Source: a virus. Taken from it: a stretch of 35,923 bases of DNA. Each line of letters opens with the position of its first letter. Positions within the stretch are counted from its first letter, which is position 1. Of this stretch, positions 1 to 35,923 are shown one piece after another. The position numbers and the translations under genes are program-made. The notes beneath the pieces were generated by a model. It saw nothing but the letters and a program-made list of their open reading frames with translations. It had not been told where the DNA came from and searched no databases. The stretch covers positions 1 through 35,923 of IMG/VR virus record IMGVR_UViG_3300019487_000019. One strand, written 5' to 3'.

Positions 1-2
1 AG

Positions 3-526
3 AAGATCATCAAGCAGGTTCTCGACGTCGACAAGACGTACGACAACGCCGACCAAGCTCCGCTGGTTGCGCAAGCAGTCGGCGACGAAGCATGGAAGCT
101 CGGCTGCGAGATTCCCGACGTTCCGGAATTCCTGGCACGTTGCGAATTGCGTATCCAGGCATTCATCGCGAATCCAGGAACGCTTTCGTGTTCGCGAAGC
201 CAGACGTCAAGCCCACTGCTCCGACGGAGCTGAAGCAGGTCGCCGCGTCGGTCGATGTCCAGGTTGCCGTCAAGACCGATGGCTCGATCAAGAAGGGTGG
301 CAAGGAAACGCTCACGCAGGCCCTGTACAGGAAGCACTGCCTCGAGGCAACGACGTCGCTGACGCAGCAGGAATTCATCGCTCTCGTGATCAAAGAAGTC
401 GGGCTGAGCAAACCGTGTGCTACCACGTACACGTACAACTGCAAGACGAAGCTCGGTGAACCTGTCGGTGGTCTGCCGAAGTCGAACAAGGGTCGGAAGG
501 CTGCTCCGAAGACCGACGCGGAGTAA
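3..526 (+). CDS. 5'-truncated phage hypothetical protein with an apparent 1-nt frameshift near 175-181; C-terminus may be HTH-like
   Basis: Frame 3 is open from the window edge (KIIKQVLDVDK...FIANP) and continues naturally into ORF 92..526 (NAFVFAKPD...QQEFIALVIKEVGLSKPCATTYTYN). Confidence 0.55.
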   Translation, partial: DHQAGSRRRQDVRQRRPSSAGCASSRRRSMEARLRDSRRSGIPGTLRIAYPGIHRESRNAFVFAKPDVKPTAPTELKQVAASVDVQVAVKTDGSIKKGGKETLTQALYRKHCLEATTSLTQQEFIALVIKEVGLSKPCATTYTYNCKTKLGEPVGGLPKSNKGRKAAPKTDAE

Positions 527-549
527 TTCCTAGTAAACATAGAGGCGCT

Positions 550-645
550 ATGTGGTGGCTAGTTCTCATCGTTGCAATCTGGCTGCTGTTGAGTGGGCGA
601 GGTGGGGCAGCTGTCCTGCTGTTCATCGCCTGGTTCTTCGGTTGA
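550..645 (+). CDS. 31-aa hydrophobic membrane microprotein
   Basis: Hand translation MWWLVLIVAIWLLLSGRGGAAVLLFIAWFFG*, preceded by AGAGG; below the ORF-track cutoff. Confidence 0.6.
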   Translation: MWWLVLIVAIWLLLSGRGGAAVLLFIAWFFG

Positions 646-670
646 TCGGTTTCCCAAACCGAGGGAGAAT
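642..670 (+). promoter_or_regulatory. sigma70-like early promoter P1
   Basis: TTGATC-17 nt-GAGAAT; spacer hairpin TCGGTTT-CCC-AAACCGA; ATG at 677, 6 nt after the -10. Confidence 0.65.
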
Positions 671-676
671 GTCTCC

Positions 677-921
677 ATGACAAAACGAGCCCTTCTGCGC
701 GTGGTGAACGCGCACTTCGATCAACACTACCGGTGACATCGTCACCGAGTCCAGCCGCGAGCGCATCTCGAACTTCGGTGCCGTCGACTGGAAGGGTGGG
801 CCACAAGACGTGCTCGAACAGGTCAATGCTTGCCTTCGTGAGGCCAAAGCCGGCATGGAATTCCGTGGCTACGGCGACGACCAATACTATTTTCTCACCG
901 ATCGAGGTCAAGCACAAATGA
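677..921 (+). pseudogene. Hypothetical gene broken by two apparent 1-nt insertions (~725, ~900); may be an assembly error
   Basis: MTKRALLRVVNAHFDQ / TTGDIVTESSRERISNFGAVDWKGG...DQYYFLT / IEVKHK* joins across three frames and ends in an ATGA overlap with 918. Confidence 0.45.
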
Positions 922-1117
922 ATGCAAAGGAACTCCGCATGAGAAGGAAAGAAGTGGGCGAGACAGTCCTGGAGATGCAACGTCTCCTTAATCGCCTTCA
1001 CGCCGAAGTGTTCAATCCAGACTCGAAGCCGTGAGGTGGACAAGGCGCGGATAAAGCTGCTCCGCCAGCTCGTTCAGATCATGTGAACAGGTGGCACCTT
1101 CAACGGTGAACACCTGA
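918..1117 (+). pseudogene. Hypothetical gene with apparent 1-nt insertion(s) (~1030, possibly ~1084)
   Basis: MNAKELRMRRKEVGE...FNPDSK / REVDKARIKLLRQLVQIM / (EQVAPSTVNT*); GAGG RBS upstream. Confidence 0.4.
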
Positions 1118-1127
1118 GAAGTCAACG

Positions 1128-1156
1128 TTGTACGATTTGGGTAAATGTGAGATAGT
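1128..1156 (+). promoter_or_regulatory. sigma70-like early promoter P2
   Basis: TTGTAC-17-GATAGT; spacer contains TTTGGGTAAA. Confidence 0.5.
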
Positions 1157-1184
1157 GTTCCTGTCGTTCAACGAAGGAGCTGAA

Positions 1185-1697
1185 ATGCCCATCTGCAACA
1201 CGCAAGCCGAGTTCATCGACTTCCTCAAAGGTCTGAACGCAGCAGGCGACATCATGCTGACCGCGAAGACGCCGGTGATCATGCGCAAGAAAGGCAATCC
1301 GTACAAAGGTGCAGTCAAGGTACAAGCCGTCAAGGTGGCCATCAACGAAGACTACCAAGGCCAAGTGAATCACCGTCGTTTCATGGAAGACAAGGCCGTC
1401 GACTTCGTGGCGGAAGGTCTGAAGTGGGGTACGTGCGACGACAACATTATCGTCGAGCACAAGGGCAAGACGTACGTGAAGACGATCCTGCTCACACCTG
1501 ACCGTGAAGCATTGTACATGGTCGACAACCGCATCATCACGTACGATGACCTCAAGCCTTTCCTTCGTGTGCCCACCGCTTCCAAGAAGCAACGACTCGA
1601 TCAAGAAGTCAAGGTGCGGACGTTCACGGTCGACAACGTGGTCGCGGCGACCATCGGCGATCTGATCCTCTACTCCAATCCGAACGCCGAGCTGTAG
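1185..1697 (+). CDS. Phage hypothetical protein (170 aa)
   Basis: ORF 1128..1697; ATG 1185 follows a GAAGGAG RBS. Confidence 0.8.
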   Translation: MPICNTQAEFIDFLKGLNAAGDIMLTAKTPVIMRKKGNPYKGAVKVQAVKVAINEDYQGQVNHRRFMEDKAVDFVAEGLKWGTCDDNIIVEHKGKTYVKTILLTPDREALYMVDNRIITYDDLKPFLRVPTASKKQRLDQEVKVRTFTVDNVVAATIGDLILYSNPNAEL

Positions 1698-1704
1698 ACA
1701 ACAG

Positions 1705-1736
1705 TTGGCATTCTCCCAGATATCTGGGAGAATGCC
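1705..1736 (+). promoter_or_regulatory. Early promoter P3 lying in a perfect 30-bp palindrome
   Basis: TTGGCA-17-GAGAAT; GGCATTCTCCCAGATATCTGGGAGAATGCC (1707-1736) is its own reverse complement. Confidence 0.75.
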
Positions 1737-1760
1737 TCCATTGCAACCAAGGGCTTAGCC

Positions 1761-2250
1761 ATGACCAAGAAAGTGACGCTTTCCAAGCAAGAACTCGAAG
1801 TGGCACGGGCCGCGCTCGAGATGTTTCACGCTGCGACGCTTGACGCTCTGAAAGAGGATCTCACGGCGAAAGAACGCAAAAGAGATGAACGCACAAGTTG
1901 ACGCTTGTGAGACGTTGAACAAGCCCCACATGAACGAAGTTCTCGAGAAGTTCATCGACCAAGAAGACCTGCATCGCAACGAAGGCGCCAAAGGCGTCCA
2001 GAACCTGTGCCAGCTCGTCCGCGCGATGGGCTACAAGGACCCGATGTACTTCGGGCAGTTCACCCCGACGGCTTCGTTGGGCGACCTGATCTGCTTTCTC
2101 GAAGACAACCCCGGCGCCATCACCGCGATTCACGACTTCATCAGCACGGAGATGACCGACGAGTGGGAACAGTCGCTCCGTGATGAGCTGCACGTCGAGG
2201 TCGGCCTGGGCGAAGACGAAGAAGACGACTTTTTCGAGGTGCAGTACTAA
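1761..2250 (+). CDS. Hypothetical protein with acidic tail; apparent extra A in the run at 1878-1881
   Basis: MTKKVTLSKQELE...AKERK joins EMNAQVDACE...FFEVQY (ORF 1885..2250) if one A is removed. Confidence 0.55.
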
Positions 2251-2254
2251 AAGG

Positions 2255-2290
2255 GTTGGCATTTTCCCAGATCTATGGGAGAATGCCAAC
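2255..2290 (+). promoter_or_regulatory. Early promoter P4, near-palindromic copy of P3
   Basis: TTGGCA-17-GAGAAT; inverted arms GTTGGCATT/AATGCCAAC and TCCCA/TGGGA. Confidence 0.75.
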
Positions 2291-2293
2291 ATC

Positions 2294-2797
2294 ATGAAGG
2301 AGATCTTTCGCAACGAGCAGGTTCTCGACGCGGTCCAGTTCCGGATGGAGCGAATCGCGTTGATCGAGGAGCGGCAGTGGGGCCGTCCGAGTTTTCCCTC
2401 ACCGGGCTGGTCGGGCGGTGAGCTGACGCCACAAGAGCTCGACGAGGTCGCTCGGCTCAACCAACAGATCGTGTATCTGGCGGGTGTGCTGTCGAACGAC
2501 GACGGCAAGGGTCCTCATCCACGGATTGTGTGCGCATGGCACATCAAGGTGCTCATTCACCTGCTTCAGGCCAATAAAGTCGGTGCAATCAAGGAAGTCC
2601 GTATGCAAGTTAACCTAGGCCTCAAAGAGGCGAAAGATGTCATCGACGTCTTTGTCAATCGCTTGCTCGATGCCGGCGCAACGCTGTCGGATGGCAAACG
2701 GACACTCGAGCGCTACCTTCCAGAGCCGGAGTTCTACGTCAACGCTTCAGTTGAGGAGGACACCTTAGCCGCATTGATGCTCGCTGCTGGGCTGTAG
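2294..2797 (+). CDS. Protein containing a ribosomal protein L7/L12 C-terminal-domain-like motif
   Basis: NKVGAIKEVRMQVNLGLKEAKDVID matches the bL12 CTD signature K..IK.VR...LGLKEAK..V; ATG directly after P4. Confidence 0.7.
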   Translation: MKEIFRNEQVLDAVQFRMERIALIEERQWGRPSFPSPGWSGGELTPQELDEVARLNQQIVYLAGVLSNDDGKGPHPRIVCAWHIKVLIHLLQANKVGAIKEVRMQVNLGLKEAKDVIDVFVNRLLDAGATLSDGKRTLERYLPEPEFYVNASVEEDTLAALMLAAGL

Positions 2798-2799
2798 TG

Positions 2800-2828
2800 T
2801 TGTCGATTTGGGGAATTCCGCGTATTAT
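2800..2828 (+). promoter_or_regulatory. sigma70-like early promoter P5
   Basis: TTGTCG-17-TATTAT; shares GTATTATACCCTCAT with P8; ATG at 2835 appears leaderless. Confidence 0.7.
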
Positions 2829-2834
2829 ACCCTC

Positions 2835-3080
2835 ATGTTAAAGACAGCCAAACAGATCGGCGAGCTCGCCAAGCAGATGGGCCTGCCGGTCATCTCGACC
2901 GCCGAACCCAACGACCAGACCGATGGTGAGGTACTCATTACCGACAAGGTGCACCTCCAAGTCGGGTTCGACTACCTGATCTGCGTCGTAAGTGATCGCC
3001 GAGGAAGCCAGCGCTACGGCACCACACGACCGATGCAGCAAGCTATCAACGTTATCGCCGAAGCAAAGAGCGCCCTGTGA
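2835..3080 (+). CDS. Phage hypothetical protein
   Basis: ORF 2808..3080, ATG at 2835; stop overlaps the next start. Confidence 0.75.
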   Translation: MLKTAKQIGELAKQMGLPVISTAEPNDQTDGEVLITDKVHLQVGFDYLICVVSDRRGSQRYGTTRPMQQAINVIAEAKSAL

Positions 3081-3517
3081 ACGAAGCAGCTGCCGTATTG
3101 TTCGCCGCTGCAATTCAGTTCGGTGGCTACACCGACCACTGCAAGCAGAACGAATGCAAGCCCCCCGCTAGAATACTAGTAGACGCTCATGTGGCACAGC
3201 AAGTGGCGCCGGGCAAGAATGGTTGGTACAACCAGGGCAATGCTTATGTCCGTGAGCGGAGCCCTCAAGGGATGGAGTTCACAACGTTCCACGAGTACAT
3301 CCATCATCTCCAGTCGCTCTCGAACCGGTACCAACAATACCGCGGTGTCTGCAACAAGTGGTTGGCCGAGAAAGAAGCCTACGAAGCCACGAACGCGTAT
3401 GCTCAGACTAAGGGCTACCAGGTTCGCTACGAGCACGCACTGGCGCCCTATGAGCAGAAGTGCAAAGCGGCCGTCGCAGCTGGGCTAGTTAAAGATCCCG
3501 CGACGTACACGAAATGA
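3077..3517 (+). CDS. Putative exported HEXXH zinc-metallopeptidase-like protein
   Basis: Hydrophobic N-terminus; FHEYIHHLQ followed by E..AY (AEKEAYE). Confidence 0.55.
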   Translation: MNEAAAVLFAAAIQFGGYTDHCKQNECKPPARILVDAHVAQQVAPGKNGWYNQGNAYVRERSPQGMEFTTFHEYIHHLQSLSNRYQQYRGVCNKWLAEKEAYEATNAYAQTKGYQVRYEHALAPYEQKCKAAVAAGLVKDPATYTK

Positions 3518-3822
3518 AAGCAAGGTTCGGTGTCCTGCACTATGACGATGACCTGATGGTCATTGAGGACCTTCAGGCAGGCTACCGTGAGTCGCTGGAC
3601 GACCAAACTCGACGGCTCCTCAACCCGTCGCTCATCACTAATGATGCGGCCGCCGTGGTGAACCACATCGTGCTTCACCATCACCTAGGCAAGCGTCGGC
3701 TGTTCTACGTGGACACAGAAGGCGACATCGATGAGCTTGAGGTCAAAGACGGCAAGTTTCATCGCTTCGGCGTGTTCAGGATGCGCAGCCTCGAGGAAGT
3801 GATTGCCGAAGTCAAGGGTTGA
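3514..3822 (+). CDS. Phage hypothetical protein
   Basis: ORF track; ATGA overlap with the previous gene. Confidence 0.75.
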   Translation: MKARFGVLHYDDDLMVIEDLQAGYRESLDDQTRRLLNPSLITNDAAAVVNHIVLHHHLGKRRLFYVDTEGDIDELEVKDGKFHRFGVFRMRSLEEVIAEVKG

Positions 3823-3859
3823 CTCGTTTGGCAATATGACGTATGATGCTTCCATCATA
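3819..3859 (+). promoter_or_regulatory. sigma70-like early promoter P6
   Basis: TTGACT-17-TATGAT; the -10 lies in inverted repeat TATGATG/CATCATA; spacer TTTGGCAA. Confidence 0.75.
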
Positions 3860-3870
3860 GAGTGGAGAGC

Positions 3871-4242
3871 ATGAAAATGGCAATGCTGACTCGTGAAGAC
3901 CTGCAACTGCTGATCGACGGTTCGTTCGGTCCTGCAGGCGAAGTCACGAACAAGACACGCTTGGTTATCGGCCGGGCCCTCGTCGTTCTGTTCAAGAACC
4001 AGACCGCCACCGAGAAGCAAGTGAACACCACGCAGGAGCATAACAACATCGGCTTCACCGGGGCAGATGCCTGGGGTGGAAGCCTGACCGCGAAGTACTT
4101 CATCAAGCACGGGACCTTGCTTGACTGGCAGGTGCTCCGGTGGACGAAGAACTGCAAGAACGGCCAGTCTCGGCTTACCAAGTACTGGAAGCAACTCAAC
4201 GAAGCTGCCAAAGCGAAAGCACGGGCAGAACTCGAGGTGTGA
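3871..4242 (+). CDS. Phage hypothetical protein
   Basis: ORF 3862..4242; GGAG RBS before ATG 3871. Confidence 0.8.
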   Translation: MKMAMLTREDLQLLIDGSFGPAGEVTNKTRLVIGRALVVLFKNQTATEKQVNTTQEHNNIGFTGADAWGGSLTAKYFIKHGTLLDWQVLRWTKNCKNGQSRLTKYWKQLNEAAKAKARAELEV

Positions 4243-4245
4243 ACC

Positions 4246-4560
4246 ATGGGTATCGTCTACACGAAGCTGCCCAAGGGCGCGTACAAGCAACCGAAGCGGG
4301 ACACCTCGTTCCGCCCGTACAAGCCCGACGTCAACCCCCTCCTCGCCGCTCACCAGGCTCAGATGGCTACGATGCCTAGCAAAGACAATGGTGGCGTCGC
4401 GTTGGTCGCCCAGCCGAAGTCGTACGAAGACCCGGAGCTCGCCAAGCGCGAACTCGAAGCACGCACCCGAGTTCATACTGTTGCTCCCATCTGCAATAAG
4501 GGAGGCTATCAGCTGATCACCGCTGAAGAAGACCTGAAGACAGTGGGGCGCAAGGTATGA
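4246..4560 (+). CDS. Phage hypothetical protein
   Basis: ORF track; tight operon packing; C-terminal VAPICNKGGYQLI. Confidence 0.75.
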   Translation: MGIVYTKLPKGAYKQPKRDTSFRPYKPDVNPLLAAHQAQMATMPSKDNGGVALVAQPKSYEDPELAKRELEARTRVHTVAPICNKGGYQLITAEEDLKTVGRKV

Positions 4561-4646
4561 AGGCATGGGTTTGGGTCTACGCGCTGGCGCTCGCGATCGC
4601 AATCGTGTTGATCCGAGTGCTTGAAAGCGGTATGGTCTTACCTTAG
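4557..4646 (+). CDS. 29-aa membrane microprotein
   Basis: MKAWVWVYALALAIAIVLIRVLESGMVLP*; ATGA overlap. Confidence 0.5.
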   Translation: MKAWVWVYALALAIAIVLIRVLESGMVLP

Positions 4647-4683
4647 CCGAACGCAGTACAACCCAGCAGAGGAGTATTATCCG

Positions 4684-4857
4684 ATGAAGCTGAATGGTCT
4701 CAGAAAGCAACTCCGCCAGAAGGAAGCTGCCGAGCGCAACGCACGGTGGGCCGCCCTCACTCCGCAACAGCAGCTCGCCCATCTCGACACGTACGGACTG
4801 ATAGCCGCTCGCCAACGTGCGAAGATCCAGGCGCGGATCGCGAAGGAAGCCAAATGA
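4684..4857 (+). CDS. Small basic helical protein
   Basis: GAGGAG RBS; MKLNGLRKQLRQKEAAERNARW... Confidence 0.7.
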   Translation: MKLNGLRKQLRQKEAAERNARWAALTPQQQLAHLDTYGLIAARQRAKIQARIAKEAK

Positions 4858-5030
4858 GCAAGATGACAATGCAGATCGTCGATCTGGCTCTCGCGTTCGG
4901 TGGCCTGTTTGTCCTGGTCGAAGCGGGCTGCAACGCCTACGTGGCCGCTGGTGTCATCGTCGTCATTTCGCTGTGGAACTACTACTACGGCGGTGAACGC
5001 GTCGTTCAGATCCTTCACGGTAGGCCGTAG
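4854..5030 (+). CDS. Small membrane protein
   Basis: ATGA overlap; two hydrophobic segments. Confidence 0.65.
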   Translation: MSKMTMQIVDLALAFGGLFVLVEAGCNAYVAAGVIVVISLWNYYYGGERVVQILHGRP

Positions 5031-5035
5031 GGTTC

Positions 5036-5317
5036 ATGGCAATCATTTCCAAACACCAACTCAAGCGTGAGCACCGCGACCTGGTCGCAGCTGCCGCCGC
5101 ACACAACTTCGACGCCGCAGCCCAGAAGGTGTGGGCTGCGACCGACCTCGACACGAAGAAGCGCTTGGTGAACGAGCTGATGCTCGAGCACTTCAAGTAC
5201 AAGGACAAGGTCGATGCGTTCAAGCTGAAGCTCCAAGGGCTGCAGAAGCTTCAGCAGGTCGACAAGATGGCTGCGGACATCGTGCTGTACCAAAGCGGCA
5301 ACATGGTGCTCCGATGA
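5036..5317 (+). CDS. Phage hypothetical protein
   Basis: ORF track; G/C-ending codon bias like its neighbours. Confidence 0.75.
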   Translation: MAIISKHQLKREHRDLVAAAAAHNFDAAAQKVWAATDLDTKKRLVNELMLEHFKYKDKVDAFKLKLQGLQKLQQVDKMAADIVLYQSGNMVLR

Positions 5318-5514
5318 GCGAACTCGAACACGAACAAGAGCGCGAAGACGGTATCCAGGCGATCATCGCCCTACAAGCAGTCGTTGGCATCGAGGAGACG
5401 TACTCCGTGGCTGCCAGCAACTGGGACAGATTTACCCCGGAGGAGAAACGCAGCACGATGGCTTGGGCGAAGTTCTTGCACTCCAAGGAGCAAGGTGCCA
5501 ACGTTCTAGGTTGA
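5314..5514 (+). CDS. Phage hypothetical protein
   Basis: 3' part of ORF 5131..5514 from ATG 5314; ATGA overlap. Confidence 0.65.
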   Translation: MSELEHEQEREDGIQAIIALQAVVGIEETYSVAASNWDRFTPEEKRSTMAWAKFLHSKEQGANVLG

Positions 5515-5546
5515 CCCTATTGCCAAACCAGTATAATATGGCAATA
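5511..5546 (+). promoter_or_regulatory. sigma70-like early promoter P7
   Basis: TTGACC with TATAAT (15-nt spacer) or TAATAT (17-nt spacer); inverted repeat TATTGCCA/TGGCAATA; leaderless ATG 5546. Confidence 0.7.
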
Positions 5547-5776
5547 TGGACCAAATCGCGAAGCCAACTCTCGACGATGCAGTCGCCTACCTGAGACGCG
5601 TCGCTCCTCAGTTCACCTGGTTCCACAAAGACCACATGATCTGGGATCAGGAAGGCGACAACCATCCGGCGGTCTTTGCTCACGAAGAAGACCTGCACTG
5701 GTGCAAGCGAGACAAGAAGGGCCTTCCGGTCGTCGGAGCTCGCGGCACACCACTCTGGATCTTTCCAGGGCGTTGA
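5546..5776 (+). CDS. Phage hypothetical protein
   Basis: ORF track; lies between promoters P7 and P8. Confidence 0.7.
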   Translation: MDQIAKPTLDDAVAYLRRVAPQFTWFHKDHMIWDQEGDNHPAVFAHEEDLHWCKRDKKGLPVVGARGTPLWIFPGR

Positions 5777-5809
5777 CCATTTGGCTAAATGAGGGTATTA
5801 TACCCTCAT
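5773..5809 (+). promoter_or_regulatory. sigma70-like early promoter P8
   Basis: TTGACC-17-TATTAT; the -10 is centred in ATGAGGGTA-TTA-TACCCTCAT; spacer TTTGGCTAAA. Confidence 0.75.
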
Positions 5810-5828
5810 CGTGATTGATGGAGCTGAC

Positions 5829-6107
5829 ATGAGCTACGTGATCTACAACAAAGCGACGACGGTCCTCCTGACCAAGAACCACTACGAAACCGAGCGCGCT
5901 GCGAAGGCTGGCCTGACTCGCGAGGCGAAGAAGCAGGCGATCCTGACCAGCGACTACGACATCGCCGACTCGAAGACGTTCTACGACACGATCGAGCTGA
6001 AGGAGACCCGTCACGGGATCGCCGGCTCGACGGGCAAGGAATTCGAAGTCGGAGTGAACACTCCCTGGACGAGCGGTCCGTGGAGCGAAACATACTGGAG
6101 CAGCTGA
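5829..6107 (+). CDS. Phage hypothetical protein
   Basis: GGAG RBS; ends NTPWTSGPWSETYWSS. Confidence 0.8.
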   Translation: MSYVIYNKATTVLLTKNHYETERAAKAGLTREAKKQAILTSDYDIADSKTFYDTIELKETRHGIAGSTGKEFEVGVNTPWTSGPWSETYWSS

Positions 6108-6108
6108 G

Positions 6109-6351
6109 ATGGGAGCGAAACGCATACTGTACTTCGTGTCGTACTTCGGGATCGACCCGGTCGAAGTCCTCGACGAGAAGTCCCCGGAGGTGCTGATCCG
6201 ATTCGAAGACGGCCAGGAGGTGTGGGAGCTCACGAGCTGCCTGTTCACCGACAAGGCTGCCGCCGAAGCGGACCACAAGGAGCAGGTGCGCCGCGTGGGG
6301 AAGATGGGCGCGTCGTCGACGTGCAACTCAATGGTGAAGGCTCCGGAATGA
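6109..6351 (+). CDS. Phage hypothetical protein
   Basis: ORF track; operon packing. Confidence 0.7.
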   Translation: MGAKRILYFVSYFGIDPVEVLDEKSPEVLIRFEDGQEVWELTSCLFTDKAAAEADHKEQVRRVGKMGASSTCNSMVKAPE

Positions 6352-6611
6352 AGGGCGTCGCCATCCAGCACATCATGATGACGGAGTTCCCGGGCATCAA
6401 GAGCTCGTTCTGCACCGCCACGATGGAAGATGGGTCATCTCTCACCGTGCACGAGAACGATGTCGACGCGGTGATGAAGGGCGAGTACGAGCCCTCAAAG
6501 CCGAAGAAGGTGAAGGCGGCGAAGGGCAAGAAGAAGGCACGGAAGGAAAGCAAAGATGAAGCTGATAGTCCTCAACGCGAAGATGTCGAGCCAGGTGGCT
6601 CCACAGACTGA
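6348..6611 (+). CDS. Hypothetical protein with Lys-rich tail
   Basis: ATGA overlap at 6348 within ORF 6222..6611. Confidence 0.65.
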   Translation: MKGVAIQHIMMTEFPGIKSSFCTATMEDGSSLTVHENDVDAVMKGEYEPSKPKKVKAAKGKKKARKESKDEADSPQREDVEPGGSTD

Positions 6612-7053
6612 AGGTCTGGGGCGCACCGTCGCCCTCCGCGTCACGAGCTACCCGGCACACATCGCCCACAAGTACCGGGAGCAGTTCGCCTCGGTGCTTG
6701 AGCTGCGCTTCTGCGACGTCGAGCGGACCGACTCGAACCATGCCGAGATAGGGATCAATGAGGGGCACGCAAAGGAGATTGTCTCCTGGGTGCGTGCGAA
6801 TGCCGACGCGGACACGATGATCATCAACTGTGATGCTGGCTTCAGTCGGAGCCCCGCGATGGCACTTGCCGTAGCGGACATCCTCGGGCTCCCCGACGAG
6901 GGGCGGAAGCTCCGGGAGCTCGCAGCCCGGGGCGTCTATGCTCCCAACCGGACCGTGTACGACTACCTAGTCGACGCAGCGGGGCTCCGGGCGCAGCGGC
7001 AGGCGGACCTCGAGGAGGTCTTTAGCATCCCGTCGCGCCGGGGGTTCATATAG
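6556..7053 (+). CDS. Protein-tyrosine/dual-specificity phosphatase-like protein
   Basis: CX5R loop INCDAGFSRS; upstream LRFCD and downstream PN motifs typical of small predicted PTPs. Confidence 0.8.
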   Translation: MKLIVLNAKMSSQVAPQTEGLGRTVALRVTSYPAHIAHKYREQFASVLELRFCDVERTDSNHAEIGINEGHAKEIVSWVRANADADTMIINCDAGFSRSPAMALAVADILGLPDEGRKLRELAARGVYAPNRTVYDYLVDAAGLRAQRQADLEEVFSIPSRRGFI

Positions 7054-7166
7054 GCCGGTTGCAGATTCCGGAATGCGCCCGCGGTGCCCCCGGTAAGCAT
7101 AATCTATATAACGCGCATGGGGGGCCCCTGAGGGATACGAGGGGGTGTTTTTATATACCGGTCTTG

Positions 7167-7300
7167 AGATTTTTCAAGCCAGTTTCACAGTTAAGCCCGG
7201 TTTCCTAAAACAACAAATTTTTTCTAGATTTTCCAAGCCAGGTTTCAAGTCAGAAAGCGATTTTCCTAAAACAACAAATTTTTTTTCTAGAAAAAATTCT
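7167..7300. repeat. Two ~60-bp direct repeats with A/T tracts, ending in a TTTTTTCTAGAAAAAA palindrome
   Basis: Units 7167-7225 and 7226-7288 share AGATTTTyCAAGCCAG..TTTCA and TTTCCTAAAACAACAAATTTTTT. Confidence 0.85.
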
Positions 7301-7400
7301 GCGGGGTAAAAACCGCCCGTGTGGGATTTGGCCTTGTATCATTCAAGGGACAAGTTGATGTATACTGATAGTTAATCTCACCTTTTAGGGGCAATTTTCC

Positions 7401-7955
7401 ATGAAACGATTTGAAGCAAAACGGTTGGCCAAACTCGCCAAGTACATGAAGACTATCAAGGACAATCGGTTCTATATTGGTGCATGGCTTGATGGTCAGA
7501 AACCGATCAAGCGCGATGTGATTGAAGCCGCTGGTCTTGCAGAGAAGAACAGCCTGGTCACACCTGAGAAGATCAATGAATGCGGCACAACTGCATGCCT
7601 TCTTGGCCATGCAGCAACTATGCCTGAATTCCGCAGGCGAGGTCTTAGGATGACGGTGCTTAATCTGTATGATGATTTCGACATTCATGGAAGAGCAAAT
7701 GGACGGGCTAATATCGGGACTAATCTTTGCCTCTACGATGAACACACGGGTCAACGGATTACAGACGACCCGTTTAAGGCTGGAGCAAAGTTCTTTGGTT
7801 TGAGCAGGACAGAGGTTTTGCGTCTATTTGATGGTCATTACTATGATGAGGTCGGTATTCGTGGGTATTCGAACGTCAAGCCGCACCACACTGTCAAGAT
7901 GATCAAACGTATTCTCAAGCAGAATGGTTATCACGACCTTGCTAAGGAGATTTAA
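7401..7955 (+). CDS. Phage hypothetical protein (CGTTACLLGHA motif)
   Basis: 184-aa ORF; first gene of the lower-GC region. Confidence 0.8.
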   Translation: MKRFEAKRLAKLAKYMKTIKDNRFYIGAWLDGQKPIKRDVIEAAGLAEKNSLVTPEKINECGTTACLLGHAATMPEFRRRGLRMTVLNLYDDFDIHGRANGRANIGTNLCLYDEHTGQRITDDPFKAGAKFFGLSRTEVLRLFDGHYYDEVGIRGYSNVKPHHTVKMIKRILKQNGYHDLAKEI

Positions 7956-7956
7956 T

Positions 7957-8085
7957 GTGAAACAAGCTATCGCTATGATTATTGTTGTATTTCTTGCAGG
8001 TTGCAACACTATGTCCGGGCTTGGTAAGGACATTGAAACTCTTGGAAACAAGCTGAACCGGAAAGCAGAAGAGGTCAAGAAATGA
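7957..8085 (+). CDS. Entericidin A/B family lipoprotein (42 aa)
   Basis: AAGGAG RBS, GTG start; MKQAIAMIIVVFLAGC-NTMSGLGKDIETLG...: lipobox LAGC plus the CNT..G.G.DI entericidin signature. Not in the ORF track. Confidence 0.8.
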   Translation: MKQAIAMIIVVFLAGCNTMSGLGKDIETLGNKLNRKAEEVKK

Positions 8086-8282
8086 CTGATCTTTCAAACG
8101 ACGAGCAAGTATTGTTTGAGCTGTACAAGACAGCGCTTGCAGGATTAATGTCTAATGCTAGCCATGCAGGAAATATGGACGGATGGTTTGTGGAACGGGC
8201 ACGGACATTAGCTCAGATGTCATTTCGCATTTTGACTGGCAGGAGCTTTGTCCCAAGTCGGTACTTTCGTAACGTTGAATAG
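8082..8282 (+). CDS. Phage hypothetical protein
   Basis: ATGA overlap; ORF track. Confidence 0.65.
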   Translation: MTDLSNDEQVLFELYKTALAGLMSNASHAGNMDGWFVERARTLAQMSFRILTGRSFVPSRYFRNVE

Positions 8283-8295
8283 GGGAGAGTTTGAA

Positions 8296-8538
8296 ATGCT
8301 TGAAATTCTTGTGGTTTTTGCGTTGTCGAATCCTTCGATTGATCCTTGGGATGTTCCGTATCACAAACAGAAGCCGGACTTTCGGGTTGTTGCGATTGGG
8401 CAGAAGTTTCGTGCGGTTGACAGTCTCGAATGTCAGAAGTATGCGCTTGAATACAAGCCTGGGCTTCGTGTGAAAGCCCAAGACGGTGTTGTTGCTGGCG
8501 CTTGGTGCATTGTGGCGCTTCCTGAGAAGAAAAAGTAA
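8296..8538 (+). CDS. Phage hypothetical protein
   Basis: GGGGAG RBS before ATG 8296. Confidence 0.65.
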   Translation: MLEILVVFALSNPSIDPWDVPYHKQKPDFRVVAIGQKFRAVDSLECQKYALEYKPGLRVKAQDGVVAGAWCIVALPEKKK

Positions 8539-8547
8539 TCGGGTGAA

Positions 8548-8901
8548 TTGGGTACCTATAGGGTCAAAACTGCGGAAAAACTTTTACGAAGGGGAGTGTG
8601 TGAGTACGATAAACTGATCGAAAGCTTCAAACAAGGATTTCTTGGGATCGAGCCTCTCGCTGAGAGAGCTGAGCAGCCAGACCAGCAAGATCCAATCGTC
8701 TGGGCTCAACATGCCAATGTTGACGAGTCGAACATTTGGCTTGGATTTGATCCAGAGACTGATGAGCTGCTCGCGATCATTGAGGAGAGCCACCTCGCCA
8801 ACACAGTCGTATATCAGCTCCAGGTGAACAATGAGTATATTGCGGCATATCGAACCGTCGAGGCAGCTATGACACGAGCAGTGAACGAACTGTTCGACTA
8901 A
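8548..8901 (+). CDS. Phage hypothetical protein (start uncertain)
   Basis: ORF track. Confidence 0.6.
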   Translation: MGTYRVKTAEKLLRRGVCEYDKLIESFKQGFLGIEPLAERAEQPDQQDPIVWAQHANVDESNIWLGFDPETDELLAIIEESHLANTVVYQLQVNNEYIAAYRTVEAAMTRAVNELFD

Positions 8902-8912
8902 AGGAATCTCAC

Positions 8913-9299
8913 ATGAAAACCGAAGACGAAATTGTTGATCAGGTGTTGTCGATCCTTACCAAATCTGTTTATACGAACGGAGTCGGTGCAACGATTGTCA
9001 ACCCGGAAGCGGAGATTGACGACATCAATTTTGCTCTGCACGTACAGCAAGCTTTGATTGATGTGTGTGGCCGAGGGGTTAATGTTGTGATTCATCCTGG
9101 AAAAGGCACGTTGCAGATTCGTGTTGAGAACGGTGATGTCATTCGGGAATACTATGTTGATTCATTCAAAGACTTCGACGAACACGTTCGCAACATTCAT
9201 CAACCGCTTGAGCAAGCGAATCCAAACTCGAAGAATCCGCACTACTTGTTTGGTGTCGCCGTTGAGCAAGCACTGAATCGGTTTTACTTAAAAGTATGA
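8913..9299 (+). CDS. Phage hypothetical protein
   Basis: AAGGA RBS; ORF track. Confidence 0.75.
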   Translation: MKTEDEIVDQVLSILTKSVYTNGVGATIVNPEAEIDDINFALHVQQALIDVCGRGVNVVIHPGKGTLQIRVENGDVIREYYVDSFKDFDEHVRNIHQPLEQANPNSKNPHYLFGVAVEQALNRFYLKV

Positions 9300-9472
9300 C
9301 CAAGCCGACCGTGCTCTGGGCAAGGTTCTTTAAGATCTTCAACGCCACTCAGTGGCTGACTGAGCTGCCGAACGGTGTCGTATTCTTCCGGAACTCATAC
9401 ATCGACCATCGTACGGTGGTTGCTCTTGCACATCAGCTCGCCGCTCTGGCACCTGGGTGGGTAAGCTTATGA
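9296..9472 (+). CDS. ATQWL-motif microprotein paralog 1 (58 aa)
   Basis: MTKPTVLWARFFKIFNATQWLTELPNGVVFF...LAPGWVSL*; ATGA overlaps at both ends. Confidence 0.75.
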   Translation: MTKPTVLWARFFKIFNATQWLTELPNGVVFFRNSYIDHRTVVALAHQLAALAPGWVSL

Positions 9473-9636
9473 TCTTGTGGCCCAACAGGTACTTCCAGAT
9501 CTTCTCTGCCACCCAGTGGCTGGTGCAACAGCCGAACGGCGTCATAGTCGTTCGTATGCGCAAGGAGAGGCCCCTCAGTCCCAACATCTGGCAGCTGATG
9601 CAGGCGGAGCTCGACAGGTTGCATCCAGGATGGTAG
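9469..9636 (+). CDS. ATQWL-motif microprotein paralog 2 (55 aa)
   Basis: MILWPNRYFQIFSATQWLVQQPNGVIVV...LDRLHPGW*. Confidence 0.75.
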   Translation: MILWPNRYFQIFSATQWLVQQPNGVIVVRMRKERPLSPNIWQLMQAELDRLHPGW

Positions 9637-9833
9637 GCAGTGACTATAGGTACTTCCAAATCTTCTCGGCCACCCAATGGCTGGCACAGCAATCGAATGG
9701 AGTGATTGTCATGTGCCATGCACCTACAGGTGCACCGGGCGATATGCACCGGCGCCTACTCAAGCCGTTGCTCGAGAAGAAGTACCCCGCGTGGGCTTCT
9801 TCGGGAACAATATGGTATCCTACTAACCTATGA
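9630..9833 (+). CDS. ATQWL-motif microprotein paralog 3 (67 aa)
   Basis: MVGSDYRYFQIFSATQWLAQQSNGVIVM...LEKKYPAW...; 3' part of ORF 9477..9833. Confidence 0.75.
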   Translation: MVGSDYRYFQIFSATQWLAQQSNGVIVMCHAPTGAPGDMHRRLLKPLLEKKYPAWASSGTIWYPTNL

Positions 9834-9985
9834 AGAAAGTAATCATACTAATTGCACTGGGGTTTGGCCTTGGTGTGTTTGGCTCCTCGCTTGCAAAAGC
9901 GTGGGTGATCATGCCGTTATCGGGCTTGTTGCTTGCTGGTGTGATTATGATTGTCGCATTCTGGCTAATTTGGAAATTGCTGTAG
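9830..9985 (+). CDS. 51-aa two-TM membrane protein
   Basis: MKKVIILIALGFGLGVFG...IVAFWLIWKLL*; ATGA overlap. Confidence 0.65.
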   Translation: MKKVIILIALGFGLGVFGSSLAKAWVIMPLSGLLLAGVIMIVAFWLIWKLL

Positions 9986-10092
9986 TTGCACATACCCCGA
10001 AAAGCGATATACTGTTATAGTGGGGGAAGAAGAGATGAGAACCGTCCAAATCCATTTTTCGATCAGAACTGATACTGGCAAGGGGAGTACCA

Positions 10093-10308
10093 ATGAAACT
10101 AAGTGAGCGTTGTCGCGCAGGCCAACATCCACTGAGAACGATTTACTCGATTGGATCGAGCTACGAAACCGAAGATGTCGTTCGGTGGTGCCCTGATTGT
10201 GGTGCCGTCGTTGTCGACAAGGATGTTGATAGTCGAGTCAATCCTGGCTATCTCCGCAAGATGGAACTTCCCGCTCTTGCCAAAGAAGCAAAGAACGAAG
10301 ATGTTTAA
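10093..10308 (+). CDS. Small putative Zn-binding protein
   Basis: GGGGAG RBS; C..GQH and CPDCG motifs. Confidence 0.65.
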   Translation: MKLSERCRAGQHPLRTIYSIGSSYETEDVVRWCPDCGAVVVDKDVDSRVNPGYLRKMELPALAKEAKNEDV

Positions 10309-10501
10309 GTGCATCGATAAGTTCAACACTTGGGTCGACAACCTCGATGAGGTGTGGAACGCTCTTCTGATGATTGTTGTTGGTTGTGCAATTGGATTGC
10401 TTGTCACCTGGCCAGAAACCCGACATATTGGCTGGGTGATTATTGGAATACTTGCCGTCTTTGTCGTTCGCAAACATTGGCCCTGGAGGAAGAAATCATG
10501 A
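10301..10501 (+). CDS. Small membrane protein
   Basis: 3' part of ORF 10151..10501; two hydrophobic helices. Confidence 0.6.
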   Translation: MFKCIDKFNTWVDNLDEVWNALLMIVVGCAIGLLVTWPETRHIGWVIIGILAVFVVRKHWPWRKKS

Positions 10502-11136
10502 AAATACTTGCCATCATTGCTGCTATGTTTATCTCGTTTACGTGCTCTGCTCAGTGGCCCGAACAAAGCCCTGAATTGTTTCATGCTATCAACATTGATA
10601 GCTACTCTGGTGTCAAGCTTCGCCTTGATCAGGGCGACAATCCAAATGCTGCCGACAAAGATGGATATACAGTACTGATGTATGCTGCTCGTGATGGACA
10701 GCAAGAGATCGTCCGGCTACTACTCGACCGCGGCGCAAGCGTCAACGCGGAAAATAATTTCCAAGAAACAGCCCTGCTTCTTGCTGCGTTCTTTGGTCAT
10801 CTCGAAACTGTTCAGACGTTGCTCAATAATGGTGCTGTAATCAATCGCTCCGGAAAATGGAACCCTCTCCACTATGCAGCATGGGGTGGTTGGACAACGA
10901 TTGTTCAGTATCTACTTGACCGCGGCGCAGAAGTCAATGCTCTTGCTCCGAACCAAGCAACGCCACTGATGATGGCCACACACGAGCGCAAAGGTAATGT
11001 GATTAAACAACTTGTCGCTGCTGGTGCCAACGTCAACATCAAGAATGATGCCGATGCAACTGCCCTTTCGTGGGCAAAGAAAGCGGACTATCCAGAGATT
11101 GTTGATCTGTTGGTTCAATCAGGTGCAATGGAGTGA
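10498..11136 (+). CDS. Exported ankyrin-repeat protein
   Basis: GGAGG RBS; signal peptide MKILAIIAAMFISFTCSA; about five ankyrin repeats (GYTVLMYAA, ETALLLAA, WNPLHYAA, ATPLMMA, ATALSWA; LLDRGA.VNA). Confidence 0.9.
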   Translation: MKILAIIAAMFISFTCSAQWPEQSPELFHAINIDSYSGVKLRLDQGDNPNAADKDGYTVLMYAARDGQQEIVRLLLDRGASVNAENNFQETALLLAAFFGHLETVQTLLNNGAVINRSGKWNPLHYAAWGGWTTIVQYLLDRGAEVNALAPNQATPLMMATHERKGNVIKQLVAAGANVNIKNDADATALSWAKKADYPEIVDLLVQSGAME

Positions 11137-11321
11137 TCAGATACACCGTACTGTACTTGATCTGCCTAGCCACTTCGCTTGGATTAACCGTTATATTATT
11201 CACTGCGGAGGCAAAGGCTTGGATGCTATTCGCCGCTGTGTTTCTAGGTCTCTCGGGTACACACTTCTACATGCGGTCGACATTAATTCCCAAATCGTCG
11301 TTGACCCAAAGCGATTTGTAA
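11133..11321 (+). CDS. Small membrane protein
   Basis: GTGA overlap; two hydrophobic segments. Confidence 0.55.
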   Translation: MIRYTVLYLICLATSLGLTVILFTAEAKAWMLFAAVFLGLSGTHFYMRSTLIPKSSLTQSDL

Positions 11322-11347
11322 CGTATGGTGAAGTCATGGAGGGTGTT

Positions 11348-11455
11348 ATGTTTGATCCTAGAAAGATTGTTGACACGGTAATGACAGGATTCAAGTGGTT
11401 GATTGCTGGCGCGATCGTACTTGCACTTGCTCTACTTATTTCACTTGCTGTCTAA
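11348..11455 (+). CDS. 35-aa membrane microprotein
   Basis: GGAGG RBS; MFDPRKIVDTVMTGFKWLIAGAIVLALALLISLAV*. Confidence 0.55.
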   Translation: MFDPRKIVDTVMTGFKWLIAGAIVLALALLISLAV

Positions 11456-12231
11456 TGCTACCTCGCTCACGCTCAACGTATTGGGGCAATAGCCGTTTGG
11501 CAAAGTGGCTCCAAAACAAGGTAGGAGTTGTTAAGCCTGTCGCTCTCGAGCTACATCGATGGAAAGAGTGGAACAAGGCCTACGAAACAAATCATCCGTT
11601 TGTAGCTTGGCTAACGGAAGATGTTTTCGACATGCTACAAAATATTGTCATGTATCCCGCTGATGTTGTTCACGCCGCTCGATACTATATCAAGAATCGT
11701 TTTTTCGACAAGATCCACTACCTGCCGACCAGGCTCGAGCCTGGTCGGCACTACGATGTTGACACTCGTTTGCTGCACGGACTTTTCGAAACCTTGATTG
11801 ATTTTGTTGAGGTTGAAAAAGCGCACATGCACTTGTGGCTCGAAGAAAAACCACAACCTCTTCGCTATCGGTTTCCTCTGCTGCGCTGGACATCGATTCG
11901 TTCTCGAGAACTTGGGATGAAATATCTTGCTTGGGAAACTACCCTCGACAAACCCGACCTTGAACCTGAGCAGCGCTGTGATGGTCAAGCAGAAGTTGCC
12001 CGGGAAATCATTGCCCTGTATACCTGGTGGAAAGATGTCCGGCCGCTTCGCAAGGATCCATATGACTTGTCGGGCTGGAGTGAATATTGTGCCACTCATG
12101 AATTTGGTGAGCACGACGAAACTGCACTTCCAATCGTGATGCATTCGCGTGAGATTGAAAACCAGCAAGATGCAGAAGACGAAGCAATGATGATTCGCCT
12201 TCTCAAAATTCGCAAGAGTCTGTGGACATGA
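11455..12231 (+). CDS. Trp-rich phage hypothetical protein (258 aa)
   Basis: TAATG overlap start within ORF 11395..12231. Confidence 0.8.
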   Translation: MLPRSRSTYWGNSRLAKWLQNKVGVVKPVALELHRWKEWNKAYETNHPFVAWLTEDVFDMLQNIVMYPADVVHAARYYIKNRFFDKIHYLPTRLEPGRHYDVDTRLLHGLFETLIDFVEVEKAHMHLWLEEKPQPLRYRFPLLRWTSIRSRELGMKYLAWETTLDKPDLEPEQRCDGQAEVAREIIALYTWWKDVRPLRKDPYDLSGWSEYCATHEFGEHDETALPIVMHSREIENQQDAEDEAMMIRLLKIRKSLWT

Positions 12232-12236
12232 GACGC

Positions 12237-12244
12237 TATAAATA
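12237..12244 (+). promoter_or_regulatory. T4-type late promoter TATAAATA; related copies at 13446, 13702, 14763, 16344, 23672, 26673 (+) and 16871, 26638, 27749, 28289 (-)
   Basis: Exact or near-exact T4 gp55 consensus found repeatedly a short distance upstream of gene starts. Confidence 0.8.
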
Positions 12245-12267
12245 ACTCTAAACAAGGGGTTATTTGT

Positions 12268-13434
12268 ATGCGTTTGAACGAAGTCGAACACGTCGATAAA
12301 CAAACTATGGCCCGTGCCATTGACGAAGAACTCACCGAAGTTTCACGAAAGCTAAAATTCCTTCGGCGACGCCGACTGTATTTTGTCCGCGATGCAATGG
12401 TTCTTGCGGACCAAGCCAGCCAAGCAAAAGTTGAACTTGTTCGACACTCAATGAAACAAAGAACGTGGACAGCAACCGATCGAATGAAATATGTTCGCGA
12501 CAATGTTGTACGGATCAATCTTCCTTATATCCATACACGTACTGAAGGCCATCCCGAGGAGTCTCGAATCAGTTGGGGAGCGTATGATATTCCAACAAAT
12601 GATAAAGAAATGCTCGATACAGCGCAACATCTTCGTGATGAAGTTAACCGAACAGACATACGGATTGCCAAGTGGGAGAATGAACAGAGTCGACTGATGT
12701 CAATTCAACGGATCCACTTTAAGGAAGCAATCGACCTAACACCAACGAGAATGCGGCGCGCTCCACAAGACGAAATTGAAGATGCTCTCAGTTCGAAATT
12801 CAAACAGCTCGGTAAAAGCGGAGCGTACGGTAGTGCATATCGAATTCCTGGTCCTATCCAAACAGCACTGAAGGTCGGTCAGACCGACACGTCAGAGTTC
12901 CTTACCGATCCTCACGATGATGGATATCTTCAATGGATCAAACGCTCGTATGGAAAGCACAATCCATACTTACCACAAGTGTATAAGGCAAAAGTATTTC
13001 ACGCTCCTGACGACGATAGATTCACATATCAAGTCAGGATGGAAGAGTTGGTTCCTGGAAGCAAAATTTCTGAACATGAAGCATATGACTTGTTCAGTCG
13101 ATATTTCAACTATCACTTCACAGAAGACGACATGCTACATCTGCAGAAAGAGGCCTCTACAATGCACACGTCGATGAGACATGAATATTTGCGTTGGGTC
13201 GGACGAATCCTTCAGGAATTGACGCTTGGCCGCACGCCTAGAGGTGTTGAGATTACAGATCAAAATTTCCAAGAAGCTATTGGTATGTTGCGGCAAATGT
13301 ATAAGGAAGGCTATATCGCTGATCTCAAAGGAGATAATATTGCCTTTCGTCGAACACCGTATGGTTTGCAATTAGTTATCCTAGATCCTTTCAACGAACG
13401 CCGGCCATCCGGCCACAGGGCTGCTCAAGACTAA
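12268..13434 (+). CDS. Ser/Thr protein kinase-like protein (T7 gp0.7-like) with N-terminal helical extension
   Basis: Gly loop LGKSGAYGSAY, beta3 Lys ALKVG, NPYLPQVY, catalytic DLKGDNI, metal-binding VILDP. Confidence 0.75.
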   Translation: MRLNEVEHVDKQTMARAIDEELTEVSRKLKFLRRRRLYFVRDAMVLADQASQAKVELVRHSMKQRTWTATDRMKYVRDNVVRINLPYIHTRTEGHPEESRISWGAYDIPTNDKEMLDTAQHLRDEVNRTDIRIAKWENEQSRLMSIQRIHFKEAIDLTPTRMRRAPQDEIEDALSSKFKQLGKSGAYGSAYRIPGPIQTALKVGQTDTSEFLTDPHDDGYLQWIKRSYGKHNPYLPQVYKAKVFHAPDDDRFTYQVRMEELVPGSKISEHEAYDLFSRYFNYHFTEDDMLHLQKEASTMHTSMRHEYLRWVGRILQELTLGRTPRGVEITDQNFQEAIGMLRQMYKEGYIADLKGDNIAFRRTPYGLQLVILDPFNERRPSGHRAAQD

Positions 13435-13458
13435 CCCTATTTTACCATAAATAGGGGC

Positions 13459-13710
13459 ATGGTCTATGACGAGTACATCGTAACTGCACGGGACGTCGTA
13501 GCTGATCTTCGAGCAGAAGGCTACGTGGTAAACTATCGTATTCGTAAGACCAAAAAGGGAAAGCAGCGCGTAGTTCTCTACGTTCGGGGCGACGAAAAGC
13601 ACGACCTTAAACGGGCAGAACAAATGATCAAATACGGCCTACCCGACATGATTTCATCTATCCACCCAACGAAGTCATTTCACTGGGCGTTTACAGAACC
13701 AAATAAATAA
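13459..13710 (+). CDS. Late hypothetical protein
   Basis: CATAAATA 5 nt before the ATG. Confidence 0.7.
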   Translation: MVYDEYIVTARDVVADLRAEGYVVNYRIRKTKKGKQRVVLYVRGDEKHDLKRAEQMIKYGLPDMISSIHPTKSFHWAFTEPNK

Positions 13711-13736
13711 CTCGATCACCTTGTGGAGTTATTCCA

Positions 13737-14210
13737 TTGAAAATCTTAGAAGTCCTCGACGATAAAACCAAGCGTTCGCTCGAACACAGCTATCGTGAAT
13801 CACTTACAAATGAGGCGGACTCTTCACACACACTTCCTGACAATCCTAACCGCACGCCAAAACAAAAATGGCGACTTATCAGTCTTATCCAAAAAGCGGA
13901 AGAACAACTCATTACATTAAAACAAAGGATGGAAGATCTTCGAGAACGGCATTCTTTTATCACCAAGAGCTGGTATCATTACAACGATCGAGTAGAAGAT
14001 TTAGCTACCTTACATAAAATCACTGGGAAGCGTACACATCGAAAGAATCAGAAACGCTTGGAGAATATTCTACGGCACGTCGGTGGACAGAAAGTTCATC
14101 TCGACGATCAAATTGAACGCGTTCGTGAAGACATTCTTTACCTTGAACACAAAATCCTGTCTTACAAAGTAGAACTACACAGTGTTGTTGAACCTAGGAT
14201 TTACACGTAA
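13737..14210 (+). CDS. Late coiled-coil hypothetical protein
   Basis: AATAAATA, GGAG RBS, TTG start; MKILEV N-terminus. Confidence 0.75.
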   Translation: MKILEVLDDKTKRSLEHSYRESLTNEADSSHTLPDNPNRTPKQKWRLISLIQKAEEQLITLKQRMEDLRERHSFITKSWYHYNDRVEDLATLHKITGKRTHRKNQKRLENILRHVGGQKVHLDDQIERVREDILYLEHKILSYKVELHSVVEPRIYT

Positions 14211-14238
14211 GCTCCTAACAAACTATAGGAGATTCACT

Positions 14239-14460
14239 ATGAAACAACTAGCCCTTATTCTTGCTTTTGTACCCGTTGTTGCTTTTGCTGCGCGTCCCGG
14301 CGGCGAAGTTATTGAACCAGGTCGTACAACCGACAAAGCGGTTTGGTTGAAATGTGGCGAACGTAAGGTTTACACAAACGTTGTTGACAAAGACGGCAAC
14401 TACCCGAAAGGTTGTGTTGTTGTTCGCACTCACGAACCAAAGCTTGAAATCAAAAAATGA
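14239..14460 (+). CDS. Small secreted protein
   Basis: AGGAG RBS; signal peptide MKQLALILAFVPVVAFA. Confidence 0.7.
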   Translation: MKQLALILAFVPVVAFAARPGGEVIEPGRTTDKAVWLKCGERKVYTNVVDKDGNYPKGCVVVRTHEPKLEIKK

Positions 14461-14738
14461 ACGTTTACGGTCTCATGCAGCATATGAAGGAGCGGGAGCG
14501 CGGCGGAGAAATCTATCCTTCGTCTCTACTGCACAAGGATGCTTATCTAACTCGGGATCAAGCCTTTGCTGTTGCAACACAACTTGCTGAACGTGTCATT
14601 GCCGAGCTTGAACAACTTAATCGAGTTGGATTTTATCTGCTAACCGAGCATGATGGTGTGCACGTTGTCGACCCCAACGATTATAGTTTCGACTTCTTTG
14701 AAGTGAGAACGATTCACATCAATACAGACAAGGTTTAA
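14457..14738 (+). CDS. Phage hypothetical protein
   Basis: ATGA overlap. Confidence 0.7.
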   Translation: MNVYGLMQHMKERERGGEIYPSSLLHKDAYLTRDQAFAVATQLAERVIAELEQLNRVGFYLLTEHDGVHVVDPNDYSFDFFEVRTIHINTDKV

Positions 14739-14792
14739 ACGCTGTCTGTTTGTCCCATACTCCATAAATACCCGTGTTCACAGGAGAACATC

Positions 14793-15077
14793 ATGGGTAT
14801 CCTCAAGGAATTGCTAGAGATTGCGGAAAAAGAGGGTCAACCTCTTACAGAGGCGCGTCGTCCTAAGAAACAACAAGGTGCTAAGGTCAAAGGCATGAAA
14901 CCGCCTAAGCGTGCAAAGACGCCAGGTAAACCTCATGACAAACACAGCGACGGCACGAATAAACAGTTCAAAAAGGATCGCCCATACACGAAGGATCCAA
15001 AGTATCCGCAATATATTCCTGGCAATATGTGGTTCAATATGACAAAGTCAGGTTCTCGAGCTGGAGAACTCGAATAA
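14793..15077 (+). CDS. Late, highly basic protein (possible head-internal DNA-binding protein)
   Basis: CATAAATA plus AGGAG; MGILKELLE...LTEA followed by a K/P-rich body. Confidence 0.7.
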   Translation: MGILKELLEIAEKEGQPLTEARRPKKQQGAKVKGMKPPKRAKTPGKPHDKHSDGTNKQFKKDRPYTKDPKYPQYIPGNMWFNMTKSGSRAGELE

Positions 15078-15298
15078 TGCGATACGAACTTCTCCGCGAA
15101 ACGGAGATGCTTCTCGAAAAGAAACGTAAGAAGCATAAACGTCCGTCCGTTCTCAAATATGCTGCTCGCCGAAAGCATTCTCGTCAAGGACCATTCTATG
15201 GTGGTTGGGGCGGTGGCTGGGGCGCCTATTGGAATAATTCCGGTGGCGACGGCGGTGGTGATGGTGGTGGGGGCGACGGAGGTGGAGGCGGTGAGTGA
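15077..15298 (+). CDS. Late basic protein with Gly-rich tail
   Basis: TAATG overlap; MRYELLRE...LLEKKRKK...GGDGGGDGGGG. Confidence 0.7.
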   Translation: MRYELLRETEMLLEKKRKKHKRPSVLKYAARRKHSRQGPFYGGWGGGWGAYWNNSGGDGGGDGGGGDGGGGGE

Positions 15299-15711
15299 AA
15301 CTTTCCGACCTCGTTCTCTCACAACTGCATTCGTTGTTGCTTCGTATTGAACACGCCGTCCGGAACTTAGACGCTTCGCTAGTTCATAGCGAAGAGCTCT
15401 TCGCAAAAGATCCTGACAAGCGCTCTTTTCCCAGACGTCACGTTGAATACTTTTACACGAACAACGTTGGAAATATTTGGATGCATCCTATGAGTTCACA
15501 AGCCGAACTCGATCAAGCAAAGAACGCTGCTCGTAGATTGGGAAAAGCTATTACTCACCTTTTTAACTTCTCTCGAAAATACGACGTTGCGTTGCCGAGT
15601 ATAGCGTGGAGGCACTATACTATCGGGAAAGACCCAGAAGTCGATAAAGAGATTGACGAACTATTTGCCAACTACGGAGAGTCATATGGCATCGAAGCGC
15701 GAAAAAGTTAG
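15295..15711 (+). CDS. Phage hypothetical protein
   Basis: GGAGG RBS; GTGA overlap. Confidence 0.7.
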
Positions 15712-15856
15712 AATGCAGAGCACAGAGTCGCATCACTACTTCACAACAACTAAGAACAAACGAACGACTCCCGACAAACTCGAATTCAAGCGATATGACC
15801 CTGTCGTTCGCAGACACGTTCTTTACAAAGAAGCGAAATTAGCCAAAGCTAGTTGA
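15686..15856 (+). CDS. rpmG: 50S ribosomal protein L33 (zinc-free type)
   Basis: [51 protein letters not shown] is a typical bL33; GGAG RBS; no CXXC. Confidence 0.92.
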
Positions 15857-15881
15857 CCCTCGTACACATATACTGTATGGT
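15853..15881 (+). promoter_or_regulatory. sigma70-like promoter
   Basis: TTGACC-17-TATGGT upstream of 15905. Confidence 0.5.
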
Positions 15882-15904
15882 GTGTGGATTATTAAGGAGT
15901 CAAT

Positions 15905-16348
15905 ATGCGCTTCTACGGATTTTGCCACTACTACTTGTCGTCGATTCAGCAAGCAATTCAAGCGAAGCATTGCGGCGACGATATGTTCGTCAAATATCGT
16001 CTCCCTGATAGCTTTAATCTAGCGTCCGACCGACTATGGGACTGGGCGGCGAATCACAAAACGTTGATTCTGCTCAATGGCGGCAACTGTGAACAGCTGA
16101 ACGCAACGTACGATCTGTTTCGGACAATCGGCCCGGAACTGGAACTGCCGTATGGTCTGTTTCACGAAGACGCGGCATCGCTCAACAATGCACTGACTTG
16201 TGTCGGTATCGTTGTTCCGGAAAAGATTTACGCTGCGGCGGAACAACTGCGTAGTCCATCATCACTTTTTGTGCCGAGTTATGACTTCCTTTCGCCGGCG
16301 GAACGAGAACTTGCCATGCTGTTGTCAGCACATGGGCTGGCTCGATAA
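15905..16348 (+). CDS. Peptidyl-tRNA hydrolase II (Pth2)-like protein
   Basis: [11 protein letters not shown]...[20 protein letters not shown] follow the Pth2 pattern (Q..H; K.V.L; D....T); AAGGAG RBS. Confidence 0.6.
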
Positions 16349-16356
16349 ATACAGAC

Positions 16357-16689
16357 ATGGAAAACATTATCAATTTTACTGATCGCGCCGTTGTCAAAAT
16401 CAAAGAGGTCATCACCGAAGAAAATGATCCTTCATTGATGCTTCGAGTGTTTGTTCAAGGTGGTGGTTGTTCTGGTTTTCAGTACGGCTTTTCTCTTGAA
16501 AACTCTCCCGCGGAGGACGATTCGATTTCCGAACGTGATGGGGTAAGGGTTGTTGTTGATCCCATGAGCTATCAATATCTTGTCGGGGCTAATATCGATT
16601 ACGTTGACGATTTGTCAGGGGCTCGTTTCGTACTTGAAAACCCAAACGCCAAGTCGTCCTGTGGTTGCGGATCTTCGTTTAGTACTTAA
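16357..16689 (+). CDS. erpA: A-type iron-sulfur cluster carrier ErpA/IscA (HesB family)
   Basis: [46 protein letters not shown]. Confidence 0.92.
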
Positions 16690-16838
16690 CCGCGTGGTGT
16701 CAATACAATTGCAGAACGCTTTGCTACATCGTAATGCTTAGCTGTGGTGATTCGTTTTGCCCGTAAATGTGTACTAACATTTTCTGAGCAATTACGTTGC
16801 TTGACCCGAGTGTGAACAGTGCAGGTATGTTTTAGCAC
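16686..16838 (-). CDS. 50-aa basic microprotein convergent with erpA
   Basis: Minus strand: GATAAATA (16878-16871), GAGGA RBS, GTG start; [50 protein letters not shown]; fills the gap and shares TTAA with the erpA stop. Confidence 0.5.
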
Positions 16839-16903
16839 TTGTCGGTCCTCTTGTTAGATACTACAATGTATATTTATCACATTGTTGAGAACAGGAGAGG
16901 AAC

Positions 16904-17245
16904 ATGGCTAACACCTTGACTACAGTGTATTGTAAAGTTTTGTTTGAAGGGATTCATTGTTGGCCGGACTGTCCTTTTGACGAAGTGAAATACCTTCGAG
17001 ACCCTCATCGTCACATTTTCCACATTACAGCACACAAACAAGTTTTTCATAATGATCGTGATGTTGAATTCATTATGTTAAAACACCGTATTGAGGAATA
17101 TTTATTTGAACAATACCCACAGGGCTATCTTGGAGCAACTTCATGTGAAATGCTCGGGCACGAACTAATGGGAGCGTTCGACTTACTAAAGGTCGAAGTT
17201 AGTGAAGATAACGAAAATGGCGCAATTGTCTCGCGAGTTGATTGA
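16904..17245 (+). CDS. QueD/6-pyruvoyl-tetrahydropterin synthase-like T-fold protein
   Basis: FEGIH, HRHIF, DRDVEF, TSCE and VEVSEDNENGA are typical of phage QueD-like proteins. Confidence 0.7.
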   Translation: MANTLTTVYCKVLFEGIHCWPDCPFDEVKYLRDPHRHIFHITAHKQVFHNDRDVEFIMLKHRIEEYLFEQYPQGYLGATSCEMLGHELMGAFDLLKVEVSEDNENGAIVSRVD

Positions 17246-17292
17246 AGCCGACCGTACAATCTAACAGTAGCTCCTGCGGGAAGAGGAAGAGT

Positions 17293-17634
17293 ATGGACGA
17301 GCGTAAATACGAATATAGCATTGGAGATGGTTGGAAGTCGTTCGTTGATCCGCTGATTGTGGAGGTAGAACGTCTTGGTGGACGAATTGCTCAAATCAAA
17401 GAAAAATTTGGAGAGCTTCGTTTCTACTTTGATTTGCCTCAAGCAAAAACTCTTGAAGAAGAGTTAGCGCACAAGCGACTGGACTATCTTGTCAGTGATG
17501 CAGAAAACAGAAGTGCTGAAACATGTGAATTCTGTGGAAAGCCAGGTGAGCTGCGGTCTGGAAATTGGCTTCAAACATTATGCGAAGGGCATCACCAAGA
17601 GCGCGAGCTTCGAAAACTAGACGCTGAGGAATAA
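17293..17634 (+). CDS. Conserved phage protein (QIKEKFG.LRFY; CXXC...C..H)
   Basis: GAGG RBS; motifs visible in the translation. Confidence 0.75.
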   Translation: MDERKYEYSIGDGWKSFVDPLIVEVERLGGRIAQIKEKFGELRFYFDLPQAKTLEEELAHKRLDYLVSDAENRSAETCEFCGKPGELRSGNWLQTLCEGHHQERELRKLDAEE

Positions 17635-18117
17635 ATGCTTACATTTCTAAAACAAGATCTAACAACCGTTGAGCGAGGCGTGATCGCTCACGGCGTCAAT
17701 TGTCAGGGTGTCATGGGTTCAGGTGTTGCACTCGCTCTTCGAAATAAATGGCCTGCTGTCTATACAAACTACCGAACAATGGTTGATGCCTCCTCAGATG
17801 AGAAGGAAAAATTACTCGGTACGTGTTCGATTGTTGCTGTTGAACGCACAAACCATTTGTATGTTGCTAATGTTTTCTCACAGGTGAACTATGGGCGCCA
17901 ACGTTATCGCTATGCCAATCCGGAGGCAATTCGGTCCGGCCTCAACTTCGTCTTTAGTTTCGCAACCGGTATCGGACTACCTGTCTACATGCCAAAGCTC
18001 GGTTGCGGCTTGGGCGGTCTCTCTTGGTATTCTGATGTGGAGCCTGTGGTGGCAGAGCTACTTGACAAACATCCAAACTTGGAAAACGTTTTCCTCTGCG
18101 AGATCTCCAATGGATAG
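17635..18117 (+). CDS. Macrodomain (Appr-1''-p processing / ADP-ribosylhydrolase-like) protein
   Basis: IAHGVNCQGVMGSGVA, VANVFSQ, MPKLGCGLGGLSW. Confidence 0.88.
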   Translation: MLTFLKQDLTTVERGVIAHGVNCQGVMGSGVALALRNKWPAVYTNYRTMVDASSDEKEKLLGTCSIVAVERTNHLYVANVFSQVNYGRQRYRYANPEAIRSGLNFVFSFATGIGLPVYMPKLGCGLGGLSWYSDVEPVVAELLDKHPNLENVFLCEISNG

Positions 18118-18415
18118 CTGGGATGGTGTTTTTGAAAATCCAATTCGCGTCGATCCTTTCGATTTTCAGTCGGCGTTTCAGCCAAAGAAGCGTTTGATTG
18201 TGGCATACGAAGGTGCTCATATTAAATCTGTTCCGTACTGGCGTGAACACGCGAACGAATTTGATGGTGATTTGATCTTTCGCATTCGTTCCCTGTCGTG
18301 GGAGATGCGTCATATTGATGTTCTCGTCCACACACTCGTCAATGAGAAGGATGTTGCCCTTAAAGCATTAATGTTGTACCATAATTGGCAAATTATGACC
18401 TTGAATGACGAATGA
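18110..18415 (+). CDS. Phage hypothetical protein
   Basis: 3' part of ORF 17891..18415 from ATG 18110. Confidence 0.6.
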   Translation: MDSWDGVFENPIRVDPFDFQSAFQPKKRLIVAYEGAHIKSVPYWREHANEFDGDLIFRIRSLSWEMRHIDVLVHTLVNEKDVALKALMLYHNWQIMTLNDE

Positions 18416-18503
18416 GCTAGGCTTTTCCTCTGGCAAGTAAATAGTTAGGAAAATGGATAAAATCCTTATAAATGTGTTGCTGGTTTGATAAAGTTAGAAT
18501 AAT

Positions 18504-18576
18504 GGGGGTGTAGCACAATTGGGGGTGCAACTGCCTTGCACGCAGTAGGTTGCAGGTTCGAGCCCTGTCACCTCCA
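18504..18576 (+). tRNA. tRNA-Ala(UGC), no encoded CCA
   Basis: Cloverleaf: GGGGGTG/CACCTCC with G3:U70, D stem GCAC/GTGC, anticodon arm ACTGC-CTTGCAC-GCAGT, T arm GCAGG-TTCGAGC-CCTGT. Confidence 0.92.
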
Positions 18577-18583
18577 CGGTTTA

Positions 18584-18688
18584 CGGAGATTAGCGCAGCC
18601 TGGTAGCGCATCTGCTTTGGTAAATGCCTTCGTAAGAGGACATTTTCCGAGCAGAGGGTCGCAGGTTCGAATCCTGCATCTCCGACCA
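18584..18688 (+). tRNA. tRNA-Pro(UGG) with a 28-nt insertion/intron (18621-18648) in the anticodon loop
   Basis: CGGAGAT/ATCTCCG-A-CCA, D arm GCGC-AGCCTGGTA-GCGC, TCTGC-TTTGG[28 nt]GA-GCAGA, T arm GCAGG-TTCGAAT-CCTGC. Confidence 0.88.
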
Positions 18689-18702
18689 ATCTAGGAGTTG
18701 TT

Positions 18703-18882
18703 ATGCTCATTCCAAAAGTTCGTGTTAAAGCAGCGTTCGACAACGGCACAGAAATCGATCGAGTAATGCCTTCAGACGAGGCCGATGCTTATCTTCGCAC
18801 CCTTGCAACAGACAAGACGTGTTCACATTTTGAAGCGCGTGGCTTGTGGAATCAAGACCGTAAAGCCTACGATGAATGCTGA
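18703..18882 (+). CDS. 59-aa hypothetical protein
   Basis: AGGAG RBS; MLIPKVRVKAAFDNG...AYDEC*; below the track cutoff. Confidence 0.65.
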   Translation: MLIPKVRVKAAFDNGTEIDRVMPSDEADAYLRTLATDKTCSHFEARGLWNQDRKAYDEC

Positions 18883-19129
18883 TCACCTGAAATCAATTCG
18901 GCAAACTATTGCCTGGACGTTGTTTGCCGTTTGGCTTACCTTAATCGCCCCTTTGGGATTCTTTGTCGGTGTGTTGTCTTTTCTTGTCTTCCGGTGGAAA
19001 GGTCCGTTGAATTTTTGGTTTGATCAATTCTGCTGGTTCAATCGCGTGTTTGATTGGGCTGTGCAAGCTCACGGTGCAACACCGAAACAATGGCAACGAT
19101 ATATTGAATTCCCAATTCCATTCGAATGA
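18872..19129 (+). CDS. Membrane protein
   Basis: 3' part of ORF 18785..19129; hydrophobic segment. Confidence 0.6.
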   Translation: MNADHLKSIRQTIAWTLFAVWLTLIAPLGFFVGVLSFLVFRWKGPLNFWFDQFCWFNRVFDWAVQAHGATPKQWQRYIEFPIPFE

Positions 19130-19461
19130 AATCCGACGAACAGATCAAGAAAGAGCTGGCGGAGCTTCGCAAGCAACGCCTGAAAGCTCTTGACGAAGAG
19201 TACCTCCAATCAAAATGGATTGATTTTTATCTCGGGATCGTTTTACTTATTGGCCTTATTGTTGCAGTCTGTCTTATCAAGCCTATTGAATCGACCTGTG
19301 AGTCGAAACGGCAAGTTATGCAAGATCTTTACGATCAAGGATATTGGTATGAAGAAACTTCTACACGGTCAATAACTTTCTACCATACAGATCATCCACA
19401 ACTCGTTGCTATGTATCGTGAAGTGGATGGTGAGGAGGTGCTTTGCTATGTTCAACGTTGA
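19126..19461 (+). CDS. Single-TM hypothetical protein
   Basis: ATGA overlap; TM segment FYLGIVLLIGLIVAVCLI. Confidence 0.7.
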   Translation: MKSDEQIKKELAELRKQRLKALDEEYLQSKWIDFYLGIVLLIGLIVAVCLIKPIESTCESKRQVMQDLYDQGYWYEETSTRSITFYHTDHPQLVAMYREVDGEEVLCYVQR

Positions 19462-19585
19462 AGAATTGATTACGGTTGTAAAAGCAAACACAGCTGTGTT
19501 GCGACAATTGCTTGCTCTCATTGCTGATCTCAATGACAATGTTAAGAAGCTAAACGAATCAACGAAAAAGACCGACGATGCGTAG
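19448..19585 (+). CDS. 45-aa coiled-coil microprotein
   Basis: GAGGAGG RBS; MFNVEELITVVKANTAVLRQLLALIADLNDNVKKL... Confidence 0.6.
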   Translation: MFNVEELITVVKANTAVLRQLLALIADLNDNVKKLNESTKKTDDA

Positions 19586-19710
19586 ACTCTTTTCAAACCA
19601 GCAGTAATAATTCCCACAATTGTTTCCCTTATTTGCGTACTCATAACGACGTTTGTTGTCCTTCGTGTTTAACCCTGGTAAGATATTGCTCTTAATCAAG
19701 GAGAAAACTC

Positions 19711-20286
19711 ATGGAATTTACCCTCCGTGCTGCGCACAAGCTTGTTGAGAAGATCAACGGCCACCTCAAGACAATCGAAGTTGAACCGATTGTCAACGTC
19801 AACGCGTTTGAAGTTGCCGACGCACAGAAGCTATTTTCGGAACGTCTCGCTCGCTTTAATGCCAATAGGGAGCGTGCTCTGAATCTAATCGAAATTCGTG
19901 CGGTCCTTCGCAACGAGATTGGCGAACAAAACGCTAAGGAAATCGATGGTCTGATCGGCCACCGCAAGGCTGCCATCGAGCGTCTCACCCTGTTCAATCG
20001 CATCCTGCAATCCGCAAAACAGGAAGGCGAGATTTCATCTCCGGCGGCCCTCGAGAAGAAGGTCAAGGCACAGACAGACTCGAAAACACAGACGCTATAT
20101 GGACGTGAGATGATCTCGTTCAACGTTGTCAGTAAAGAAGTTCGCGACAATCTCGAGAGCGAGGTTGCTGTGATGAAACGCTTGATCGAGAGAACCGAAG
20201 ATCAACTCCTCCATGAGAATATCCAGCGCAAGATTGTTCTTGACGCCGCTCGTGTTGGAGTTCTTCGTCAAGAACTGTTGGTCTGA
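19711..20286 (+). CDS. Long alpha-helical/coiled-coil protein (191 aa), possibly DIP1984/DUF6847-like (unverified)
   Basis: AAGGAG RBS; heptad-like helices; M.FTLR.A..L start and L...N....I.L end; no catalytic motif seen. Confidence 0.8.
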   Translation: MEFTLRAAHKLVEKINGHLKTIEVEPIVNVNAFEVADAQKLFSERLARFNANRERALNLIEIRAVLRNEIGEQNAKEIDGLIGHRKAAIERLTLFNRILQSAKQEGEISSPAALEKKVKAQTDSKTQTLYGREMISFNVVSKEVRDNLESEVAVMKRLIERTEDQLLHENIQRKIVLDAARVGVLRQELLV

Positions 20287-20520
20287 GGAGGCAGAGCGGG
20301 AGGAAAGACAGAGCCACCTGGAATATACCTACGGGCGTATCCAGGCCGTGGCATATTGCCACATCTACAGGACAGGTCCATTGTTTGTGAGCAATTACTA
20401 TTACCCATCTTGTTGGTTGTTGGTTGTAGCTCACGAAAAGACCACTAATTGTCGATTGTTGGGCGCATGCGCCGACTGTTTGATTGTCATGGCTTCTGTT
20501 GATCTTTCCACTCTCCTCCA
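20287..20520 (+). ncRNA. Candidate structured ncRNA (~235 nt) with a closing helix and UUGU repeats
   Basis: 5'/3' ends pair (GGAGG/CCTCC, AGAG/CTCT, GGAAAGA/TCTTTCC, CAGA/TCTG, GCCA/TGGC); internal hairpins include a cUACGg loop; about ten (U/C)UGU motifs. Confidence 0.7.
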
Positions 20521-20544
20521 CTATTATTTGGCATGGAGGTCTCC

Positions 20545-21441
20545 ATGTCGCTCGTAGATACAATGTTAGATGAAATCCGCAAACGCATAAAAGCCGCCCC
20601 AGCCGGCACGCCAGCGGGTGTGCCGGGAGGGAAATTAGTTGCTCGGTCTGCCCGAGCGCTTGCTGATCACTTCGCCGGTTCTGAGGAGCCAGAAGTTGAC
20701 GACAATCCCCCGTTTCATGAATTTGACTTAGAAACTCTTCTTGCTGATCTTCATCCAGACAAACCCGAACTTGCTCAAAAGATTCAGTCCGTTTTGTCGC
20801 GCTTAGAACTCTATACGGGTCTCTCGTTTTCCCTAACAAATGGACCTTATCTTGCTGGTGGTGCTTTGCGGCAAGCTATTGAAGGTGAATTCTGCAAAAC
20901 TGACTACGATATTTTCTTTAACAGTTATGCTCAGTACGAAGCGTTTTCACAAAAACTAATGTACTTCGAACCGCAAGATCAGACGTTTGTTTCAAAACAC
21001 CCCGACCTAACCGTCGAAACCCAGACAATGTTTACAGAGAACTATAAAATGGGTGAGGAGGGAACCGATCTTATTCAATTGATTCGCGATCGATGGTATC
21101 ACAAGAACGCAAAAAGTCTAATTTCAGAATTCGATTTTACATGCTGCCAGCTTGCTACGGATGGCACAACGATCGTCGTTGGTGCACACGCAATTAATGA
21201 TATTTGCGATCGACGGCTTGTGTTTAATGCGTTTCATTCTCCCGTGAATTCAGTTGTTCGAGTGGGGAAATATAACCGATATGGGTATGTTCTAACACAC
21301 GAAGAGTCAAAGAAATTCCTCCAAAATGTTGTAGAGAATCCTGACACATTGGAGAATAGTGGATACGTTGTTGATGGAATGAGTGCAGCCGTTTCTTCGG
21401 TAAGCGCACACTTCGGCGCAGTTAAGTGTGCCAGCCTCTGA
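20545..21441 (+). CDS. Nucleotidyltransferase (poly(A) polymerase/CCA-adding head-domain-like)
   Basis: YLAGGALR, catalytic DYDIFF, IQLI, FDFTCCQ, R..KY..YGY; GGAGG RBS. Confidence 0.75.
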   Translation: MSLVDTMLDEIRKRIKAAPAGTPAGVPGGKLVARSARALADHFAGSEEPEVDDNPPFHEFDLETLLADLHPDKPELAQKIQSVLSRLELYTGLSFSLTNGPYLAGGALRQAIEGEFCKTDYDIFFNSYAQYEAFSQKLMYFEPQDQTFVSKHPDLTVETQTMFTENYKMGEEGTDLIQLIRDRWYHKNAKSLISEFDFTCCQLATDGTTIVVGAHAINDICDRRLVFNAFHSPVNSVVRVGKYNRYGYVLTHEESKKFLQNVVENPDTLENSGYVVDGMSAAVSSVSAHFGAVKCASL

Positions 21442-21489
21442 GCATTTAAGTGTACCACACTCTGCCCTTCATAGGCGAATAAAAGGATC

Positions 21490-21822
21490 ATGAGAAAAAT
21501 GGAAGATAATGCAAATACACGTCAGATCGCAGGCACACATTACGTAAAGTACGGCAATTTTCAAATCTGGGATGCTTGGTGGCATTGGAATCTCGACCCA
21601 TTTCAAGCAAACGTTATCAAGTACGTCGTTCGTGGTAAGGAAGGTGGCTTGAAGAAGAAACTAGAAGATCTCGACAAGGCGGTTCATTACATCGAGAAGT
21701 ATAAAGAACTGCTAATTGCAGAGGAAGAACAACGCAAAGCAAAAGAAGAGGCAGCGCAAGTTCAGATCGCTCGAGCAACACCTAGCGAAGCAGAACTCGC
21801 TCAACTGAAGCGATCAAGATGA
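21490..21822 (+). CDS. DUF3310-family protein (T7 gp1.7-like nucleotide kinase domain)
   Basis: QIAGTHY, F..ANVIKYV.R, EDLDKAVHYI. Confidence 0.75.
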   Translation: MRKMEDNANTRQIAGTHYVKYGNFQIWDAWWHWNLDPFQANVIKYVVRGKEGGLKKKLEDLDKAVHYIEKYKELLIAEEEQRKAKEEAAQVQIARATPSEAELAQLKRSR

Positions 21823-21989
21823 TACAACGAAAAATCGACAGCGAACAGGAACTAGCCGAACTCATTGAAGAGCTGGTACCAGGCGAAAACATAGAGGTTT
21901 CTAAAGAAGCCTGGGAACAACTAATCAAGAAGGGGATATTAATTCCTGTGGACGACGATGAACAAGAACAAACGGATGACAAAGAATGA
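21819..21989 (+). CDS. 56-aa acidic protein
   Basis: ATGA overlaps at both ends; MIQRKIDSEQELAELIEEL...DDDEQEQTDDKE*. Confidence 0.65.
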   Translation: MIQRKIDSEQELAELIEELVPGENIEVSKEAWEQLIKKGILIPVDDDEQEQTDDKE

Positions 21990-23032
21990 CAAAATTTCGA
22001 CACAACGATTACAGCTCACACATAGATGAAGACTTTGTTTACGATAGTGAATTCTATCCCGACGACAAAGATCTTCCAGATCCACAAATCAATCCAATTA
22101 TACCCGGAGCACAGATTGGATTAGACAAGGTTGGTGTAACGGGCGTTGATCTTCCGATGAAGTTTCTTCGACGGGACGGATCGACACAAGAACTTCACGT
22201 CAAGGCTTCATTGTATGGTTCATTGGATGATCCAAAAGCTAAGGGGTTGAACCTATCACGGTTTCCTGTGATTATGCACGAGGAGATCGCAAACCATATG
22301 TCGATCGACGGGTTGCGAAATTGCCTTGTCCGTCTTCAAAAGAAACAAGGATCAAAGCATGTATATTGCAAGCTTCGTTTCAAGTATCCGTGGGTTCAAG
22401 AAGCTCTTCGGACACGAAAAGAGCTTCCCGAAGATGCGCCAGATAAAGACGTGTTTAAGGTCGTTGAAGGCGTAAAGTTGAGCCATGAGAAAATGCTTGG
22501 ATACATTTTCTATGACTGCATTCTTGAAGGACAGCTGCATATTGACGAAATAACCAATGAGTGGAATAACCAGGTTCTCCGAGTCCCAACCTTCAAGTTC
22601 TTCCTTACGGTTGAATACATCTACTCTTCAACTTGTCCGTGTAGTTATGAGCTAGCTCAAGATGCAAAGCGTCGTCGTGGCAAGGCAGCGAATGGGCATT
22701 CACAACGATCAATTGGTCGAATTACAGTTCAGTTCAATCCGTCTGAACATATTGTGTGGGTTGAAGATATCGTTGAAATGGCTCGGCAACAAGTGCCAAC
22801 AGAAGTTGTTGTTATTTGTAAGCGACGAGACGAACAAGCGTTTGCTGAACTCAATGGTTCGAATCTATTGTTCACAGAAGATGCTTCGAGACTATTGTTT
22901 GAGGGATTGGATCAAATGTTCAAGGACGGAAAGGTTCTCGATTTCTCGATCGTCACAGAACATTTGGAATCGTTGCATCCGTGGTCCGCAACCGCGGTCG
23001 TCGCCAAGGGTATTCCGGGTGGTCTCCGATAA
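21986..23032 (+). CDS. folE2: GTP cyclohydrolase I type B (FolE2/MptA family)
   Basis: LPD.Q, LDKVGV, KGLNLSRF, STCPCS, HSQRS, KRRDEQAF, FTEDASR, ESLH. Confidence 0.88.
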   Translation: MTKFRHNDYSSHIDEDFVYDSEFYPDDKDLPDPQINPIIPGAQIGLDKVGVTGVDLPMKFLRRDGSTQELHVKASLYGSLDDPKAKGLNLSRFPVIMHEEIANHMSIDGLRNCLVRLQKKQGSKHVYCKLRFKYPWVQEALRTRKELPEDAPDKDVFKVVEGVKLSHEKMLGYIFYDCILEGQLHIDEITNEWNNQVLRVPTFKFFLTVEYIYSSTCPCSYELAQDAKRRRGKAANGHSQRSIGRITVQFNPSEHIVWVEDIVEMARQQVPTEVVVICKRRDEQAFAELNGSNLLFTEDASRLLFEGLDQMFKDGKVLDFSIVTEHLESLHPWSATAVVAKGIPGGLR

Positions 23033-23672
23033 TTGGCTCGATGTACTTGACTATTTCAAATCGGACGACTACGTTGCTATTGTTAAAAAGATAGCTGCTC
23101 GCCGTGCGAAGGGGATTATTGTTCTTCCAGAAAAGCAAAACATTTTTCGAGCGTTACAACTAACACTGTTTGATGAAGTAAAAGTTGTCATTCTTGGACA
23201 AGATCCTTATCCGACACCCAGTCATGCAATTGGTCTTGCTTTCTCGGTTCCATCACACACATATCCAACACCAAAGTCGCTTCAAAATATATTCACTGAA
23301 CTCGAAACCGATCTTGGAATAGTGCGAACGAATTGTGATTTGACGGACTGGGCCAAACAAGGCGTATTGTTGCTAAACACAACACTGACCGTTGAGCAAG
23401 GCAATCCCGGTTCCCACAAAGCATATGGTTGGACAACGCTAACGAACGAGATTATTACAAAGCTAAGCGAATACCACGACAATCTCGTGTTTATTCTTTG
23501 GGGGAGCCACGCCCAAGAGAAAATCTCACTAATTGACTCTGAAAAACACCTTATAATCAAGTCGTCGCACCCATCACCACTTGGGGCCTACCGTGGTTTC
23601 TTCGGTAGTAAACCCTTCTCACAAACCAATCAATATTTGACGAGCAAAAATCTCCCTATAATCAACTGGTGA
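23019..23672 (+). CDS. ung: Uracil-DNA glycosylase, family 1
   Basis: VKVVILGQDPY, AIGLAFSV, WAKQGVLLLN, VFILWGSHA, HPSPL; GTG start at 23019 is inferred. Confidence 0.95.
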   Translation: MVSDNWLDVLDYFKSDDYVAIVKKIAARRAKGIIVLPEKQNIFRALQLTLFDEVKVVILGQDPYPTPSHAIGLAFSVPSHTYPTPKSLQNIFTELETDLGIVRTNCDLTDWAKQGVLLLNTTLTVEQGNPGSHKAYGWTTLTNEIITKLSEYHDNLVFILWGSHAQEKISLIDSEKHLIIKSSHPSPLGAYRGFFGSKPFSQTNQYLTSKNLPIINW

Positions 23673-23699
23673 ATAAATACTCCCACTAAAGGAGTGCGT

Positions 23700-24197
23700 A
23701 TGAGCTTTAATTTTATCCGTCGCTTTCTCGGCGAACAAGACCCCAACCAGCAACAGCCCGATATTGGTCATTTGCTCGGTGGAGCTCAAGATCAGCCACA
23801 AACACAGCCACAGCAAGATCCACAACAACAGCCAGCTGACGATATGGGCAGCCTTCTAGGCGACCAGAACCCGGGAAGTGGCGATGTTCAGGACGATCAA
23901 GGTCTGGATAACCTCCTCCAAACGGCTGCTGAACAGGACCCTGATAAACAAGGATTGATTCGTACCGTAGATAAGGCGCATTTGGTGTTTAAGCGCCAGA
24001 CGGAAGAAGGCACGTACGAAGAACTATGGATTTACAATGTTGGTAAACTACAAGACGAGCTAGAAATTCGTAAGGCTATTTTGGCAGGAACCGATATTGC
24101 CCCAAGTCAAAAACGTTCGCCTGACGGGGATCAATCGTACGATATTTGGTCGGCTGGTAATGCAGAACTGTTGCATATCAAGGGTTTGCCGAACTAA
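23700..24197 (+). CDS. Late protein with Q/D-rich low-complexity N-terminal half
   Basis: AATAAATA plus AAGGAG RBS. Confidence 0.8.
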   Translation: MSFNFIRRFLGEQDPNQQQPDIGHLLGGAQDQPQTQPQQDPQQQPADDMGSLLGDQNPGSGDVQDDQGLDNLLQTAAEQDPDKQGLIRTVDKAHLVFKRQTEEGTYEELWIYNVGKLQDELEIRKAILAGTDIAPSQKRSPDGDQSYDIWSAGNAELLHIKGLPN

Positions 24198-24210
24198 TTG
24201 TAAATTCCTG

Positions 24211-24240
24211 TTGACACTTTACCTTCAAAGATTGTAATAT
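24211..24240 (+). promoter_or_regulatory. sigma70-like promoter
   Basis: TTGACA-18-TAATAT upstream of 24265. Confidence 0.55.
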
Positions 24241-24264
24241 CTCCCTATAAACAAAGGGGAACTT

Positions 24265-24612
24265 ATGGACACCGTTGAGGTCAAACCCGAAACAAACATT
24301 GACTTGTCGCAAGCCAAGACGATTTCGCTTGCGGAGCTCAAAGAGGCTCGCCGTCAGTACATGAAGACAGCAATCCAGCAAGAATTGCAGAATCTGATTG
24401 CACTTGCCGCTCAATACCGCAAGAACATTGATACTGCAAAAACCGACTACAAGAAAAAATACTACCAGAAGAAGATGACGAAGCTCAACGAAGATGTACG
24501 TCGCATGGTTGTTGCTTTACAACGCCTGCAAACACCAGAACTAGAAATAGAAGAACCGGAGGCGAAAAATGATATCGACCCAAGCGAGTCCCCAGAGCAA
24601 GCTACTACCTGA
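24265..24612 (+). CDS. Coiled-coil hypothetical protein
   Basis: AAGGGG RBS; ORF track. Confidence 0.75.
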   Translation: MDTVEVKPETNIDLSQAKTISLAELKEARRQYMKTAIQQELQNLIALAAQYRKNIDTAKTDYKKKYYQKKMTKLNEDVRRMVVALQRLQTPELEIEEPEAKNDIDPSESPEQATT

Positions 24613-25000
24613 GTTTTTCACACCTAAGGAAGGTGAACAATTTCACAACGTAGAAATTCTCACCACTAGAGCTGATTACGCAGAGCAATTATTCAATCAT
24701 CTCACAGCTCAAATTGAACTCACCTTTCAATCCACTCCAAATACTGAAGCACAAGTTCGACAAGCATTACGGAAGATTCACGATGACGGTATAGTTCGTG
24801 TATGTGAGTCTGTGGAAATATATCGCGGTCGAATAAAGATTGTTGTGAATGCCGCTGAAGTTGACGATCAGGCCGTTGCAAAGGCACTTCGATATCTTGC
24901 TAAGACGGTTGAAGAGTCTCGTGGTGAAGATACGTATCGAGTTTTCTCACCGACCTTTGCACACGAAGCACATGAACTGTTTTGGTTGTTTACGCAATAG
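24569..25000 (+). CDS. Phage hypothetical protein
   Basis: GGAGG RBS; ORF track. Confidence 0.7.
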   Translation: MISTQASPQSKLLPEFFTPKEGEQFHNVEILTTRADYAEQLFNHLTAQIELTFQSTPNTEAQVRQALRKIHDDGIVRVCESVEIYRGRIKIVVNAAEVDDQAVAKALRYLAKTVEESRGEDTYRVFSPTFAHEAHELFWLFTQ

Positions 25001-25760
25001 TTCGAACGACTTCAAGATTCATTTCAAGATACCACAACACTTCATGAATGTTTGAAACGATTCGTTTTCTCTCTTCGCCATAATAAGGTGTTGAGAGTGC
25101 ATCAATAATCTCTTTGATCTTACCTGACTGCATTGGATCAAACCAGAATAGTTTCATCACAGTAAACTTCTCTCGTTCCCACCGATCCTTTAGAGCCGAA
25201 ACACCACCGTCTTCTGTTCCAAACGTAAACACGTTTCCGGCGGGAGCGTCTGCTTCACGAATCACGTAAAACACTTTTCGCTTGACAGCTTCCTGTTGTG
25301 CTTCAACCTTTTCTACTGGCTTATTACCTAACCAATGATTCCAGCTGCGCCAACGATCATAGACAAGGTCAGGGCGAGCGGGAATGTCTTTTGGAAGGTC
25401 CTCTTTATTGTCCCTACACCAATCCATCCACTGCTTCGATGTAGCAAATTTCTTCTTGTGCGCCCAGACAATTGCCTCATCCAAAGGACGCCACTTCTTT
25501 CCTGTTTCCTGAAACTTGTTGTTAGTGCCAAGAAAATCATTCCATGTTGTCCATTCTTTGTAGACGCGGTACGGAAAGCGAGGAAGGGCTTTCGGCTTAT
25601 TGCGATCCCACCACTCAATGTATTTTCCTCGCGAAGGAATCATTTCCTCACGAATGAATTGCTTTGCTTCCTCGTACGGAAGGAAGTCGAGGTTAGGCTT
25701 TCTTCCTCTCTTCTTTCCCTTCGGAGTCGCTTCCTGTTCGTCCTGCTGTAAATCGTCCAT
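24990..25760 (-). CDS. Protein with two integrase-repeat-unit-like (INT_rpt) repeats; not an integrase
   Basis: PYEEA...LPRFP.RVYKEWTTWNDFLG and PLDEA...IPARPDLVYDRWRSWNHWLG; start 25760 inferred. Confidence 0.65.
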   Translation of the reverse strand: MDDLQQDEQEATPKGKKRGRKPNLDFLPYEEAKQFIREEMIPSRGKYIEWWDRNKPKALPRFPYRVYKEWTTWNDFLGTNNKFQETGKKWRPLDEAIVWAHKKKFATSKQWMDWCRDNKEDLPKDIPARPDLVYDRWRSWNHWLGNKPVEKVEAQQEAVKRKVFYVIREADAPAGNVFTFGTEDGGVSALKDRWEREKFTVMKLFWFDPMQSGKIKEIIDALSTPYYGEERKRIVSNIHEVLWYLEMNLEVVRTIA

Positions 25761-26322
25761 TGACAACATCCCAATCAATAATGTTCCAGATAGCTCTCAA
25801 GTATTTTTCTCGATCATTCTTATACGTAAGATAGTAGCTGTGTTCCCACAAATCAACGACCAACAAAAGCTGTCCAGAAGGCCGGTCGGCATTCGACGTT
25901 GTGATGATTTCAAGCTTATTGCTCTTCCATACAAGCCATGCCCAACCACTACCAAACTGCTTCATTGCTTCTTCATTGAATTCTTCCTCGAACGCTCCCC
26001 ACGCATCAAACTGTGAAAGCACTTGTTCGGTGAACGCATCTAGTGCACCTCGGAAATCCTTCTTTGGTGAACATAGTTGTTCCCACCAGAACTGATGGTT
26101 CCATGCTTGCATTGCTTGATTATACAGAACAGTACCCTTATCAAGCTTCGGTAGGAGTTCGTCGAGCGACTCCACTTTTGCAAAACGAGTTCCTTTGATT
26201 AGCTCGTTCGTCTTATCAAAGTAACCTTTCGTGTGCTTCCCGTAATGAACCTTGACAGTTTCCTCACTCATGTAAGGCTCGAGCTCATCATGAGCAAACT
26301 TTAGCTTTGGCACCTCACACAT
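25693..26322 (-). CDS. Fe/Mn superoxide dismutase (Fe-type signature)
   Basis: LEPYMSEET..VHYGKH..GY, NQAMQAWNHQFWW, FGSGWAWL, DLWEHSYY. Confidence 0.93.
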   Translation of the reverse strand: MCEVPKLKFAHDELEPYMSEETVKVHYGKHTKGYFDKTNELIKGTRFAKVESLDELLPKLDKGTVLYNQAMQAWNHQFWWEQLCSPKKDFRGALDAFTEQVLSQFDAWGAFEEEFNEEAMKQFGSGWAWLVWKSNKLEIITTSNADRPSGQLLLVVDLWEHSYYLTYKNDREKYLRAIWNIIDWDVVNGRFTAGRTGSDSEGKEERKKA

Positions 26323-26632
26323 CGTCGTTGTAGCCTCCTTCGTACGTCCATAGCCGCCACAGCTTGTATGGTGGACGCTTGGTCGTGTAAATCAAATCGC
26401 CATCTATTACTTCTGGTGCCCTCTCGATGTCCTGTCGATATTCGACTTTGAGTTGAACAGCGGTATTATCTCGACATGCTTCTGGCAATCCCTCCCCCTC
26501 AACAACGAAACGAAGGCGCCGTCCTGTGATATCCGATAGGTTTTGAACCGCAACAATCCGAATGTCGGCGTCATGCAAACGCAACAAAGCTTCCACTGCT
26601 TCGGTCGTCATGTCTAACCAGGCTCTTTTCAT
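26315..26632 (-). CDS. Phage hypothetical protein
   Basis: ORF 26315..26764; ATG 26632 lies 5 nt after GTAAATA. Confidence 0.65.
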   Translation of the reverse strand: MKRAWLDMTTEAVEALLRLHDADIRIVAVQNLSDITGRRLRFVVEGEGLPEACRDNTAVQLKVEYRQDIERAPEVIDGDLIYTTKRPPYKLWRLWTYEGGYNDDV

Positions 26633-26699
26633 ACCCGTATTTACTACCACTTTTTTCAGGGAATTATACCCTACTAAATAGGGCCACTTGGAGAGAAAG

Positions 26700-27194
26700 A
26701 TGGCGACAAAGAAGAAGTTATCCGTAGTTCCTACATCAAAGAAGGGTCCTGTTCCTCTAATCATTGAAGCACATCCAAAAGATTACAAAGGCTATCCTTT
26801 CATTACGGTGATCGTTTATCGTAAACAGCCAATGTTAGCAATCGTCGACAATGCAGATGACGAAACAATTAAAGCATTTGTTCTTGATTACTGTGGTGCT
26901 GAAGGTGTGAATGAGGAGCAATTAATTCTAACGGCGGCGGAATGGTATCAAACTAATCGTGCTGCATTTCCAGTCTCAATTGAGTTCTCTCGCCGAGGTC
27001 TTGTTCAAGAAACATCGAAAATCTATCGTTCGTTAAGTATGGAATTCATCTCGAGAGTAATTGGCCCTGTTCCAAAGTTTCCGATGGGTTCGATCAAACA
27101 AATCAAACGGCGTCGCCGCAAGCCGATTCCAGCAGGAGTTGAAGTGCGCATTGAAACAAACGTATTACCGTTTGATCAATTTTTTAAGAGCTAG
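26700..27194 (+). CDS. Conserved-looking late phage protein
   Basis: ACTAAATA plus GGAG RBS; YPFIT...W...NR...P..I.F. Confidence 0.75.
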   Translation: MATKKKLSVVPTSKKGPVPLIIEAHPKDYKGYPFITVIVYRKQPMLAIVDNADDETIKAFVLDYCGAEGVNEEQLILTAAEWYQTNRAAFPVSIEFSRRGLVQETSKIYRSLSMEFISRVIGPVPKFPMGSIKQIKRRRRKPIPAGVEVRIETNVLPFDQFFKS

Positions 27195-27731
27195 TCGATC
27201 GGTTTTTGATCGGACCTTCTTGAATTCCAGCAACGTTTTCAATGTTTTGAATCGTTGGTAATTATCACTCTGCAATTGAGGCAACGGTGGCATTCCGCCG
27301 CCCATATCACCACCAGGCGGTGGTGGGAGACCGCCAAGTTCGCCGCCGGGAGGCGGAGGCGCACCAGGTGGACCGCCGGGTGGTGGCAGTGGTGCACCAC
27401 TCATGTCTGTTGGAGCAGGACTTGCTGCTTTGTCTTCTTCGGGTTTGCCCATCTCGTCAGTATGTGCCAATTGTTCACCATCAGGTGTCAATTGTCCGCC
27501 TGGATCGAGAAGTGCTTCGTCCTGCATGATTTGTTTCCCCTGATCCGTAACACTTGCACCTCCATTGTCGAGGCTCAACAGATTCAGACGAACAAGCAAA
27601 TCACGAGCAGCTAGAAAACCTTGTTTTGTGCTGATTTCCTCTAGGCCAACCTTTGGTGTTGGTGCCGCAATTACTTTTGCAAGTACTCGTTTTTGGTTGT
27701 CTGTCAGACGGATATCAGGCAGGGTTCGCAT
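27165..27731 (-). CDS. Late protein with possible wHTH-like N-terminus and Pro/Gly-rich linker
   Basis: TATAAATA (27756-27749), AAAGGAG RBS; PPPGG repeats. Confidence 0.7.
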   Translation of the reverse strand: MRTLPDIRLTDNQKRVLAKVIAAPTPKVGLEEISTKQGFLAARDLLVRLNLLSLDNGGASVTDQGKQIMQDEALLDPGGQLTPDGEQLAHTDEMGKPEEDKAASPAPTDMSGAPLPPPGGPPGAPPPPGGELGGLPPPPGGDMGGGMPPLPQLQSDNYQRFKTLKTLLEFKKVRSKTDRLALKKLIKR

Positions 27732-27751
27732 AAAAGCTCCTTTGAGCCTAT

Positions 27752-28264
27752 TTATAGCATGTTTTGCTTTGCCCATTCTGCTAATAGCAAAATCTCCTGC
27801 AAAAGGGCATCACTTTTATGAGTATTGGCTCGATAACTAATCACGTGTACGTTGCCCGGAACATACCCTCGTCGTGGATCGATCCGATCCAAAGATGGTG
27901 AATTTGGGCTACCATAACCTCTGTTCGATATTTCAAGAGGTAGTCCGTAAATCGGACAACGTTCAGGAATTTCGAACTCGTCAAGGTCTATCGAAAACTC
28001 AATATTGTATTTTTCGGCACGGCGTTTTGCATTATTGTACATTGCTTGTTTGTAATTCTTTCGATACCAAGCTCTAGAGGTTGCTCGAATCTTTTCGCAC
28101 TTTCTTTCATCTTTGCGATATTCACTCATGTAGGTTTTCATGTATCGCTTTGCGTATTCAGGATTGGCTTCTCGCCAACGACGCGCATGTTCTCGATTTG
28201 TTTGCTTGAGTTTCTCAAAACCTTCGGGGTCTGTCTCACACATCCGCTGATAGTGTGTCGCCAT
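27752..28264 (-). CDS. Free-standing HNH-type (homing) endonuclease
   Basis: CPIYG...SPSLDRIDPRRGYVPGNVHVISYRANTHK; TATAAATA and AAGGA upstream. Confidence 0.8.
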   Translation of the reverse strand: MATHYQRMCETDPEGFEKLKQTNREHARRWREANPEYAKRYMKTYMSEYRKDERKCEKIRATSRAWYRKNYKQAMYNNAKRRAEKYNIEFSIDLDEFEIPERCPIYGLPLEISNRGYGSPNSPSLDRIDPRRGYVPGNVHVISYRANTHKSDALLQEILLLAEWAKQNML

Positions 28265-28301
28265 GTTGTAATTCCTTATCAAAGCAATTATTTATAAGGA
28301 A

Positions 28302-28874
28302 TTACAATTTTCCTTGCTCGATTAGGTGTAATTGGAGAACGATAGTAAGTGCATAGGCTACGCTGTGGCTCTTCTTGAACGTATAGCCATCTTCCGTCTT
28401 TGAGTACAACTCCTGCCGAGTATCGTTCTTGTTAGCCAAATACTGCTGCAAAAGATATTTCTTTGATGGTCGAATCAGGGCTAAACAATCTGCCAACTCT
28501 TCCACTGTTTGCGGTTTGACTTGCCTGAGCAACCACCCGTGTTTGCTGACGTGGAACAATTTAACAACGTGTTGATCATCTAGCAATAGGGTCCATTGGG
28601 GTGATTTCGTTGTGAGTGAACGAATCTCTTCTTTTGAGGTAAAGTTGTCAAGTACAGACAAGTGCAGAAAGTCAATCTTGAAATAGCCTAGAACTTCCGC
28701 TTCTTCATAGGGTATTGCAGCGAGATCTGTGAACTTGTCAACTGGAATCGACTGAAAGTAAACTCCACAGGGGTGTTTCACAAGCTCGTCATCCTTGACC
28801 ATAGACGCAAGAATAGCCTTGTCAAAAATCTTCTTTGGGTCGAAGTCAGTTTTCAGATCGATATCAATGTCCAT
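28302..28874 (-). CDS. Miniature DNA polymerase III alpha (DnaE)-like protein (190 aa)
   Basis: MDIDID, KHPCGV, YFKIDFL, LALIRP, GYTFKKSHSVAY in DnaE order. Confidence 0.8.
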   Translation of the reverse strand: MDIDIDLKTDFDPKKIFDKAILASMVKDDELVKHPCGVYFQSIPVDKFTDLAAIPYEEAEVLGYFKIDFLHLSVLDNFTSKEEIRSLTTKSPQWTLLLDDQHVVKLFHVSKHGWLLRQVKPQTVEELADCLALIRPSKKYLLQQYLANKNDTRQELYSKTEDGYTFKKSHSVAYALTIVLQLHLIEQGKL

Positions 28875-28881
28875 TAGGACA

Positions 28882-29568
28882 TTATATGATAACCTGCTGA
28901 ATAAGGACAATACCCGTCCAACTTACAAGGTTTGTTGAACCACCCTTGAATTCAATTTTCACCGAACCATTTGTTGTATCAGCACTGAGTTGAACGTTGG
29001 GAGCTCCTGTCATATCCTCTTTTGAGAAATCTGATACGGACGTGCCTACTTGATTAACCGAAGCCGCCAGTATATTACGGTGGAAAGCACCCTTTTCAAT
29101 AAAGCCTGCTCCTGTGTCTTCTGCTGTTACAGGACGTGCTGCTGCAAAAAGTGTCACGAGTGTTGTCGAATTGTTTGGTAACACCAAGCGACTTCCGGTG
29201 CCGATAAAGCCTGTGCCAAAGCCAGCCGCTTCATTAGTTGTGATTGAACCGTTTGTTACGTAAATTGTCGTGTAACCTGCCGAGAAGGTTGCGTCAGCAA
29301 CAGTTGTGAATGTACCATCATTGCCTGTTGACCCCGATACGAAGAATGATACGCCGGAAGGGAAGGTGGATGTATAGTTGCCCGTGATTTTGAATTGATC
29401 AGGACTGGTCGTATTATCCGCCTGATAGATTGCAAATGACGCACCATCAAGAAATACTTCTTGAAACGCATTTGTTTTCGTTTGTGCAACTATTTGAAAC
29501 GTACGCTGAGGTGCCTCGTCAGGCTTTGTCAAATCAAGCTGAGCGGTTGTAATTTTTGGTTGTGCCAT
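28882..29568 (-). CDS. Virion structural protein sharing a C-terminal beta domain with neighbouring fibres
   Basis: C-terminus (..AR.., SADTTNG, VSW) aligns with the ends of 29587..31533 and 33775..35923. Confidence 0.7.
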   Translation of the reverse strand: MAQPKITTAQLDLTKPDEAPQRTFQIVAQTKTNAFQEVFLDGASFAIYQADNTTSPDQFKITGNYTSTFPSGVSFFVSGSTGNDGTFTTVADATFSAGYTTIYVTNGSITTNEAAGFGTGFIGTGSRLVLPNNSTTLVTLFAAARPVTAEDTGAGFIEKGAFHRNILAASVNQVGTSVSDFSKEDMTGAPNVQLSADTTNGSVKIEFKGGSTNLVSWTGIVLIQQVII

Positions 29569-29586
29569 TTGTTCAGTCCCTCGTTA

Positions 29587-31533
29587 TCAGCTCAGTGGTA
29601 GGATTCGAATTCTTGCCAACCAATCAACAGTATTTCCCGTATCGCCCGTAACTTCAATTTGAAGCGCTTCGTTTGTGTCGTCGGCGGTGACATTCACGTC
29701 GTAGTTTGTATTGTCTTCAAACAAAACCGTCTTCGTAGGGCTTGCTGAGAGGGTGGTGTTGTTCGCTGCATCACGGCGAAGCACTCCACCCGTAAACGTA
29801 TATGCAGTCACTCCAAATACGTCTGAGCGCCGTGCAACTACATCAATCTCAAAGAGCCAGACCGTTGAGGCGGGAATGACAAGGCTACCGGCAATTGCGG
29901 TAGTAAGATTGACGGGCGTAGCGTCTGTGGTGTTTTCTTGCATCATTACTTCGAAAGACCGCTGGCCGCGTGTGAAGCCGCCGACGCTGACGGTGTGCCC
30001 CCACAGGAATGAACCAGGTTGCGCATTGGTGAGGTCACTGCCAATAGTGCTCGAGTAGAAGCCTGAAGTCACCGCGCCGGTTCCAACGGCGACGCTGCTA
30101 GCACCGGAAACAGAGGCAACCCCACCGATCGCGACTCCGTTTACACCGGATCCACTTGTGGACGCCGCCACGCCAAGAACGACGCTGGCGATTGTGGCAG
30201 CACTGGCCGCATCACCCATAGCAATCGCATTAGTAGAACTGGCTGTTGTGTCCGAACCTATCGCAATTGACGATGTTCCCGACGCGTTGGTGCCCTCACC
30301 AACTGCAACTGCATCAGTTCCGCTTGCGGTTGAACCATTTCCAACAGCAACGGCGTTTGTGGCGGAGGTTGTTGCAGAAAAACCAACCGAGACGCCACCT
30401 GATGCTGTCGTCGAAGACGCTGCTCCACCAACCACAACACATGGACCTACCGATGCGGTTGCACCTGCACCAACTAGAACTGGTGCGCTGCCGGTACCGC
30501 TGTAGATGGCCGATGCGCCGATGATGACCGCCGAGGAACCTGAACCGCTGTTGGCAGCCAAACGACCGATAGCGATAGTTTCTGAGTTGTTCGCGTTAGA
30601 ATCTGTTCCGATGGCAATGTTAGCGAAACCAGAGGATCCACTTGACGCAGCATCTCCAATGGCAATTGAACCGACACGTTGGCTCAATGCAGCGTCGCCA
30701 ATAGCGATTCCAGGTCCTACACCACTTGCATTCGCACCAAAACCAATAGCAACTGAACGAACAGTTGCAGCAGCAACTTGAGCACCGTCGCCGATTGCAA
30801 TGGATGCTGTTGCTGTTGAAATCGTGTTTGCATCAGAACCAATGGCGATAGATTGGGCCGCAGCCGCGATCGTCCCCTCACCAAGCGCAACTGCATCTGT
30901 TCCACTAGTTGTAGCAACCGCTCCAATTGCAATACCGTTAGCAGCTGAAACAGTCGCTGTTTGACCAACTGCAACTGCTCCTGTGGCAGCAACAGCTGTA
31001 ATGTCGACGGATCCAACTCCAACGGCATCCATTGCATTTACACTTCCCGTACCAATAGAGATTGCTCTATCTTGATCTGCGGAGGCTGTATTACCGATGG
31101 CAATTGTACTAAATCCTAGAGCATCAGCACTCCTTCCCAACGCTGTACTGCTTTGACCGGGAGCTGTTGTGCCTGAGCCGATCGCTATAGCTTCACTGTT
31201 GTTTGCGTTTGCTGTTGAACCAATGGCTACTGCATTTACTCCCGATGCACCAACAGTTGCTCCTGTTCCCATAACCATAGCATTCGTCGCCGCCACGTTA
31301 GAGGTGGCTCCTGAACCAATAACAACGCTATTAGTACCGCCCGCAACTGGTGGTGTTTCTGCTACTGGATTTGAATCATACAAATCAGGATTACCACCAC
31401 CCAGTTGTGTTTCAACGCCCGCATCATCTTTACTATACAAGAAACCATCGGTCTTTGCATATAGGCGAACATTGCCGCTAGCCGGAGTAGCTGGGGCTGG
31501 AATTTCGTTTACTTGAATTACACCTCTTGGCAT
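29587..31533 (-). CDS. Fibre/adhesin-like protein with YadA-head-like (xxAIGxxA) repeats
   Basis: Many ~14-aa S/A.AIG..A.A repeats; GGAG RBS before ATG 31533. Confidence 0.8.
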   Translation of the reverse strand: MPRGVIQVNEIPAPATPASGNVRLYAKTDGFLYSKDDAGVETQLGGGNPDLYDSNPVAETPPVAGGTNSVVIGSGATSNVAATNAMVMGTGATVGASGVNAVAIGSTANANNSEAIAIGSGTTAPGQSSTALGRSADALGFSTIAIGNTASADQDRAISIGTGSVNAMDAVGVGSVDITAVAATGAVAVGQTATVSAANGIAIGAVATTSGTDAVALGEGTIAAAAQSIAIGSDANTISTATASIAIGDGAQVAAATVRSVAIGFGANASGVGPGIAIGDAALSQRVGSIAIGDAASSGSSGFANIAIGTDSNANNSETIAIGRLAANSGSGSSAVIIGASAIYSGTGSAPVLVGAGATASVGPCVVVGGAASSTTASGGVSVGFSATTSATNAVAVGNGSTASGTDAVAVGEGTNASGTSSIAIGSDTTASSTNAIAMGDAASAATIASVVLGVAASTSGSGVNGVAIGGVASVSGASSVAVGTGAVTSGFYSSTIGSDLTNAQPGSFLWGHTVSVGGFTRGQRSFEVMMQENTTDATPVNLTTAIAGSLVIPASTVWLFEIDVVARRSDVFGVTAYTFTGGVLRRDAANNTTLSASPTKTVLFEDNTNYDVNVTADDTNEALQIEVTGDTGNTVDWLARIRILPLS

Positions 31534-33706
31534 TTGTTGTTCTCCATTATGTCCAAGTTGCACCGTCTGTTATCCAGGCGCCACCACTGTAAACATACAT
31601 CACTTTGTTGGTAGTATCAAAGACAAAAGGAACTAGTCCCGATATTGTTGCGGGTGTACCTGTAGGTGTTCCTGCTGACGTTGGAATGTACATCATGTCA
31701 CCATTACGAGTCGTTGACGTTGTTCCTCTACCGATGGCAACGTTGCCCACATCGCCAGAGGTAACGTTTCCACCTTGAATACTAACCGCTCCACCGTTGC
31801 CTGATGTTGAACCACCAGCACCACCCGTCACTGTCACTGTTCCAGCTGTTCCAGTTGCACCACCAGAACCAGCTGTCAATGTTGCTGCACCACCCGTACC
31901 TGTACCTGTACCATTACCAGATACAATTGCTGCTAGGCCTCCCGTTCTGTTTGTTCCTGTTGCATTACGTCCACGAAGAGTTGCTGCCCCACCATTACCA
32001 TCGGTTGCAGATCCACCCCGAAGTTCAACAGCACCTCCAGCACCTGATGTTGAACCACCAGATCCACCGGTCAGTGTGATCGTTCCAGCTGTTCCTGCTG
32101 TTCCACCTTGACCAGCAGTTACTGAGAAATCACCTCCAATAGCTGTTCCACTTGCAGTGCCAAGTGTAATTGAGAAACTACCACCATCAGTTTCGGGTGC
32201 ACCAGCGTGGCCGTTGCCCGTTGTAATCGATATGTCTCCCCCACCACCCGAGCCACCTGTAGCATCTGATTGGGTAAGGAAGGTCATACCGTATGGGCCG
32301 AGGTCAATACGTGCTCCCCCAGCCGGTGAGGCATTGTTACCAATCCACAGAGCTGCAATAGATGAGTTATATCCGAGGCCCCAACCTGTTGCTGCTCCAG
32401 ATCCCGCTAGAACTCTGTGAACATATCCAACATCTGTTTCTGGAAAGCGATATTGTGCTGTACCAACTGTGTTTATACCATTACCATCAACCCGTGCTCG
32501 TTGTGTTCCGATTGTTGAAATTGATATGGTTCCTTGAGTTCCTGTTCCTGTGGCCGCACCTGTATCGAGAGATAAGTTGCCACCGTCGCGGTTAGTACCT
32601 ACGGCGGTCGTGCCGGTGAGCGTGACCCCACCGCCGTTGCCGTTCGTGGAGGTACCACCTGTGAGGAATACCGTGCCGCCGCTACCTGAAGTGGTACCCC
32701 CCGCTCCACCTGTGAGCGTGACAGAACCGCCTGCTGCGGTCGTTCCGCCGGGACCGCCTCGAACCACAATCGTATTGCCTGGAACCGTTGCGGTATTCGG
32801 AGCGAGCGACGACCCTTCGATGAGGATTGCTTCAGTGTGCTGCGTCGCGAAGAAGTTGCGCCCGGCACGCACGGTGACCGAGCCGCCGCGTCCGCCGCCC
32901 GTACCTCCCGTACCCCCCGAAAGATTCAAGTCGCCAGCAAACCCCGTTCCCCCAGAGCCTCCGTTACCGCTGGAGATAGAGGTGGTGCCGCCAGAGTTGG
33001 TCCCCGTCCCCACGCCCGCGATCAGCGTGATACCGCCACCGCTTCGGTTGGTTCCTGTCCCAGCGCCGCCTGAGATGTTGACCGCACCGCCGGGGGAGTC
33101 GGTACCGCCACCTCCTCCCGTGATGCTGACCGCACCGCCGGGTTGAGTGCCCGCAAGCCCCTTCGCACCACCCGTGATGTGAACGAATCCGCCGGGGAAG
33201 TCTTGCGTGGTGGAACCAGCGCCGCCAGTAACGGATGCCGTGCCTGCCGCACCGGAACCGGTCGGCACGCCGCCCGTGATTGTGATGACGCCGCCCGCGT
33301 TGTTACCTGCGCCGGCCGCATTGCGCCCGAAGATAGAAACATTGCCGCCGGCACCGTCAGTTGGAAGACCACCTTGAATGACAACGTTACCACCAGCTCC
33401 AGATGTGGAACCACCAGCTCCTGCTACTACTGATGCATTGCCACCCGTGCCTACACCAGTTGCACCTCCCGCAAACACAGCGACGTCACCTGGCGTCGCG
33501 CTACTTACACTTCCTGAAGAGCCAGACGTTGTGTTGACCCATAGCTGTCCTGTTGATGCTACGTAAGTGAAGTCGGCATCACTATCAACACCTGCACCAG
33601 TTCCATAAACAACTTGGTTGGCTGGTTCTGCAACGCTACTGCCGCCAAGCTGTGTTTCAACGCCCGCATCGTCTTTGCTATACAAGAAACCGTCAGTTTT
33701 TGCATA
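31397..33706. repeat. Dispersed ~65-bp repeat (31397-31461 and 33642-33706) encoding identical LYAKTDGFLYSKDDAGVETQLGG
   Basis: Direct comparison: the peptide is identical and the DNA differences are synonymous. Confidence 0.85.
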
Positions 33707-33775
33707 CAAGGCAACTTTGCCCGTCACCGGTGTTGCACCCGCTGTGCTTTCAGGAAGATCAATCTTCATAGTCAT
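31547..33775 (-). CDS. Gly/Thr-rich repetitive fibre-like protein
   Basis: Repeats of GG.V.I.GG.G...; N-terminal module shared with 29587..31533. Confidence 0.8.
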   Translation of the reverse strand: MTMKIDLPESTAGATPVTGKVALYAKTDGFLYSKDDAGVETQLGGSSVAEPANQVVYGTGAGVDSDADFTYVASTGQLWVNTTSGSSGSVSSATPGDVAVFAGGATGVGTGGNASVVAGAGGSTSGAGGNVVIQGGLPTDGAGGNVSIFGRNAAGAGNNAGGVITITGGVPTGSGAAGTASVTGGAGSTTQDFPGGFVHITGGAKGLAGTQPGGAVSITGGGGGTDSPGGAVNISGGAGTGTNRSGGGITLIAGVGTGTNSGGTTSISSGNGGSGGTGFAGDLNLSGGTGGTGGGRGGSVTVRAGRNFFATQHTEAILIEGSSLAPNTATVPGNTIVVRGGPGGTTAAGGSVTLTGGAGGTTSGSGGTVFLTGGTSTNGNGGGVTLTGTTAVGTNRDGGNLSLDTGAATGTGTQGTISISTIGTQRARVDGNGINTVGTAQYRFPETDVGYVHRVLAGSGAATGWGLGYNSSIAALWIGNNASPAGGARIDLGPYGMTFLTQSDATGGSGGGGDISITTGNGHAGAPETDGGSFSITLGTASGTAIGGDFSVTAGQGGTAGTAGTITLTGGSGGSTSGAGGAVELRGGSATDGNGGAATLRGRNATGTNRTGGLAAIVSGNGTGTGTGGAATLTAGSGGATGTAGTVTVTGGAGGSTSGNGGAVSIQGGNVTSGDVGNVAIGRGTTSTTRNGDMMYIPTSAGTPTGTPATISGLVPFVFDTTNKVMYVYSGGAWITDGATWT

Positions 33776-35923
33776 TATCCGGTTACCTCCACCGTTCTTA
33801 CAAATGCAACCCAGCTAATATCTTTTCCAATCTCGCCGGTTACTGTAATAATCAACGCACCGTTGGTTGTATCAGCACTTACAGCCACAACCCATGCTCC
33901 AGCATTGTCATCTGCAAGCGTTGTATCTGTTGTTGTTCCGATCAGAGCTGTTGTTGCTGCACCTACATTTCGATCAATAGCCCCTTCGCTCTTCAACGCA
34001 AGGCCTTCATTGTTCGCATCAGTTCTACGAGCAACAACTTTGATTTCAAAATGCCACGTTGTATCATCTTGAAGAACCATTCTTTGAGTCATTAACGGAA
34101 AGTTTAAGAACAGTTCTGTTGGTGTGTTATCGGTTGTTATTGCCGCTAGTGTGTAAGCGCTTGTTTGTGCATCGCCTGTTGTATTAACGTATACCGAACT
34201 GTAAGCAAACTGTCCATAGGAAGTTGGAAGACCCGCGCCAATTGCAACCGAATGAGATGCACTTGCATTAGCATTATCACCGATAGCAATTGCGCTTCCA
34301 CCTGAAGCATTTGCGCCTATACCCAAAGCAACTGCACTCGTGGTGGCAACAGCACCACTACCAACAGCTGTTGAACCATCCCCAGCGGCATTTGCGGTTG
34401 CGCCAATAGCCACTGTATCATCGTTATCGGCAGATGCACCCGGACCGATTGCTATACAATCTTGTCCAGTTGTGTTTGCCAAAGCATTAAGACCAATAGC
34501 GATCGAATTAGTACGTGTTGCCGTGGCACCATGACCAATAGCAATAATATCAATCTGGTCTATACTATTACCCGCTACAGCACCACGCCCGACCGCAATC
34601 GAATCCACCGCAAACGCCGTGACTAAAGAGGTATATCCAAGAGCAATACCATATGTAGCGTCCGTTCCTACACCTGCAGTTCGTCCAAGAGCAATTGCTC
34701 TGTCAACAGTGCTGGTTGTTGCAGATCGTCCGATTGCTATACTTTCACCTACTGCTCCAGTTCCTGCACCTGTACCGGCAGTATTTCCAATTGCAATACC
34801 ACTGTTTCCCTGAACATTTGCAAGACGACCGACAGCGACCCCTGCCAGTCCCGCTGCTGTGACCGATGTACTATCACAGCCGATTGCAATTGCATTACCG
34901 GCTGCTGCTGATGCACCTGTCGTACCTGCACCAATAGCAACTGCGCTCGCAACAGCCGTTGCTCCTGTACCAGTGTTTCCACCAATTGCCACACCACTAG
35001 CGCCCGCACTGGTATTGAAACCGATCGCAACACCACGAGCACCACTGGCTGTTGCTGTATTTCCAATTGCGACAGCGTTTGCAGCAGCCGAAGCAGCGTC
35101 ACCAAAGAATAGGGACGTTGTACTTAGGCGACCCGTTTGTGATCCGTTGTTATAAAAATCAATATTGCCAGAGACTGTTTGTAAGTTGATGGCTGTTCCG
35201 CCTGCTAGTGTTAGATTGATACTTGCTCCGACTTCTAACGTATCAGCATTGGCTCCTGTTAAACGAAGTACGCCGCCGTCAAATTCGAAGGTACCACCAT
35301 CACCATTTGTAATTGTTCCAACATCACCAACACCACCAACCATCATTGTGTCTGTTGTTGGATCCCATGTAAAATCTGCTTCGCTATCAATGCCAGTACC
35401 TGTTCCGTACACGATTTGATTTAATGGTTCAATCGGTGGAGCGAATTGAGAGAATACCAATACCGTCGTACCAAGTGTTATTGGATTATTCGTTGCAAGC
35501 CACCAAGCTGTATCTGCAAATGTTGTTCCTTCTTCAGCAACAGTTGCCATTCCCGCAGTTACTTTAGCATCGGTGTCAGCATCTGTCGAACGTGTAAGAA
35601 TGAACGGTGCAGCACCACTTCCTACTTGTGTTACCTCATAGATGCCATTCTCAATCGTTTCGTCCTTGATAAGAACGCGATCGCCGACGACAAGAGGTGA
35701 AGTTGGTGGATCAATACCGCCGTCTGTGTTGATATCGACGTTAACGTTGGACGTGATCGTTGCGCCAACGCCACTAGCACCATTATTATACGTGTAAGCA
35801 GTTGTGAGAGCTGCTGTTGTGGTTACTCGAACAGACCCCTTCCAGTCCAGATTAAACACATCATCCGCGTATGCAAGTTCATGCCATTCTGTCATCGCAT
35901 ATAGACGGCCATCTGAAAGAGGA
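33775..35923 (-). CDS. Fibre/adhesin-like protein with YadA-head-like repeats; 5' end probably outside the window
   Basis: Frame is open from 35895 to the window edge (PLSDGRLYA-M); DWKGSVRV...DRVLIKD..ENGIY...LTRSTDAD phage structural module; AIG repeats. Confidence 0.8.
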   Translation of the reverse strand, partial: PLSDGRLYAMTEWHELAYADDVFNLDWKGSVRVTTTAALTTAYTYNNGASGVGATITSNVNVDINTDGGIDPPTSPLVVGDRVLIKDETIENGIYEVTQVGSGAAPFILTRSTDADTDAKVTAGMATVAEEGTTFADTAWWLATNNPITLGTTVLVFSQFAPPIEPLNQIVYGTGTGIDSEADFTWDPTTDTMMVGGVGDVGTITNGDGGTFEFDGGVLRLTGANADTLEVGASINLTLAGGTAINLQTVSGNIDFYNNGSQTGRLSTTSLFFGDAASAAANAVAIGNTATASGARGVAIGFNTSAGASGVAIGGNTGTGATAVASAVAIGAGTTGASAAAGNAIAIGCDSTSVTAAGLAGVAVGRLANVQGNSGIAIGNTAGTGAGTGAVGESIAIGRSATTSTVDRAIALGRTAGVGTDATYGIALGYTSLVTAFAVDSIAVGRGAVAGNSIDQIDIIAIGHGATATRTNSIAIGLNALANTTGQDCIAIGPGASADNDDTVAIGATANAAGDGSTAVGSGAVATTSAVALGIGANASGGSAIAIGDNANASASHSVAIGAGLPTSYGQFAYSSVYVNTTGDAQTSAYTLAAITTDNTPTELFLNFPLMTQRMVLQDDTTWHFEIKVVARRTDANNEGLALKSEGAIDRNVGAATTALIGTTTDTTLADDNAGAWVVAVSADTTNGALIITVTGEIGKDISWVAFVRTVEVTG

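Follow-up and report, generated by a model that had tools for sequence, protein, structure and literature searches.

Does a phage tRNA gene whose anticodon loop is broken by a 28-nt hairpin still give a working tRNA and, if it does, what takes the hairpin out? The question is raised by a tRNA-Pro(UGG) gene at positions 18584 to 18688 of the stretch of DNA analysed here (the window, 35,923 nt), which opens an IMG/VR record of 183 kb from a T4-like giant phage (58% complete according to CheckV) and makes up its first 35.9 kb. This record (G000 below; other G numbers designate the other phage records that we compared) belongs to a contig of 355,604 bp deposited elsewhere, of which 172 kb lie outside the record. 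To our knowledge, the textbook view is that tRNA introns of bacteria and phages are self-splicing group I introns, and that tRNA splicing by proteins belongs to archaea and eukaryotes. The features on which the argument turns are these:

17635..18117, plus strand: macro-domain gene, upstream marker of the conserved locus (Pfam PF01661; PHROG 335)
18504..18577, plus strand: tRNA-Ala(UGC), without encoded CCA (ARAGORN; Rfam, 18504-18576, 63.9 bits)
18584..18620, plus strand: exon 1 of tRNA-Pro(UGG), tRNA positions 1-36, ending in U34 G35 G36 (Rfam alignment; uninterrupted orthologues)
18619..18648, plus strand: helix of 13 positions across both junctions (fold; covariance model R1, 36 bits)
18621..18648, plus strand: 28-nt hairpin insert, the candidate mini-intron (gap against uninterrupted orthologues; fold; family covariation)
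18649..18688, plus strand: exon 2 of tRNA-Pro, tRNA positions 37-76, from G37 to the encoded CCA (Rfam; ARAGORN after removal of the insert)

There is little doubt about the identity of the gene. The sequence-only reading had called it a tRNA-Pro(UGG) with CCA, and this is borne out by an Rfam match (RF00005, 18584-18685) of 57 bits (gathering score 29) that covers all 71 model positions, with all four stems intact and 32 nt in place of the 4 loop positions expected. The exons carry bacterial features (C1-G72, A73, an encoded CCA, a loop UUUGG...GA), and after removal of 18621-18648 default ARAGORN recognises a tRNA-Pro(tgg) of 77 nt that has C1-G72, A73, G37 and an encoded CCA, that is, a cloverleaf with the bacterial set of tRNA-Pro features, G35 and G36 included. 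From the identity elements (C1-G72/A73 here, A1-U72/G73 in the tRNA-Trp genes described below) we judge the host to be bacterial. The tRNA-Ala ends 6 nt upstream of the tRNA-Pro, and the two probably share one dimeric precursor.

With the insert in place the gene is invisible to default ARAGORN, which calls only the tRNA-Ala. The intron mode of the same program, suggested earlier as a check, does find the gene but mis-parses its anticodon and intron as Thr(ggt) with a 26-nt intron. We dropped this parse, as well as Pro(agg) for a tRNA-Trp gene of G001 and Gly(tcc) for a gene of G006 that is probably a tRNA-Val, and used boundaries drawn from uninterrupted homologues. A further intron-mode call in the window (22742-22877, 'tRNA-Tyr' with a 40-nt intron) is a false positive, which lies inside the FolE2 coding region and has no Rfam support. 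As bacterial-mode tRNA finders miss such genes or give them a wrong anticodon, inventories of phage tRNAs are biased.

The boundaries of the insert come from relatives found via the major capsid protein. At the same locus of five of them (G001, G002, G004, G007 and G008) the tRNA-Pro is uninterrupted, in a conserved order (matches by tblastn included) of macro-domain gene, tRNA-Ala(UGC), tRNA-Pro(UGG), coiled-coil gene and GTP cyclohydrolase gene. The gap in the alignment is exactly 18621-18648, between nucleotides 36 and 37, and other placements fail to give the orthologous loop. Because uninterrupted orthologues (those of G007, G008 and G001) have the same anticodon stem with the loop TTTGGGA, the boundaries are exact to the base, and the earlier proposal of a 28-nt insert at 36/37, whose removal restores G37, holds. 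In all relatives, whether or not the tRNA has the insert, the macro-domain gene keeps its place just before the tRNA pair. Its homologues go under the name 'O-acetyl-ADP-ribose deacetylase (regulator of RNase III)' at JGI and are of the YmdB family, a naming that is suggestive in view of the RNase III idea discussed below.

One may ask whether the insert is simply an artefact of assembly or sequencing. Over 1014 bp around the gene, the window shows 100% identity to four other public assemblies, which come from different archives:

NCBI GCA_973787055.1 (the 355,604-bp contig)
JGI 3300019458
ENA ERZ27251176
Logan SRR7811943

The insert is thus not an assembly error and, since homologous inserts are also present in other phages, we consider the probability of an artefact to be practically nil. 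The insertion in the Pro gene is limited to a single phage population and seems to be recent. When JGI metagenomes were scanned with the exons as anchors, no diverged tRNA-Pro orthologue with an insert was detected (the scan gave chance matches and one att-like partial duplicate, nothing else); scans of viral contigs with the single products of the two neighbouring genes brought up no relatives, and a first exon-anchored viral scan found nothing. The idea that G015, one of the phages introduced below, is the missing half of the G000 phage was rejected, as the RNA ligase P0281 of the latter has no match in G015.

What does the insert look like as an RNA? In the computed fold of insert and anticodon arm, a GUAA loop (+12 to +15) is flanked by positions +1 to +11, which lie opposite +26 to +16, and the final CC (+27/+28) pairs with G36 and G35, so that these two anticodon bases are paired inside the insert helix. 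This agrees with what had been described from the letters alone, both for the fold as a whole and for the masking of the anticodon GG by the 3' CC of the insert. The energy is -17.1 kcal/mol as against -7.1 +/- 2.2 for shuffled sequences (z = -4.5; 0 of 200 shuffles as good), and the best and near-best folds all give a near-continuous helix with one 1-nt bulge and two 1x1 mismatches, the mismatched positions of the G000 helix being +1 and +7. Together with the anticodon stem this helix is about 20 positions long, and across it the 5' junction (18620|18621) faces the 3' junction (18648|18649) with an offset of 2 bp that leaves 3' overhangs. As to the GNRA loop noted previously, GUAA fits the definition in the G000 copy, but the relatives have other loops and the motif is not conserved.

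Could this be one of the known classes of tRNA intron? The introns of archaeal and eukaryotic tRNAs are cut by EndA/TSEN and joined by RtcB or Trl1, and their hallmark is the bulge-helix-bulge, with two 3-nt bulges around a 4-bp helix. Like them, the insert is short, non-catalytic, located in the anticodon loop and paired with the anticodon through its 3' part, and like them it would need an endonuclease and a ligase. In contrast to them, it does not lie at 37/38, EndA and RtcB were not found in the phages searched, and the ends expected here are 3'-OH and 5'-phosphate instead of cyclic phosphate and 5'-OH. No clear bulge-helix-bulge had been seen by eye, rightly so: the helix is nearly continuous, there are no two 3-nt bulges, and no register with 3-nt bulges can be drawn at either 36/37 or 37/38, which rules out an intron of this class. 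Group I introns, which are ribozymes of roughly 200 nt or more with a catalytic core P3-P9, also occur in the anticodon loop of bacterial-type tRNAs and sporadically among relatives, but a plain hairpin of 28 nt is not one of them. Rfam detects no intron family at gathering score in the window, where only the two tRNAs match, and no terminator-like site is called on the insert. Since 28 nt are far too few for a ribozyme of any known class, the insert has to be removed by proteins, if it is removed.

The most informative evidence comes from other genes. It had been suggested to search the rest of the genome for further intron-bearing tRNAs and to look at relatives for conservation of the insert structure. 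Both were found in other phages, in tRNA-Trp genes of G001, G014 and G015, which together with the tRNA-Pro of G000 make up the family as we define it here. In G001, a 102-nt gene flagged by the intron mode of ARAGORN is a tRNA-Trp(CCA) with 28 additional nucleotides after C35; its identity comes from alignment to the Trp tRNAs of G002 and G006, an alignment that also refutes a reading as Arg(CCU) with the insert at 36/37. The two other copies were found by an exon-anchored scan of IMG/VR: the tRNA-Trp(CCA) of G014 (a complete genome of 368 kb) is split after C35 by a 29-nt insert, the same sequence occurring in a fragment, G016, and that of G015 is split after C35 by 28 nt. In all four members the last two bases of exon 1 pair with the last two bases of the insert, 11 stacked positions follow, and a loop of 4-5 nt closes the hairpin; the junctions face each other with an offset of two exon-insert pairs and a 2-nt 3' overhang, and the 5' junction is always 11 positions away from the loop. 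In the Pro gene, whose exon 1 ends in GG, the insert ends in CC, and in the Trp genes, whose exon 1 ends in CC, it ends in GG; the U.G pair at +9 is invariant. The G000 insert has every one of these traits (28-29 nt, 2-nt exon pairing, 11 positions, 4-5-nt loop, U.G at +9).

Among the three members of equal length, the helix is 89.7% paired, with compensatory changes in 6 of 13 pairs and a covariation score of 0.667 compared with 0.32 for shuffles, none of 500 of which reaches it; control registers obtained by sliding pair at 33-52%. As the four members are homologous, their common geometry is close to a single observation, and we think that the case from geometry gains mainly from the CC/GG switch between Pro and Trp hosts. 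The inserts of G000 and G015 also have an apical motif in common (TGCCTTC-NNAA-GAGG), which was found in no other tRNA among the IMG/VR matches; it has at least 120 matches in bacterial genomes, none of them in a tRNA among the matches listed. In related genomes (about 2 Mb in all) the end motif is confined to the two tRNA inserts, and covariance model R1 gave no further convincing copy outside anticodon loops, scans that rule out a repeated genomic hairpin or terminator (a lead from the end-motif scan, L240, turned out to be a spacer with a T-arm-like piece). The likeness of the Pro and Trp inserts, combined with the existence of uninterrupted Pro orthologues, suggests that the element moved recently into the Pro gene.

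Are the interrupted genes functional? When the inserts are removed, ARAGORN calls Trp(cca) in all three Trp genes, with encoded CCA. Among the three genes the exons have diverged, with stem changes that compensate each other, while the hairpin has kept its shape; this would not be expected of an abandoned gene. The complete genome G001 contains 60 tRNA genes detected by ARAGORN, for all amino acids but Trp, and its Trp gene is the interrupted one; an uninterrupted Trp tRNA is detected by ARAGORN neither in G001 nor in the complete genome G014 (where ARAGORN detects no Phe tRNA either), and every Trp tRNA gene found in these two genomes is interrupted. On the other hand, an interrupted gene is not always needed, because G015 has two plain Trp genes beside it, and the argument for function is weaker for the Pro gene of G000 than for the Trp genes. 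The 172 kb of contig outside the record could hold further tRNA-Pro genes.

Two other interrupted genes may be mentioned here. G014 carries a second Trp(CCA)-like gene (G014:C1:109626-109749, within L397) with a different insert of 51 nt after C32. In G006, a record that is 52% complete, the only Val tRNA found (G006:C1:26466-26567, minus strand, within L183; Val(UAC) by alignment and A73, the gene labelled Gly(tcc) by ARAGORN) has another hairpin, of 29 nt, after U34, whose best fold gives a stagger of 1 nt, not 2.

If the hairpin is removed, the enzymes should be in the phage or in its host. The sequence-only reading proposed splicing encoded by the phage, and this is half supported: RNA ligases of the 3'-OH/5'-phosphate type are present in the phages, but the cutting side of such a system was not found there. 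Neither RtcB (PF01139) nor RNase III (PF14622) was found in G000-G010 or G014 (complete genomes G001, G009 and G014 included), nor EndA (PF01974) in G000-G010 (complete genomes G001 and G009 included), so that the enzyme set of the bulge-helix-bulge pathway (EndA/TSEN plus RtcB or Trl1) is missing from the phage genomes searched. With none of these enzymes detected in the phages searched, the cut is probably made by an enzyme from the host. Ligases of PF09414 or PF09511 occur in every record with a family member (PF09414 in most records), and T4 Rnl1-type ligases in G001, G005, G006, G010 and G014, the proteins of G001 and G006 being 65% identical. The 355,604-bp contig that holds the tRNA-Pro locus encodes P0281, a protein of 377 residues that matches TIGR02306 (DRB0094/Rnl5 type) with 237 bits for a cutoff of 151 and whose nearest solved relative is the Naegleria RNA ligase; no Rnl1 homologue on this contig appears among the best 120 matches.

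A possible mechanism can be put together as follows. The precursor would have the 13-position helix, made up of the insert and the two final anticodon bases, on top of the anticodon stem. The hairpin would then be released, with 3'-OH and 5'-phosphate ends left behind, by RNase III of the host or by an enzyme that cuts with the same geometry, and an ATP-dependent RNA ligase of the phage would join the halves in the anticodon loop to give a normal tRNA-Pro of 77 nt; the candidate for this sealing step is P0281 in the G000 phage, with T4 Rnl1 as a further candidate in relatives. Bacterial RNase III makes opposed cuts on a helix that leave 2-nt 3' overhangs, with 3'-OH and 5'-phosphate ends. In the predicted folds of all four members there is such a substrate as far as geometry goes, a helix of about one turn with the 2-nt 3' offset, and since ends of the RNase III type are direct substrates of phage ATP-dependent ligases, a route through host RNase III and a phage ligase is favoured. 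The structure thus predicts one cut after 18620 and another after 18648, staggered so as to leave a 2-nt 3' overhang. The introns would also be able to move between tRNA genes (from Trp to Pro), their last two bases being re-tuned to the new exon.

How far can this be believed? Among the earlier readings, that of an intron gains most support, from the orthologues, from the Trp hairpin family and from the sole Trp genes, and on these comparisons we lean slightly towards the view that the RNA of the insert is cut and rejoined at all. The fuller statement, a working tRNA-Pro(UGG) with a hairpin mini-intron spliced by proteins, with host RNase III as the probable cutting enzyme and a phage ligase to seal the halves, seems to us evenly balanced between acceptance and doubt, and removal by RNase III plus a phage ligase, taken as the particular route, should be seen as tentative. 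It is possible, though rather doubtful at present, that giant phages have a third route of tRNA splicing that has yet to be described, with mobile 28-nt hairpins cut by host RNase III and rejoined by phage ligases.

Splicing could also be the work of other enzymes, a different nuclease making the cut and a kinase-phosphatase and a ligase healing and sealing the ends, as in T4 anticodon-loop repair. Such a scenario would make good use of the Rnl1-type ligases listed above, the known task of which is to seal broken anticodon loops; it accommodates the Val-tRNA hairpin of G006, which lacks a clean 2-nt stagger, and most genes of these phages are without assigned function. We nevertheless hold it to be unlikely, as it leaves unexplained the conserved 2-bp exon-insert pairing and the constant 11 positions from cut to loop, and no candidate nuclease has been identified.

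Two more explanations do without splicing altogether. According to one of them, the tRNA-Pro gene is dead, a small hairpin having recently entered one of several redundant copies that has yet to decay. The insertion is known from one phage population, with all assemblies identical, redundancy is plausible because relatives carry up to five tRNA-Pro(UGG) genes, and G015 retains plain Trp genes next to its interrupted one. This is difficult to reconcile with the Trp bodies of G001, G014 and G015, which are perfect cloverleaves despite their diverged exons and keep the hairpin pairing by compensation, with the absence of other Trp genes from two complete genomes, and with the presence of the element only in anticodon loops across about 2 Mb of related genomes; we consider it improbable. 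According to the other, the RNA works unspliced, either as a look-alike with a buried anticodon that is set against host anticodon nucleases or tRNA-modifying toxins, or as a regulated reserve of precursor. G35 and G36 are indeed paired in the helix, the locus sits among likely counter-defence genes (the macro-domain gene and a Gad2-like nucleotidyltransferase gene), and phage tRNAs are known to counter defences that target tRNAs (PMC10264068, PMC11555353). Yet a decoy needs no G37, no exact 7-nt loop upon removal of the insert and no symmetric junctions on a helix, Trp would be the one amino acid left without a decoder in genomes whose tRNA genes serve the other 19, and no nuclease specific for tRNA-Pro or tRNA-Trp has been linked to these hosts, so that we give this explanation little credence.

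Returning to splicing by RNase III and a ligase, each half has a partial precedent. In some bacteria, the intervening sequences of 23S rRNA are extra hairpins that are cut out by RNase III. These resemble the present case in being extra hairpins of a stable RNA with an RNase III cut (proposed, here) at the base, but the rRNA fragments stay unjoined, whereas a tRNA cut in its anticodon loop must be religated to decode. In T4 infection, PrrC cuts tRNA-Lys in the anticodon loop, and Pnkp and Rnl1 restore it. There too a phage RNA ligase seals a break in an anticodon loop (G001, G006 and G014 have Rnl1 homologues), but it repairs damage to a host tRNA from which no sequence is removed, while here ligation would be routine maturation of the phage's own tRNA.

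The only published phage cases that we found are the tRNA introns of Lak megaphages, called 'enigmatic' by Devoto et al. (2019, Nat Microbiol, PMC6784885, Table S6). Like the members of the family described here, they are inserts in the anticodon region of tRNAs of very large phages; related phages have the same gene without the insert, Rfam has no match for it, and no mechanism of removal is known. Two entries of Table S6 (PMC6784885) are 79 and 93 nt long and lie in Phe and Tyr genes, as against 28 nt here; these two inserts were placed just after nucleotide 37 by tRNAscan in eukaryote mode, whereas ours lie at 36/37 (Pro) and 35/36 (Trp); and at least one Lak insert is tRNA-shaped, in contrast to a plain hairpin with a covarying helix that spans both junctions. 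The G000 insert is thus of the Lak type in being non-ribozyme, in the anticodon region and absent in relatives, and differs in size and shape. Our searches of full-text literature found no account of tRNA splicing by RNase III plus ligase or of hairpin introns in phage tRNAs.

What the present family adds to the known phage tRNA introns is exact boundaries, a covarying structure, occurrence in other genomes and a specific mechanism that can be tested, so that the 'enigmatic' introns of 2019 become a question for the bench. That sole Trp tRNA genes are split by covarying hairpins would imply that tRNAs are cut and rejoined by proteins in infected bacteria, and it suggests a routine role for the RNA ligases of large phages.

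A few further observations were made on the way. G001 and G006 have homologous tRNA-like genes of about 130 nt (G001:C1:1586-1717 and G006:C1:37023-37151) whose acceptor and T arms are good and which share a conserved insert of 50-60 nt; ARAGORN labels them 'SeC(tca)' with intron. A short contig, L255 (JACYYJ010089353.1), contains at 1374-1434 a 3' part of tRNA-Pro identical to exon 2 of G000. In front of it stands an incomplete second copy of the anticodon arm in the same direction, which resembles an integration junction, and the contig might point to the host or to an integrative element. In the window, the nucleotidyltransferase mentioned above (20533-21441, 302 residues) has a precomputed match to PF26128 (Gad2, anti-Gabija) in the identical NCBI contig, no match in our own Pfam scan and a weak PHROGs match to nucleotidyltransferases. 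Other genes of the window encode an ankyrin-repeat protein (10354-11136), a type I GTP cyclohydrolase FolE2 (21986-23032), overlapped in another frame by an ORF of the uracil-DNA-glycosylase superfamily (22662-23672), and an Fe/Mn superoxide dismutase (25693-26322); near 15.7-16.7 kb, genes of the ribosomal protein L33 and Fe-S biogenesis families have also been called on the identical NCBI contig. Finally, G001, G002, G006, G009 and G014 each have one or two tRNAs with a CUA anticodon ('Pyl' for ARAGORN), which are possible amber suppressors and a hint of TAG recoding in this phage group.

What the first reader, a model, noticed from the sequence alone, without database searches (positions are those of the whole stretch)
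19711..21441. Candidate RNP system: coiled-coil protein, ~235-nt structured RNA with periodic UUGU repeats, and a nucleotidyltransferase
Seen: in a tightly packed genome, a 258-nt gap starts at the stop codon of a 191-aa helical protein. Its ends pair in an interrupted helix of about 24 bp (20287-20316 with 20490-20519). Inside are hairpins CCTGGA..cTACGg..TCCAGG (20317-20345, UNCG loop), GTGGCA-TAT-TGCCAC (20348-20362), TTTGTGAGC/GCTCACGAA (20384-20437) and GGCGC-AT-GCGCC (20462-20473). About ten (T/C)TGT motifs occur, several at 7-8 nt spacing (20410/20417/20424; 20449/20456; 20476/20484). Known: evenly spaced short motifs mark RNAs bound by oligomeric proteins (TRAP leaders, CsrB). Inference: a discrete RNA bound by many copies of the upstream protein (scaffold, sponge or antitoxin-like RNP), possibly end-modified by the downstream NTase. 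I do not recognise it as a named family.
Basis: partly seen in the sequence, partly recalled or inferred. Interest (0 to 1): 0.85.

Follow-up and report, generated by a model that had tools for sequence, protein, structure and literature searches.

The report
New structured RNA of jumbo phages
The gap after a 191-aa helical protein gene encodes an undescribed, roughly 235-nt folded RNA with regularly spaced UUG triplets; it accompanies that protein in all 20 giant-phage loci examined, including culturable Caulobacter and Brevundimonas phages, and its function is unknown.

Summary
Window 20287-20519 folds far better than shuffles. The same architecture follows every homologue of the 191-aa protein I could fetch: 20 of 20 distinct phage loci. 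These include Caulobacter phages CcrColossus and CcrPW and Brevundimonas jumbo phages, whose GenBank records leave the gap unannotated.

- **Structure:** a 16-46-bp helix joins the two ends, and internal hairpins follow.
- **Motifs:** two UUG-rich single-stranded clusters are present, often at 7-nt spacing.
- **Covariation:** on a model-fitted alignment of 9 copies, 31 of 43 pairs change on both sides; 87.6% of cells pair, against 36-49% when partners are slid.
- **Not known, not coding:** no Rfam 15 family matches any copy, and no reading frame is conserved.

The link between RNA and upstream protein holds across about 25% protein identity and changing neighbours, but binding is untested. The downstream Gad2-like nucleotidyltransferase is not a partner: it follows the RNA in only 4 of 20 loci, and four complete RNA-bearing genomes have no detectable homologue. 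The 3' strand of the closing helix also overlaps a conserved sigma-70-like promoter for the downstream gene.

Verdict: a real RNA family without a match in Rfam 15, of unknown function, most likely a protein-binding RNA.

The parts
19711..20286 (+). Gene of the 191-aa all-helical protein of unknown function. Its family has 794 representatives at 50% clustering, nearly all of those listed 185-200 aa long. CcrColossus gp272 is a member.
   Evidence: (AF2 pLDDT 93.8). No Pfam hit; phrog_25230 (unknown function) matches 11 of 80 members.
20287..20519 (+). The structured RNA element, from the first to the last base of the closing helix P1.
   Evidence: Infernal model R1 matches 20284-20530.
20287..20316 (+). 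P1, 5' strand (purine-rich). It starts directly at the upstream stop codon.
   Evidence: helices 1-3 covary; a closing helix in 20 of 20 copies.
20317..20345 (+). P2 hairpin with a UACG loop.
   Evidence: helices 4-5: 6 of 9 pairs change on both sides.
20348..20362 (+). P3 hairpin. It varies among homologues and is absent in L003.
   Evidence: helix 6.
20375..20443 (+). P4 (GGUC with GACC) enclosing P4b (20384-20392 with 20429-20437) and its roughly 36-nt loop.
   Evidence: helix 8: 7 of 7 pairs change on both sides; P4b stems differ in sequence in each phage yet stay complementary.
20410..20427 (+). UUG cluster 1: TTGTTGG x 2.6, at the 3' end of the P4b loop.
   Evidence: (the only invariant columns of 15 copies are TTG here and in cluster 2).
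20447..20489 (+). UUG cluster 2, in the junction between P4 and P1. It is interrupted by the small P5 hairpin at 20462-20473.
20490..20519 (+). P1, 3' strand (pyrimidine-rich).
20499..20527 (+). Sigma-70-like promoter (TTGATC, 17 nt, TATTAT) for the downstream gene. Its spacer is the P1 3' strand.
   Evidence: The homologous site is present in 11 of 16 copies. In L085, L091 and L132 the -10 hexamer lies 6 nt before the ATG, a leaderless layout.
20545..21441 (+). Gad2-like nucleotidyltransferase gene. It is a neighbour, not part of the conserved module.
   Evidence: precomputed PF26128; no homologue found in four complete RNA-bearing genomes.

Best explanation
Window 20287-20519 encodes a member of an undescribed family of roughly 220-260-nt structured RNAs of jumbo phages (Dolichocephalovirinae and metagenomic relatives).

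**Shown.**
- The RNA lies on the plus strand, directly after the stop codon of a conserved ~190-aa helical protein gene.
- Its two ends form a long helix that closes a multi-helix junction.
- One hairpin loop and one junction strand display clusters of UUG triplets (CUGUG in the Brevundimonas phages), often 7 nt apart.

**Inferred.**
- The RNA is made by read-through from the protein gene and is stabilised, or cut out, at the closing helix.
- The evenly spaced triplets are docking sites for several subunits of an RNA-binding protein.
- The co-inherited upstream protein is the most likely binder, so that gene and RNA form a two-part ribonucleoprotein module.

The cellular role is unknown. The nucleotidyltransferase is only a neighbour, driven by a promoter embedded in the RNA's 3' end.
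For: **Structure.**
- z = -4.8 for the window, -6.95 for L002, -3.5 for L003 and -4.4 for CcrColossus.
- All 20 copies close with an end-to-end helix of 16-46 bp.

**Covariation.**
- On the model-fitted alignment of 9 copies, 87.6% of cells pair, against 36-49% when partners are slid. 31 of 43 pairs change on both sides. The covariation score is 0.397 against at most 0.118, and 0 of 500 shuffles reach it.
- An alignment not fitted to any structure, of five Caulobacter and Brevundimonas phage copies, recovers the closing helix with GC-to-AU exchanges.
- P4b stems differ in sequence in each phage but remain complementary.

**Strand and motif.**
- UUG occurs 10-15 times on the plus strand and 0-6 times on the minus strand in 16 of 16 copies counted.
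- TTG columns are the only invariant ones.
- The longest chain of UUG triplets spaced 6-8 nt apart has six members in CcrColossus and in CcrPW, and the CcrColossus sequence shows them.

**Linkage to the protein.**
- 20 of 20 loci found through the protein carry the RNA within 0-300 nt downstream.
- L003 shares nothing else with the window.
- In L136 the next gene is convergent, so the RNA cannot be its leader.

**Not coding.** Frames are closed in the homologues.

**Not a known family.**
Against: - Transcript ends, abundance and even transcription itself are inferred.
- Loci were found through the protein, so only P(RNA given protein) was measured. Shared ancestry and synteny could produce much of the linkage.
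- The protein family has a median pI of 6.2 and no recognisable RNA-binding fold.
- The heptad spacing is imperfect in many copies, with a chain length of 1-4 in most. It is not significant in this window alone.
- The Brevundimonas copies have few UUG triplets.
- Part of the 3' conservation may be promoter sequence rather than RNA.
Confidence: 0.45

Rival explanations
1. A cis-acting intergenic element of the transcript rather than a working RNA in its own right. It would be a structured 3' UTR that ends, protects or processes the upstream message (closing helix followed by a U-rich tail, or an RNase III-type site) and insulates it from the downstream unit, whose promoter it overlaps.
For: - The RNA always starts at or within a few bases of the preceding stop codon.
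- A U-rich or AU-rich tract follows P1 in many copies, and a sigma-70-like promoter overlaps the 3' strand in 11 of 16 copies.
- The downstream gene usually starts 10-40 nt after P1.
Against: - Terminators and processing sites are simple hairpins. Here a 230-nt, five-helix architecture with sequence-invariant single-stranded triplets is kept across phages whose protein is only about 25% identical.
- The terminator scan found no terminator here.
- In the Caulobacter-clade phages a separate strong hairpin already sits between the stop codon and the element.
Confidence: 0.25
2. A decoy or sponge RNA for a host RNA-binding protein or a defence factor, not for the phage protein next to it. This would be analogous to CsrB/RsmZ, or to phage RNAs that mimic antitoxin RNAs.
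For: - Repeated short single-stranded motifs are displayed on a stable scaffold.
- The locus lies among tRNA genes and anti-defence-type genes: a Macro-domain gene, a Gad2-like gene, a gene with an Acb2/Tad1-like hairpin domain, and Rap1a.
- The motif differs between host clades (UUG against CUGUG), as expected if it tracks a host factor.
Against: - No host protein is known to read UUG at 7-nt spacing.
- The GGA core of CsrA sites is not conserved; there is none in the window's two clusters.
- This reading leaves the strict linkage to the ~190-aa gene unexplained.
Confidence: 0.15
3. A DNA-level regulatory region. The TTG-rich repeats would be binding sites for a transcription factor (possibly the upstream protein) controlling the promoter at 20499-20527, and the apparent RNA structure would be secondary.
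For: - The repeats lie 10-100 bp upstream of a conserved -35/-10 pair.
- The -35 region itself resembles the repeat unit.
Against: - Compensatory changes link bases about 220 nt apart and occur in four internal stems.
- The repeats are strictly strand-specific and sit in a hairpin loop.
- The element persists in L136, where no downstream gene needs a promoter.
- A 7-nt spacing does not match the DNA helical repeat.
Confidence: 0.05
4. One reading: the RNA is a substrate that the downstream nucleotidyltransferase modifies at its end.
For: The enzyme gene is adjacent in the window, L002, L085 and L091. The enzyme keeps the G-G...D-x-D motif.
Against: - The enzyme is absent from 16 of 20 neighbourhoods.
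- No homologue was detected in four complete genomes that carry the protein and the RNA.
- The enzyme gene has its own promoter.
Confidence: 0.05

Closest known systems
RNAs read by ring- or oligomer-forming proteins through evenly spaced triplets (Bacillus TRAP leaders with GAG/UAG repeats; the hut mRNA bound by hexameric HutP through two sets of UAG-N4 repeats). Stated from my own knowledge.
   Same: - Short triplets repeated at a fixed spacing, in two separated clusters on one RNA.
- The 7-nt period equals that of HutP sites.
   Different: - The triplet is UUG (or CUGUG).
- The RNA is a closed multi-helix body, not a leader.
- It is not upstream of a regulated operon (the L136 case).
- The neighbouring protein is an all-helical hairpin with no likeness to TRAP or HutP.
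CsrB/RsmZ-type protein-sponge RNAs
   Same: Many copies of a short motif are presented in loops and single strands of a stable non-coding RNA.
   Different: - The defining GGA is not conserved; the window's clusters contain none.
- There is no Rfam match.
- The element is phage-encoded and tied to one phage gene.
Bacterial and phage Y RNAs (YrlA, RF02553) with Ro60
   Same: - A non-coding RNA whose 5' and 3' ends form a long stem.
- It occurs in the same phages: CcrColossus, CcrPW, Domovoi and Kikimora all encode a TROVE (Ro60) protein.
   Different: - There is no YrlA match at the locus.
- YrlA-like hits below the Rfam threshold (up to 42 bits against a gathering score of 69) lie beside the Ro60 genes of CcrColossus and Kikimora.
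- The Ro60 gene lies about 93 kb away in CcrColossus.
- No tRNA-like module is present.
Phage stable RNAs of unknown function encoded with tRNA clusters (T4 species 1 and 2 RNAs; GOLLD and ROOL near prophage tRNAs). Stated from my own knowledge.
   Same: An orphan structured RNA in a phage genome, within 0.1-1.5 kb of tRNA genes in most metagenomic loci.
   Different: It differs in size and fold, has no sequence or model match, and is coupled to a specific protein gene.

Membership tests
Any Rfam 15 family | Covariance-model score at or above the family's gathering score | tested here: not met
   - Window: tRNAs only.
- Permissive scan of 20100-20700: one 17-bit chance hit at E = 5.3.
- 18 homologous loci: tRNAs only.
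YrlA / Y RNA | Match to RF02553, including the tRNA-like domain | tested here: not met
   No hit even at E <= 10. YrlA-like hits below the Rfam threshold (up to 42 bits against a gathering score of 69) appear beside the Ro60 genes of CcrColossus and Kikimora.
YrlA / Y RNA | Gene adjacent to a Ro60 (TROVE) gene | tested here: not met
   In CcrColossus, TROVE lies at about 107.6-108.4 kb and the RNA at about 201.3 kb. No TROVE gene was found in the 183-kb record of this phage, but that record is only 58% complete.
CsrB/RsmZ sponge RNAs | Multiple conserved GGA motifs in loops | tested here: not met
   The invariant columns are TTG, not GGA. The window's two clusters contain no GGA.
TRAP/HutP-type triplet-repeat RNA | Triplets at regular spacing in two clusters | tested here: met
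   - TTGTTGG x 2.6 in the window.
- Chains of six UUG triplets spaced 6-8 nt apart in CcrColossus and CcrPW.
- The spacing is imperfect in other copies.
TRAP/HutP-type triplet-repeat RNA | (G/U)AG triplets in the 5' leader of the regulated operon | tested here: not met
   The triplet is UUG. The downstream gene varies and is convergent in L136.
Type III antitoxin RNA (ToxI-like) | Tandem array of roughly 30-40-nt units beside an endoribonuclease toxin gene | tested here: not met
   The only tandem repeat is the 7-nt unit x 2.6. No toxin family matches the neighbouring genes.
Gad2 (PF26128), for the downstream enzyme only | Pfam PF26128 match and a nucleotidyltransferase G-G...D-x-D motif | tested here: inconclusive
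   - Precomputed hits list PF26128 for this gene and its L002 homologue.
- My own scan of the local Pfam copy returned nothing.
- PHROG nucleotidyltransferase families match.
- Anti-Gabija activity was not tested.

The most novel reading that the evidence does not exclude
A new kind of phage ribonucleoprotein. A ~190-aa helical-hairpin protein, a fold with no known RNA-binding relative, would assemble as several subunits on heptad-spaced UUG triplets of a dedicated scaffold RNA encoded right behind its own gene. The particle would carry out a function conserved in a clade of jumbo phages of Caulobacterales and their uncultured relatives.
Probability: 0.3. Interest if true: 0.8.

Novelty: new variant of a known kind. 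Interest (0 to 1): 0.62.

Why it matters
Jumbo phages carry many orphan genes and few described non-coding RNAs. This is an RNA family with strong comparative support and no match in Rfam 15. It is tied to a large protein family of unknown function (794 cluster representatives). It is also present in phages that can be grown in the laboratory on Caulobacter crescentus and Brevundimonas pondensis, so RNA and protein can be deleted, tagged and assayed directly.

If the pair proves to be a ribonucleoprotein, it would add a new RNA-recognition mode (UUG at 7-nt spacing) and give a function to a widespread phage protein. If it proves to be only an elaborate 3' UTR, it is still a useful annotation for 285-315-nt gaps now left blank in GenBank records.

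Tried and rejected
- **Nucleotide and pattern searches.**
  - blastn of the locus against GenBank phages gave no match.
  - A single-protein pattern scan of IMG/VR found nothing.
  - An RNA-motif pattern scan of IMG/VR found nothing.
  - A scan of the metagenome collection gave 80 hits that nhmmer showed to be chance matches to the seeded motif.
  - A second RNA pattern scan of IMG/VR gave 30 hits, of which only the L085/L086 phage was real.
- **tblastn.** Searches with the window protein and with P0010 against GenBank phages found nothing. The named phages were reached only through the structure search and a profile search of CcrColossus.
- **Model R1.** It does not detect the more divergent copies (L089, L123-125, L132-136 and the Caulobacter clade). 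Those copies were identified by position, fold and motifs.
- **Second model.** A MAFFT alignment of the 3' domain misplaced stems and was not used for a model.
- **Protein fold searches.** Only generic helical-hairpin and BAR-like matches came back; the best was 3kdq, of unknown function, with Z = 10.2. The PDB sequence search was uninformative.
- **Homodimer prediction of the protein.** No verdict.
- **Ideas considered from memory and dropped.**
  - RNase P RNA: a GGAGGAAAG-like string near the 5' end is not conserved in the homologues.
  - tmRNA: ARAGORN found none.
  - Riboswitch for the downstream FolE2 genes: the downstream gene varies.
  - CsrA sponge: no conserved GGA.
Full report
**Setting.** The window is the first 35.9 kb of a 183-kb IMG/VR virus record that is 58% complete. 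The same phage occurs as a 355.6-kb contig in an NCBI assembly, so it is a jumbo phage. The genes around the finding are:
- a QueD-like gene and a Macro-domain gene;
- two tRNAs at 18504-18685;
- the 191-aa ORF and the gap;
- a nucleotidyltransferase, a DUF3310-like protein and a FolE2-type GTP cyclohydrolase.

**The observation.** The gap folds into a closed multi-helix structure:
- Bases 20287-20316 pair with 20490-20519.
- Inside lie the hairpins 20317-20345 and 20348-20362, a GGUC/GACC helix enclosing 20384-20437, and 20462-20473.
- The energy is -103.3 kcal/mol, z = -4.8, and no shuffle folds as well. The minus strand is weaker, z = -3.85.
- TTG is 15-fold more frequent on the plus strand than on the minus strand within the element. 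TTGTTGG is repeated 2.6 times at 20410-20427.
- Taken alone in this window, the heptad pattern is not beyond chance.

**Relatives of the protein.**
- A word-indexed search found only two homologues (54% and 41% identity).
- A profile search of 1.8 billion cluster representatives found 794 at E <= 0.001; nearly all of the best 150 are 185-200 aa long and match end to end.
- No Pfam family matches. Only the unannotated phrog_25230 matches, for 11 of 80 members.
- With an 80-sequence alignment, AlphaFold2 gives a confident model (pLDDT 93.8). It has a short N-terminal strand, a 67-residue helix folded back on further helices, and a C-terminal strand.
- PDB searches return only generic helical hairpins.
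- The viral structure library returns full-length matches to uncharacterised proteins of Caulobacter phage CcrColossus, Erwinia phage pEa_SNUABM_47, Vibrio phage Vp_R1 and two giant viruses.
- A profile search places the CcrColossus homologue at gp272 (E = 2.6e-30). tblastn with gp272 finds CcrPW and seven Brevundimonas pondensis jumbo phages of 312-357 kb.

**The RNA is there every time.** I fetched 20 distinct loci through the protein:
- the window, L002, L003, L085, L087, L089, L090 and L091;
- L123, L124, L125, L129, L132, L134 and L136;
- CcrColossus, CcrPW, Domovoi, Kikimora and Bambus.

In all 20, a non-coding stretch follows the gene. It follows directly in most loci, after one small ORF in L089 and L090, and after an extra hairpin in the Caulobacter-clade phages. 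It folds with its two ends paired in a helix of 16-46 bp. The GenBank records annotate nothing in these 285-315-nt gaps.

**Covariation.**
- An Infernal model built from three copies finds six more copies at E between 3e-21 and 5e-4.
- On the resulting 9-sequence alignment, 87.6% of cells pair, against 36-49% when partners are slid by 1-3 columns. 31 of 43 pairs change on both sides. The covariation score is 0.397 against at most 0.118, and no shuffle in 500 reaches any measure. That alignment is fitted to the model.
- As an independent check, a plain MAFFT alignment of the five Caulobacter and Brevundimonas phage copies, folded by RNAalifold, recovers the closing helix with GC-to-AU exchanges.
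- The stem that encloses the first UUG cluster has a different sequence in each phage, yet stays complementary.
- Frequent G-U pairs fix the strand as plus.

**Not coding, not known.**
- The frames that are open in the window (ORF 20213..20557 and the antisense 236-aa ORF) are closed in the homologues.
- The indels between the window and L002 are 1-3 nt.
- No Rfam 15 model reaches threshold in the window or in 18 homologous loci.

**Conserved single strands.** In a 15-sequence alignment the only invariant columns are TTG triplets, in the P4b loop and in the junction after P4.
- UUG numbers 10-15 per copy on the plus strand in 17 of 20 copies.
- The longest chain of UUG triplets spaced 6-8 nt apart has six members in CcrColossus and in CcrPW.
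- The Brevundimonas phages carry CUGUG-type repeats at the same place instead.
- GGA, the core of CsrA sites, is common in some copies but absent from the window's clusters.

**What the RNA is linked to.**
- The upstream protein is the only constant neighbour. L003 shares nothing else with the 36-kb window.
- The downstream gene varies:
  - the nucleotidyltransferase in 4 loci;
  - an AAA_28 P-loop protein in 5 loci;
  - small or unknown ORFs in the others;
  - a convergent gene in L136.
- So the element is not a 5' leader.
- No homologue of the nucleotidyltransferase was found in the complete genomes of CcrColossus, CcrPW, Domovoi and Kikimora.
- L085 holds a decayed second module: the first 18 codons of a second protein gene are fused to the 3' half of an L090-like RNA.

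**A promoter inside the 3' end.**
- The conserved stretch around the P1 3' strand reads as TTGAnC, 16-17 nt, TAnnAT in 11 of 16 copies. In the window it is TTGATC-17-TATTAT at 20499-20527.
- In L085, L091 and L132 the -10 hexamer lies 6 nt before the ATG and there is no ribosome-binding site. This fits leaderless messages.
- Part of the 3' conservation is therefore probably DNA-level.
- The spacer nevertheless covaries with bases about 220 nt upstream, so the RNA must extend through it.
- In the GC-rich Caulobacter phages the promoter reading is weak, yet a CUCUA(C/U) tail after P1 is still kept. I cannot explain that.

**Y RNA considered.**
- The four complete Caulobacterales phages encode Ro60 (TROVE) proteins. 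A paper notes Y-RNA-like genes in CcrColossus (PMC12135203).
- The YrlA-like hits lie beside the Ro60 genes of CcrColossus and Kikimora, about 93 kb from gp272 in CcrColossus.
- The YrlA model does not touch this RNA.

**Mechanism.**
- Shown: a conserved plus-strand RNA structure that displays conserved UUG-rich single strands and is co-inherited with one protein gene.
- Inferred: it is transcribed with that gene, is stable or is excised at the closing helix, and serves as a platform for several subunits of a protein. The upstream protein is the best candidate.
- Against this reading: the protein family is not basic (median pI 6.2) and has no known RNA-binding fold, and there are no expression data.
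- I put about 0.9 on a real, undescribed structured RNA family. I put about 0.45 on the full protein-platform reading with the upstream protein as partner. The remainder goes to the rivals listed.

**Verdict.** The family matches nothing in Rfam 15, and its function is open and directly testable in cultured phages.

Noticed in passing
L085 4384-4601: A decayed second copy of the module. The first 18 codons of a second protein gene are fused directly to the 3' half of an L090-type RNA. A tRNA gene precedes it and the same small zinc-finger-like ORF as in L090 follows it. This suggests recombination between phage lineages at this locus.
   Followed up: partly
window 18504-18685; L085, L087, L089, L090, L123, L125, L132: tRNA genes lie 0.1-1.5 kb upstream of the protein-RNA module in most metagenomic loci. 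In the window, Rfam calls a second tRNA of 102 nt at 18584-18685 that ARAGORN does not call.
   Followed up: no
window 20499-20545; L085 3297-3334; L091 1282-1319; L132 2777-2814: A sigma-70-like promoter is embedded in the RNA's 3' end. In three relatives the -10 hexamer sits 6 nt before the ATG with no ribosome-binding site, which suggests leaderless mRNAs in these jumbo phages.
   Followed up: partly
window 20530-20550; L002 1058-1085: The ribosome-binding site and start codon of the nucleotidyltransferase gene lie in a local hairpin in the window. In L002 the ribosome-binding site lies in such a hairpin, just before the ATG. This suggests possible translational control of this toxic-when-expressed enzyme class.
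   Followed up: no
L146/L151 (CcrColossus, near 107-109 kb), L148 (Kikimora): Two or three YrlA-like hits below the Rfam threshold lie next to the Ro60 (TROVE) genes of CcrColossus and Kikimora. All four complete Caulobacterales phages searched (also CcrPW and Domovoi) encode Ro60, but no hit was listed beside the Domovoi gene. The Brevundimonas phages thus probably also encode Ro60 with Y-like RNAs.
   Followed up: partly
L002, L087, L090, L123-L125, L129, L132, L134, L136: The order Rap1a-like gene, two small ORFs, 190-aa gene, RNA, optional insert, AAA_28 P-loop gene, FolE2-type GTP cyclohydrolase is conserved. The optional slot after the RNA looks like a variable island; its occupants include the Gad2-like enzyme, small ORFs and a 240-aa ORF.
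   Followed up: no
all copies, first bases after P1 (window 20520-20527): A CUCUA(C/U)-type tail directly after the closing helix is kept even in the GC-rich Caulobacter phages, where it does not read as a -10 element. It remains unexplained and may mark a 3' end or a processing site.
   Followed up: no
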